Origin: Mytilus edulis
Lineage: Eukaryota
Direction of reading: 5' to 3'
Length of the DNA stretch: 64,000 nucleotides
Assembly: GCF_963676685.1 (NCBI RefSeq)
Contig: NC_092355.1
Coordinates: 72,850,001 to 72,914,000, forward strand
In this document: positions 1 through 64,000 of the stretch, one piece after another
How positions within the stretch are numbered: position 1 is the stretch's first letter
How the letters are laid out: each line of letters begins with the position of its first letter
Notes under the pieces: model-generated
The model's input: the letters and a program-made list of their open reading frames with translations, nothing else
Databases searched by the model: none
Told to the model about the DNA's origin: nothing
Translations under genes and position numbers: made by a program

Positions 1-799
1 ATTCCTAGTGTTTAGCATATCCATTTTAATATTTATACATCTTTTGTAAGAGGAATTTATTATAGATCTCAAACTGTTTTGCCTAGTTATAACACGTTTT
101 GTTATAATGATCAGCGCATGGTTTAAACCACGTTTCGAAGTAAAAGTCAACTAAGGTAAATCAAAATGCATCGTCGAAATAAGCACGTTCCATTTGTGTA
201 AGAAGGAGTGCATGGTAACTCATTTATAACAAACCTTTTTCTTTTTTAAATTTTCAGTTTATTACTTTCTAAATCATTTTAAGACACTTAGGCTGCAATC
301 CCCTCATATAATATCAACTTTAGATATATTTGGGGTTTTTTTTGTGTCCTTTGTGGTCATTTCGCAATTCAAATGTTTGTTCTTATTCAAATGAGAAACC
401 CCTAATTACTTACAAAGATTTATTTGTACTGCCACAAAATGATTGCCCTGTTCGTGATTGTCCTATAAAAGTACGTTACGGTCACCATTGAACATAAGAG
501 ATTTTCCACTTTCTAATAACTTGTTCATCTTTCATTATTAAAAAAAATCCTTATCTGTTTGATAACATAATTAATTGCTTTTGGAAATAAGCTGATTCAA
601 ACATCCGTCCTTGTAATAAATTAATTTGTACGGTTGTGCAATAGTTTGATAATTTTGCAAATTAATGCGTGATTTTTTAATTAAGAAGAAAGACTGTTGA
701 TTCTAGAAATGTCTTCAATTTGAACCTCAAAATTATCAAGTCAAAACTGATAATTTACAGTTTTACGTCGTTTGTTTTCTCTTATTTTTTTAGTGTAAA

Positions 800-1047
800 T
801 TGACATTGCGATAAGACGTGTCACGGTACTTGTCTATCCCAAATTCATGTATTTGGTTTTGATGTTATATTTGTTATTCTCGTGGGATTTTGTCTGGTGC
901 TTGGTCCGTTTCTGTGTGTGTTAGTTACATTGTAGTGTTGTGTCGTTGTTCTCCTCTTTTATTTATGCGTTTCCCTCAGTTTTAGTTTGTTACCCCGATT
1001 TTGTTTTTTGTCCATGAATTTATGAGTTTGAACAGCGGTATACTACT
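800..1047 (+). repeat. SINE-like interspersed repeat, 3' part
   Basis: Ends in ...tttgaacagcggtatactact; related segments recur at about 6410-6730 and 42180-42430. Confidence 0.5.
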
Positions 1048-3561
1048 TTATTTATGAAACTACACTGAATCTCAACAAATCTAGCACAGTGAATGAGGTG
1101 CTCATATTTAGTAAAGTTTTTACTACCAGATGAGAGTGAATGAAACCAAGCCATCCCTTTTGTTTAAACCGTTTTACATCTAACTTCTTAATTTAAACAT
1201 GTTAAAAACGTATTGTTTTCCCTCAAAATATAACTGTTCTCAATGAGAACTAACAGTATTTTTTTCACTGAAGTGTTATTTGGCAACTAATTTGAAATTA
1301 ATGTAATGTTTAGACAACCTTGATATAAAACTTTTGGAAAATATCTGTGACGTGGGATCTAAATATAGTCATGATAGTTGTTTATAATGATTTAACTTAA
1401 GACATAATCCCAGTATTTGTAATATTTAGTTAACACTGCCAACAAACCAGTGATGATCATATTTGAAAAATAATGTAAAAACATGCTACTATCAATGACG
1501 TGCATTATGTCCATGATTTCGTCAAATTACATCATACAGTTGTCAAAATAACCATTTTTATAATAAAAAGGGTAACACGATTAAGAGAAATTTTTTACAA
1601 TGATCTTAATAGTATTTAGGTAGAACTAACTTACAAATAGTTTTGTAGAGGCTAAGACATGATGCTGGAAATAATAAGCACTACTAAATTAGTGTTGTTG
1701 ATAAAAAAAACATTAATTAAAGTATTATAAATAACAAACAAAAAGTGATTTCCGAGTTCTTTGAATACATGTTAGTCTTTAATTTGATTATCACCACCAA
1801 AATGCAAATCTTCTGATATGTACAAAGATGTTTTAAAACCGACAAAGCATTTAAAATCGAGCTACGGTACAATAAAATCACATGTGGAATTCAAGAGAAA
1901 ACGTACTCGACCTATCTGAAGACAAGCAAATAACAAATCCCTCATTCAGCGTCATGGTATAATGCCAGGTAATTCATGTGGATATATGAGATTCCTTATG
2001 ATCTACATGTATATCTAAAGATACTGTATATTGACCAAACAAATGTTGAAACAAATCTTTTTTCAAAACATGCAACCATGATTAGATAAAAAAGGAAACA
2101 ACACGTCATAAATTTATGCTTCCGAAACACTTATCTGGATTTACCTTTATGACGACCGCTCTTAGCCGAATATTTTAAAGTCAAGGATGTAAATTAAACT
2201 AAACAGTAGACAAGATACATAAAGAAATACGACATATCTATCTAATGGTTTCATTTTGAATTCTAACTATTGCCATATGTGATTTTTGTTATACAATTTT
2301 TTGTCTCTTGTGAGACAACGGCGCTCCACATTCATTTAATAAAATTCCTATAAATGAATTTTAGAATATGACGAAAACTTTTCAAATGAATGTGTAAAGT
2401 AGCATAGGTGCATAGTAGCGCGAAGTCAACAAGATGTCACGGCGAAAGCTGCTCGCATTCGAACTGAAAATTAATAAACTATTGCGATCAGCAATACGCG
2501 CTTTTTCAGAATAATTGAACAATTTACCATAAGCCACGTTGTAGAAAGAGATGGCCAATTTTTTTCACCTCAATGATGTCATCAAAGTTTCACGTATTTG
2601 AACAGCAAAAGAAAGGCATACTTAATCGTCTGGAGATTTTTTAAGTACTATGAGCGCATATCTCATTCGGATATTTTGTTGTGCAAATAAGATCTATCCG
2701 ATTCAAACTCGACCATCATTTATATCACCTGGAGTAAAATTCCGCCAATAGTTTCTAAACTTCATTTCAGGGTCTTTTTTTATAGCTAACTATGTTGTAT
2801 GGGATTTACTTATTGTTCAAGGCCGTATGGTGACCGATACTTGTTAATTTCTGTGTCATTTTGTCTCTTGTGTAGAGTTGTCTCATTGGAAATCATACCG
2901 CATGTATTTTTTTATATTCAAAATAACGCATTGCAGACCATAATGTTAATATGAAAACAATAAAATACGTTATAATAAGGAGAATAGCATAAACGATGGC
3001 ATCTAACTCATGAAAACATCTGAGTTCAGGTCTTCCTCGGATCGAAACTAGAAATCAGTAAACATACAGGATGCAGAAGATAAAAAGTTGAACGAACATC
3101 ACCAGACGTACTGCTTTCCAGCATAGTAGAAAATATAAAAAAAAGGCTCATATCACAATTGAAAGTTAAACATGATAACATCAATCTTAACATTGCAAAT
3201 CACTCAAACTTCAAAGGAAACTGTATTTTGAAATATGATTATGTATGTTTTCCTATCTAAATAACCTCTGACCTTACGTACGTGTCAAGAGCAACATACA
3301 TGATGTATCGAAATGTTTTTACGATACTCAAATCTACAATCAGTCCGAACAATAATTTTAGTTGTGAAAAATCATAACCAATAAACAATACGGCTATGGT
3401 GTATCTTTAACTGAAAATGAATGAAATCAATGTATGCTATTTACCAATAACCAAGGGAATTCTCCCACTAAATCCCACTGGAGATAGTCATCGTGACCAA
3501 GCTGAATATTTGAAGTTTAGAACTTAATACATATGTAGTAGAACATAATGGTAATACATAC

Positions 3562-3745
3562 ACTCATCACAGATACCAAGATCAAAATTTTATATTTACG
3601 CCAGACGCGCGTTTCGTCAAAAAAAGACTCATCAGTGACGCTCTAATCCAAAAAAAAATTAAAAGGCCAAATAGAGTTCAAAGTTGAAGAGCATTAATGA
3701 CCAAAAATTCCTAAAAGATTTGCCAAATACAGCTGAGGTAATTAA
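3562..3745 (-). mobile_element. Hammerhead-bearing dispersed repeat (retrozyme / Penelope-associated, family 2)
   Basis: The block actcatcatagataccagg...gttgaagagcatt recurs at about 13118, 19041, 19736, 36025 (opposite strand), 40590 and 43180; this copy contains the hammerhead at 3598-3643. Confidence 0.75.
3598..3643 (-). ncRNA. Type I minimal hammerhead ribozyme, intact core
   Basis: Minus strand gcgtca-CTGATGA-GTC ttttttt GAC-GAAA-C GCGC G-TC^tggcgt: stem I cgtca/tggcg, stem II GTC/GAC, palindromic GCGC loop 3, GUC cleavage triplet. Confidence 0.8.
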
Positions 3746-4005
3746 ACCAAATAATCATTCAAAATATTTGTTTGTATCCATATTTTATAGTTTTGGTTTG
3801 TTATATAACCATACTTGTAAATGATAGGATATAAAACACTGATAGTATTAGCTGTCTTTTATTCAGATTAGGGTTAACTTTTTTCTTGGAATCTTATTGA
3901 ATATTATAAAGTTTACAATACAAGATGTCATAAGTTTAATTGTTGACTTCATTCTTTCAAGATCATTTGATAATTTGACAATAACACTTACAAATAACGT
4001 TATAT

Positions 4006-5575
4006 TAGAGGTTTCTCAACATCTTACGAACGGACGAAACTCTACGAACGTATCGTTATGGAGCAGTAATTTTTTTATAATAAAATCCATGATAAATGTC
4101 TACCGATACTGCAGTGTGTTTAAAAGACAACAGTTAACAACTTAATATACTTTTTTGCAACCTTGCATTTTATTGTTGTCATTAAACATCCGTGTTCCAA
4201 TTTATTTTCTGTTGTTGACTGTTTCGTGTTCTTACGTTGAGTCCGTTTGTTGACATGTCGTATATATGCGTTCGATTTATCTTCCTTATCCATTCAAAAA
4301 GATTTTTTTTTATATAATTAAATGTCCTTGATTAAAAAATTCAACACATCTATTTTGCAATTTGTTGATAGATTGTTTGGTGTTTAACGTTCAGTGACAA
4401 ATATTCCATTCATTTCATTGCGAAATTAGCGTTTGGTAAAGGATTGATAAGTGATCGAGATATATTTCATATATCCACACGTCCCTTCTATGGGTCCAAT
4501 CGGTTTGAGTTACTATGAGTTTCAGTATTTCGTATCGGAGAGTATCTTAAATAGATAAGTCGTAACATAGCTTTTTATTTCTAATATTTATTGGGAATCA
4601 GTTAAGGAATTTCAAAGATGCACTCGATCTATCGTTAGAAATAGAGTTTTGTGTGTTCTTGTTAAAAGTATGAGTGCTACAGCCCTAACACAACTGGTAA
4701 TCACATATATTTTTATATATTACACCCCTAGCTAAAAAGAAAAATTAGAAATATGAAAAATAGAGGAAATATGCACAGTATGCCATAGAAGCTTAACGGA
4801 AACAATAAACAAGAAGAAAAAATATGTATATACTCATAATTATACTATAATAGAGGAAACATACACACATAGAATAAGAAAGGCCATGATAACAAAAAAA
4901 ACCACAATATATAACTTAAAATATGTATTTCAATATTTTCCTTTATTTTTCTTGTTAAGTCTACCAATTTATAACAATATATCCATAAGAAGAGATCATT
5001 TGGATTTTAGTGGTTGGGGCAAAGAAGTTATCCCGGAACTTATTGGGATGTTTTCTTTTCAAATTTAAATCGAAAGGCGTTCACTCCTAGATTTATTTTA
5101 CCTCGTGTCCACGAAAGAATTTCTACCGTTAATCAGACTCTAGCTAAGATAAAAAAAAATCCTATCCCTTTTGATCCATAAACATGAATCTATATTGACC
5201 TTTTTCACATATTATACTAAATAGTGTTGTTGTCATCATGTTTATTAAAAATTCTTGTACGATTACTGTCCTTTGATTAAATATTCTTCATTTAAATTAA
5301 TAGATCAATAAGACTTTCAACTGTGTTGATTGAACAGTAAATTGTATATTATATATTATATAATATCAAATAAATATAATATGTATTTGATTCAAAATGG
5401 TTTAAAAAAATCAAGCATGCATATTTTACACGTAAAAGACATTTCAAAGGGAAGAAGAGCACAGCCGATAATCCAAAATTATAAGATAAATTACTGCTCC
5501 CTCTTTTCTCGTTACGGCAAGTTACGTCAAGTTAGGGCGATTTTCGTTCGTTCGTAAGATGTTGAGAAACCTCTA
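4006..5575. mobile_element. Non-autonomous TIR DNA transposon, family A copy 1
   Basis: 27-nt perfect TIR tagaggtttctcaacatcttacgaacg / cgttcgtaagatgttgagaaacctcta; no coding capacity; diverged direct copy at 10004-11536. Confidence 0.9.
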
Positions 5576-5950
5576 TTAGAGATTTCCAATAAAATGACAT
5601 ACGTACCTAACTCGACGTACGCACGTAACGGGACCGGTTATTGCTAACCAATTAATTTTGTTAAATGCGTTACTCAAGTTTTAACTTAGTATTCCTAAAC
5701 TATGAAACTCAATTATGATAAATTTTATCAATATCAAATATTCCTAAGATGATGAAAAACGAAAGAAATCATGATTTGTATATATCACGTGATTATTGAG
5801 ATTCCTGCCTTAAATTCACTGTCATTAGACCACATATATATACGTATCTTTACCTATCATACGATTCATAGGAGTTGCATTTCATGGTTTTGACAATGAC
5901 AATGAGTTAAGGTATACTTAAACAAAAACCTCGCCCCATAATTTGGTATA

Positions 5951-8900
5951 TAGTTAAGCAGCTTACCACACAAATCATGCAAATTGGGATACAAGCATGA
6001 AACTTTGTCAGAACATGCCTTTAGGTGTATGTAATCATATTAGTGGGGTAGCCACGAAAAAAAGTCATCCGATCATGGCGGCCATCTTGGATTTTCAAAA
6101 TGACGTCTTTTCAGGGAAAAAACATCAAATGTATGATCCCTTTTGCTTGTATTGTATCCAAAATGTTACAAGATGGAGTAAATCATTGTAAATAAAGATA
6201 AACATCACTTCCGGTCAAATATCGGTCGATAACTCACTCCTGGTTGTTATGAATATCCTGAATATGACTGTTTTATAACCCTAATAATGTCAGTCGTTAT
6301 ATTCCGTCGAGCGCCGACTAATCTTCGATTGCTACATTAGGTTCGATAGGCTATAGGCCACTAGAGGTCGCAGAGCTATCTGAGTTAACTGTTTTACTGA
6401 GTGTGAATTCGCATTGTTTTAAGACGCGTCTCGGTATTTGTCTATCCAACGTTCATGTATTTAGTTACGAAGTTTTATTTCTAATTCTGATCGGATATTG
6501 ATTTGAAGGAATTATATCCCTATTACTTACACAATTCTATGATAATATTGTTGTTAAATACATCCAATAATATAATAAGAAAACCAACCTTGAATTTCTA
6601 GAAATTTACCTGTGACGTTACTTTTTGTTGCGTTAATCCATTAATGTTACAGAAACACACTTTGTGCACTTCTCTTATAGTTGATATGTTTCACTCTGTT
6701 TTAGTTTGTAACCCGCGGACTACTACTGTTGCAGTTATCTATTACCCAGATAATATTTGCGTTATTGCTCTATTATTCAATTGTTGATTACTTTTGTTTA
6801 TTTATATTTAGTTATTTAATTTTGAAATGGCAAAAAGAATTCGCTTATCAGCTTCCTCAGCAGATAGTTGGGAAACTATATGGACACAATGTGGTTTGTG
6901 TCAGGAGGTCACAACAGACCTACTAAAATCGTCAGATGAAGGATACAATGTTGGCGCAAAACTATCCCTCTTTTTCATGAATTAAATGCCCTCCCTATCC
7001 CTCTAGATATTCGGCGATTAAACCACGGATATGGTATTGAAAGCACAATGGAATAGGAAAATACCAGGTACCATAATTTGTGCAGGATAAAGTTCAATAG
7101 AACAAAACTTGAGAGAGTCCATAAACGCCATATGTCACTGATGCCATCCAAGTATTCGAGTGAATGTAAGTCTTCTAAACCTTTTAGGTGCTCTCCTAGT
7201 TCTAAAGACCAACAACTGGATCCAGTTGAAAATGTGCCAAATGTTTCATTTGTGACAAATAGTCGCATTCATCTGTCTTAAGAGAGGCAATGACAATGAG
7301 CTTAAACCAACAACTAGTGGATTGTGCAACAGTTCTTCAGGATAAACAATTGTTGGCAAAGCTGAGTAGTGGTGATGTTATAGCACAAGAGATGAAGTAT
7401 CATCCGTCTTACAGTGGTATACAACAGGGAGAGATCAAAGAAGAGACAAACAGATATCGAAAACAGTTGTACACAGGAGGAAAATATAATGAAAGAAACT
7501 GCATTAGCTGAGCTGGTTACATACATCTTTGAAACTCAAAGAAACTCTGAAGAGTCGGCGGTGTTTCGATTAGAAGACCTGGTAAACCTATAAGAAAAAG
7601 ATTGACACAGCTTGGTTCTTCTTCTGCACAGGTACATTCTACTCGCTTGAAGGACAAGCCAGTTTGAAGAAAGTTCGTCTAGAAGAATGAACGCAGATGA
7701 CAGGCATCATGACAATTCTATGTCTATGCACCAAGATTTCATTGACAAAGTGAGAAGTCTTTTTAAAAGACTGTCATGAATGATTATGGAAATCCATTTC
7801 TTGAGGCTTCTAAAGATATCTACAAGATAGACAGTAACGATATTGTACAAGCAGGCACAGAGAAACTGTCACAAGTTAAACAAACTGGATGAAATCAGTA
7901 TACTGACTACAGAATCCGAATGCAGAACAAGGCCAGCATTTATGAACCCTATTAAGAAAAAATATTTTCTGTTGTTCAGTCGCCAACCAAAGTACATTTT
8001 AAAAGGCATGTGAAACAAAAAGCAAGCTTAACCTCACCTGAGAAGATTGCAGTTTGTTTTCAAGGCTTTTCATATCCTGTCAAAGCAGACAATGCGACTT
8101 GGAAGAGTTTTTCATTTAGACTTCTTAGTCTCAAAGTGTAAAAATTAAAAGTGACGTTAAGTCACAGCTTAATGAAGTTCTAGATCTAGAAGCTACGGGA
8201 GATTTGCCAAGAGAAGAATCTAAGACAGACATAATAGTAGTTGATGGTGCGGTTATGGTCAATTCACCGCTTGGAACATACACTATTGATGAATACGCAA
8301 AATATGTGATTTTGATATACATTATCCACCTTACTTCAAAACATTCAAGAGTAGACGTTATCTATGATATTTACATAGAAAAACAGTCTAAAAGCACAAA
8401 TACGTAAAGCGAGGGGTGCTGGATCCAGGCGAAAAGTTTTCGGCACCAGTAAGACTCAGAAAGCTTGGTCAAGCTTCTTTCGAGTGGACGAAAACAAGAC
8501 GGAATTGTTTCATTTCCTTGCCAACAAAATTTGCTCGATTCAATCTGACAAAATGATTTTTGTGACAAAAGGCGAAAATGTTATGACAAATTCTGACGAT
8601 GACCATGTTGACCGTGTTATCTCGAGGAAGCAGACTCAAGGATATTTGTTCATATCAAGAGTGGAGCTGAAAAGGGGTGTAAGTCTTCACTAATAATCAG
8701 CTCATACACTGATGTAGTAGGTTTTGCGGTGCCTCTTTTCAAAAGGTAAAAAAATATTTGGGTTGCCTTTGGAAAAGGAAAAGACCTGCAATGGCTTCAG
8801 ATTGAATAAATTAAACATGCTCTTGGTTCTAAATCAAAAGCTTTGTCCTTTTTTCATGCTTTCACTGGATGTGACACGGTCGCCGGCTTTCATGGAAAGG

Positions 8901-9418
8901 GGAAAAAATCGGTGTTACAAAGCTGGCCTGTACGACATTGTGTTCCTGTAGCTGTTAAAACGGAATACATCGAAAAATACGGTAAATTATTACATTGTTC
9001 AATCCTCCAGCATGTCTTACATAATTACCGCTATATCAAACAGACATTTTCATTGCATATCAGTACCACTATTATTTCACTCGAGTGTATGAATTTTTAT
9101 GACCCTTACCGGAAGTGGTGATTTATTTTTACAATTGCTGTCTGCTTGACATATTTTCATGTCATTTTATTGTATTTCAAATAGTTGTGATGACCTATAT
9201 CACGTTGAAAACGGTTAGAATAGCTTTTTCAATCTCCACTTTTGAGCAAATTGATGTCAATTTTTAATTCAAGATGGCCGCCGTGAAAAAAATCAAAAAC
9301 ATGTTGGCTACCCCTCTAATATGATAAAGTACACTCTAAAGAACGTCTGTGCCAAATCCTATGCTTGTATCACAATTTGCATGATTGTGTCAAATTTCGG
9401 TACTAAGCCGCCCCACTA
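5951..9418 (+). mobile_element. Decayed, internally deleted Academ (XPG-nuclease, AcademX-type) DNA transposon
   Basis: TAG...CTA termini, 3-bp ATA target duplication (5948-5950 and 9419-9421), about 150-bp imperfect TIRs (aatcatgcaaattgggatacaagcat...ggcggccatcttg vs caagatggccgcc...atgcttgtatcacaatttgcatgatt), XPG-like coding remnants inside. Confidence 0.8.
6860..8930 (+). pseudogene. Fragmented Academ transposase / XPG-FEN1-like nuclease ORF
   Basis: Frameshifted pieces: LLAKLSSGDVIAQEMKYHP, YGNPFLE, LFSRLFISCQSRQCDLEEFF, IIVVDGAVMVN, RVDVIYDIY, DENKTELFHFLA, EEADSRIFVH, FFHAFTGCDTVAGFHGKGKKS (H3TH-like). Many stops; the central transposase core appears to be missing. Confidence 0.75.
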
Positions 9419-10003
9419 ATAGGTAAAGACGAGAAATTACTTTTGAAAAATAGATCATTGATACGAATTTCTGCCCGCATCAAATTATCTTCAAATAAAT
9501 TATAGAAAAATATTATTTTTTTTTAAAAGTCGAGTACACCTTTTACATTCGGGTGTGTTGGAATTTACTTTTAACGTTAAATCTTTTTAAAACAATAAAC
9601 AGGCAACCTTCTTGCTTCGGAATTCGTTATTTTAATATTTGTATGCTAAATGTCGTCTCGGTAGTTTTTAAAATTCATAATGTGAGAAGAACTAAAATAT
9701 GGGTCAAGTGAAATGACAAAAAATGATGGGTGTGTTTGATTACAAGTTGCTTATTTACTTTTTCTATTATAGTATTTATGTCGATAAAATTATTCAAAGT
9801 TTAATGACAAAATATTTAAAGAGTAAAAAAAACCAGTTGTGGTTGATTTTTACTAAAGGCATATTCCAACAACAATGCGTGTTCAATTAGCAAAAAATGC
9901 ATGCAGTGTATGCTACCCTCCGTCACGCTTCAATGCAGTAGGACGAAATACGCTGAGTTAGGTCGGTTATGTCGAGTAAAGTCATTTTATTGGAAATCTC
10001 TAA

Positions 10004-11536
10004 TAGAGGTTTCTCAACATCTTACGAACGGACGAAACTCTACGAACGTATCATTATGGAGCAGTAATTTTGTTATGATAAAATCCATAATAAATGTCTT
10101 CCGATACTGTAGTGTGTTTAAAAGACAACAGTATCAACTTAATATCCTTTTTTGCAACCTTGCATTACATTGTTGTCATGAAACATCCGTGTTCCAATTT
10201 ATTTTCTGTTGTTGACTGTTTCGTTTTCTTACGTTGAGTTCCGTTTGTTGACATGTCGTATATATGCATTCGATTTATCTCCCTTATGTTTTCAAAAAGA
10301 ACATTTTTTTATAATGTCCTTGATTAAAAAAATCAACACATCTAGCTTGCAATTGGTTGATTGATTGTTTGGTGTTTAACGTTCATTTGCTAATATTCCA
10401 TTCATTTCATTGCGAAATTACCTAGTCCTATAACATATGACTTCGCATTCTTATTCAATTTTTAACGTTTTATTCTGATATTTTCATTTTTTATATTTTA
10501 TATTTCATATATCCACACGCCCCTTCTATAGGTCCAATTGGTTTCAGTTACTATGAGTTTCATTTTTTCGTGTCGGAGAGTATCTTGGATAGATACGTCG
10601 TAACATAGCTTTTTTATTTCTAATATTTATTGGGAATCAGTTTAAGAAATTTAAAAGATGCACTCTATCTATCGTTAGAAATAGAGTTTTGTGTGTTTTT
10701 GTTGAAAAATGAGAAATATGAAAAACAGAGGAAATATGCACAGTATGCCATGGAAGCTTAACGGAAACAATAAACAAGAAAAAAAAGTATGTATATACTT
10801 ATAATTATACTATAAAGGAAACATACACACATATAATAAGAAAGGGTATGATAACCAAAAAAAAAACACAATATATAAGTTTAAATATATATTTCAATAT
10901 ATTCCTTTATTTTTCTTGTTAAGACTACCAATTTATAACACATAAATAATAAGAGATCATTTGGAATTTAGTAGTTGGGGCAAAGAAGTTATCCCGGAAC
11001 TTATTGGGATGTTTTCTTTTCAAATTTAAATCGAGAGGCGTTCACTCCAAGATTTATTTTTCCTCATGTCCACGAAAGAATTTTTACCGTTAATCAACTT
11101 CTAGCTAAGATTCAAAAAGATTCCTATCCCTTTCCATCCATATATCTATATTTACCTTTTTCACATGTACCAAATAGTGATGTTGTCATCATGTTTATTA
11201 AAATTTCTTGTACGATTACTGTCCTTTGATTAAATATTATATATTCTTCGCTTAAATGTATAGATCAGTTAAACTTTTAACTGTGTTGATTGAACAGTAA
11301 ATTGTATATTATATATAAATATAATAACAAATAAATGTAGTATGTATTTGATTCAAAATGTTTTTAAAAAATCAAGCATGCATATTTTACAAATAAAAGA
11401 TATTTCAAAGGGAAGAATAGCATAGCCGATAATCCAATATTATAAGATAAATTACTGCTCCCTCTTTTCTCGTTACGGCAAGTTACGTCAAGTTAGGGCG
11501 ATTTTCGTTCGTTCGTAAGATGTTGAGAAACCTCTA
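10004..11536. mobile_element. Non-autonomous TIR DNA transposon, family A copy 2
   Basis: Same TIRs and colinear interior as 4006-5575, same orientation, with many substitutions and indels. Confidence 0.9.
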
Positions 11537-12267
11537 ATATGTATTGTATAGACAAAACAAAAGGTTTATTCTTCTTCTATTTAATCATAGAATTAGTAAT
11601 AACGTTATCGTGTGAATTGTATTAACTGAACAAAATGTTCTTTATTCCTCTACGTTGATATGTTGATAGTAATACCAAGTATACTTTACATCATTATATT
11701 GGTGGATCTTTATTTGCCAGTCGTTATATACTTCTGAAACCTTTAAGTAAATAAGAGTGTTAAGCAATCTAGGAATGATTGACTTTTACTTAGACAGTGG
11801 GTGTTCATTTTTATTAATTCTTATTTCCGTGACACGTAGTGTAACGGGAATTGATTGTCTTCTCACGTAGTAAGTCGAAGGCGTATGAACGTTTTTGGCG
11901 GGAATAATTATTGCGTTAAATGATAGGTGTATATATGGTAATTTCTAACCCAGCTTTACTTTAGTGAACATCAAATGTTTTGACTTGTACGCCAGGCATC
12001 TGGCAAACGAACACAGGCTTCTAAAAGTAGTTTGTCCTAGACGGCCACGAAACATTTAGCTATTAGTAGTAGATATTAGAAGTCATTATGATTTTTTATG
12101 TGTATTGATGTGACACATTTGAACATATTTGTTTAATAAAATCGGCAGCTCAGAATATACACAAGCAGCAAGCTAGTCGACAAACATACGTTTGTGTTTT
12201 ATTTGTCTATTGGTAGAAGTGTTGCTATGTTAAGAACATAAGGTATAGAGAAGACCTGTCTTTGAAA

Positions 12268-12790
12268 ATGTGTCATGTTGTGGGAATGATAAAGTTTCAA
12301 AAAGTCAGAGCCCAAAGGATACAAGAAGAAAAAGACGGGTTTTATTGATTCGTATAACATTCGGATTACTATTTAATTTTGCTGCTTTTATAACTGTCTA
12401 TGTAGTCAACAAGGAAATATTCATAAAAGGGAATGCTGCTCTGGGATTATTTATCGCGACGATTCGTTGTTACACCACATGATATTTTACAGACTTTATG
12501 AAATATAATTTGATATCTTAGTATTTATATTCAGTCTTTCTTTATCTTACTGGAAGATACCAGAGTTTACAACCGCTACAACTGTACTTGGCTGCATAGA
12601 TATACTGTTTTGGTATCTTTCTTGCACTTTTAGTGCCATTTGGTTTTCGTATTATTATGCTTAAAAGGGAGGCTGCCCGTTTGCAAGTTTCAGCTGAACA
12701 AAACTCATGTACTCAAACGGACAAAGAAGTGGTGAAGCTAGCCACAATTCACAATGGCAGGGACGTTAACCGAACGATAATGAATCAATA
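12268..12790 (+). pseudogene. Disrupted small multi-pass membrane protein ORF (weak HRG1/SLC48A1-like resemblance)
   Basis: Pieces in shifting frames: RRKRRVLLIRITFGLLFNFAAFITVYVV..GNAALGLFIAT; TTATTVLGCIDILFWYLSCTFSAIWFSYYY; MLKREAARLQVSAEQ..IMNQ*. AATAAA at 12995-13000. Confidence 0.35.
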
Positions 12791-13544
12791 ACCTATATCT
12801 TTAAAAACAATAGAAACTGCAAATAGATAATCAATTTATAAGGACTTCATTGAAGCAGAAACTTTTTATTAAAGTAATAGTGTAGTGTTTAGTCATTTAA
12901 GATATTTGTCATGATATGAATCCGATTTAGGCGACATTTTGTAGGTATTATGATATAAATTCTTACATTTGTGTGATATTCTGTAATCTAGTTTAATAAA
13001 ACTTGCTCAACCTAGGACATCACAAACAAAATATAAAGTCATAATTTTGGCTTTTATTTGATGGAATGACGTATATATATTAAATGTAATCAAGCGCAAA
13101 GGGCACTTGAAAAAAATTATCATAAATACCAGGATTGAAATTTATTGAAATAAATGTCAGACGCACAAAGACTCATTAGTGACGCTCGAATAAAATATGT
13201 AAAAAAGGCCAAATAGAGTACTAAGTTAACAAAGTATTAAATATAACTTTTTATTTTTGTTGTATTTTATTGGTTGATTTCTTTTTTGCAAATTTCGTTT
13301 TCAAATGTAAACACGCCGCTATTGGGACCGAATACGTTTCGCATGACGCTTTTTCGTATTTAAATAAACCTACAATATGTAAAATCACAAAAATACTGAC
13401 CCCGGAGGAAAATTCTAAAAGGATATTAAAGTCCATAATAAAATGACAAAACAAGCATCTCAAACACATCATCAAATTAAATGATATATAAAAGCTGTCA
13501 TAAGCCTCACTAGGTTCATGCATTTTCATATGTTTCATAGAAGT

Positions 13545-13852
13545 TAACGAATATGTTCCTTATGTCGTAACAATAATACCCTTCATTTATCGACGAATGT
13601 GACCTACAGAATTAGACTATTTACCAGATTTGTAACAACATAAGCACCACGACGGGTGCTACATGCGGAGCAGGATCTGCTTACCCTTCTGGAGCACTTA
13701 AGATCACCCCAGGTGGATTCGTGTTGCTACATGTAAGTCTTGAATTTTGCTATGTTTTGCCTGTTTTTTTGTAATTTTTTGCCATGGCGTTGTCAGTTTA
13801 TTTTCAATCTATGAGTTTGACTCTCCCTCTGGTAATTTTCTTCCCTCTTTTA
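13545..13852 (+). repeat. High-copy repeat, probably the 3' region of a Penelope-like element
   Basis: ggagcaggatctgcttacccttc...gttgtcagtttattttc block; copies at about 15480-15650, 17580-17832, 23510-23686 and, reversed, 28410-28665, 29380-29570, 44310-44490, 58413-58610. It follows the RT remnant at 15096-15396. Confidence 0.65.
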
Positions 13853-14320
13853 TGTAGAAAACCGTGGATTGAAGCTGGTTTTATAGCTAGGTAAACCTCT
13901 CACTTGCATGACAGGTGAATCCATTGTATTGACCACGAAACAAACAGACACAATATGTAAACATAGGGGTACAGAGTCAACATTGTGTTATAATCATAAT
14001 CACTTTTAAAAAAACAAATGTAACAATGAAGCACAAAAAGGCCTTCATCAAATTTTACAACCTCATTCATTGCTTACATTGACAAAGATTTTTGCCCAAA
14101 ATGTGTGTATGCGTTAACTAATATTTACAAAATTGAAAGGATTCGGTACTGGGTGTCTCAGTTGCTATTCCAACCGCAAAAGGATCTCAATGACCCTCTG
14201 ATCTGAAAGATATATTTGGTACATATATATCAATTAATCTACATTTATTAAGGAAATTATGACGGTTTTTTTATTCGCTGGAAAAATCGTATTAATTGGG
14301 AATATATAATCAATACTGCA

Positions 14321-15087
14321 TCTATAATACTAAAATAACGTGGTCAAATCTGTCTGCCGTCATGGGGTAAAAACGGCTAATCAAAGAATTCAACTTTATA
14401 TATAGCTAATATAGGACAATGGTGTTGATTAAAGATAACACTACTCCAAACCCTTTTTTTTTCAACATAACTAATATTGCCTATAATTAACACGTTCCGG
14501 GTCGAATCCGATACCGGTACCAAACGTATATTCACCTGTTACATATTCCCGCATACGTTCCGCATCTTTTAGGCGCACTTCCAAACGGTGTATTTTGGAT
14601 TTTGCTATATACACGGGTCATAATCACAGGGTTGACACTGCTCAATTCAATCATTGTCACATTGTTCCCTTTTGTAGTATTTTAATCAGTATGACAGTCT
14701 AAGATGACAATACGAATACTAAAAGTGTGGACTTAAAATAAGACGTATATGTACAGTTTTTCAATTTGTTTTTAAGTGAATGACGTAAAACAAGGAATCA
14801 AATAATTCAACTTTATTTATAACTCATATAGGAAAATGCTGTTGATTAAAAAATACTTCATACCAGGCCTTTTGTTTTTCAAATAATTAATATTTCCAAT
14901 AATTGATAAGTTCCAGTCGACGGGTTCAAACAGAAAGATTTTGAAAGCAGAGAAAACTGTACATCTTATAATCGGCATGGCTTTATCAGATGACAATACC
15001 AATACTGAAAAATACTAAAATAAGGCTTACACGTAGTTATATACTTTAATTCAGTCACGAATCCGCGATATCACGGGTGTGTTCTAT
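14321..15087 (+). mobile_element. Non-autonomous Helitron
   Basis: 5' a^TCTATAATACTAAAATAACG start; 3' hairpin ccgcgatatcacgg followed by a degenerate CTAG end (ctat) and t; internal duplication (about 14385-14500 vs 14790-14915). Confidence 0.65.
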
Positions 15088-15095
15088 TAGAAATG

Positions 15096-15396
15096 GAAGA
15101 TTGGTTTAAAACAAAAATTTACGACCAAAGAGATGATTTCAGCTTCCTAATTCTTAACTTTTCTATGTAGCAACAATCCAGCGGCGCCTGCATACGGAGT
15201 ATTTATCTCCTAAATGCAACTATATTCCCGGATTTGTATTTCCTATCATGATTTCTTTCATAGAGGATTGCTGCTCACAAGGAACCTTTTAAATCCTGAG
15301 TTCCAAATGGTGAAGTTGAAATCATTCCTTTGTACCTTTTACAGACGCCATCACTAATTGGTTGACCGTTATGGAATAACCATTTCACAGACGTAA
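15096..15396 (+). pseudogene. Penelope-like retroelement reverse transcriptase C-terminal (thumb) remnant
   Basis: Translates with one frameshift and stops to KIYDQRDDFSF..NF/FLCSNNPAAPAYGVFIS*..YSRIC..YHDF..RGLLLTRNLL..FYRRHH*LVDRY. Confidence 0.7.
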
Positions 15397-16956
15397 TCGG
15401 ATTTGTTTCATTAGTTTGTAACTACAATCCCCTTCCATTTCATGAATTGAACTTACCGATATTAGACGAGATTCTGAGATCGCCACCTGTTTTTTGGATG
15501 GGTTCGTGTTGCTTAGCCTTTATTATTCTATGTTGTATTTTGTGTACTATTATTTTTCTGTTTGTTTGTTTCCCTGTTAGCCATAGCTTTGTCAGATTAT
15601 TGTCGATCTATGAGTTTGACTAACCCTCTGATAACTCTCGTGCCTATTTTCCAAACTGGAATTATTCATTGAGAGAACATCATTTAAATGACGGAACCTT
15701 AAATCAGTAGATATTGCTTGCTTTTCATTCTTCCTGAAAATCTGTATGACATGTATAAATATACGAATATGTGGTATGACTGCCAGTTAGACAACTCTCC
15801 ATCCAAGTTACATTTTGTAGAAGAAAAACCATTATATACCATAGTCTTCAACACGAAGCACTGGCTTACACCAAACAGCAATTTGTAAAGGGCAAAAAAG
15901 TATAAAACCATTCAAACGGGAAAATCAACGGTCTAATCTATATATATAAAAAAGAAAAAAAGGAGAAACAAGAAACACTTAATGACCACATCAACAAACG
16001 ACAAACTACTGAACATGAGCTTCTTGGCTTAGAACAAGTGCAAACAAATACTGTGATATTAAACATTTTAATAGGTACAAACCCTCGCCCTTACCCGAAA
16101 CAAACGTATATAGAAAGACACACCATAAACTATCAATTGAAATAGATTAACTCAATAAAAGAACATATTGTCACAAGTGAACATACACTGAATGAAAAAA
16201 TGTATCTCTAATAAAAAATACAAAATACAAAATCAATAAAATAAAATAAGGGGTGAATATATAAAAACAACAGAAGTAAAAAAAAATAACAATCTGCTAA
16301 TAGATTCGTGCATGAGAGAGACATACATATATCAAATGTTTTGTGTTTATTTTTAGTGGTGAAATGTCAAGGCATCTAGGCACTATCTACCAGACTGATG
16401 ACAGCACAATGGAGCACTTTTTTTTGTTTGAGGAACCAGGTGTAATAGGTGTAAATAAGTCAAATATTTACATCTTAAATCTCTTTAACAAACGAAAACA
16501 TTTAAATTATGGTTTACTAACAAAACCCTTTAATGAAATAAAAGAAACAAGGCAAACCCAATTATGTACAATCAGAGCAGTCATTGCGACGGTGGAAGCA
16601 GAATGACTATTAGTCCTCAGTCGCTGTAACAAAATACTAGTCTTTCCTAGATTTAGATAAATGCAAATTGTCTGAGCGAAAGTCTTTTTTAAAAGATATG
16701 TTCTATGTTACCGTAAGCTGATCATCTAATGACTATTTCCTTCTTCTTGTTCATTTCATCGTTGAATAATTCATACGGTGAGTATCCCCCCTAAAATAGG
16801 GTGGAAGCGATGACTATACATTGTACGTATAAACGGGTGCAAATATCTGTCCAAGTTCATTGTGCAATTACATCGACTAATTGAAACTTTCGACGTGATA
16901 TTCGATACGTTTTCAATCTAACGATAACTTTAATTGTAAAAATCTTTCATATCGCC

Positions 16957-17153
16957 TCATGCTAGGAATGTCTTCACTGTACCTTTAACATACATTTTAC
17001 ATACAGGACATTTACGCATTGCCGGAGCACAATCTTTGCAACATACGATATGTCCGCATGGTAAGAAAGCGACAGTAGAGTCAAACTCTCTACAAACTTT
17101 ACACTGTCTTTGTTCTTGTAGCTGCCTATTTTCTTCCAAAATCAAATGAGTGT
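16957..17153 (-). CDS. Inhibitor of apoptosis (IAP/BIRC-like), last coding exon, RING finger
   Basis: Acceptor tttcag (AG at 17155-17154); CKVC..FLPCGHIVCCKDCAPAMRKCPVCKMYVKGTVKTFLA* is a typical IAP C-terminal RING; phase 1 matches the previous exon. Confidence 0.95.
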
Positions 17154-17903
17154 CTGAAAAAATCAATAGGAATAGAATCAATTAAGTAGTGAGAATATAA
17201 AATAAAGTTCCAAAATTCAAAATGTCCATCAATCTTCATACTCATTTTCATTTTCTGAATTATGTCACGATTTGAAAGAACCATATCTGGTTAGTTGCGA
17301 TTATATTTGATACAAATTTTTGCGTTATCAGTGAAATTAAATCATTTATATAACCAAGTGTGAAATCAAATTAAACTACTAATTTATAGTTTTTTTAAAA
17401 TTCTTTCGGTAGTATGCACATGGGAAATGTTGTTTTCGATTATTGTCTGTGTTTGAAATGGATAGCAACGTTCGATATTTGCAGTGTTTAGTCTTTAGAT
17501 AACAAAAGTAGTCCTAATCTGTACCGATACCGTGCCTAATATTCTCTGATTATGCTATTTATCTTACTGTGAACTATGATACCGGGTGGTGTATGCAGAG
17601 CAGATAATGTAAATCCTGTCGACGCAACATGTGTCGCTTCTTTTTTAGGTTCATGCAATTTCCGGATTTGGTTTTTTACCTTGATATTCGTGATTTGTAT
17701 TCTTTGGTTTTCTATGTTGTGTCATGTGTACTATTGTTTGTCTGTTTGTCTTTTTCATTTTTAGCCATGGAGTTGTCAGTTTGTTTTAGATTTGTGAGTT
17801 TGACTGTCACTTTCTTATCATTCGTCCCTCTTTTTGGACCTTTTTTTATTATAGCTCTTCATCTTTTATTTAAGCTTTGGATTTCAAATATTTTTGGCCG
17901 CGA

Positions 17904-17947
17904 GCATCACTGAAGAGACATGTATTGTCGAGATGCGCATCTGCTGC
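17904..17947 (+). ncRNA. Type I hammerhead ribozyme, core-mutated copy
   Basis: gcatca-CTGAAGA-GACA tgtat TGTC-GAGA (should be GAAA)-T GCGC A-TC^tgctgc; also one stem I mismatch. Confidence 0.7.
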
Positions 17948-18253
17948 AAGAAAATTGTTACCGTTAATTTTATTACTACCACTGGGTCGATGCCTCTGCT
18001 GGTGGACAATTAGTCCCCGAGGGTATCACCAGCCCAATAGCCAATACTTCGATACTGGCATGAAAATACGGATATTTTATGTTATTAAAATTTGCTGTTA
18101 CAAAATATTAGAAATAATTATAAATTAAGGAATGTATCTCCCTCATGCAAAGCTCTGATTCCTTTCACGGATTTGGCTATACTTTTTGGACCTTTTGAAT
18201 TATAGCTCTTCATCTTTTATTTAAGCTTTGGATTTCAAATATATTTGCCACGA

Positions 18254-18297
18254 GCATCACTGAAGAGACATGTATTGTCGAAATGCGCATCTGGTGC
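18254..18297 (+). ncRNA. Type I minimal hammerhead ribozyme, intact
   Basis: gcatca-CTGAAGA-GACA tgtat TGTC-GAAA-T GCGC A-TC^tggtgc; 6-bp stem I, 4-bp stem II, palindromic loop 3; predicted cleavage after 18291. Confidence 0.85.
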
Positions 18298-18606
18298 AAG
18301 AAAATTGGTTCCGTTAATTTTTTTACATCGGAAAAATTCTGTTTGTCTAATGATGATAATTAATTCTGTATTAAAGTACAAATTACACCCATAAGAGGGC
18401 TCAAGGAATGATAATTATCAATACAAAAGAGCACAGTTGTTTGTCAAAGGAATTCTGATTATGAGGTGATAAATGTGTTAAAAATGTAATAAAATATTAT
18501 TTCAGTAAAGCAATCAAGCATAAAGTTTATCATGGGTTATTAGCAATAATCACTTGTTGTTGATGGTTGTACTACGTTTATTGCTTGAATATTTTTACAC
18601 TCTTAC

Positions 18607-18741
18607 CATCAAAAGAATCGCCACCTATGCCTTCTGTTGTGATAGTTTCTGACACATTCAAAACTTCTGTTGTTTGGTTGTTGTCCTCTCTGAGGAGAAC
18701 ATTCATTATATCTGTTGCTGAAATATCTGAGAATCCTTCAA
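18607..18741 (-). CDS. IAP coding exon 3
   Basis: ttccag acceptor, gtaaga donor, 135 nt, phase 1-1; VEGFSDISATDIMNVLLRED completes the UBA-like region; missed by the ORF track. Confidence 0.85.
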
Positions 18742-19324
18742 CTGGAAAATGATATTGAACATTTGATAAAAGAACTTTAACAAACTGATTTTTTTTATCA
18801 ATAACCTTAATATCAAATACATTTAATTAAATTATGTTTTTGATTAAAAAAATTAAGTTCATTTATTTTAATGAATCAAAACACAAACAATGCCCATTCA
18901 AGTCCGCAAAATATATGATAAACCATTATTGGTGATCTTTAACTCGAGTCAGAGTAACAAGGCGGAATTTGTGATGTTAGTAATTGTTCTTCTGGAAAAC
19001 AAAACACTAATACATGGCATTTAATCATACCATTCAATAAACTCATCATAGATACCAGGACTAAATTTAGTATATACGCCAGTTCGTCTACAACAGACTC
19101 GTCAGTGAAGCTCGAATTCTAAAACGTTAAAAAGGCCAAATAAAGTACGAAGTTGAAGAGCATTGAGGACCATAATTCCTAAAAGTTTTGCCAAATACAG
19201 CTAAGGTAACCTGAAGTAGAAACGCCTTAGTATTTCAAAAATTTCTAAAATTTGTAAACAGTAAATTTGAAATTTTCATAGTTATTCAAATACTTTGATT
19301 CCTTACATTTCAATCATCATTTAC

Positions 19325-19694
19325 CTGAGTTGAGTCTCTGAATTTTATTTACAGCATCCATTACTTGTTGGCTGGTAAATCCCATCTCTATAACAGTTCT
19401 AGCTGCTATAGTTTGCAATATTCTTCGCTCTGTGTGTTCCATGTTTGTTGTGGAAACAGAATTACAAGTAATATTCACCCTAGATGTGACAGTGGTACTA
19501 TCATCAGTAACTGCTTGTATGCCCAATGATGAATTTGATTGTTCTAGTACTTGGTAATTTGGTGTGCACATATTACTCTTGTCCAAACCGGCCACAGAAG
19601 TGGAAGCCATGATTGTATTCCTATTAGATGTGACAGTTCGATCTTCTTTGTGGTTTTTAGGACTGTAGGTGCTGTTTTCGTTATCTTTTTGATC
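19325..19694 (-). CDS. IAP coding exon 2 (linker and start of UBA-like domain)
   Basis: ttttag acceptor, gtaaat donor, 370 nt open, phase 0-1; AARTVIEMGFTSQQVMDAV has the UBA MGF motif. Confidence 0.9.
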
Positions 19695-19735
19695 CTAAAA
19701 AGCCATAAAATAGTTATAAAATGTACAAAAAGTGT

Positions 19736-19781
19736 ACGCCAGGCGCGCGTTTCGTCTACATAGGACTAATCAGTGACGCTC
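19736..19781 (-). ncRNA. Hammerhead ribozyme relic (family 2), core-inactivated
   Basis: CTGATTA instead of CTGATGA and GCC instead of GTC at the cleavage triplet; sense to the IAP pre-mRNA, about 40 nt upstream of the acceptor at 19695. Confidence 0.7.
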
Positions 19782-20573
19782 ACATCAAAATATTTTGTAA
19801 GATCAAAGTTGAAGAGCATTGCGGGTCCCAAATTTCCAAAACGTTGTGCCAAATACCGTCTAGGTAATCTATGTCTGGGAATAACAAAACCAATAAAACC
19901 AGTTTTGTATAAGATATATACAGTTTATAAAATGATTTGAATTAATGCGCTAAAAATGAAAATTGAACTATATGAAAATATGCATGAAGATATAGGCAAG
20001 TAACATTTTCATAAAAAACGCTTAGTTAGTGACTTTAATGCACCCACCTAACACACAGCTGAATTTTGTTTATGTTATAGTATATACCTGAACTTCATTG
20101 TTTGGTTTGTCGTAAAAAAATTGTACGGTGCATTTTTTGTAAAAATTAAATTAAAATCGAAAAATAATTCCAAATTGAAAATGACCAACAGTTTTGAAGT
20201 GTGAAAAATTAACATGTAGCTTCATTTTCTGTTGTCACAATGCAAAAATACTGTTCGTTAAACATGTCACTATATAAAAAATACTTTTTAAAAATATCAG
20301 AAGTAATTTTTGCGAAAAAAAAATTATTCTTGTAACATTTTTGGATCTTTTTTTTTATAAAAATGATGCCAATTTTCATATTTTTTTCATCTCTAAGATA
20401 ATTTTGGTTTAAAACCCAAATTAAGGATGTTCGTATTATTCAAAAGTTCATTACTTGTTTAATATATATCTTTATCACTGTATTATTTTGATTTTTTACA
20501 ATTTTACACACTCCTTCTTTTCAATCAAATTTCCAAAATCGCTTTTTATGTTAATTTCCCTCAAGTTATCGCT

Positions 20574-20832
20574 ACTGATCCCCTACGGATCCATAGAGGG
20601 TTAGTAAAATTCATAGGGTAGGAAGCCGGATTTTCTTCACCCTCTATGGATCCATCGGGTGTCAGTTGTTATTCGTACAACAAATTTATAGCACGCTGGA
20701 CTTTTTCTGCTTCGTTTTGATAAAAACTAAACAATGAAACACAACAAAATCAATAGGTGACGTCACCATTAACGCGTCATGAACCCCCTATGAAATTTAC
20801 TAACCCCCTACGGTCTCATAGGGGGTCACTGC
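20574..20832. mobile_element. Small palindromic MITE-like repeat
   Basis: Inverted repeat 20574-20600 / 20640-20666 (ggatccatagaggg / ccctctatggatcc), related arm at 20784-20830; partial copy at about 56367-56424. Confidence 0.55.
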
Positions 20833-21984
20833 GTCAGGATTTAATAAATTTGTTTTTGCGAAGGAAAAATATATGCATTAGGGAACTTGTGCATGTACTG
20901 ATATCATTGTAACCCTATATGTTACACAGAATTATGTCAGTAACAGCGAAATATCAGGTATTGTTCCAGTAAAGCAAAAATTTCACAGGCTCAGTTTTTA
21001 AATATAAATTGCGGCTCTCTTATATTGTTAAAAATCACAAAATTGAAAATTTAATATTTATTATGAATTAGATTTCTTTCGTTTCTTTTCAAGAAATAGA
21101 TTATTCAAAATAACTCCTCCAGAATGACAAAAAAAACTATATTTAAGTTTAGGTCAACTAAACCCGCAAATTGATATTAGTTGATAAATATCTATATATA
21201 TCTAAACTTTGAAAACTGGTAGGAAATTAATCCTTGCATTTTTAACTGCAAACCTTTCGACTGCACAAATGTGAGTGAAAATAGATGCAGTCGATATAAA
21301 AAAAAATACGTTATGAAATTAAAGTGTTTGTAAAGTATAAAATCCCAAATGTCAAATAAGATATCACTATCATCATTATTATATCACCTAACTTTAGCTT
21401 GTAATCACGGCATTCTAATTTTGAATTTGGGTCAGTTTCACAACAAATCTTACGACTTAAGCTGGTCAGAAGTCATGAATAGTTCAGATTACTAACAATT
21501 AATCTTGTCTTAAAGTTTTTTTGTGAAACCGACTTCTGTATCAGAAGTTTGATTAACCTCATTTTGCAGCTATATATGTCGCGGGCAGGATTCCATTATG
21601 ATTGAATATCACAATATCACAGTGACCTAATTTTAGTTTATGGCCAACGTCTATTATATGATGCATATGCATACATGTACTTAGTTTGGAAAACCCAGGT
21701 TCAACGGTTCAAGAGATATCGACCGGACACCAACCAGACAAGCACGAAGCAAACGATGTTTAAAAAGTTGACGACTCAAATGTCAATGTCAATGTCAAAA
21801 TGAACTGATTTAATTTATGAAGAGCCACGTGCCATCCCATAATATATCTCTGAACTAAGTGTGTTTTACAGCAGTTCTATAGTTAAAAGCAATGCATGTT
21901 ATACTCGAAATTATTGGTTTTTGGATGAACTGTATATCTGTATACATGTATAACATTTCATTTTGTTCATTTTTATTTCCTTTG

Positions 21985-22385
21985 GTTACATCTTCTGACA
22001 TCAGACTCGGACTTCTCTTGAGTTGAATTTTAAATGTACGTATTGTTATGCGTTTACTTTTCTACATTGCCTAGAGGTATAGGGAGGGTTAAGATCTCAT
22101 AAACATGTTTAACCCCGCCGCATTTTTGCGCCTGTCCAAAGTCAGGAGCCTCTGGTCTTTGTTAGTCTTGTATTATTTTAATTTTAATTTTAGTTTTTGT
22201 GTACAATTCGGAAATTAGTATGGTTTTCATTATCACTGAACTAGTGTATATTTGTTTAGAGGCCATCTGAAGGACGCCTCATGGTGCGGGAATTTCTCGT
22301 TACATTGTAGACTTGTTGGTGACCTTCTGCTGGTTTTTTTTATGTGGTCTTTTTGATACATCCCCACTTCCATTCTCAATTTTAT
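21985..22385 (+). repeat. SINE-like interspersed repeat
   Basis: catcagactcggacttctc...gggtgcgggaatttctcg...tttccattctcaatttta; copies at about 54330-54725, 62480-62640 and reversed at 40545-41070 and 58685-58840. Confidence 0.65.
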
Positions 22386-24178
22386 AAGTTACCTGATTTA
22401 AATCGACACGGGCCGCAAACAAGTAAGGACTGACAGACGGACAGACTTAAAATGTGATTCATATATTCTCTTTAACTTTACTTGTGGTTGTATTAAACAT
22501 CTTAGATAGTGATTTCCGATCTTGACACGGCTTGTAGGCTGTTTACAAACCGGAGACTATTGTCACTGTTGATGTGACAAAGACGTATATTTTTTACTCT
22601 TTTTATTGCGTTGTTTTCTCTCCCTTTTACTATTTTTTACTTTTTTTATTATTTTATTTTGCATGGCACACGATCAATTATAGTTAACACATTAAAGGTC
22701 AAATATTTGTTATTACACGTCATTTTTGTAGAAAGTATTGTTTTATCTATAGCAGATTGAAAACGTCAAAATGTCTTCAATTTTCGCCAAATCATGAAAG
22801 ATTCAGAGATACGATAGCATAGTATCGTGTGAAGTAAAATTTGAATTAACTATATTTCAAGCTGCTTTAATGAAGACAATGATACTACAAAAGTGTTATT
22901 CTTTCATTTTTTACGAATGGCCTTTGATCCCAATTTTTAAAAATGCATCATATTTCACCTTTACGACCGGGAAAAATGGAATCTATACATGTTTTCCTTT
23001 CAAATGATATATAATATAGCTGTGTGTTAGATAGGTGCATTACAATTATGTTTAAGGTCTGAATGTCACTAGCCTAATAACATTAATAAATATAGTGATT
23101 AATATGACTGTTTAGGGCAGAAGGTAATTCATTTACGCAAATTTGCAAACAAGCTTGTTTATTTAGTCAATTCAAATATGTAATAAAAAATGAAAATACA
23201 TGTGCTACTTTAAGAAATAAATTTTGTCGATTTTGAGACATTTATTCAAAATTTGTTTTATTTAAATTTTTTCCTTTTCTACCCTTTGGATGGATACACC
23301 TACATGTAATTATAAAAACAAGTCGTTTTTTTTTGTAAAAACATTTTGGAAATTTTTCAAATTTAAGTATGCTCTAAATATGTATAACAATTCTTTAAAA
23401 ATAGTTGTATTTCATAAAAGCTTCGTGATGTTAGAAAAATATTGTCATTTTCTGCTGTAATGTAATTTATCTAATTAAAAAAAAATGGTACAAATTATCT
23501 TCAAACGTTACCTGAGATCACCCCTAGTTTTTGATGGGTTCGTGTTGCTTATTCTTTAGTTTTCGATGATGTGTCTTGTGTACTATTGTTTGTCTGTTTG
23601 TCTTTAAATTTTTTAGCCATGATGTTGTCAGTTTATTTTCGATTTATGAGTTTGAATGTCTCTCTGGTATCTTTCGTCCCTCTTTTATCAAACCTAATGT
23701 CATTTAAAATGAGGGGTCCATTACATGAAATTAAATAGACTGTGTTATACAAATCAGTTGAAAAAATGCCCTTTTTACCAATACAGAAAATATTAGCAAA
23801 GGAAACGTATTAAAAACTTGGCTAGTATATTTTAAATATACAGTCAGAAAGCGACAAGGTATTGGGATAACTATCATAACAGTACCAAAAAATATGTTAA
23901 AAATCTTAAAATTAAACGGTAGCAAAACCTGTTGCACAGAACAGGTGGATTAAGCAAATCATATTTTTGTTAAAACAATATGTTATTTTATAAAAATCAT
24001 GAAGTTGGGTCAGTTTGAAAAACTTTTTGAAAGATATAAAACAATATGCGCTCAATGTGAAAACCCTCACAAAATCACTCAATTATTCATATGCACAATT
24101 TATAAAAGACTTCTTTTCATTTGAAACAGACATTGTCTTTGTGTGCACATTAAATATAACATTTCAAAATAAGAATAC

Positions 24179-25144
24179 CATGTAATGCTTTTTCAAAACA
24201 GCTTGTATGAAGTTCTCTCCCTTGTTTTGTTTCAGGAAGCCACATTGCGGGAACCAGCGAGCATGCTCAACTAATGGGTCATCACCTGCATCCCAGTTTC
24301 TGAGTCCTCCGCCACAGTGGAAGCATCTAGTGTAGTCATGGTACCCAGCAAACAGAAAACCAGCTAATGCCATCTCACGTGGTGTTTGGTTTAAATATCT
24401 CGGCCATCCTTCAAATGAACTTATTCGCACTTGAAGGGGAGCATAGCTTACGTATCTTGGAATTTGGTTTTGAATACCAATATCCCGCTGATTATTACTA
24501 GAACCTTTTTCATAATTGCACGCTGTAGAATTATTCGTTTTACCAATATTATGTGAATTGTTTTTACAGTTACTGGTGGGATTTTTATCACTATAAGCAT
24601 TACTAGTATTGCTTTGGGACCATTGAGGCGAAACGATAGTAGGTTGATCTTCCACAATATCATGATGGTGAAAATGTCTATCGGAGGACGTAATATCACC
24701 TATATCAGTATGTTTCTGTTCGCTGGTTAAAACGTTTGATAAACAATTATTTTCATTTGAGTGCAACGTATCATGGACTGATGATAGAACATTGAGATTA
24801 AATGGTTGTACTTCCAATCGCTCCCGTCTTCTTACATTTTGCAATTTCTCACCAATAGTGTCCTGCCTGTTACTATTCACAACGAGGTCACATGAAGGAG
24901 ATATTTGTCTATGAATATGCATAGGATCATCACCGGAAATCCAATCACGGTACATAACTTCACATACAAAACATTTAGTCTCAGTAGAATTCCCCGTAGA
25001 ATAAAATCCAGCTCCGGCAAGACGAACCATACTTATGTTTATATTTCGCGGAAAATTACGTAGTGAAAATAGTCGTAGCATTTCAGTTGACATCGAGTCA
25101 TTAGTTCTTCTACCGTTTGCAATGCAATCAAAGTACGTATCCAT
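24179..25144 (-). CDS. IAP coding exon 1, two BIR domains
   Basis: First ATG at 25144 (MDTYFDC), in-frame TGA upstream; BIR1 RLFSL..GFY..CFVC-x16-H-x6-C; BIR2 RISSFEGWP..AGF..CFHCGGGLRNW..DDPLVEHARWFPQC; phase-0 donor at 24178. Spliced CDS 966+370+135+197 = 1668 nt = 555 aa. Confidence 0.95.
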
Positions 25145-25548
25145 GTTATTAAGCCTTATCAATAGAGAGGTACAGAATCTCAAAAGATCACCAAACGCAT
25201 CAGTTTTCCCTGTAATGTTTTGTTTGTCCAAATGCTTTGATGTCTCTCTTCAGTTGATATGATAATAATTCTAACATAAAAACAGAAGTACAAGCATTGA
25301 TTACAAATCGTACAAGAGCTATCTTTTTTTTTTAAATTATCTGTTTAAAAACAGAAACTTCTGGCTATCTACTCGGTTCATGTTTGTAAATTTATATTTC
25401 TTTGTTTATAGCACAAAACTCAGTCAAAGTCCTGTGACGAGGTTTTTTATTGTGTGTATTTTAAGATAATTTACATGTCTACACTGTTAATCTCTTTGAT
25501 AAACACTGCGCAGAAGATTTACTATAACAATGTCTGTAAACGCTATAC

Positions 25549-25582
25549 CTGCAGCAGCCTTCCATGACGGCTTCGATGATTG
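25549..25582 (-). other. Putative 5' UTR mini-exon of the IAP gene (contains an upstream ATG)
   Basis: Pyrimidine-rich acceptor tctttttctttacag and donor CAG/gtatag; next acceptor ttttatgttag opens at 25270. Confidence 0.5.
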
Positions 25583-26925
25583 CTGTAAAGAAAAAGACTG
25601 AAATTATTTGAAATATAATCAGAACATATGTGAGCCAATGATTCGTGTTGAAGACCGTACCTCGACCTATAATGGTTTAATTTTATCAATCATGACTTGG
25701 ATGGAGATTTTTGTAATTGGCATTCATACCACATCTTCCTCTATCTATATATATTTTTTTTTAATGTAATTGTGGAGTTAACGACTGTAATGAACAAGAT
25801 TTATATTCCCTCACTCTAAATAAAAGTCGTCATTAAAGTTAGATGGAATTTGAATTCGTATAGCAAATAAGTGTTTATTATACAAAAGATATGTCAGTGA
25901 CTCTCAAATAAAAGCAATATGAAGGCCAACATGATTTCGTAGCATTAAAAAACACATTTAAGAAGACAAGAGGTCTGGCGATTAGTGAATAATTAATCTT
26001 AGTTTAAAGTCACTGATAAATAACTAACAAAAAGTAAAATCACAAAAATACTGAACTTAGAGGAAGATCAATTGGGAAAGTCCATAATCACATGGCAAAA
26101 TCAAATAACAAAACGCATCAAAAACGAATGGACAAAAACTGTAATAACCATGTTTATTCAACCTAATTAATTAATCTGTTTTAAAAATCATTAGGACTAT
26201 AAAAAGATATTGCATCAACAGTTTTTAAAAGCAGGACCTTGTCAAATACAAAATTTAAGTTTCTACAGGATTTTAAACTGTGATTCTAATGTATCTTTGG
26301 TGAATCAATGGTTTTGAATGTTTTGAGCGTATAGTTAACAATCACCCTGTCTGTAACTAAGGAAGCCGACTTCATGAATTCTGCATCTAGAAATCTACTT
26401 TTATAAAATTTTACTACATTTTGAGGCGAAGAAGAAGCCAGAAAATGCCTTGTGTTTACGTTTGCCGCCGGAAACATACCCTTGGTGTCACTTAGTGTAG
26501 GCGCAAAATATGATAAAATCATTTCACTGAATTTTTGTTTAATGAAAATTTTCCAATGCAGTTATGTATGAGATTATTGTTTTGTATATGAAGGTCTGTG
26601 GACATCCATCACTAGACTAACTGTCGTGTATATCCGTTAACCTTTCTCGCCAAGTAAACTCAATGTGCAACATTTAAACTACCGATGGACGTTTACAAAG
26701 TTTCAAATATAATACAGTTTATCTCTTAAGTGTGCATCACTTTACAGTAACACATGTTTGTTTATGATTTATCTGATTAGATACAACATAAATCATACTA
26801 TAGAAAAAGAAAATTTTTAAGATTAAAGGGTGTGCAAAAGAGACGAAAAATATCTGAAATACAAATAACATTTATGAATAAGTGTATCCAAAGGAACAAA
26901 CTTATTGTTATAAGGTAAAAATTAC

Positions 26926-27264
26926 CTGGATATATCCCACACACGCATTTCCCAAATTAAGAAAATAATCCATTGGCACAGTATGCAAAGATATCCGCAA
27001 CACTGATAATACGCCATCGAAATTAAAAACCATTACGATATATCGAAAGCGCGCATTAATCTTAACATGCTAGCAAATGCTTTTAAGATTCACGTTCAAC
27101 CACTATCCACATCTTTTATTAGGTTGTTGTCTGTATATCACATGCATAAGTAGATACAATCTGGAAATTTCCAATACTACATTTAAAAAAAGACATTATT
27201 TAGATTATTTTAACTCTACATTCATTCAATAGTAAAGTATCTAAAAATAACCTAGGGATTTACC
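26926..27264 (-). promoter_or_regulatory. Putative IAP first exon / promoter with kappaB-like sites
   Basis: Donor CAG/gtaatt at 26925; GGAAATTTCC 27163-27172, GGGATTTACC 27255-27264, GGATATATCCC 26928-26938. Confidence 0.4.
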
Positions 27265-29817
27265 TATTTACTTCTTGTTGAAAATTTTCAAATCAATCAA
27301 GTTCAATGATTGTTATTGTGTATAATAGATAAACGGACAGCCGTTTATCACATTTGATATCAATCATTTAGTTTTGAGATCATTGTACTAATATGTATTA
27401 AATGCCTGGGTTTTTTTTCATTTTACTTTAGTTTATGTTTTGATCGTAAACTATAATTGTTGTTGTTGATGCAAGAAAATAATGTGCACTAGACCTTAAA
27501 CTTTCTATCTGAAACATATCATGCATATATATAGAAAAAAGGTGAATTATAAATATAATTGTAAAGTGGGTAAAAATTATTTTTTTGGTAACAAAATGCA
27601 ACGGGATATGTGTTACTGTCGATATCTTTAATAAACATCATCGGATGAAAAACCAAATGACAAGGGATTTAAATACAAAATGTTTTGCATTGATCTTTCA
27701 ATTCTCAATTTTATCTTATATTTTATTTAACATTTTTAATTAGTTTAGCTTTTATAAAAGTTCACATGATAAACATTTATTGATTAGATGAAGTATCGAC
27801 CTCTTTCACGTGATTATTTCGTCATGTGACAGTTTAATCTTTAAAGTTTACAACATTCCATAAAATTAATTTAACTATTTTTACAGTATGATGTCATCAA
27901 CAAAATAACAAAAATTTCAAGATAAATTTCAATAGGGAAAGCCCATAAAAACTTTTAAAATTAAACGTTATCAACCATAAAAATCTGAACGAATTGACAA
28001 CAACTGTTTTAGTCCTGACTTGTTACGGGCATTTAAAAAAAATAAAACTAGCTACTCCTACCACTTGTATGACTGTTGTTTATATTTCCGTTGTATTCAC
28101 AAAATGGGATAAGAAACCCAAGAAACATAATAGAGAAATGTGATAATAATTAAGATTCAGCCACAAAAACTGTGTAATGATGCATCACAGACAAACTACA
28201 CACCTGACAAAAAAATCAAACAAAGATGATAAAATCAAAGTTGCTTTTAGGTTAGCCAATGGTTATAATAAGACCAATCACCAATGATCTACAAAATCGA
28301 CCGACCAGCAAATCTTTAATAGACGATACCACTTCGATAAGTAAAACATATAAAAAAACATTTTATGCAACTCTGTTAATTTGGAGTAAGCAGTTACGAA
28401 TTGAGTTTGAAAAGAGGGACAGTAAAACTCATTAATCGAAAATAAACTGACAACGCCATGGCTTAAAACAAAAACGACAGACAAACAATAGTACCCATGA
28501 CACAACATAAAAAATTGGAGAATAAGCAACACGAACCCCACCAAAAACTAAGGGTGATCTCAGATGCTCCGGACGGGTAGGCAGATCCTGCACCACATGT
28601 AGCACCCGTCGTGTTGCTTATGTGATAACAAATCCGGTAAACAGTCTAATTCGGTAGGTCACAGAAACTACGACTCACTTGGGTAAAAAGGAGCTAAGGT
28701 TCCTTTTGTTCATCAAGTTTTCATATATTCAGGTATTTTAATTTTAATACAGTTACCTTTCAATTGTTCAGGATGAGCATTCTGATGAAGGCTTATCATT
28801 GAAAGTACTTCAGAAGTTTTTTGCATACTGGTTCGCCGAAACCCGTCCAACATTGCAAACAAGAAGCTCAACTGACTATAGTTAGTAGCATCACCGATGA
28901 AAGATATATATTTCTGTATTCACTAGAGATAGAACTATAAACTCATAAGCGGAAGGTCAATTCTTAATGACTAATATATGCATGTTTCATCTAATCAACA
29001 ATCTGTCTGAATGTAACAATCGAGAACACAACTGGTGACATTGAAGATTCGGCGACTTTACTTGTATCGCAAGTATATGACCGCGTAAATATTTCGATAG
29101 TAAGTTTATGAAATAATACTGTTTGTCATCGATTCTAGTTTAAAGTCGTCTATCTGTGTTAGTTATTTTTGGGGCCCTTTATAGCTTGCTGTTTGGTGAG
29201 CCAAGTCTCCGTGTTAAATGCCGTACCTTGACCTCAGCTATAATGGTTTACTTTTATAAATTGTTACTTGGATGTAGAGTTGTCTCATTGGCACTCATAC
29301 CACATCTTCCTATATCTAGTGAGAATATCAGGGAAACATTGACATAAAAACCGTTCATTTAACATGTTTATTATATTCTAAGAGAGGCAAAAGATTAATT
29401 GGATAAAAACTCCTAAGTCAAAACAGAAATGACAATACCATCGAAACAAAAGACAAAGAACAGTCTACAAAACACAACAAAGAAAACTTATGAATGAGCC
29501 AAACGAACTACACCAAAAACTGGGAGTGATATTGTGTGCTATAGATGTTGCAACCGTCGTGTTGCGTAGATGCCTAATCAATGGACTAATAAAGCTGATC
29601 GACCTTTTGAGAGTAACACAACGGGTACCTATAATCCATCAGCATCTGTGTCAATATTGAGGAAACAATCAAGAAATGAAACAGAACTTCGGTGTCGGTG
29701 GTATCAACGGAGAAAAGAAAAAGACTGTTTTAAGAGTTATTGTTCATAACATGCATAATAAGTGCAACATTTTCCTTGACTTACAATCGAAAAATTATTT
29801 TGTTATATAATTTGGAG

Positions 29818-29852
29818 CCCCCCCCCCCCACCCCCCCCCCCCCCCCACCCCT
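29818..29852. repeat. Poly-C tract (G-runs on the minus strand)
   Basis: About 30 C interrupted by two A in otherwise AT-rich DNA; a shorter C run lies at 54015-54029. Confidence 0.9.
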
Positions 29853-30117
29853 TTTCCTCAAGAAATATTTTATTTTTATATTTTTAAGAAGCGTTAGTAA
29901 AAGCAGTATGTTGGGTGCTTTTAAATCATTAGAGAAGAAATCTATTCAAAAATGTCACTCGCCGATGCGGTTTCATAATGAATATTCTGTTCTCATAATA
30001 AATATTTAGTGCATTTACATTTGTTTGATGTTTGTTTTCAACGAATACAAATTTAAAATACACACACACACAGGTAGGCCTAAATGTTATCTATAGTCGA
30101 CATGCACAAAACAACGA

Positions 30118-30216
30118 TCACATGATCATTATTACCTGTAGGTACACATGCAATCACGGAAGGTAAATTGTATGACATTGTCCAACTTGTAATCGCAAAT
30201 TCATGTATTATAACTG
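30118..30216 (+). promoter_or_regulatory. Putative promoter and non-coding first exon of TRIM-like gene A
   Basis: TCACATGA 30118-30125, CGGAAG 30157-30162, donor ACTG/gtaagtt at 30217; homologous to 34474-34582. Confidence 0.6.
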
Positions 30217-31303
30217 GTAAGTTCGTCAAATAAATCTTAGATACGTTTATTGGTCACCGTTGGCTGAATATTTTTCATTCCCTAAAATGTGTATCATTTA
30301 CCAAAAGCTTACTAAAAAGAAAATCTAACATATACTTTATAATTGTATCTAAGAGTAAAAATCAATTGCATAAAGACAACTGTAATGGTTACCAAAACGT
30401 TGGACACTTTAAACCAGGTATTTGATATCTGAGAATCAGGAAATATATGCAATTGAGAATTCCTTGAAACATTTTTTTTTTCATATCATTCAAAATCATC
30501 AGCCAAACTGTGTACTACAAGAATCAACTGCCCTTCGTCTCCCATTTCATACCTAGATGTTATATATGTGGTGCTGTTGCTATACGTGTAGTTCTGATTT
30601 TAAATCATTTTTTCAGAGATAAGCCTTCAACGCTTAAATTCCTTAAATTGATGCAATTCAAATTACATTAGCTACAATTTGAAACAGCTACTACGAAATT
30701 CAAAAAGATAAAAATAAACGTGAACATGTGGTAATTTTAACAGATTTTTAGCATTCACTTTCTCAAATGTTAAAATTCTATACTGATATACTAGTATATG
30801 GAAGTACAATCAGCCCATACAACAGCACTATACGGTTATAAGTAAAGAGAAAGTAAATTAGTTTTTCCTAAATAAATAGAAAATTTGAAGTAAAGATTTT
30901 TTTACCAAAAAATAATTTGAAGGGCTTAAGTGATTTCTCGAAGATTCGAACATTTGCTGAAATGCATTATGAATCGAACACAAAATCACTTAAAAAATAC
31001 CGAAATCCGAGGAAACTTCAAAACGGAATCAAATGCCAAAATCAAAAGCTCAAACATATCAAACAAATGGATTAAAGCTGTCCTTCTCGTGACTAGGCAC
31101 AGACATTTTCTGATGTAGAAATGACAGTATATTCGATACAGTTACGAAATGATTTCTAATCCATAAACATGCATGGTCAAAAAATTAATGTTATGAGGCA
31201 CAATACTAACTGTAATAGATTTATATGTACAGGTTATATATCTTTATACTTGTATAGTATTCAAGCTATATGTTATCATTATCAATTGATGTTATTTTCA
31301 GAC

Positions 31304-32962
31304 ATGGCTACCGTAACAAGTACAAACTGTACTGTGTGTGAGTCACAGTCCATTATAAACACAGCTGTGAAGTGGTGTTTCGAATGTGATGAAGCATTTT
31401 GTCCCGACTGCCTTAAGTACCATAGCAACGTTAAGTTAACAAAAAGTCATGCTGTTGTTGATGTAAGTGATTTAAAAGAGTTGCCTGAATTCGTACTGAA
31501 AATAAAACAGCATTGCGAAGATCATGGAGCGCTTTTCCAGAACTATTGCTTAAGTCATGAACGACCATGTTGTCGGATATGCATTAACTCGACTCATAAA
31601 AACTGTACAGATTTGCCAACTCTAGAAGATGTAACCAAAAATGCTCGTAATTCAATAGCATTAGAAGACATTAAAGAGCGTCTGCTAAATCTGAAAAAGT
31701 ATTACGAGTGTCTTTGTCTGGAAAAACAGTCAAATGCCAAAGAAATACAGGCTCAGTCGATAACCATTATTGAGCATGTGAAGTCCACCCGACTTAAATT
31801 GAATCAGCATTTAGATCGTTTAGAAAGAGAAGTTCTTAAGAAGGTATCCGATCTGGAAACAAATGCACTACAAGATTTGGAGAGAATTTCTAGAGATTTA
31901 AAAGATAAGGAGGACATATTAGATGATTTAAACAAAAGCATCATAAAAATGCAAAATCATGCATCAGAACTACAGATTCTTCTCGGAACGAAGGCACTCG
32001 AATTTGAAATAAGTACACGGGAAAAAGAAATTGAAGGCTTGACAAAAGATAATTCGCTTAACGTGAGAAGCATTGATTTTAAAGAAAATATTAAACTTTC
32101 AGCTTTCACTACTGATGTTTTTTCATTCGGTGATACTGCAATGGAGATGAAACCATCAAAAAACAGTTACACGATGCCTAAAGAAAAACAGGCACAGATG
32201 TCAATCGAGGGAAGAAAGTTTGATGATATCAGACTCAAATTGATTAATGAATTTAACTTCAGGGTAGCTATGTATGGATGTGCAACTTTGAAAAATGATA
32301 TTGTATGTTATACTGCTTATAACACAAAAACCGTGTATGTGAAAAATACCAATGGAGTTTTGTTACACTCGATTGTTCTCCCTGAATACCCATACGACGT
32401 CGTGTTTGTAAACGACCAAGCATTAGCTGTAACAGCTGAAGGTAAAATCCTAATCGTCAGCCTAAAAACAAGATCAGTTGCGAAAACTATTGAGGCTTCG
32501 CTTGATTGTCATGGAATATCCATTTCCGATAAGAATTTGATTTGCAATTCAGCGAAAGAAGGACTGCTCTCAATTAATCTTGATAATGACATTTTAACTA
32601 AGCTTGATATTGGAAGTAAAACAACTGATTCATATGTTGCAATGCATGATGGAAAAGTTTACTGCACCAATACTGCACGTCCTTCCATTCAATGCTACAA
32701 TGTTGATAAAACACTTGCTTGGGAATTCATGGACAAATCGTTGATTCGACCACGCGGTATAGCTGTTGATAAAACTGGAGTCGTTTATGTCGGGAACGAG
32801 GGCGGTGGAAACATAATTGTGATCTCCCCTGATGGAGGAAATCACAAAGCAATAAAGATTGATAGCATTCCAAATCCGAGGACACTTAGTTTCAACAAAG
32901 CAAGGACACGTTTGCTTATTTGCAGTTTCAAAGGTGAAGCGGGTATTTTTGACTTTACGTGA
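31304..32962 (+). CDS. RING-less TRIM-like protein A: two B-boxes, coiled coil, NHL-like beta-propeller (552 aa)
   Basis: Acceptor ttattttcag/acATG; CTVC..WCFECDEAFCPDCLKYH..H; CEDH..YCLSHERPCCRIC..H; coiled-coil region; PYDVV, PRGIAVDKTGVVYVG, PRTLSF propeller blades. Confidence 0.92.
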   Translation: MATVTSTNCTVCESQSIINTAVKWCFECDEAFCPDCLKYHSNVKLTKSHAVVDVSDLKELPEFVLKIKQHCEDHGALFQNYCLSHERPCCRICINSTHKNCTDLPTLEDVTKNARNSIALEDIKERLLNLKKYYECLCLEKQSNAKEIQAQSITIIEHVKSTRLKLNQHLDRLEREVLKKVSDLETNALQDLERISRDLKDKEDILDDLNKSIIKMQNHASELQILLGTKALEFEISTREKEIEGLTKDNSLNVRSIDFKENIKLSAFTTDVFSFGDTAMEMKPSKNSYTMPKEKQAQMSIEGRKFDDIRLKLINEFNFRVAMYGCATLKNDIVCYTAYNTKTVYVKNTNGVLLHSIVLPEYPYDVVFVNDQALAVTAEGKILIVSLKTRSVAKTIEASLDCHGISISDKNLICNSAKEGLLSINLDNDILTKLDIGSKTTDSYVAMHDGKVYCTNTARPSIQCYNVDKTLAWEFMDKSLIRPRGIAVDKTGVVYVGNEGGGNIIVISPDGGNHKAIKIDSIPNPRTLSFNKARTRLLICSFKGEAGIFDFT

Positions 32963-34473
32963 TCGGTTTTTTGAAAAAAATATCTTCATCAGTGCTGTTC
33001 AGATGGTACATTATCATGTAGAAATGTGATTTTCTAAACTGTCAAATATTGAAATATCATGCTTCGTTAGAATTTTGTGTGTGTTTGAATTATTATAAAT
33101 AGTATTTCATCGATATTACTTTTAGTTACGTAATACACAACACGGAAAATTAACAAATACCATTGAAATATTATTGAATAAAGATTAACGTAACAATATT
33201 TAACTCTTTGCTATCTTTTTGTAAGATTTGTCGAATTTCTATAAGATGATTTTAATTAAAGGATACCTCAATGTCGATAGAAATTTTGTTAGGGATTGAA
33301 GACGAATGGATCAGCATACAAATTATTCATTTGATACCAAATTTGGATTTTGCGAAAACAAGTGAACCGAGAAATCATCACGTTATCATAGATTCTAGTT
33401 TTAACATCTTGAAGTAGTCCATCTATGTCAATATAGATGAAAAGATTCAGACATGACAGGACTTGCTTATTTTTGATCGCATCCAGATCAATTTTATATA
33501 AGTTGCAATTTTAAATGAAAATAATATGCTATCCATGTCATTGCCAATAAACGATAAACTTTTTGAAATGTATTTTTTATCCCCGAAATTATATTTTGCT
33601 TTAACAGCTATGTCATCTTTATTCAATGATTTTCGTTAACTTACACTACTCTGTGAAGTACGATTAACCAACTCTGTAGCGTTGTATGGGGAAATTTTAT
33701 TGTTGAAAATGACAAATGGATCAGACACAACTTAGTAACGTTTTCTCCAATGAGGATTTGACGATATTTACAGTTAAATGTATTTTCACGGTACAACAAT
33801 TGATGACCTATATTTTGGTAGTGTACAAGGTTATGTTTTTCTCCTACATGTAATGACGTCTTCACGCTAATCGCTTTGGAAGCTGGATGAATACATGATG
33901 CTGTTTATTAGTTGTTATTGGTTTTGAACTATCTGTCAGAAACTTACTGTATTTTTTTGTTGTTGATATGGACGAGACTTTGATACACCCTGTCCCGTCC
34001 TGTCTGTGTTTTTGTGTTGTGTTCATGCTTTTCTTTTTGACAATCTAATGATTAACGTCTTTCAAATGATTTGCATAGTTTGTTCTAATGTTTTGTTTTT
34101 ACGTCACTCTACAAGGTTAAGGGATGGTTGAGCTCTCACGGACATGTTTAACGCCGCCACATTATTTATGTGTCTTTCCCACGTCAGGCGCCTTTAGTTC
34201 AATGGTTGTCATTGGTTTATGTTTGTCATTTTTGTTGGTCGTTAGTTGTTTTGTTATAAATTAGGCCTTTTAAGTTTTTTTCATTTGATTTGTATTATAT
34301 TATTCATGATTTTTTATAGCCGACCACACGGTATGGGTTTTTCTCGCATTGGTGAATGCCATTCGCTTGCCTATAGCATCTACTTTATTTAGATTCGGTG
34401 GATAGTAATATCATTGATAATCATACCACATCTCTTTATTTTTGTAATGAGTTTTTACGCCAAAATAGCAAAA

Positions 34474-34582
34474 GTCACATGATCATTATGACCATGATGA
34501 CCTGGATGAACACATACAATTGAGGAAGTTGAATTACACAACATTATCTTATCTGTATCGACGAGGTCGGTTATCATTACTG
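34474..34582 (+). promoter_or_regulatory. Putative promoter and non-coding first exon of TRIM-like gene B
   Basis: GTCACATGATCATTAT, GAGGAAGT 34522-34529, donor ACTG/gtaagttc at 34583; paralogous to 30118-30216. Confidence 0.6.
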
Positions 34583-36072
34583 GTAAGTTCAACTTATAAC
34601 AAGATAAAATCTATATCTTAGGTATATTTTTGTTACATATTAAACTGAAAATCTACAATATACATGATATATTTTATCATTGACCCGGAGGATAGCAAGA
34701 ACAGAAACGGTTACAATTTTACTGCACCAGATGCGCATTTCTACAAATCATGTCCAGGCTACAATTATGAAGTGTAAAGGATTTCGATGACAAGAAGTTT
34801 AGTTTTTTAATTGTCCGTTTTAATACATGTCATCACTATGTTAAGTTTTATTTATTTCCTAAGATGTTTTTTTCAAATCCGATTTGGAGCTTTTTTCTCA
34901 AGATTCATTTCAATAGTTCTACAATGTGTATTTTTAATGAAAATCGTGCTCGTTCTTAGGTCGTGTGAAGTTACACCTAATGATAAAAGAACAAGTGAGA
35001 TGTGTCTTCAAAAAAAAAGAACATTGAATGATAGGAAAAAATCACTTTTGCTCCTAAGTGTTTCAAGTATTTTTGTGGTAGATCTATATTTAAAGCAAAG
35101 CATACTTGAACCTCATTTATAATAAACGATGTGTAAAGGAAATGCATAATTAAAAGAGAATAGAAAATAGCATTTAAATGTAAATTTTTGTCACAAGTAC
35201 TTGTGAGGTGTATCAACAGGAAATTAAGAAGAAAATTAGAATTTTAGAAAATGAGTCTTAGGAAATAGGTTTTATTCACAAATAATGATAGCTACATATT
35301 TTAATTGATTAATTTTAAAAATATGAAAATATGTAACAAGTTTTAAACAAACTGTAATAAAATCTTAACATAAACACCCTTTAGTGTATAAAATAGAATA
35401 AGCAAAAGATTGGTCACTTTTTTTAATTACATTTCAAAAAAATATTTTACAGATATGGAACAGTCTGATGAGGATGTTTAAATTTTACGATTGAAATCTG
35501 AATCTTTTATATATCATTTCTCATAATAATGTTTAGTGTAATTTAAAAAACAAAGACATAATAAGTACCTGTATTAGTAAAAAGTAGCACATAGAAATAT
35601 TAGTATTGTTTGAGGTGTCTTGTAAGTATATCTGAAGTACCGTATTCGTTTGTAAATTTATGAATAAACATATGTAATTACATTAATATCAATATCTCGA
35701 AATGATGCAGTTATATAATTTGGTATTTTTGTTAATATATTTTTATGAGACTTTTTTTTTGTCTAATAAGACAAGTACAGGAATTGTTTTCTTTCACAAG
35801 ATTAGAACAAAGAAACAAATCCACTTAAGGACAACAAATGCGATTTAACAAATCATTATGGATACTTGTCTTCTCAACTTTAAAAACATAAGAGAATAAT
35901 AAATGATAATTTTGTTTTCAAATTGTGAGCGGTTTATGAGTAAGTATAACAAAAATACATCTTAGTACTAAGGTAACGTGGTAGTGGCACCATCACTACT
36001 TATTTGTACTTTTTACGCATGCATAAATGCTCTTCAACTTTGTTTTTTCTGGTTTTACAACTATTTTGATAT

Positions 36073-36110
36073 GAGCGTCACTGATGAGTCTTATGTAGAC
36101 GAACGCCGTA
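36073..36110 (+). ncRNA. Hammerhead ribozyme relic (family 2), stem III and cleavage site deleted
   Basis: gagcgtca-CTGATGA-GTCT tatgt AGAC-GAA followed by cgccgtac instead of acgcgcgtctggcgtac. Confidence 0.7.
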
Positions 36111-36678
36111 CTAAATTATAATCCTGGTAACTTTGATAACGATGAAACTATACAATAACAAACATTTATGAACTTTTGTTATAGAAATGACAGGTTAAGT
36201 CAGCTATTAAACAAGGTGTGATTCACCATTTTATCATAAGTAAATGCAAGGTCCAAGTCTAGAATATGACAATGTCATTAACTTGTTGTGTATGAGTCTT
36301 TGGTTTTCTTATTTTATAAAGGACTTTCTGATTTGAATTTTCTTCGTTCGGTGTTTTTGTTATTATACGTTTTATATACAAAGACTTCGTTTCATAAGCA
36401 TAGTCTGATGTAAAATAAATTATACTGAAGTAAGTGGTATAAGAACAGACAAACGTTGTTCAACATGTTCAATGCAAAAACAATTGGTAGAAAACAAAAG
36501 CATCGAATCCTATATCTAAGTCCCTGATTTTAGGATGACAACAAATTAAACATGACATCAAATAGACTGCTTTAATATCCATACAATTTTTTTAAGCGGA
36601 GATTATGTTCACGTGAGTCATAGAGACCAAAGTGATAGTTAAACATATATAAATACTAATTTTATTTTGATTCTAGAC

Positions 36679-38350
36679 ATGGCAGATGCAACAACTACAA
36701 ACTGTACTGTTTGTGAGGCACAGTCCGATATGAAAGCAGCTGTGAAGTGGTGTTCAGAATGTGAGGAAACCTTTTGTTTCGACTGCCTAAAGTACCATAG
36801 CAACGCCAAGTCAACAAAAAGTCATGCCGTCATTGATGTAAGTGATCAGAAAGAGCTCCCTGATTTCGTACTGAAAATAAAGCAGCATTGTGGTGAACAT
36901 GGAGCTCTATTCCAGAACTATTGTTTAAGTCATGCACGACCATGTTGTAGGAAATGTATCAACTCCACCCATAAGAACTGTATAGATATGCCACCTCTAG
37001 ATGAGGTCATCAAAGATGTTAGCAAGTCAGCAGCTGTAGAAGACATTCAAAAAACGTCTACAGAACCTTAAAGAGTACTATGAGCGTCTCTGTCAAGAAA
37101 AAGAGGAAAATGCAAAAGAAATAAAAACCCAGTCGAAAGCTATCATTGCTCATGTCATGTTCACCCGACTTAAGCTGAATCAGCATTTAGATTGTTTAGA
37201 GAGGGATGTTCTAAAGAAGGTATCTGAGCTAGAAAATAATGCACTACAAAAGATGGGAACAATTTCGAGGGACTTAAAAGGGAAGGAGGACAGAATAGAT
37301 GAGTTATACAAAGGCTTCATAAAAATGCAAAATCATGCGTCAGAACTTCAGATATTTCTCGGAACCAAGGAATTCGAATTAGAAGTAAGAAGGCGGGAGA
37401 ATGAAATTGACGAATTGGCAAAAGATGATTCGTTAGAAATAAAATGCATTGTGTTCCAAGAAAATATAGAACTTGCCTCTTTTACTTGTGACGTTAGTTC
37501 TTTCGGTGATATTGGAATACAGATTACTCCATCAACAACCATTTACACAAAGCCAAAAGAGCAACAAGCACAGACTACAGTTGAGAGAAAAAAGATTGAT
37601 GACATCAATCTGAATTTGTTGAAAGAAGTTAAATTTGCGGGAAGCTATGTATGTGGATGTGCAATTTTGGATGATGATGCTTTATGTATTGCTGGACCGA
37701 ATACAAAAACATTGCTTTTGAAAAATACAAATGAATCTTTGATGCACAAAATTACTCTACCTGATAAGCCGTATGACATTACCTATATAAACGAACAAAC
37801 ATTAGCAGTTACGACATCAAAATATAGCAGCACAATATTTATCGTCAACCTGAAGACAAAAAAGGTCGAGAAAACCATCAACACTGAATACAGATGCTAT
37901 GGAATATCTTTTTCGGACGGGAACTTGATAGTCCATTCGTCTGATGTAGGACTGATCTCACTAAATATAGAGAGTGGTATAGTAACTGTACTTGGTATTG
38001 GAAATAAGGTGTGTGATGCTTATGTCGCTGTGCATGATGGTAAAATATACTTTACTAATCCGGTATGTCATTCCATACAGTGCTACAATGTCGATAAATC
38101 ACTTTCCTGGGAATTCAAGGACACATCGTTGATCGCACCACGAGGTATAGCTGTTGACAAAAATGGAATGGTTTATGTGGGTGATCAGGGAGGCGGAAAT
38201 GTGCTTATCATCTCCCCTGATGGAAGTAAACACAGTGTTATAAAGATCGATATGATTCCTAGGCCAAGGACACTCAGCTTTGATAAGACAAGGACTCGTT
38301 TGCTTATATGCGGCGTAGACGGTCCAGTAGGCATATTTGTTATCACGTAA
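36679..38350 (+). pseudogene. TRIM-like paralog B with a single +1 frameshift (pseudogene, null allele or assembly error)
   Basis: ttctag/acATG at 36679; colinear with gene A; removing one A from the A6 run at 37049-37054 restores an open 556-aa ORF to TAA at 38350. Confidence 0.85.
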
Positions 38351-39815
38351 AAGGAACAACTAAATTGTGATCGATCACATGCCAAATCGGCGGACTTTTG
38401 GCTCCAAAAAAGTAATCACTAGTTTGCTTTTTTGCAGTTTCAAAGGGCCAGTGATGTCATATTATCGATTTTGGGAAGAATATATACAGCAATGCCGGTC
38501 ACGTGGTTTGTAATATATGTTGGAATGGGTATTTGAAATCGACTGTGAGAGAAAAACAATTAGGGATAATATACCGAAATTAGAGAAAGAAAAACACAAA
38601 TGTTAGTTTTTTATCACATTATAATTAAGTTTTATGGGTTTTTTTAAATGCGTTTTATATTGATTAGGGAGATCTGTTCTAACGCAAGCTCACTTTGAAT
38701 TCGTACACTCGGCGATGAATGGATAGGCTTAATAATCAAACAAATAACTGGTTTGTTCTTTGGTAGTTTAAAAAATATCACCTACTTGCAATGTATAGAA
38801 ATTAAATAACTCAGCAGGTCTAATCAAAAGTATGAGATGGTATCATATTCTTCATAAATTTATCTTTTTTTTTTTAAATCGGTAAACACTTCCCAAATCT
38901 TTTAATAATAAAAGTATGAATGTAATTGAATATACTCGAAATGTCTGAAATGTGTTTCCTTTAACTTGAGGTATATTGTCACAGGAACATTTACCTCACT
39001 TTTATTACCATGATTACAGGGCCGTAACTACATTGAGGCAAATGCCTAATGCAGGAAATTTCAAAACTAAACGCTTGTCTCCATATCAAATTATGTTCAC
39101 CGTGAGTGCCTTGCAAGAAGCAAGTTCTTTTCTCCCTCAGACGTAGTCCTTTATTTTTCGAGATCAATGTTTCTTATTTATTTGTCTTTTGTTCATTGAT
39201 TGCCCTCCTGTATTCTGTTAGTGTTGCATTCATTTTGTAATTTAGTAATTTGGTAATTAACTTGATCCTGAGTTTAAAAAAACAGCAGCCACAAACTAAA
39301 CTATGTGAATTACATTTTTGCTTTATCATACATATTGGTCTTTTGATCTTGTCCCTAGAAACTGAAGTCTTACATTGAATCTATACATTTTGCTTTGAGA
39401 CCAAAATACTGTCAAAAAATTATTAAAACAGAACTTCAATTTGCAGATTAAGAAAGGGTCTAGGGAACACCCAGAAAGCATGATTTTGCATCATTTGTTC
39501 TATAGCTTCTTAGGCCTTGAGCGGTTCCAAAACCCTTCAAAATAAAATTTCCCTCGCTCCGCTCGACGAAACAGGTTTGTCAATACTTTTAAAAGAGCCA
39601 AGTTACAATCAAACTTTAATACTGTGTTTGTAGGCAATACAAGTATATGCAGTTGGGAATATAGAAAATTCATTTCTGCAGAGGATGATGATCAATTCTG
39701 ATAAAATGATACATAATGACTTGACTTTACAAGTATACAAAGAGTATCAAAGTGTCGTCCCCTTACCGGTACCTCATCGTGCTAATTTATATGTTCACAA
39801 GGGAGAAGCAGAAAG

Positions 39816-40105
39816 GAAAAAGTAAAATCACAAAAATACTGAACTCAGAGGAAAATCAATTCGGAAAGTCCATAATCACATGGCAAAATCAAATAACAAA
39901 ACGCATCAAAAACGAATGGACAAGAACTGTCATATTCCTGACTTGGTACAGGCATTTTCAAATGTAGAACATGGTGGATTGAACCTGGTTTTATAGCTAG
40001 CTAAACCTCTCACTTGTATGACAGTCGCAAATTCCATTATATTGTCACCGATGCGTGAACAAAACAAACAGACATAATAGGTAAAAATGTCAAAAATAGG
40101 GGTTT
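39816..40105 (-). repeat. SINE-like interspersed repeat
   Basis: aaaagtaaaatcacaaaaatactgaact...cctgacttggtacaggcatttt block; copies at about 13378, 26030, 30980, 56800 and reversed 36200-36365, 43255-43430. Confidence 0.65.
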
Positions 40106-40625
40106 GAAATAAGACATTTCATATTATTCTGACCCCGAACCACCAGAGTTTTGACCTAGCTCTTTAATGCCGGATACATAGAGGACAATTAGGAAAAATG
40201 AAGAAAAAATTTGTAAGTCCTAGATTTGATCCGGGCACGGATGAATCCACCACCTCCTGATTCGAGACTAGCTATCTACCAAAAGACAACTGAGCTCTGT
40301 TTCACTAGAAAAGTGTAAACGAGTACTTTTCATCAAATTGTAGGTTGTATAATAACACCTTAAATTTATCTTTGAACTGATGAAATTTAGATTAAGACAA
40401 TAACAATCAAAACCAAGGAGTAAACAAAGACTAAAAAAACCAAAGGATATTTACATCAACAGTTATATTGATAAGGCCTTAGAATTGATCACAAAATCAG
40501 TTGAAAAGTAATTCGAATATATATAGATATACTATAAAATTTAGAATGAAAATGGGGGAAATGTAAATGAGATAACAACCCGATAAATAAACTCATCATA
40601 GATACCAGGACTAAAATTTGTATAT

Positions 40626-40671
40626 ACGCCAGACGCGCGTTTCGTTTACAAAAGACTCATCAGTGACGCTC
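40626..40671 (-). ncRNA. Type I hammerhead ribozyme (family 2), core intact, one stem II mismatch
   Basis: gcgtca-CTGATGA-GTCT tttgt AAAC-GAAA-C GCGC G-TC^tggcgt. Confidence 0.7.
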
Positions 40672-41598
40672 GAATCCAAAAATGTTAAAAAGGCCAAATA
40701 AAGTACGAAGTTGGCAAACAACGTCAACCAATGGTTCTTCAACACCGCGAGAAAAAATATCGGACCCGGGGATGGGGTTCAGCTGCCTCCTTAACAAAAT
40801 ATGAACTATTTGAGTGAAAATGGACGTCACACTTGAAACTGATTTGGACAGTCACACACATGCGTCGCAGTTAGAAGTGTTTTGTGAGATTTCAACCCTT
40901 CCCCTATACCTCGAGCATATGTATAATAAACAAACACACAAAAACGGAATGTAAAAAGAAGTCCGAGTCTGGTGTTAGAATATGTATTAAAAGAAACTAG
41001 ACAAATGATATTGATACATAAATTAACAAAGAACTACTAGCAGTTACTGAAATTCTAGCTCCTGTCCTCAATTTAACTGAATAAAGATTATAGTATATAT
41101 GAGGAAAGATTATGAGTGAGAAAAAGAAAACCTCAATTCAAATGTAACCATGAGCGGACAATGTGTACAACCACTTCATTTGAAAGGAGTAAACCCGGTA
41201 AGACCCCTTTTTGGACCCAAAATATAGGTTTTTTACAAAGTTATTAAATAATTAACTTTTACTTATTTATTGAAAAGTAATATTTTTTGGTTTCATAAAT
41301 ATTTGATGTTTTTGATAATACTTTGGACTTTTGGACTCAGTTACTAGCTTAAAGGTCTGTTTCTGCCGTTAACGATCTTCTCGACGATTCTTAGGGTGGC
41401 CTGTTGATGACTTGGTGCAATACATGTTACAATACCTACCAATTTAGTATCTGTGTTACAAAGTGAAAATGATCTTTTATAGATTTTATGTGTCTGAAGC
41501 GTTTTATAAATTTATTTTTAACAGGATTTCTTGAACCGAAATCTTTGAAAGCAACTTATATACAAGTGTCTTAACTCGTAAAAGCTACATGTATATAA

Positions 41599-41864
41599 GG
41601 GAACGACCATCTAACTTCAATGGAGAGTTATGGTTTTTCCAAAAAATATTCTAAGCCCTAATGTAATGAAGAAAAAATAGTATGGTCCAGCAGATAACAA
41701 AAAAAAATGTTCTGAATCCAGATACCCATACTTTAAAAATTTAAATTTTGAAGAGAAAATAAAATTTGATTGATAGAGTTGACAAACTAACAAACTTTGC
41801 GCGAAAAAAATATTCAGACAAAAAACTTAACCCCCTCCCCTCTTTGAAGTTAAATAGTGATCCC
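41599..41864. mobile_element. PIF/Harbinger (Tourist-like) MITE
   Basis: GGGA...TCCC ends, imperfect TIR gggaacgaccatctaacttcaa / ttgaagttaaatagtgatccc, TAA duplicated at 41596-41598 and 41865-41867. Confidence 0.7.
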
Positions 41865-43210
41865 TAATTAAACAGATAAATAATAACCAAACACATCCTA
41901 GGGAGTTCAATCTTTACTTTTTCAATCACTTGTTTAATCTATCAACGGAGAATTTGAAAAGAAAAGTATGATATACGTTCGTAAATTAAGCTGTTTATGT
42001 GTACGGTGCAAGATTGATTTTAGTTACTAAGTATTCGTTGTAATTCTGAGGTTAACATGTCGAAATGTACTATATATTATTTATCTTTGTATTTCTCTAT
42101 CATGGGTGTTCCTGCATTTAATTATACTGTATTCCTGTCATGTAATGTTGTCAGTTTAGCGGAAGATTTACCATTGCCATAAAGCGCGAGGTTTTTCTAG
42201 CCAAAAACCAGGTTCAAATCATTATTTGTTTTAAATGTCCTGTACCAAGTCAGGAATATGGCAGTTGCTATCTAATAGTTCGTTTTGGTGTATGTTGTAT
42301 TGTCGTTCGTTTCGTTGTTTTCCTCTTATAGCTGGTGTATTCCCCTCGGTAAAGTTTGTAACCCTGATTTGTTGTCTCTCGATCATTTAATGTCTTTTAA
42401 ACAGCGGTATACTACTGTTACCTTTATTTGCTAAAATAATTATTAGAACGGAAAACAAAATCATTTTTTATCTGTAACTTGGTATCAAATCCATATCTTC
42501 AAGCATAATAAAAAATATATTTCCTGTCACGTGAGGGATTCAAATTCACAGCGTCTGTGTTTAAAGGCTAGTGATACAGCAGTTAGCTATAACTGACAAA
42601 TTATTACACCGGGGTTTTCGATATCTCGAAGTTTTATAAGTGGACCCACTGATTGCTAAGAGGCGGCCACTCCAGTCATGATTCAATGATTCCCTATATA
42701 ATCAACCAAATGTTTTCCATAAGCAGGGGACCAGGACCCCTGTCCCCACCCTAAATCCGCCTCTACCAAAAATCATTATCACAATGTATTTCGTTTTAAG
42801 TATAAATTATGTACAGGACGTACGATTTAAAGATTAAGTTTCAAATATAATAATATAAGTATATTATGTCTCAATATGTGGTTTAATTCAATTTTGAAAA
42901 TTGATATCACTGCAGCTTTTCAACAGTCAAGAAAACCACACAATTCCCTATGTGAAATAATTAAAAAAAAAATTAAAAACCATTGAACGGCTAAATTATT
43001 TTATATTTCTTCATATGTAACGTTTACATTGTATGAGGTCAAACACGCGAAGCAATGCATGTGGTTTTTAAATTTGATATATTTTACCTATTATGTCTGT
43101 TTTGTTGGCGCAACGTTGTGCATATAATGGAATTTGATGCGACTGTCATACATTAGTGAGAGGTTTGGCTCTATTAAAAGTTATCAAAGGTGCCAGGATT
43201 ATAATTCAAT

Positions 43211-43254
43211 ACGCCAGACGCGCGTTTCGTCTACATAAGACTCATCAGTGACGC
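43211..43254 (-). ncRNA. Type I hammerhead ribozyme (family 2), intact
   Basis: gcgtca-CTGATGA-GTCT tatgt AGAC-GAAA-C GCGC G-TC^tggcgt, all core nucleotides and stems present. Confidence 0.85.
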
Positions 43255-44559
43255 AAGGTTCAATCCACCATTTTCTACATTAGAAAATGCCTGTACCAAG
43301 TCAAAAATACGAGTCGGACATTTATTGTCCATTCGTTTGCTGTGTTGTATCATTTGATTTTGTCATTTGATGAGGGACTTTCCATTTTTAATTTTCTCCG
43401 AGTTCAGTATTTTTGTGATTTTATTTTTTACCTCATCAAAAGACAGTAATTGTACTTAAATTGTATCAATATTATAAATCGGACCGCATACCCGGAATAC
43501 AATATAATTAAGTAATTTGAATACACACTTTAGTCACAGGTTTATACACAATGTGTCATCTTTTCCATTATATCAAGAGTACACACATGTGACACCTCTA
43601 ACGTAATTAAATTGTATAATGACAATAATGTTCCACACTCCCCCTCAACAAAATGACGTATGATATCTATATCACTGAGATCTATATACCATCCATATAA
43701 ATCATAGAAAACAACAGACAATAAACAAGCCTTTAATAAAAGCATGTACATATCAAAAAGTGAAGTTGAATAGCAACACAATATATTGTATGTATGTTTA
43801 CATGTTGATTTAGACAAGTAATATAATGATGAAATAGGTTTTTTACACTTGTAAAGGATTAATATTCAGGTAACATCTGCGAGGCATTGATTTTTAGTCA
43901 TCTCTTTTACTGGCTTAATAATTTTCTTCGTATTCTTGTAAATAAAGGATAATTTAACATTTCATTTAATTTAGGTAAGTGTTTAAATTAATTGAGGTTT
44001 TCTAATGGTATAGTAGTTTTTTTTAAACATAATTGATAAATTAGAAATTCTATATTTTCACCGAATTTATATATATACTACCAAGGGCTTCTTCGCATGG
44101 TGTAATTAATATCATTTAGGGCGTGGTGTAAAATAAAATACAGAATTTGATACATAACCTACGGTATCCTTTTTCTTTATTTTTTTGGAAGAAAAACAAT
44201 TATTTCATGCATTTTAATAATAAGTTATAAATTAATACTTTTTTTTATAGAATGATTCTATAAGAGGCAGATAGGTATATTAAACTATTCTAAAACGCGT
44301 ATTATTTTATTGAGAAAAAACGACAAACAGACAAACAATAGTACACAAAACACAACATCGAAAACTAAAGACTAAGCAACACAAACCCCACCAAAATCTG
44401 GGGGTGATGTCATGTGTTCCGAAAGGGTAAGCAGACCATGTTCCACATGTGGCACCCATCGTGCTGTTCATGTAAGCACAAACCAGGAGTTGTATTGCAT
44501 GTGCTTCCAAGGGAGGGGTTGGGTAGTATAGTCAAATTAAACAAAGCTAAATTAAAGAC

Positions 44560-45444
44560 ATCTTTTTAACATTTAAGGGCAATAACTCTTATGAAAACGT
44601 ATGACAGTACTGACGTAAATGGACAGTAGGAAGACCTTGAACATTCTGAACATTTTCCGCATCAGAGTTTCTCGATTGATAGCGGGTTTCAAGATAATAG
44701 ACAAAACTTGTGTTTTACCCATACGTTAAAATTTTAGCCATGTCGGCCATGTTGGTTTTCACGGCGGGTCATCGGACGACACATTTGTCACAGTAAACTT
44801 GATATTATGATTGTGTCCTAGTTAAATTAAATTTGGCCCAGTAGCTTTAGAGGAGAAGACTTTTGAAATATGCAAAAACAAAAACAAAAAAGTTAAAACT
44901 AACCTTTTAAGTGCTATACCCTTAATAAGGTGTATCCGACAATTTCGACAACGGTGACATATTTGTATATATATTGTCTTGCTGATCATTCTTGCTTTTG
45001 AAGTTTCTTTCCGGGTTTTTTTTTATATAGATATCACGTTAAAAGGCAAACATTGTAAAAACAATTGTGAAATTGTCATACAAAGGGCAATAACTTCTAT
45101 AACAAGTCTTCTGAGTTTTAAAACAAAGATGAACAGAATGTAGACCATTTAATATTCTGAGCATTTCTGCCCGGTGTGATATTTTGATTTGAAAGAAAAA
45201 GACAAAACCACAATTTACACCCTTTGTAAAACTTTAGCCATGTAAGCCATCTTGGTTGAGAGGCGTAATCACCAGACAAATTTTGTTAAGTAGATACCCA
45301 AATGTTGAAGTTTGGTTTATTTTGAATTAGTAGTTTCAACGGAGTAGATTGTTGTAAACGTTAACGTACGACGACAACGACGAACACCGAACGTCAAGAG
45401 ATGAGAAAAGCTCACTTAGCCTATTAGGCCAGGTGAGCTAAAAT
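44560..45444 (-). mobile_element. Non-autonomous Helentron-type element (pearl / HINE-like)
   Basis: Minus-strand start ttttagctcacctggcctaataggctaagtgagctttt (subterminal inverted repeat), then a GTC-rich microsatellite and two diverged internal repeat units (agccatgt..gccat.ttgg; aagggcaataact). Left boundary approximate. Confidence 0.6.
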
Positions 45445-45489
45445 CTAAATCGTAATAAGTAAAAGAAGATATTTGACAAAGTCTAAAAT

Positions 45490-45792
45490 ATAAAAAAGAA
45501 GATGTGGTATGATTGCCAATGAGAAAACTATCAACAAAAGACCAAAATGATACAGACATTAACAACTATAGGTCACCGTACGGCCTTCAACAATGAGCAA
45601 AGCCCATACCGCATAGTCAGCTATAATAGGCCCCGATAAGACAATGTAAAACAATTCAAACGAGAAAACTAACGGCCTTATTTATATAAAATAATGAAAG
45701 AAAAACAAATATGTAACATATAAACAAACGACAACCACTGAATTACAGGCTCCTGACTTGGGACAGGCACATACATAAATAATGTGGCGGGT
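45490..45792 (-). repeat. SINE-like interspersed repeat
   Basis: aagaagatgtggtatgattgccaatgaga...ggtcaccgtacggccttcaacaatgagc; copies at about 2770-2915, 15760-16090, 25630-25745, 29150-29320, 34100-34440, 46700-46850, 63665-64000. Confidence 0.65.
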
Positions 45793-48135
45793 ATAGTGTG
45801 TAAAAGCATGCTAACACATCATGAAAGTTTAAGGTTAAGATCATGTAACAACTGCAATTACAAAGGACCCCCAGGATGAGAAAAGAGAAATATGAAATTA
45901 ACTACTCGGATAAAAGATAAATGTATGTACAGCAAATGTATAATTCCTAGTATATGCAACACATTTTTAAATCCACGCTGTTACAAACGAGGACTATTGG
46001 GAGCACAACCAGGCACGGATCCAGCCATTTTGAATATCATGGTCGGGTTTCCATCCCCTGAAACACCATAAAACTTTCGTGTAATTAAAAAAAAATCAAC
46101 ATAAAAAAAAGTCAAAAATAAATCAAAACAGGGTATGGTGTTCAAACCCTTAGTACGCCATGAAACATTCGTGTAATTTAAAAGAAATAAACATAAAAAG
46201 GTTAAGAACAAATCGAAGAAAAGGATGTTTTTACTCAAGGAACACTAGCTCCTACACCCCATCCAACAAGGCCACAAAAACAAGAGAATATTAAACCAAG
46301 ATGTGGTCACAAATGCATTTATATATGGTTGGTATGGTTGAAGAGTATGCATCAAAGGATTTAAGAGGTATCATACACATAACTATGTCAAAAGTCAGAT
46401 AGATAAAACAGGGTACAAGGGGTGTTCAAATGACTGAGGTCAAAATTACTACAGAATACATGTGAATACAAAAGTCTATTATTATTGATTAGAAATAAAT
46501 TGTTCATTGCTATTTCACGATCACACCTTAATAGTGAAATAAAATAAGATTTTATCAATAAATCGTGACTTCATGGAGGTTAATAGTAATTACTAAGCAT
46601 CATAGGGAGTTCATTGACATTAAGTTGGATTAAAAGTGATCAGGAATTCGACCATTAATATGATCATTAATGTGGTAGTATTTAAAAATTAAAATAATAA
46701 TATGTGGTATGGTTGCCAATTAGAAAAGTAACACCAGGAGACAAAAGGACGTAGATGTTAGCAATGTTGTCACAGTACGACCTTCATCAATTAGCAAAAC
46801 CCTTACTTAGGACAGGCACATAGAGAATGTGGCGGCGGGGTCGAATATTTTTGTTTAATACCCACTCCTAAAAAAAACTCCACAATATAACCAAAAAAAA
46901 AAAACACAAATTAACGGTCTAATAGTACTATCTATGAATTATTTAAAATGACTGTCTCAAGTCAGAGAGATTTTTTTTATATGTAATCTTTATGTACAAA
47001 GTATGCCATTTCTCCACTTGGAGCTGCAAAAATGAAAGGGAAAGAGACATATGATTGCTTTGTCCTTCTTACGACCGGCATTAAAATCATTGCCCATGTA
47101 GGGAAACTGTTTGCCTGTTCGGGATGTAAAAATACGTAACCACGCCCTGAAGAATATTAAATTCACCATTGGAAAAAATGGGGGAAATATATTTAATTCT
47201 ATTTTGATAATCATATTCATTACGAATACTCAAATATAAATAAAGGTTTTCGTCCTGAACATGCATGAACTTTTTGCAACTGAAAGTTATAAAACAGCAA
47301 TAAACCAATCAATCTTTCCACATGGAATCATCAAAAGTGGAGCCACATTCATTTGAGACCAATAGTTTTGAATGCTTAAAACTGGATGATAAGAGCTTAA
47401 AAACAAAAAAGGATAAAGCACATCAGCTTGTTGACCGCATGTTTACTTAACGAAAATGCCTCGAATAGTTTCATTTAAATTCTTCCGGTACAAACCCTGG
47501 TTACAGGTCGGATTGTTTGTGCATGTGTATTAACTTGTAGTAAACAGACTCATACGAATGTTATAATCACACAAGTTAACGCACTCTTTCATTTTAAATT
47601 AATGTTGACAGAAGATGTTCCGCATATATATAGTAAATTCATTACGAAATAAAATTAATTTAACAAAGACAGTAAATTAATTTAACAAAGACAGTAAATT
47701 ATTTTTGAGAAGATGCATTCATTCGTGATCATTCGTTTCGTTTGATTGATATATGATTCTCTTTTCTTTATTTTTTAGCACCTCATTTTTCTCTTTTCTT
47801 TCATCATGTTCATGTTTGCCTCTTTGTAGTATTTATTCTATAAACCCCATACAGACTAACATTAATCTTTTCACCAAAAAGATAGTATGAAAGTTATCTA
47901 TAATAACTTGAATTTAAATTGAATTGATAAGAAGATAACAATAGATTCCTTTAGCAACAGAGTATTCGTTTACTTTGTTTACGTGCATGTTTTGTTGTCT
48001 ATAAATGTCATAACAACCAAACTTTAATAACAAAATAAAGATTTTCAAAACATGTCATTCATTCAAAATATTTTTATAATAAATTTGAGACAGATGGCTG
48101 TAATTCGCTTGTTAGGAATCAATATAAACATTATT

Positions 48136-48340
48136 GAGGGTGGTAAAGGGTTATTTTCGTGCAAAGTGTTTTGCCATTTTTATTTAACATGCAGCCGTGA
48201 AATAGGTTCGTTATTCACAGTGTTTCGTGAAATCGGTAAAATTTAAAGATTATTACGCACGAAATTTTTAATTGTTCGTTCGTAGTGAAATTGCAATTTT
48301 ATTTCGCATTCTTCCGTGCAGATACCCCTTTATGCCCCTC
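48136..48340. mobile_element. Short MITE with 3-bp ATT target duplication
   Basis: att/gagggtggtaaagggtta ... tacccctttatgcccctc/att. Confidence 0.55.
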
Positions 48341-48718
48341 ATTATTGTTCAAAGTAACCACGCAATTATTCATACGCCCCTTTGAAATCAATGAGAAATA
48401 AAAGATCTATTATAAACGTTGTTGGATTACAATGTAAGAATTTCAATGTTGTAACACCTCATCCGACTGTGACTTGTAATGAGTTTGTGTGTTACATGTA
48501 TGTATCAGCTTGTGGCTAAATGTTAATTACATGCAATTCAATTCAATTCAATATTTTATTTAAGTCTCATCTCTCAATAATATATAATATAACATTACAT
48601 TAAATGTAAAAAATATATAAATATAAAAGGAGAGCCATTCTGTACAGAATTACAAGAGACTGTAACATTAAAAATTATATAAAGAATGCATCTATTATAA
48701 AACATATTGACATTAACA

Positions 48719-51700
48719 TTATTTACAGTATAAAACATTTCTACGTCTATTTAAAATAAGATTACAGGCTTTGGCACAGCTACGAATCATATTATTATCT
48801 GTAAATAAAAACACTAATTTCTGTTTATCATCATAAGACATAAAATCACTATTAAAATGTGTTGCTTCATCAAATAATTTTTTTCTAAAATCATCATACA
48901 AAGGACACGATAAAATAACATGGGCTTCATCTTCTAAAATATTCATACAATTATCACAGACTCGATCTTTTAAAATTAATTTTTCAAATCTCCCCGTTTC
49001 TATTCTTAGTGGTGCTACACCACATCGAAATTTGGCAAAAGAACTCCTTTGCGAAAATGGCATTGGAATTTTACAATAAGTTTCCGTTTCAAAACTGTTC
49101 TTAAATAAATTATATGTACGAAGTTTGTTACCACCTTTACCAGATAAAGCTTTCTCTGATTGTAAATTGCCTTGCCACTGTTCGACATATTTACTAAACA
49201 TTTTAGACATAACAGTATTGACAACTGAGGTACTATCAACATAATCTGTAATGATACACAAATGTTCTGCATTATACTCAGAAAACGTTTTCCTTACATA
49301 AAAATTCCAATTTTTTATACACTTATGTTTTTTACTCATAATGTCTGCCCATATGAAAATTTTTCTGTTTAAACGATCAGAACTCATATTGTTCAAACGG
49401 CACCATAGTCGAATTAAGCATTGCCATTGTTTTTGAAAGATAGGTATCCACCCCATATCCCCTGCAACTGCAGCATTTGGAGTATATTTACCCACTCCAA
49501 GAAAAAATCTGCAAGCTCTATTATGGATGGCATTTATAAAAGAAAAATTTTTGCAACCCCAAATACCAGCACCATATTCAACAATTGGAAGCACCAAACT
49601 CTCATATAATTTTGAAAAGACATTATGAGTAACACCACCTAAGATTTTGCACTTGGCTATAACAAGGCCAAGTGCTCTATTTGCAGAAGCTGCAACAGCT
49701 TTAGCAGTTACATTATAATCTAAAAATTCACTTAAAACTAAACCTAAATATGTATAAGTAGTAGAATATTCAATGATATCATTCCCACATTTAAATTCAA
49801 CATGTGACTTATCAACAGAAGGTGTTCTAAAATGCACAATATTACACTTTTTGGAATTAATGGTCATACAATTATCTCCACACCATATATCTAATGCATT
49901 TAACAGAATTTGTAATTCTTTTTCATCGTTTGCAAGTAAAACCACATCATCAGCATAAAGCAAAATACAAACTTTTTCATCATCAATATCAATACCACAC
50001 TCATATGATTTCAAGAATGAAACTAGGTCATTAATATATAAATTAAATAACAAGGGAGATAATGGGCACCCTTGTTTAAGACCACTGTTAACATTAAACC
50101 ATTCTGATAAATGGCCGTTTAATCGTACTGAACATAATATATTTGAATAAATAGACTGTATAGCAGCACAAAAATTTTCAGCCACCCCCAATACATTTAA
50201 CTTGGACCATAGTATATTTCTATTGATGGTATCATATGCCTTTTTAAAATCAATAAACGCACAAAAAGTAGATTTACGAAGCTTCTTTCTGACTTCAATT
50301 ATGTTTGTAAGAGAAGACAATTGGTCTATAGTGCTTCGATTTTGACGGAAACCATTTTGTTCGTCGACTAATATGTTATTGTCATCTATCCATTGCACAA
50401 GCCTTTCGTTTAAAATATTACAATAAAGCTTATAGGAAACACAAGCTAATGCAATTCCTCTGTAAGACAAAGGGTCGCGCGGATCTGTCATGTTTGCTTT
50501 AGGTATAGGATTGATAATAATTTTGTTCCATAATTCTGGCGTTTTTTGGAACCTAAAGCAAAAATCAAATAAATGGTACAAAAACAAAGTTGAGCAATTA
50601 TTTTGCAAAACTTCAACTGGTAAATTATCAAAACCAGCAGATTTGCCTTTCTTTGCTTTGTCAATGACACTAGCTGTTTCAGCAAACGAAATGGGTTCCG
50701 TCAATAAAAAGTCATTAAAAGTATTTTTCGTATATGCATGATTTTGCGTTTCAGAAACCTTGGTTGAAATCTTTTGATTCAACAAATTACTATATTCCGA
50801 CTTCCATTTATCTAAAACAGCTGTCAGATTTGAATTAACATTCCCATCTTGATCTATGACCTCCATGGGAATTACTGACTTCCGGGTTTCCGCTACCCCA
50901 ATTTTACCAATTTTTTTCCAGAACTGCTGTTGGTTTCTTTTTGATTCCAACAACAAGTCCTGCTGCATACTAAACCAATACTTTCGCTTACATTTTTGAA
51001 CCTCCCTGTCAAAATATTTTCTCTTCTGTACATAAACCGACTTCAATTCAGAAGCACGTGAACTATTATTAAATTTATTCCACGTTTTTTCGGCCTTGCA
51101 CATATCAACCCATAACTTGTTTAAATCATCATTCCACCAAGGTTTCTTGATTCTATGTTTCTTGTTTGTAAGACTACTACCACCTATACATACAGTTTTA
51201 CATGTTAGTTTGTCATTCATTTCACCTTCTACAGTTTTACAAAACGATGAAAATATATCATTTACACAACTTTGTTCTTGTTTAATCATATCAAACTTTT
51301 CTATAAAAGAATTAATTTCTAAATATATATAATCAGTATTCATAAAATCTGTTGGTATGTTCTTACAATCATATTTATTAAAACTAGACAGTTCTAATTC
51401 TTCTTTTTTTAGCAATTCTACTGAAATAAATGAGCTCAGATCAAAATTCCATTTAATCAATGAATGATCAGAAATCAACTTTAAATCCACCCCTGATAAA
51501 TCATAGCCCGCCAAGGTCACCAGGTCATTGGCTCTTATCACTGCAAAATTGCTAAATAAATGTAAATAATCATATGGTACAATACAATAGTCTACCACTG
51601 AACAGCCTTTTGTTGATACACATGTATAATCATTGTTAACAAAGTTTCTACCGTTAAGTATACAACAGTTCACGCTAATTAAAAAATCAATAAATGTGTT

Positions 51701-52261
51701 ACTATAAGAATTACATTTAAAATCAACTACATCTCTTGGACATAGATCATCGACACCAACAATATAATCGTTTTCATCTCCACATCTACTATTAAAATCT
51801 CCACAAATCAAAAATGGACCAGAATTTTGATGCTCATACACCTGTGTAATTAGTGTGTCAAAAAATACATCTTTATCAACCTGCCTGGTTGAGTTTTCCG
51901 GGGGCAAATATGCTACACATATATTAAATCTAAAGTCTGAATTTTTATGTTTGAAAGAGACCCACAAAATACCCTCAAATGATGTGTCTAACACTCCAAT
52001 ATCAAACATTTCGTAATAAGATTTTTTAATAAACAGTCCTACCCCACCAGAACCAGTCTTGGCTTTTTTATGTAGATGTTTTCTATTTTGACCAATCCAG
52101 TTATAACTATTTACATGTAAAACGTCATCATACTTTAAATGTGTTTCACATACACCTACAATATCTAAATTCAACATGTTTATACAATCAGTTCTAAGTT
52201 TATTATTTTCAGAAAAAGTGTTTTTATTCCAATTATTCACATTCCAAAACCCGGCTGCAAT
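48719..52261 (-). CDS. LINE ORF2: AP endonuclease, reverse transcriptase, C-terminal CCHC zinc knuckle (1180 sense codons after the ORF1 stop)
   Basis: APE motifs GFWNV, GVCETH, GGVG, YLPP, GDFNSR, VDY, SDH; RT motifs YRGI, QNGFR, FIDFKKAYD, GLKQGCPLSPLLFNLYI, YADD, YLG; CDNC..EDEAHVILSC. No AUG before the first motif. Confidence 0.95.
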   Translation of the reverse strand: MAAGFWNVNNWNKNTFSENNKLRTDCINMLNLDIVGVCETHLKYDDVLHVNSYNWIGQNRKHLHKKAKTGSGGVGLFIKKSYYEMFDIGVLDTSFEGILWVSFKHKNSDFRFNICVAYLPPENSTRQVDKDVFFDTLITQVYEHQNSGPFLICGDFNSRCGDENDYIVGVDDLCPRDVVDFKCNSYSNTFIDFLISVNCCILNGRNFVNNDYTCVSTKGCSVVDYCIVPYDYLHLFSNFAVIRANDLVTLAGYDLSGVDLKLISDHSLIKWNFDLSSFISVELLKKEELELSSFNKYDCKNIPTDFMNTDYIYLEINSFIEKFDMIKQEQSCVNDIFSSFCKTVEGEMNDKLTCKTVCIGGSSLTNKKHRIKKPWWNDDLNKLWVDMCKAEKTWNKFNNSSRASELKSVYVQKRKYFDREVQKCKRKYWFSMQQDLLLESKRNQQQFWKKIGKIGVAETRKSVIPMEVIDQDGNVNSNLTAVLDKWKSEYSNLLNQKISTKVSETQNHAYTKNTFNDFLLTEPISFAETASVIDKAKKGKSAGFDNLPVEVLQNNCSTLFLYHLFDFCFRFQKTPELWNKIIINPIPKANMTDPRDPLSYRGIALACVSYKLYCNILNERLVQWIDDNNILVDEQNGFRQNRSTIDQLSSLTNIIEVRKKLRKSTFCAFIDFKKAYDTINRNILWSKLNVLGVAENFCAAIQSIYSNILCSVRLNGHLSEWFNVNSGLKQGCPLSPLLFNLYINDLVSFLKSYECGIDIDDEKVCILLYADDVVLLANDEKELQILLNALDIWCGDNCMTINSKKCNIVHFRTPSVDKSHVEFKCGNDIIEYSTTYTYLGLVLSEFLDYNVTAKAVAASANRALGLVIAKCKILGGVTHNVFSKLYESLVLPIVEYGAGIWGCKNFSFINAIHNRACRFFLGVGKYTPNAAVAGDMGWIPIFQKQWQCLIRLWCRLNNMSSDRLNRKIFIWADIMSKKHKCIKNWNFYVRKTFSEYNAEHLCIITDYVDSTSVVNTVMSKMFSKYVEQWQGNLQSEKALSGKGGNKLRTYNLFKNSFETETYCKIPMPFSQRSSFAKFRCGVAPLRIETGRFEKLILKDRVCDNCMNILEDEAHVILSCPLYDDFRKKLFDEATHFNSDFMSYDDKQKLVFLFTDNNMIRSCAKACNLILNRRRNVLYCK

Positions 52262-53575
52262 CTACCATCTACCCTGTGTCGTGTGCCTTTGTTGTTCACC
52301 ATTTCTGTCTCTTTGTTCTCGTCTGGAGTCGCTGTTGTAGTCGTTACGTCTTCCAGTATGAGTGTTATTGTGCATGTCACGCTGACTCCTATTTCCAGCG
52401 CGATGATGGCGGCTGTTACTTTGTTCATTACGTGAACTTTGCATGTCTCTATTAAAATGACCTTCTCGTCTTGACTGTTGGTGGTTAACATAACGCTTCG
52501 CTATAATTTCAGCTCCTCTCATGTCAATTTCGGAATCAAATGATTTTAAAACGTCAACAATCGTTTGAAAGTTTTTTCGCTCAATACGCTGTTGAACGCT
52601 TTGATCTTTGTGGATGTAAACATCGCTATATTGTCGACTGAACTTTAAATTACATTTTGAAGACATGATTTGGTTGAGATCATCTTTTGACTTACATGTA
52701 ATAATCACTACTCCACTTTTGTGTTCATTTCGGCTACGTTTACGCTCGACATTGGAAAACGAAATTGTTTGTATTTTTAGACCTTCCCTCATCAAAGCTG
52801 AAATTTTTGAATTCAGATTTTCATTCGCACTTTCGGGTAAATTTCTGATAACTAAATTATAGGATATGTCTCTTTCTCCTGTGTGCTTTACAGATTTAGA
52901 TATCTCATTCAATTTGTCCTCTACACTTTTCAAGTCTTGGTCAAAATCCTGACGCAAAGTATCGACAGCCAAATTTACATCTTTTTTCACTTTGGATACT
53001 TCCGTTGAAATTCGTTTATCAATAATTTGGTTAATTTTTTGTGTAATTTTACGTTCAAGGTTAGCCTCAAGATCGTTTATACGATTATTCATCTCACCAA
53101 ACATACTCCGCATATCAACTGACAAATTACTGATCATTTTGGTGACCATAAGCATCTCTGGAGATACGGTTGAATCCACGTGGATCTCAGCTTCTGTCGT
53201 TTTATTTAAGATTTGTTCAGTATTAGTTTCGATAGTTTGCATTCCACTATTGGGACTTTTCGGTACATGTTTTGGACGTTTTTGTTTATTTTCGGTGTTT
53301 TTTGTACAAATCGTCTCGCTGTCACTATCTTCCGTATTAAGCTTTCTTTTTAAGTTATTCTGTTGTGAACTACTATTGGAAAATAGGTTCCCAAATAAAG
53401 AGTCATCTGTTTGGTATATAATATTATGAGCTTCGGATATAACATCACTAACACTAATACATGTATCATTAGGTTGTTGTGTACTGTTACTTTTATTTGT
53501 TTCTAACTCTTTCGTTTGTTGTTTTTCCTGAGTTGTTTTATTACTCCGACCGTTACCGTTATTTTTCTTCCCCAT
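52262..53575 (-). CDS. LINE ORF1 (coiled coil, RRM-like domain, basic tail; 437 aa)
   Basis: ATG at 53575; heptad-rich segment, NLVIRNLPE..VYIHKDQS RRM/CTD-like region, R/H/N/Q-rich tail; directly upstream of ORF2. Confidence 0.9.
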   Translation of the reverse strand: MGKKNNGNGRSNKTTQEKQQTKELETNKSNSTQQPNDTCISVSDVISEAHNIIYQTDDSLFGNLFSNSSSQQNNLKRKLNTEDSDSETICTKNTENKQKRPKHVPKSPNSGMQTIETNTEQILNKTTEAEIHVDSTVSPEMLMVTKMISNLSVDMRSMFGEMNNRINDLEANLERKITQKINQIIDKRISTEVSKVKKDVNLAVDTLRQDFDQDLKSVEDKLNEISKSVKHTGERDISYNLVIRNLPESANENLNSKISALMREGLKIQTISFSNVERKRSRNEHKSGVVIITCKSKDDLNQIMSSKCNLKFSRQYSDVYIHKDQSVQQRIERKNFQTIVDVLKSFDSEIDMRGAEIIAKRYVNHQQSRREGHFNRDMQSSRNEQSNSRHHRAGNRSQRDMHNNTHTGRRNDYNSDSRREQRDRNGEQQRHTTQGRW

Positions 53576-55444
53576 AATTAAATCTATGGTCCAAAGTCCA
53601 AATCAGTGACCTCAAGCCCTAGAGCGGTATGTCTCTGGCTATTAAACACGGTATTGTGATGAGTAGTTTTCTGTTGTGTCAATGAAAGTTCTATTTTTAG
53701 TTTTGTTCAATAAAAGCTATGAAAACACTTTTTAAAACAGAGCTTAAGACATATAAAAGTTACACTCACTGCAAAGAATACTCCAAAAGTAATCCTGCTA
53801 GTCCAAGATATATGAACACTTTATAAATCGCAGATAAAAGTCGAAATTCTTCGGAGACATATAAACATCGACTAATCACAAAGATGGCGTCTCTCTTATC
53901 ATCTTATGCATCGGATGGCATATTGATATGTGTAAAATGTATATATGTTTTAGTCTAGAATCGATTCGACGATGACAAGAATTACAAAAACTTAATGATG
54001 AATATCATCCTAGTCCCCCCCCCCCCCCCTGAGAAAAAATGCAAATAAGTAAAATTATTACTATTCCTTTGGATAATACAATATTACCAAGTTGTTAATT
54101 GTTCAAGTTTGACATATTGAACCATAATTCTAATAATACAGTTGTTTTAGAAGTATTAAAAAATTATTGGTTTATTTGTTGTCTATAAATGTCAGACTTT
54201 ATTAACAAAATAAAGCTCATTCTGAATATGAATGAACTATTTGCCACTGGACTTAAAGCAAACTAGATAAATCAAGCACCGAATGCTAAAATCTATATAT
54301 CTGAAATTTGTCTTCGCTTCGATCAACCCTGGACTCGGACGACTTCTTTTAAACTGAGTTTCACTATGCGTATTTCTGTGTGTTTCTTTTTTCAACATTG
54401 GCTAGAGATATAGGAGTCGGGTTGAGATCTTACAAAAGATGTTTAGTCCAGTTCATTTTTGCGCCTGTCCAATGTCAGGAGTCTCTAACCTTTGATAGTC
54501 CTGTATGCTTTATATTTTAGTTCATTTATTCATTTTGGAGTTTAGTATGAAGTTCATTTTCATTGAACTAGTACACATGTTTATGAAAGGGCCAGGTGAG
54601 GCCTACCTTCGGGTGCGGGATTTTCTCTCTGTGTTGAAGCCCATTGGTGGCATTCGGCTGTTGTCTGGTCTTTGGTCGGGTTATTGTCTATTTGACATAT
54701 TTCCCATTTTCATTCTTAATTTTTATAATTAAAGCTCGTCCTGAATATGAATGAACTATTTGCCACTAGATATAAAACAAAGTAGATAAATTAATTATTT
54801 AATACGTTAGTTAAAGGAGTGATTACCACATTAATGAACACATATTTGAAACTTGTCTTCGATCAACCAATCGAAACAAAGTTAGTCTTTAAATCCCAAA
54901 ATGTCATTACTTGAGACAGTCACAAAAGGAAAAAATAAATTTCATGAAACTTGACGTTCGTGCCTTAAAATCATACAAATAGATCTTTTTATAAACTTAA
55001 TTAATTCAATTTAAATATGGAGAGCATCGCCAAAATCATATGATTTCTAAAAACGACATTTCGACACAAGTCCCTTCTTAAACAGTGCTTATTATCGATG
55101 CTCAGAATGTATCGTAAAATTTCGTATATAATTATATGACATTGTGTGTTGCTTTAATATCAAACTATTGTTGTAAGGTATTGTTTTATTACATAACTTG
55201 AATTCAATAAAACTCATTAACATAAAATTGAGAAAGGAAATGGTGAATATGTCAAAGCGACAACCACCCGACCATAGAGCAAACAACAGCCGAAGGCAAC
55301 CAATGGGTCTACACACATTTATTATGAAGGTAGCTGGCAAGTTAGTCGGACTCATAAAGGGTAAGATAGAAAAGAAGAGAAAGAAATGAGAAAGGTATAC
55401 TTCTTGTCTTATCCCTCTTTATAATCTAGTTTAAACTCTGAATT

Positions 55445-55619
55445 CGCCGTTTCAGAATCTATTGCATCCTGGGTAATATTTTCAAAAGTGTACACCACAA
55501 CGTCTTGATTGGTTAACAATGCCATAAACAATGGAAATTCAACCAATGACGTGGCGTTATTTTCATTTTGGGGTGCGAACAATGAAATTACCCATGATTC
55601 TTTAGATTCTGAAACGGCT
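55445..55619. mobile_element. MITE with about 35-bp TIRs just upstream of the tetraspanin start
   Basis: gccgtttcagaatctattgcatcctgggtaat vs attacccatgattctttagattctgaaacggc; att/aat flanks. Confidence 0.7.
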
Positions 55620-55712
55620 AATTGCAAGAAGCTTATTTCAACTCGTCTTTTTATGGCAATTCCGATTTATTTTGTAGATTTAAATTCTGTGTGCTAGTCT
55701 AGTTATTCCATA

Positions 55713-55784
55713 ATGACGTTAGAAGAAGGTGGTCGGAGAACATGCATCAAAGTTACAATTATATTGGTCAACATACCAGTAGCG
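55713..55784 (+). CDS. Tetraspanin coding exon 1
   Basis: MTLEEGGRRTCIKVTIILVNIPVA (C.K......N TM1 pattern), donor gtgagt, phase 0; an acceptor ttttgtag at 55677 implies an upstream UTR exon. Confidence 0.85.
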
Positions 55785-56233
55785 GTGAGTGAATAATTAT
55801 CATATCATCCTGGTCAACATACCAGTATGTTAAGTAAACATTTATCATAGCATGCAGGTCAATATATCAGTAGTAATAAATGAATAGTTTTCATATCATC
55901 CCGGTCAACGTACCAGTAACGGTAATTGTTATTATCATATCATCCCGGTCAACGTACCATTATGTTAAGTGAACAATTATAATATCATCCCGGTCAACAT
56001 ACCAGTAGTGGTGTGTGAACAATTGTTATATCATCCCGTTCTACATACCAGTAGCGGTAAGTGAATGATTATCATATATCACCCTGGTCAACATTACCAG
56101 TTGGGTTGAGTGAACTATAGCTATTATAATACAATCCCGGTTAACATACCAGTAGCAATAATCAACTATCAAATCATAAGGGTCAACATATAAGTAGCGG
56201 TAAGTGAATAATTATCATATCGCACTGGTCAAT
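55766..56233 (+). repeat. About 46-bp minisatellite (about 11 units) derived from the exon 1 / intron junction
   Basis: Unit ggtcaacataccagtagcggt(g/a)agtgaataattatcatatcatcc; the first unit is the coding exon end. Confidence 0.9.
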
Positions 56234-57529
56234 ATTTGTGTATTTTGTTGAATCATTGACGTGTTCCAATCATATGACAATCTTTGACTGTCGAGGATCC
56301 TGGCTTTGAAGAGGCATATTACTATACCGCATATCTATTTAAACTATAGTGTTTGAAATGCTATTTGCGACCCCCACCCTTATGGATTTTACCAACCCTC
56401 TATGGATCCCTAAGGGGTCAGTAGCAAACCATATAACTTATATTATCCAATTTTTGCTGATCATAATTTTTTATGAAAGAATTTAGTTAGGCGAGAGTGG
56501 AGTCCTCCAATTTTTCCTAATCTGATTTCTTTTCATATATTATTTGTCTATCACCAAAACATTCTTTTTCAATATATTTTTTATTACAAGAGAATATTTC
56601 CTTCACCATGTTCAACATATTGTATTTTGTATGTACAATGAAAGAAAACATAACCTTGGATTAAATATGTCTATTAATTTGTCTTTCTGTCATCTTTGTT
56701 ATGGACGTCAGCCAAACCGATGCAGTTGTCAGAGTAATTTGTAACTGCAGATTACATGTTATAAATCAAAATCTTAAATGCACGACATCCATATTGGATA
56801 AAAAGTAAAATTACAAAAATACTAGATTCCGAGGAAAATTCAAAACGGAAAGTCCCTAATCAAATGACAAAAGTAATGTTTTAATATGGATATTATATTC
56901 TGGTTAATTTTTTTTAAGGCGACCTTCTTTTTGTGTCCAGAGACCAGAAATGTTTTACTAGGGAAAAGAAAGATGGATAAGATATGTGTGTTACTACTTT
57001 TAAAACTCATCAAAACCAAGATCGTTATTTATTTAATTTTGTAATTAGTTATAACCTTGCACGAATATTCCCTTTACCTGGTAAAGGAATGGAGATTCAT
57101 TTGTAATCTAGACTGTCTTAATGTGTTAGTTATAAGATCCTAGTTTCTTGTCCTTGAAAAATGAATGACTTTCTAAAGTACATGTAGCTCAAAGCCTTTG
57201 GTTATTTTTCACATACATGTATCTTATATATTTTATTATGATCTTTTTTTTATCTTTCGAAGACTATCAACAAAACCCTAGATAAACTGTGTTCCAGCCC
57301 TTTGTTGTAAATAGCAACCATATATTATATTGAATGACCGCTAAGCTACATAAAAGTTGAGAAAATTGCAGCCATATTTTTATTGCAAAATGATATTATG
57401 AATTGAGATGTTGGTGTTAGTGAAAACATGAAATAATATAAAAATAAGCAGATGTGTTATACAATGAGAAAACTCTCCATCAGATTTCAAATGTCACATT
57501 TATAATACAGTTTTTTTTTTCGTTTTCAG

Positions 57530-57745
57530 CTGTTTGGCCTTGTTGCAGCAGGGCTTGGGATATGGATAGCTATGGATGACCCTAGTTTTATGCATTTTAC
57601 ACATCTGGATGAAATAGAACTGTTCGATACTTCCTATGTAAAGACTGGCTCCTATATCATTGTGGCCGGCGGTTTTGGTGTAGCACTGTTCGGTATACTG
57701 GGCATCGTAGCTGCAGCAACAGAAAGTATGATACTATTAGCTGCA
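57530..57745 (+). CDS. Tetraspanin coding exon 2 (TM1 end, EC1, TM2)
   Basis: ttttcag / gtacgt, 216 nt; LFGLVAAGLGIWIAMD..YIIVAGGFGVALFGILGIVAAATESMILLAA. Confidence 0.92.
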
Positions 57746-58168
57746 GTACGTATTGCTTGAATAAATTGGCGAAATGTTTACTAGTGTAAGGGACGACATC
57801 AAAAAATTAATGAAGGATAAAAACAAAATCTTAATTCAAATAGTTTGGGGGTCAGTGAAAAAACTATATGAATTAAGTTTGTTATCCTACATTGAACTTT
57901 TGTCGTCCTTAATATCCCTATATAATTAATAAGGAAATCTAGAGAAATTTGAATGTCTACTCTACAAATCCAGATGATCTTATTTCGTAACCAAAGTCGC
58001 CTGATAGTAGAGGAAGCTTTATTTTTCAAGTTTTGTTTGGTTTACTTGTCGATTATTTCGAAACCTATTTTCCATAAAACAAGCTTCCTTATTAAACCAT
58101 TTGTTAAAATAGTCTTACATTTTGGGATAGTTTGTAATATCAAAATGGTGTTTCACTTTTTGTTTCAG

Positions 58169-58243
58169 TATACAATGTTAATTGCGTTAGCAATGGCTGT
58201 CGAAGTAGCGGCAACAGTATTGGGAGTGGTTTTCAAACATACG
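58169..58243 (+). CDS. Tetraspanin coding exon 3 (TM3)
   Basis: tgtttcag / gtaata, 75 nt; YTMLIALAMAVEVAATVLGVVFKHT with the conserved TM3 Glu. Confidence 0.92.
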
Positions 58244-58982
58244 GTAATATTATTATACTAAATTTGTTATGCAGTAATCGCCTTTTTCTATAAATCATTT
58301 CGATTTTATAATTCCATCACAAACAGATAATTTGAATGCACCATACAATTCATTTATTTTAAATGATTGTTTTTTTTAACTTGTTCTGTTATCTTTCTCA
58401 CTATAATCCATCATACCAGAGGGATAGTCAAACTCATTGATTAAAAAATAAACTGACAACGCCATGGCTAAAAATAAAAAGACAAACAGACAAATTATAG
58501 TACAGCAGACACAACATAGAAAACTAAAGACTAAGCAAACCAACCACACCAAAAACTAGGGGTGATCTCAGGTGCTCCGGGAAGGGTAAGCGAACCTGCT
58601 CCACATGAGATAAAGATATCCGGTGTAGACTTTGTTTGTAGTGATTTTTTAATTTCCTACATCGTAAAAATGTTAACATGAATTTCATAAAATTGAGAAT
58701 GGAAATGGGGAATGTGTCAAAGAGACAACAACACAACCATAGAACAGACAACAGCAGAAGGCCATCCAATGAGTCTTCAATGCAGCGAGAAATTCCCGCA
58801 CCCGGAAGCGTCCTTCAGCTAGCCCCTAAACAAATGTTTATTTAGGTTATGAATTTATATTGCCCCTTTAATACCATATCCCGTTTGTGTATGATTATAT
58901 TGTTGGGTTGTTGTCTTCTTTAAATACAATTCCAATTTCTTTTTGTTCGTGAAAAATTGATCTGAATAACGTGATGTTTTAG

Positions 58983-59093
58983 GTGGAAAATACTATGGAG
59001 AAGGCAATAGGAAGAAGTATAAAAGAAGAATTTGAAGGAGTAGCAGATAGCGATAATGCATTTACCATACATTTTAATGCAGTACAACAAAAA
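58983..59093 (+). CDS. Tetraspanin coding exon 4 (EC2 helices)
   Basis: ttttag / gtgagt, 111 nt; VENTMEKAIGRSIKEEF..FNAVQQK leading into LECCG. Confidence 0.88.
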
Positions 59094-59310
59094 GTGAGTA
59101 ATATATAAGACAAACGTGAAAATACATTTACCATACAATTTAATGAAGTACAGCAAAAAGTTAGTAATATAAGACAAATGTGAAAATACATTTACCATAC
59201 ATTTTAATGCAATACAGTAAAACGTTAGTAATATAAGACAAATGGGAAAAATACATTTAATGCAGTACAGCAAAACGTCAGTGATATAAGACAATTGGGT
59301 AAAAACATTT
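59056..59310 (+). repeat. About 64-bp minisatellite derived from the exon 4 / intron junction
   Basis: Unit aat(g/a)catttaccatacattttaatgcagtacaacaaaaagt(g/t)agtaatataagacaaa; resumes at about 60037-60065 after the MITE insertion. Confidence 0.88.
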
Positions 59311-59311
59311 A

Positions 59312-60034
59312 CAGCCGATTGCATTGAGTGTGTAGGCAATGGTAATATCTTTGGTCAGCTTGCTTGCTAGCTGAACCGTGAAGTCATTAATAGGTAAGGT
59401 ATACTACCCTCTTTTCGAAGTAGCCTAGTCCTCCACACACAAAAAGATCAGTTATCTGTCGGACTACACAGGCAAAATTTGCTCACATGAATTTCACATG
59501 AATCTCACATGAAATTCACATGAAAAATTTCACGTGAGATTCACCGCAATCGAGCTTATACATAAAACTCACGTGAAAATTTTCATGTGAATTTCACGTG
59601 AATTGAGATTCACATGAATCTGATGTGAAATTTCTCACATGAATTTCAGGTGAAATTTACACAAAAAAATGATATTTTTCATGATTTTAATTAAATTTGA
59701 AAATTAAGATATTATTTGAAATACTCTATTTTAAAAATTCATATGATTTTTCACATGAATAAAAAATACGTGATTTTCATGTGAAATTCACATGAAACTC
59801 ACAAAAACTGATTTCACGTGAGTATAAGCTCGTTTGAGGTGAAATTCATGTGAATTTCACATGAGATTCACATTACTTTAAATTCACATGAAATTCATGT
59901 AAGTGAAATTTGCCTGTGTAGTCTATTCTTATAGGAGGATAGTTCACATAACCTAATGATGTTTTCACGGTCCAGCTAGCAATCAGGCTTACCAAATATA
60001 TAACCTTTACCTACACACTCAATGCAATCGGCTG
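59312..60034. mobile_element. Tc1/mariner-type MITE
   Basis: ta/CAGCCGATTGCATTGAGTGTGTAGG ... CCTACACACTCAATGCAATCGGCTG/ta, imperfect TIR extending to about 70 bp, TA duplication. Confidence 0.85.
59467..59918. mobile_element. CACTA/EnSpm-like MITE nested in the previous MITE, with TCAC(A/G)TGA arrays
   Basis: ta/CACAGGCAAA ... TTTGCCTGTG/ta; about 17 copies of TCACATGA, TCACGTGA or TCATGTGA. Confidence 0.75.
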
Positions 60035-60395
60035 TAACGCAGTACAACACAAAGTTAGTTATATACTAGGTTACAGAAAACCTGAAACTTCAACCATGTT
60101 CATAAATGTATTGGAAGTTTTTCCGTTATAGAGAATTTAAATTATGTTTCATATGAAAGAATAAAACTGCAGATTAAAAACGTGATAATGATGTGAAGAG
60201 TTATCTCCCATGGACCAGGTCAAACCCTTTCAATTTGAATATGGCTTCAATATTAAATCAAAATGTTCCGATGTAGAAGATATGAAGCTCCTTCAATATT
60301 TAGGCGGGGGCGAAACGAATAATAAACAATAATCAGAATCAGATTTTCACGGAAAAGTGTTCTATTGCATAGTTTTTGCTTGATAAATATTTCAG

Positions 60396-60560
60396 TTGGA
60401 GTGCTGTGGTTTTAATAATTCGGCCGATTTCTCTAAGGCTACTAAATGGAATACAACTGTAGACAACGTCATTCAACAGATCCCTCCGGCATGCTGTAAA
60501 AACATGACGTTATCAGATCAATGTGTGGCAAATCCAACACCCGTCAACTCGTATACAATG
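60396..60560 (+). CDS. Tetraspanin coding exon 5 (EC2, CCG motif)
   Basis: atttcag / gtaaat, 165 nt; LECCGFNNSADF..W..IPPACCK..C..SYTM. Confidence 0.95.
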
Positions 60561-61339
60561 GTAAATATAATTTCAATAAGAATTTTTATGCCAAATTTAT
60601 GGGCATTATGTTTTCTGGTCTGCCTCCAACAAAATTACCGCAAGCTTTATATTTTATATATATGCTTGAAAGACAGACAAATGTATTAATGACGCTTGAA
60701 TAGAAAAAAAGTTGGTTGCTGTCTGTCATATTTCTTCTTCATTTATTGTTTTAGGCCGTTGATTTTCTCATACCTTTCCGACTCTACAATATGTGGTTTT
60801 TGTCGTACAGTGTTCTATAGTTATTTACATTCCTGATAGATAGTTAGTTGTCTCATTGGCATTCATTCGACGTCTCATATCTATACATTGTAATTCTATT
60901 TTAATGAATATGTACGACATGTTCAAGTTTAAATGATATGTGAAGTATAATCGAGCAATGTAAACTTTAGTAATTTCGGGACTGCTCTAACTGACTCTAC
61001 AATATGGTTTTTTTTGCAAAACATTCAGTGCTCTATAATTGTTTAAATCTTCGATAGACATCTCATGTATAATTCTATTTTAATGAATGTTTTTAGAAAT
61101 TTACAGGTTTAAATAATACTTGAAATATTAATGTAAACTTAGTCATTTCGGGACGTTTTTTAAATTTGCTATGCGGTATGATTTTGCTCATTGTTAAGGC
61201 TGAATTGTGACCTATAGTCTTCATTCACTTTTGTCTTTGATCTATTTATGTTGTTGTTGTTTGGAAGTTATCTAGTTGACGTATAGTTTAAACCTATTTT
61301 TGTATAGTGGATTGGGAAACAAGTTATTGCAACTTATAT

Positions 61340-61492
61340 AAATCCCTTTTCACTTTGTTGATGCGAGCGCTGCCTTGTAGCGGCATTAGCCAGCTCTTTT
61401 TCGAAATCTACAACAGTGTCTTTTTCGTGCAGGAGATTTTGCTCTCTCTCTTAACACGGGTCATCCGTTTATCGCCCTTCCATGATCGACTA
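61340..61492 (-). repeat. Degenerate SINE with a Meta/MESC-like central domain
   Basis: gtgtctttttcgtgca...aacacgggtcatccgtttatcgcc..tcc resembles the reverse of that conserved SINE core, from memory only. Confidence 0.35.
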
Positions 61493-63294
61493 TCGATTAA
61501 TTGTTGGTTGCTTGACGTCCAGTGGCAACTATTTCATGTATGTTCAGGACGATCCGACGGACTATAAACGTTTCTCAAGACAGTGCATGCTTTAAAAGTT
61601 GACTTATAATCTAACTTTCATTGTTATTGACATAGAACATGCAGAAGGAAAAAGTACATTTATCATTAAAAGAAGTATTGATCAATTTCCCTTTGTTCTA
61701 TGTGTGTATCACACACCTGTGCATAATCACAACATTATTATAAGAGGATCTGGGTGGGGTCTACAGAACAGAGAATATTAATAGGCACGCAGAATAAAGA
61801 GTAAAAAAGTCAGGAATAGATTTTAAAAGGTCAAAAAGATAGAGAATGTAGAATAATGGGGTTATGCACGGCAGATCCAGAACCTTTTGTAAGGAAGGCC
61901 CGCTGACTGACTTAGGAGGACCCGCTACATTGATTCCCTATATAATCAACAACATTTTCCCCACAAAAAGGGGCCCCTCCCTTTTCCCCCGAATCGTCCA
62001 TGTTATAAAATAAAAATGAAGGATCCCTCAATCAGACCCTCTTAAATTATAACACACGATACAGCTTGCAATTAATATATATATAAAGGTGCTTATTTCA
62101 TCAAATCGATTTTTAATGACTCATAGCACAAGAGATATTTTTGTAAAAGGGTAAAAGGCTACTGAATGTATTACTAGTTAAATGTTGAAAGGATTATACA
62201 AAAAAAAAAAAAAACCTATTAAGGCTATTAATTTTGTTGAGTTTATTTAGATGATTCAGAGATATAGTTTCTCCTTATTTATTTGAACTCTTTTTTCTCG
62301 GAGTAATATTTATGATGATTTTCTCCAAGAAAGGGGTAGCCTACTGATAATATCGAAGACAAGTAAAATATCATTATTAATACTGGTGTTTAAACATTAT
62401 TTTGTAATATATGATATCAAGTGCTCTGAAAAGGGGTCAGTTTATGAATAATATTTTATCATCGGTATAAGGACATCATTCGTGTATATATTTGTTTAGG
62501 GGCCAGTTGAAGGACACCTCCGGGTGCGGGAATTTCTCGCTACATTAAAGACCTGTTGGTGACCTTCTGCTGTTGTTTTTTTCTATGGTCGGGTTGTTGT
62601 CTCTTTGGCACATTCCCCATTTCCATTCTCAATTTTATTTTAAATAAAAAAATCTTGGTGGTACTTTGATTTTTCGTTATGCTAGATGTTAATTATCCTA
62701 TACGAGTTTAGGTTCATTGTGTTTGTCTAGTACAACGCATGTCATATTCATTTTCCCATAAAAATGTTTTTGTCCTGAACAATATAAAAATATGGAGATG
62801 TGATATGATTGCCATTGAGAACGGAGATGTGATATGATTGCCATTGAGACAACAGTCCACTTTAAGTTTAAATGAAATGGATATAAACAATCATTGGCAA
62901 TCAATTAAAGGCCCCTGTATTTTAAATATGAAACAATTCAATCGAGAATATACTAAATGTCTCTGGAGAAAGCAAGTAAAACGCAAAGTAAACACTTCCA
63001 GAAAATAAATCGTAAAGTAAACTCTGCCAAGAAGTCAATTGCAAAGAAAACACTGCCAACAAGTAATACGCAAGTAATACGCAAAATGGAAACTGAACTT
63101 CTGAAGCAGCAGACGTAATGAACCACGATAGCTTGCTTTTGTGTTTTGGAGAAGTGTAGAACGTCTACAGCTAGACATTGGCATGTCATTGTTTAATATA
63201 CAAACAAGGTGGATTAAAGCATATGATTTTAAAAGTCAATTTCTTGTTTAGAATATATGAGTAAAGTTAACATTGATATTTGTATTTTTTACAG

Positions 63295-63378
63295 GGATGT
63301 AAAGAGGCGTTAGCAGATTTATTTGAAAGATATTTCTCTGTAATCATTGGAGTGGCTGCTACACTTGTTTTCTGTCAG
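63295..63378 (+). CDS. Tetraspanin coding exon 6 (EC2 end, TM4 start); the gene continues beyond the window
   Basis: ttttacag / gtaatg, 84 nt; GCKEALADLFERYFSVIIGVAATLVFCQ. The six exons give 241 aa, all introns phase 0. Confidence 0.92.
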
Positions 63379-63646
63379 GTAATGAATTACTAATGAACTA
63401 CCAATGAACTACTAAGAAACTAATAAGAAACTACTAATGAACTACTAAGAAACTAATAACAAACTACTAATGAACTACTAATGAACTCTTAAGAAACTAC
63501 TAATGAACTCTTAAGAAACTACTAATGAATTACTAATGAACTACCAATGAACTACTAAGAAACTAATAAGAAAATACTAAGGAACTTCAAATGAACTACT
63601 TATGAACTACTAATGAGCTACTAATGAACTACTGATGAACTACTAA
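63379..63646 (+). repeat. 11-bp tandem repeat (CTAATGAACTA)n starting at the exon 6 donor
   Basis: gtaatgaatta ctaatgaacta ccaatgaacta ctaagaaac...; over 20 degenerate units. Confidence 0.9.
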
Positions 63647-64000
63647 AATAAATATGTACTTAGAAATAAGAAGATGTGGTATGAGTACCAATGAGACAAC
63701 TCTCCATTCATGTACAATTTGTAAAAGTAAACCTCTATAGGTCAAACACGGTCAATCCTCAACATGGAGCCTTGGAACACACCAAACAGCAAGCCACAAA
63801 AGGCCCTTAAAATTACTAGTGTAAAACATTTCAAACGGAAAAACCAATGAACTTCTCCATTCCAGGAAATACACCGTATCAAAGTATGGTATTTAACACA
63901 GAGCAATGGCTCCCACCAAACAGCAAGCTATTAAGGGTCACAAAAAGACTAGACAGTGTAAAAACCTTCAAACTTGAAAACCAATGGGCTAATCTATTTA

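Follow-up and report, generated by a model that had tools for sequence, protein, structure and literature searches.

How the second open reading frame of a LINE is translated is a long-standing open question (PMC3894237), and few cases have been worked out. The question is raised again by an element on the minus strand of a 64,000-nucleotide stretch of Mytilus edulis DNA (referred to below as the window), in which ORF1 and ORF2 lie in one frame, are divided by a single TAG, and ORF2 lacks an AUG at its beginning. The original prediction for this locus was that ORF2 needs a non-canonical route of translation, and this view is supported by a stop found throughout the family and the clade, by the missing AUG, and by RNA reads that show no splice joint. 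In this work, we propose that the route is probably programmed UAG readthrough, yielding a 1618-aa ORF1-ORF2 fusion, which would be licensed by an intact 3' end of the RNA. The proposal is drawn from sequence comparison.

An RTE-X element with a divided frame

The window element is an intact RTE-X LINE (Table 1). Two stop-to-stop frames, 53602-52262 (446 codons) and 52261-48719 (1180 codons), form one frame divided by the TAG at 52264-52262, and the minus-strand reading across the ORF1/ORF2 junction given in the original prediction was reproduced letter for letter. Both ORFs are intact, as had been claimed, and the predicted fusion amounts to 437+1+1180 = 1618 aa. The first in-frame ATG, at 52177, is indeed codon 29 of ORF2 and lies past the W-N motif. 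A start at this position would truncate the endonuclease, as foreseen, since, in alignments with L1 endonuclease (from profile position 2) and ExoIII, the residues following the stop correspond to the first strand; the Pfam endonuclease match begins at ORF2 residue 6. When ORF1 was compared with Pfam, no family exceeded the cut-off, and a profile of 33 ORF1s matched the RRM of L1 ORF1p weakly (E 0.008). On the 5' UTR side, copy L008 matches the window element up to 53794, and the (ATTGA)n end is common to three other copies. No target-site duplication was recognised by eye, the 5' end of the element being approximate.

The assignment of the window element to RTE-X is indirect, through the near-identity of its reverse transcriptase to that of M.edulis_90_LINE; an ORF2 with APE and RT, an upstream ORF1, and a short-repeat 3' tail are also present in the window element. 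M.edulis_90_LINE was placed in RTE-X by tree (Martelossi et al. 2023; PMC10294476, supplement files 23 and 19). Proto2 was considered as the clade and rejected on account of this near-identity to an element classed as RTE-X.

Table 1. Features of the RTE-X element in the window and arms of the predicted long-range helix
Feature	Position	Strand	Remarks
5' UTR (5' end approximate)	53576..53892	-	Point of divergence of four RNA reads from a single run: 53892
ORF1, 437 aa	52265..53575	-	ATG at 53575; coiled coil, then RRM-like region, then R/N/Q-rich low-complexity tail
In-frame TAG between ORF1 and ORF2, predicted readthrough codon	52262..52264	-	
Proximal arm of predicted long-range helix, CGGGUUUUGG	52244..52253	-	+9..+18 after the stop; A-G-F-W codons
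ORF2 frame, 1180 codons, ends TAA	48719..52261	-	No AUG before codon 29 (52177)
AP endonuclease domain, ORF2 residues 6-266	51464..52246	-	PF03372, E 2.7e-8; L1 EN and ExoIII structures
Reverse transcriptase domain, residues 586-842	49736..50506	-	PF00078, E 3.5e-40
Distal arm of predicted helix, CCAAAGCCUG	48765..48774	-	A-K-A-C codons; ORF2 stop 18 codons farther on
3' UTR	48534..48718	-	Ends in (ATTGA)n repeats, 48552-48534

The stop within the family, the clade and other hosts

A genome search for the element returned seven matches, comprising four full copies, two copies of a sister family, and one match on the ORF1 side only. All four full copies (99-100% identity) keep TAG-ATT, while both sister-family copies, at 75% identity, have the TAG as TAG-TTA, and a published consensus shows the window element's junction, TAG included. 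The junction TAG is neither a matter of chance nor a copy defect, because the four full copies, the two sister copies, and the published consensus all carry it. An alignment of copies had been suggested with the original prediction; the TAG is present in all full copies, and the consensus holds neither a sense codon nor an ATG at the junction, the stop being family-wide and clade-wide.

In a protein search, 149 of 1466 candidates were scored and 150 matches were listed. We examined 99 loci, which were picked for an intact endonuclease start and are biased to long frames; 96 of them could be anchored, giving 49 families of this genome at 85% identity. A stop precedes the endonuclease W motif by 5-16 codons in 48 of the 49 families (42 TAG, 6 TAA), with spacers of 5, 6, 7, 13, 14, 15 or 16 codons. 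At least 250 open ORF1 codons lie immediately upstream of the stop in 34 of the 48, and these upstream frames are homologous ORF1s terminating at it; the remaining 14 families mostly have an ORF1 tail in frame that is broken farther upstream (by eye). The 49th family, L078, is represented by one copy with 1469 open codons and no stop. It was considered as a natural ORF1-ORF2 fusion lineage and rejected, as the copy bears its own 33-nt in-frame deletion; four relatives hold the 33 bases, and three of these have TGA at the junction. The in-frame stop between ORF1 and ORF2 is confirmed as a real, clade-wide feature. The notion that a single-ORF element was broken by a nonsense mutation in this copy alone is refuted by the stop in the four full copies, in the published consensus, and in 48 of 49 families, and the probability we leave to it is negligible.

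The other-host sample consisted of 80 loci on LINE contigs within bacterial MAGs, presumably host contamination, of which 39 were anchored. Among these 39 scorable loci, 27 have an in-frame TAG after at least 180 open upstream codons, with spacers of 5-102 codons and an ATG inside the spacer in three of the 27. As for the other 12, two are open to the contig end, five have a separate AUG-started ORF2, and five are ambiguous or distant; relatives with a separate AUG-started ORF2 are L234, L237, L239, L241 and L250. Several published consensus starts of Solen and Sinonovacula RTE-X elements show, by eye, a TAG in frame before the W-N motif, in a comparison that covered junctions lying near record starts. 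Control LINEs of other clades were taken from the same genome, and 52 of 60 loci were placed. This set is highly redundant, with under ten families by eye, and six of its loci are probably mis-anchored. None of the 52 control loci has 180 open codons upstream, and an ATG is found in 42 of the 52, figures that represent few families. A protein-based metagenome scan confirmed none of 34 stretches. A DNA pattern scan of the metagenomes gave two matches, which were left out of the counts because the pattern presupposed the stop.

Start codons, transcripts and rival routes to ORF2

An in-frame AUG in the stop-to-W spacer occurs in none of the 48 families, and with it an AUG of the SART1 type, overlapping or adjoining the stop, is absent. 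The first codon after the stop is one of 17 different codons, and 22 of the 48 families have neither an AUG nor a common near-cognate start ahead of the W motif. The original prediction had left two options, readthrough or a restart at the AUU directly behind the stop. The former is favoured, while the latter finds no support as a general rule, since AUU comes first in only one of the 48 families.

This diversity of first codons weighs against a broader alternative, in which ribosomes terminate and then reinitiate without an AUG at or just after the UAG, with the predicted helix described below holding the small subunit and free ORF2p being made. Such reinitiation has precedents, as it was proposed for mammalian L1, where initiation is described as AUG-independent, and SART1 also depends on downstream structure (PMC5972666, PMC10275272). 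It would also suit the window's subclade, where the first strand of the endonuclease begins exactly at the stop, and the lack of any fused ORF1-ORF2 lineage among the families examined. However, besides offering no common start codon, reinitiation leaves unexplained why UAG-G is retained while ORF2's own stop is mostly UAA. ORFs reached by reinitiation are usually out of frame (PMC10275272), and a helix start 6-9 nt past the stop has the spacing of readthrough stimulators (PMC13517186). We consider this route unlikely, although it is the chief competitor of readthrough.

A further alternative is that the TAG serves as a 3' splice acceptor (YAG), by which an upstream AUG exon would be spliced onto ORF2. 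TAG would be suitable as an acceptor, and no other triplet is as common at the junction, but six families have TAA and one has TGA, and purines prevail upstream of the stop, where a pyrimidine tract is missing. Reads of one stranded run fall over 29 of 30 bins and, assuming the usual type of library, are nearly all sense-oriented. The junction is covered to a depth of about 2.5-fold in one read run and has zero depth in two runs; a contig from a second run covers 51620-52482 continuously and has six differences, none in the TAG. Sense-strand reads and this contig cross the junction unspliced with the TAG retained, and no transcript with the stop spliced out, which would have spoken against the original prediction, appeared as a splice joint in four runs, two of them lacking junction coverage. 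The low junction depth therefore leaves room for a rare splice form, and we hold splicing to be very improbable.

Stop identity and sequence context

The junction stop differs from the stop that ends ORF2. In 28 families with an intact ORF2, the junction has 24 TAG and 4 TAA, versus 5 TAG, 19 TAA and 4 TGA at the ORF2 end (p 5.6e-7, nominal, like the pairing statistics given below, because the families are related). The +1 base is G in 31 of the 48 families and in 22 of the 27 other-host loci; in the window element itself, it is A. UAG-G is known as a "type III" readthrough context, which is weak by itself and requires a downstream structure, and readthrough stimulators have spacers of about 8 nt between stop and structure (PMC13517186).

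A GC-rich motif at +8..+12 tracks the stop and not the protein, falling in different codon phases and using rare codons. Positions +9..+12 are 79-87% GC, compared with a background of about 35%; CGG makes up 9 of 11 Arg codons of the motif (background 5%), and TGC 11 of 16 codons (background 20%). The position of the motif stays constant at +7..+12 as the spacer varies from 5 to 102 codons.

The CARYYA sequence of type I readthrough is absent, and positions +1..+6 are poorly conserved except for G1, A2 and A6. The original prediction had noted no CARYYA and no clear pseudoknot, which holds: the local fold of the window junction is weaker than 199 of 200 shuffles (z = +2.4), with no stem-loop predicted by a folder that does not model pseudoknots. 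Similarly, no shared local helix was found within 400 nt of the junction in the same-genome families, folds of 31 other-host junctions gave no common structure, and an Rfam search of the junction had no match. A synonymous-codon scan along ORF2 gave weak peaks only.

Predicted pairing with the 3' end of the RNA

From about +7 to +20 after the stop, the sequence shows complementarity to a site that lies 3.2-3.9 kb downstream, in the ORF2 end or the 3' UTR. In the window element, 10 predicted pairs (8 Watson-Crick and 2 G-U) would join arms about 3.48 kb apart (Table 1), and the distal arm is retained in the three other full copies. When the motifs of 47 intact elements were scanned along their own ORF2, cognate versus non-cognate, the strongest peak of the scan lay at codons 1162-1165 (-1.8 kcal/mol, sd 0.33).

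For the G-F-W codons in the window's 5-codon subclade, the predicted partners are A-K-[T/I/A]-[C/L] codons, some 18 codons ahead of the ORF2 stop. The counts cover 22 of 27 families or loci, namely those with the distal site sequence available, and 235 of 264 cells pair. The distal Ala codon is GCC in 20 of the 22 (background 17%), compared with 2 of 23 in the other groups; C occupies the third position of the distal Thr/Ile/Ala codon in 21 of the 22 (background 11-17%). Watson-Crick cells number 203, versus 190+/-3 after shuffling, a value as high being reached by 2 of 10000 shuffles; when G-U pairs are counted, which is the weaker test, 181 of 10000 shuffles do as well as the real sequences. 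Most pairs in this subclade never vary. A compensatory change at +12, from G-C to A-U with Thr to Ile, is largely confined to one clade; a matched block change in L198 gives 12 perfect pairs, and pairing in three loci of the subclade requires that one base bulge out.

In the 6- and 7-codon subclades, the partner lies about 270 nt ahead of the ORF2 stop, in the codons that follow G-R-Y, and 13 of 14 anchored elements pair there, at up to -30 kcal/mol; four others have no anchor. In the 13-16-codon and more distant groups, the partner lies in the 3' UTR, with up to -32.5 kcal/mol in the distant L251. No convincing 3' partner was found for L213, L214, L222 and L229. Each subclade has its own stop-proximal motif and its own matching 3' partner, with rare codons and compensatory changes.

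In 33 of 44 elements, against about 6 expected, no interior window scores as well as the tail window, which comprises the last 300 nt of ORF2 and 200 nt of UTR and was defined after the first scans had been seen. Mean pairing is -16.7 in the tail versus -11.6 in the interior, and -11.4 for shuffled motifs. Among 32 15-mer starts, an excess arises only at +4 (-4.3), +6 (-5.3) and +10 (-2.0), with the 29 other offsets between -1.1 and +0.8. The window element is not among the 33, because two interior sites score better than its distal site (-17.5 and -16.4 versus -15.3); the case for its predicted helix rests on conservation of the distal site across 22 relatives.

The original prediction had expected a signal of another type, and this is likely to be the predicted long-range helix with the 3' end. 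A segment next to the stop that is complementary to the 3' end of the RNA appears to be new for LINEs and is an unexpected long-range signal. A full-text literature search, with Repbase entries outside its scope, returned no report of readthrough in an RTE-X element, nor of a long-range readthrough helix in any LINE; its scope included PMC10294476, PMC5972666, PMC5009743, PMC10275272, PMC3894237, PMC11203168 and PMC7846101, and the "stop codon" passages in the main text of PMC10294476 do not concern the RTE-X junction.

Such a helix could also have a non-translational role, such as looping of the RNA for packaging or reverse transcription, with the stop passed by plain leakiness or by another cue. 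The distal arm does lie where ORF2p would engage the template in the established model of target-primed reverse transcription. In Carnation Italian ringspot tombusvirus (CIRV), the pairing that acts on readthrough also affects replication (PMC3234231). However, the proximal arm is fixed to the stop (+7..+12) over spacers of 5-102 codons, and not to the protein or the RNA end, and UAG-G would be a weak context for plain leakiness (PMC13517186). We regard this explanation as improbable. A stop kept in frame with varying spacers, the UAG-G context, the missing start codon, and a predicted helix 6-9 nt after the stop together fit readthrough better than the other explanations.

Proposed mechanism and known systems

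In the proposed readthrough mechanism, most ribosomes would terminate at the UAG and release ORF1p. The RNA tail would pair with the +7..+20 segment, placing a helix at the mRNA entry channel and slowing termination, and a near-cognate tRNA would decode the slowed stop, giving a minority product, the 1618-aa fusion, whose ORF1 and ORF2 parts would be linked by the flexible ORF1 tail. By analogy with tombusviruses, polymerase would be made only from RNAs with an intact 3' end. Ribosomes that read through would next unwind the helix, making the 3' end available for target-primed reverse transcription, which may favour cis action and a high ORF1p:ORF2p ratio. To our knowledge, LINEs encode no protease, and the predicted fusion would therefore stay uncut.

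A close parallel is CIRV, in which PRTE-DRTE pairing was described (Cimino et al. 2011; PMC3234231). Like RTE-X, CIRV has a UAG-G stop upstream of the polymerase, and its pairing spans about 3.5 kb to the 3' end, as predicted here. The function proposed for pairing with the 3' end was a quality control that weeds out truncated RNAs and promotes action in cis, and CIRV readthrough was not revealed in vivo by a dual-luciferase construct (PMC3234231). The CIRV pairing is of 6 nt and involves a bulge in a large local stem-loop (PMC3234231), whereas in RTE-X, 9-17 predicted pairs would form directly with bases 6-9 nt past the stop and no local stem-loop is predicted. RTE-X is an animal retrotransposon and CIRV a plant virus, and the RTE-X pairing is predicted from sequence.

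Another example is the gag-pol junction of the gammaretrovirus MoMLV, which, like RTE-X, has an in-frame UAG, a spacer starting with G, and a stem about 8 nt downstream (PMC13517186). MoMLV relies on a local H-type pseudoknot, and its fusion is cut by a protease, while in RTE-X the predicted partner lies kilobases from the stop and a protease is lacking. In Group 3 non-LTR retrotransposons of Paramecium, ORF1 and ORF2 share one frame, as in RTE-X, and readthrough of the ORF1 stop was suggested in one sentence, from consensus sequences (Guerin et al. 2017; PMC5405496). These elements form a separate ciliate clade, and the passage on ORF1-stop readthrough describes no signal for it (PMC5405496). 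In SART1 (UAAUG coupling) and mammalian L1, translation of ORF2 is likewise coupled to the ORF1 stop, in SART1 with a downstream RNA structure (PMC5972666, PMC10275272); these two have an AUG with overlap or spacer, in contrast to the continuous frame without an AUG in RTE-X.

We lean slightly towards the wider view that, across much of the RTE-X clade, the readthrough fusion is the sole form in which polymerase is made, and that its production is switched on by a stop-to-3'-end helix. This helix would act as a full-length check and a cis-preference device, re-invented with new arms and partner sites in each subclade, extending beyond molluscs (L251), and convergent with plant tombusviruses.

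RTE-X would offer a clade-wide mechanism of ORF2 translation with base-level predictions. If true, it would extend 3'-end-dependent long-range readthrough from plant RNA viruses to animal retrotransposons and give a simple reason for cis preference and for the disregard of 3'-truncated transcripts. Short reporters containing only the junction, among them the dual-luciferase test suggested with the original prediction, would likely give a false negative, because the predicted signal includes the distant 3' end. RTE-X LINEs are abundant in mussels and clams, and gene callers start such ORF2s at a downstream Met, by which the first strand of the endonuclease is lost. Many relatives in the databases start at a downstream Met of ORF2.

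Variation in the stop codon and ORF2 start among related elements

The junction stop is UGA in one family of LINE loci (L125-L128 and L078), where it is followed by CUA in one copy and by UUA in two (UGA-CUA and UGA-UUA, respectively). In L078, located at C9:56478484 of the Mytilus edulis genome, the stop has been removed by an in-frame deletion of 33 nt, leaving a fused frame of 1469 codons. Despite this loss, L078 still carries both arms of the predicted long-range helix, the motif at the junction and its partner in the 3' UTR (-23.9 kcal/mol, +140 nt).

Five relatives (L234, L237, L239, L241, and L250) have the conventional layout, with a separate ORF1 and an AUG-started ORF2. They are nested among readthrough-type elements, with weak support at depth in the tree, so the readthrough-type arrangement has been lost or gained more than once.

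A distant LINE, L251, has an in-frame TAG, preceded by 298 open codons, and a predicted helix of at least 15 bp (-32.5 kcal/mol) whose partner is formed by the bases directly after the ORF2 stop. It clusters with L253 on a long branch. L251 lies on contig CADCWO010000055.1 within a cyanobacterial MAG, and its true host is probably a non-mollusc eukaryote.

LINEs in bacterial MAGs and other families

Dozens of intact eukaryotic LINEs (L195-L274) were found within GTDB bacterial MAGs, many of them assigned to Sedimenticola, Thiodiazotropha, and unnamed Gammaproteobacteria bins; these LINEs most likely represent contaminating host DNA. At least two (P0012 and P0064) are annotated as bacterial reverse transcriptases.

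Within the M. edulis genome, a high-copy, very young LINE family outside the RTE-X clade (L138-L164) is concentrated on contigs C11 and C8. The AUG that starts ORF2 in this family sits within TAA ATA ATG, possibly a UAAUG-type stop-start. One RTE-X family has three intact, near-identical copies (L028-L030) spaced about 10 kb apart (C11:38785291, 38794639, and 38805432), reflecting either tandem duplication or an assembly repeat.

Additional features of the window

Other features and their positions in the window
Feature	Position	Strand	Basis
361-codon frame, two BIR (inhibitor of apoptosis) domains	24164-25249	-	domain matches
TRIM-like host gene: long frame matching B-box and NHL/SGL-like propeller domains	31160-32962	+	domain matches
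TRIM-like host gene: long frame matching B-box and NHL/SGL-like propeller domains	37040-38350	+	domain matches
Minisatellite array, 46-base unit	55766-56232		
Minisatellite array, 64-base unit	59055-59658		
Minisatellite array, 11-base unit	63380-63646
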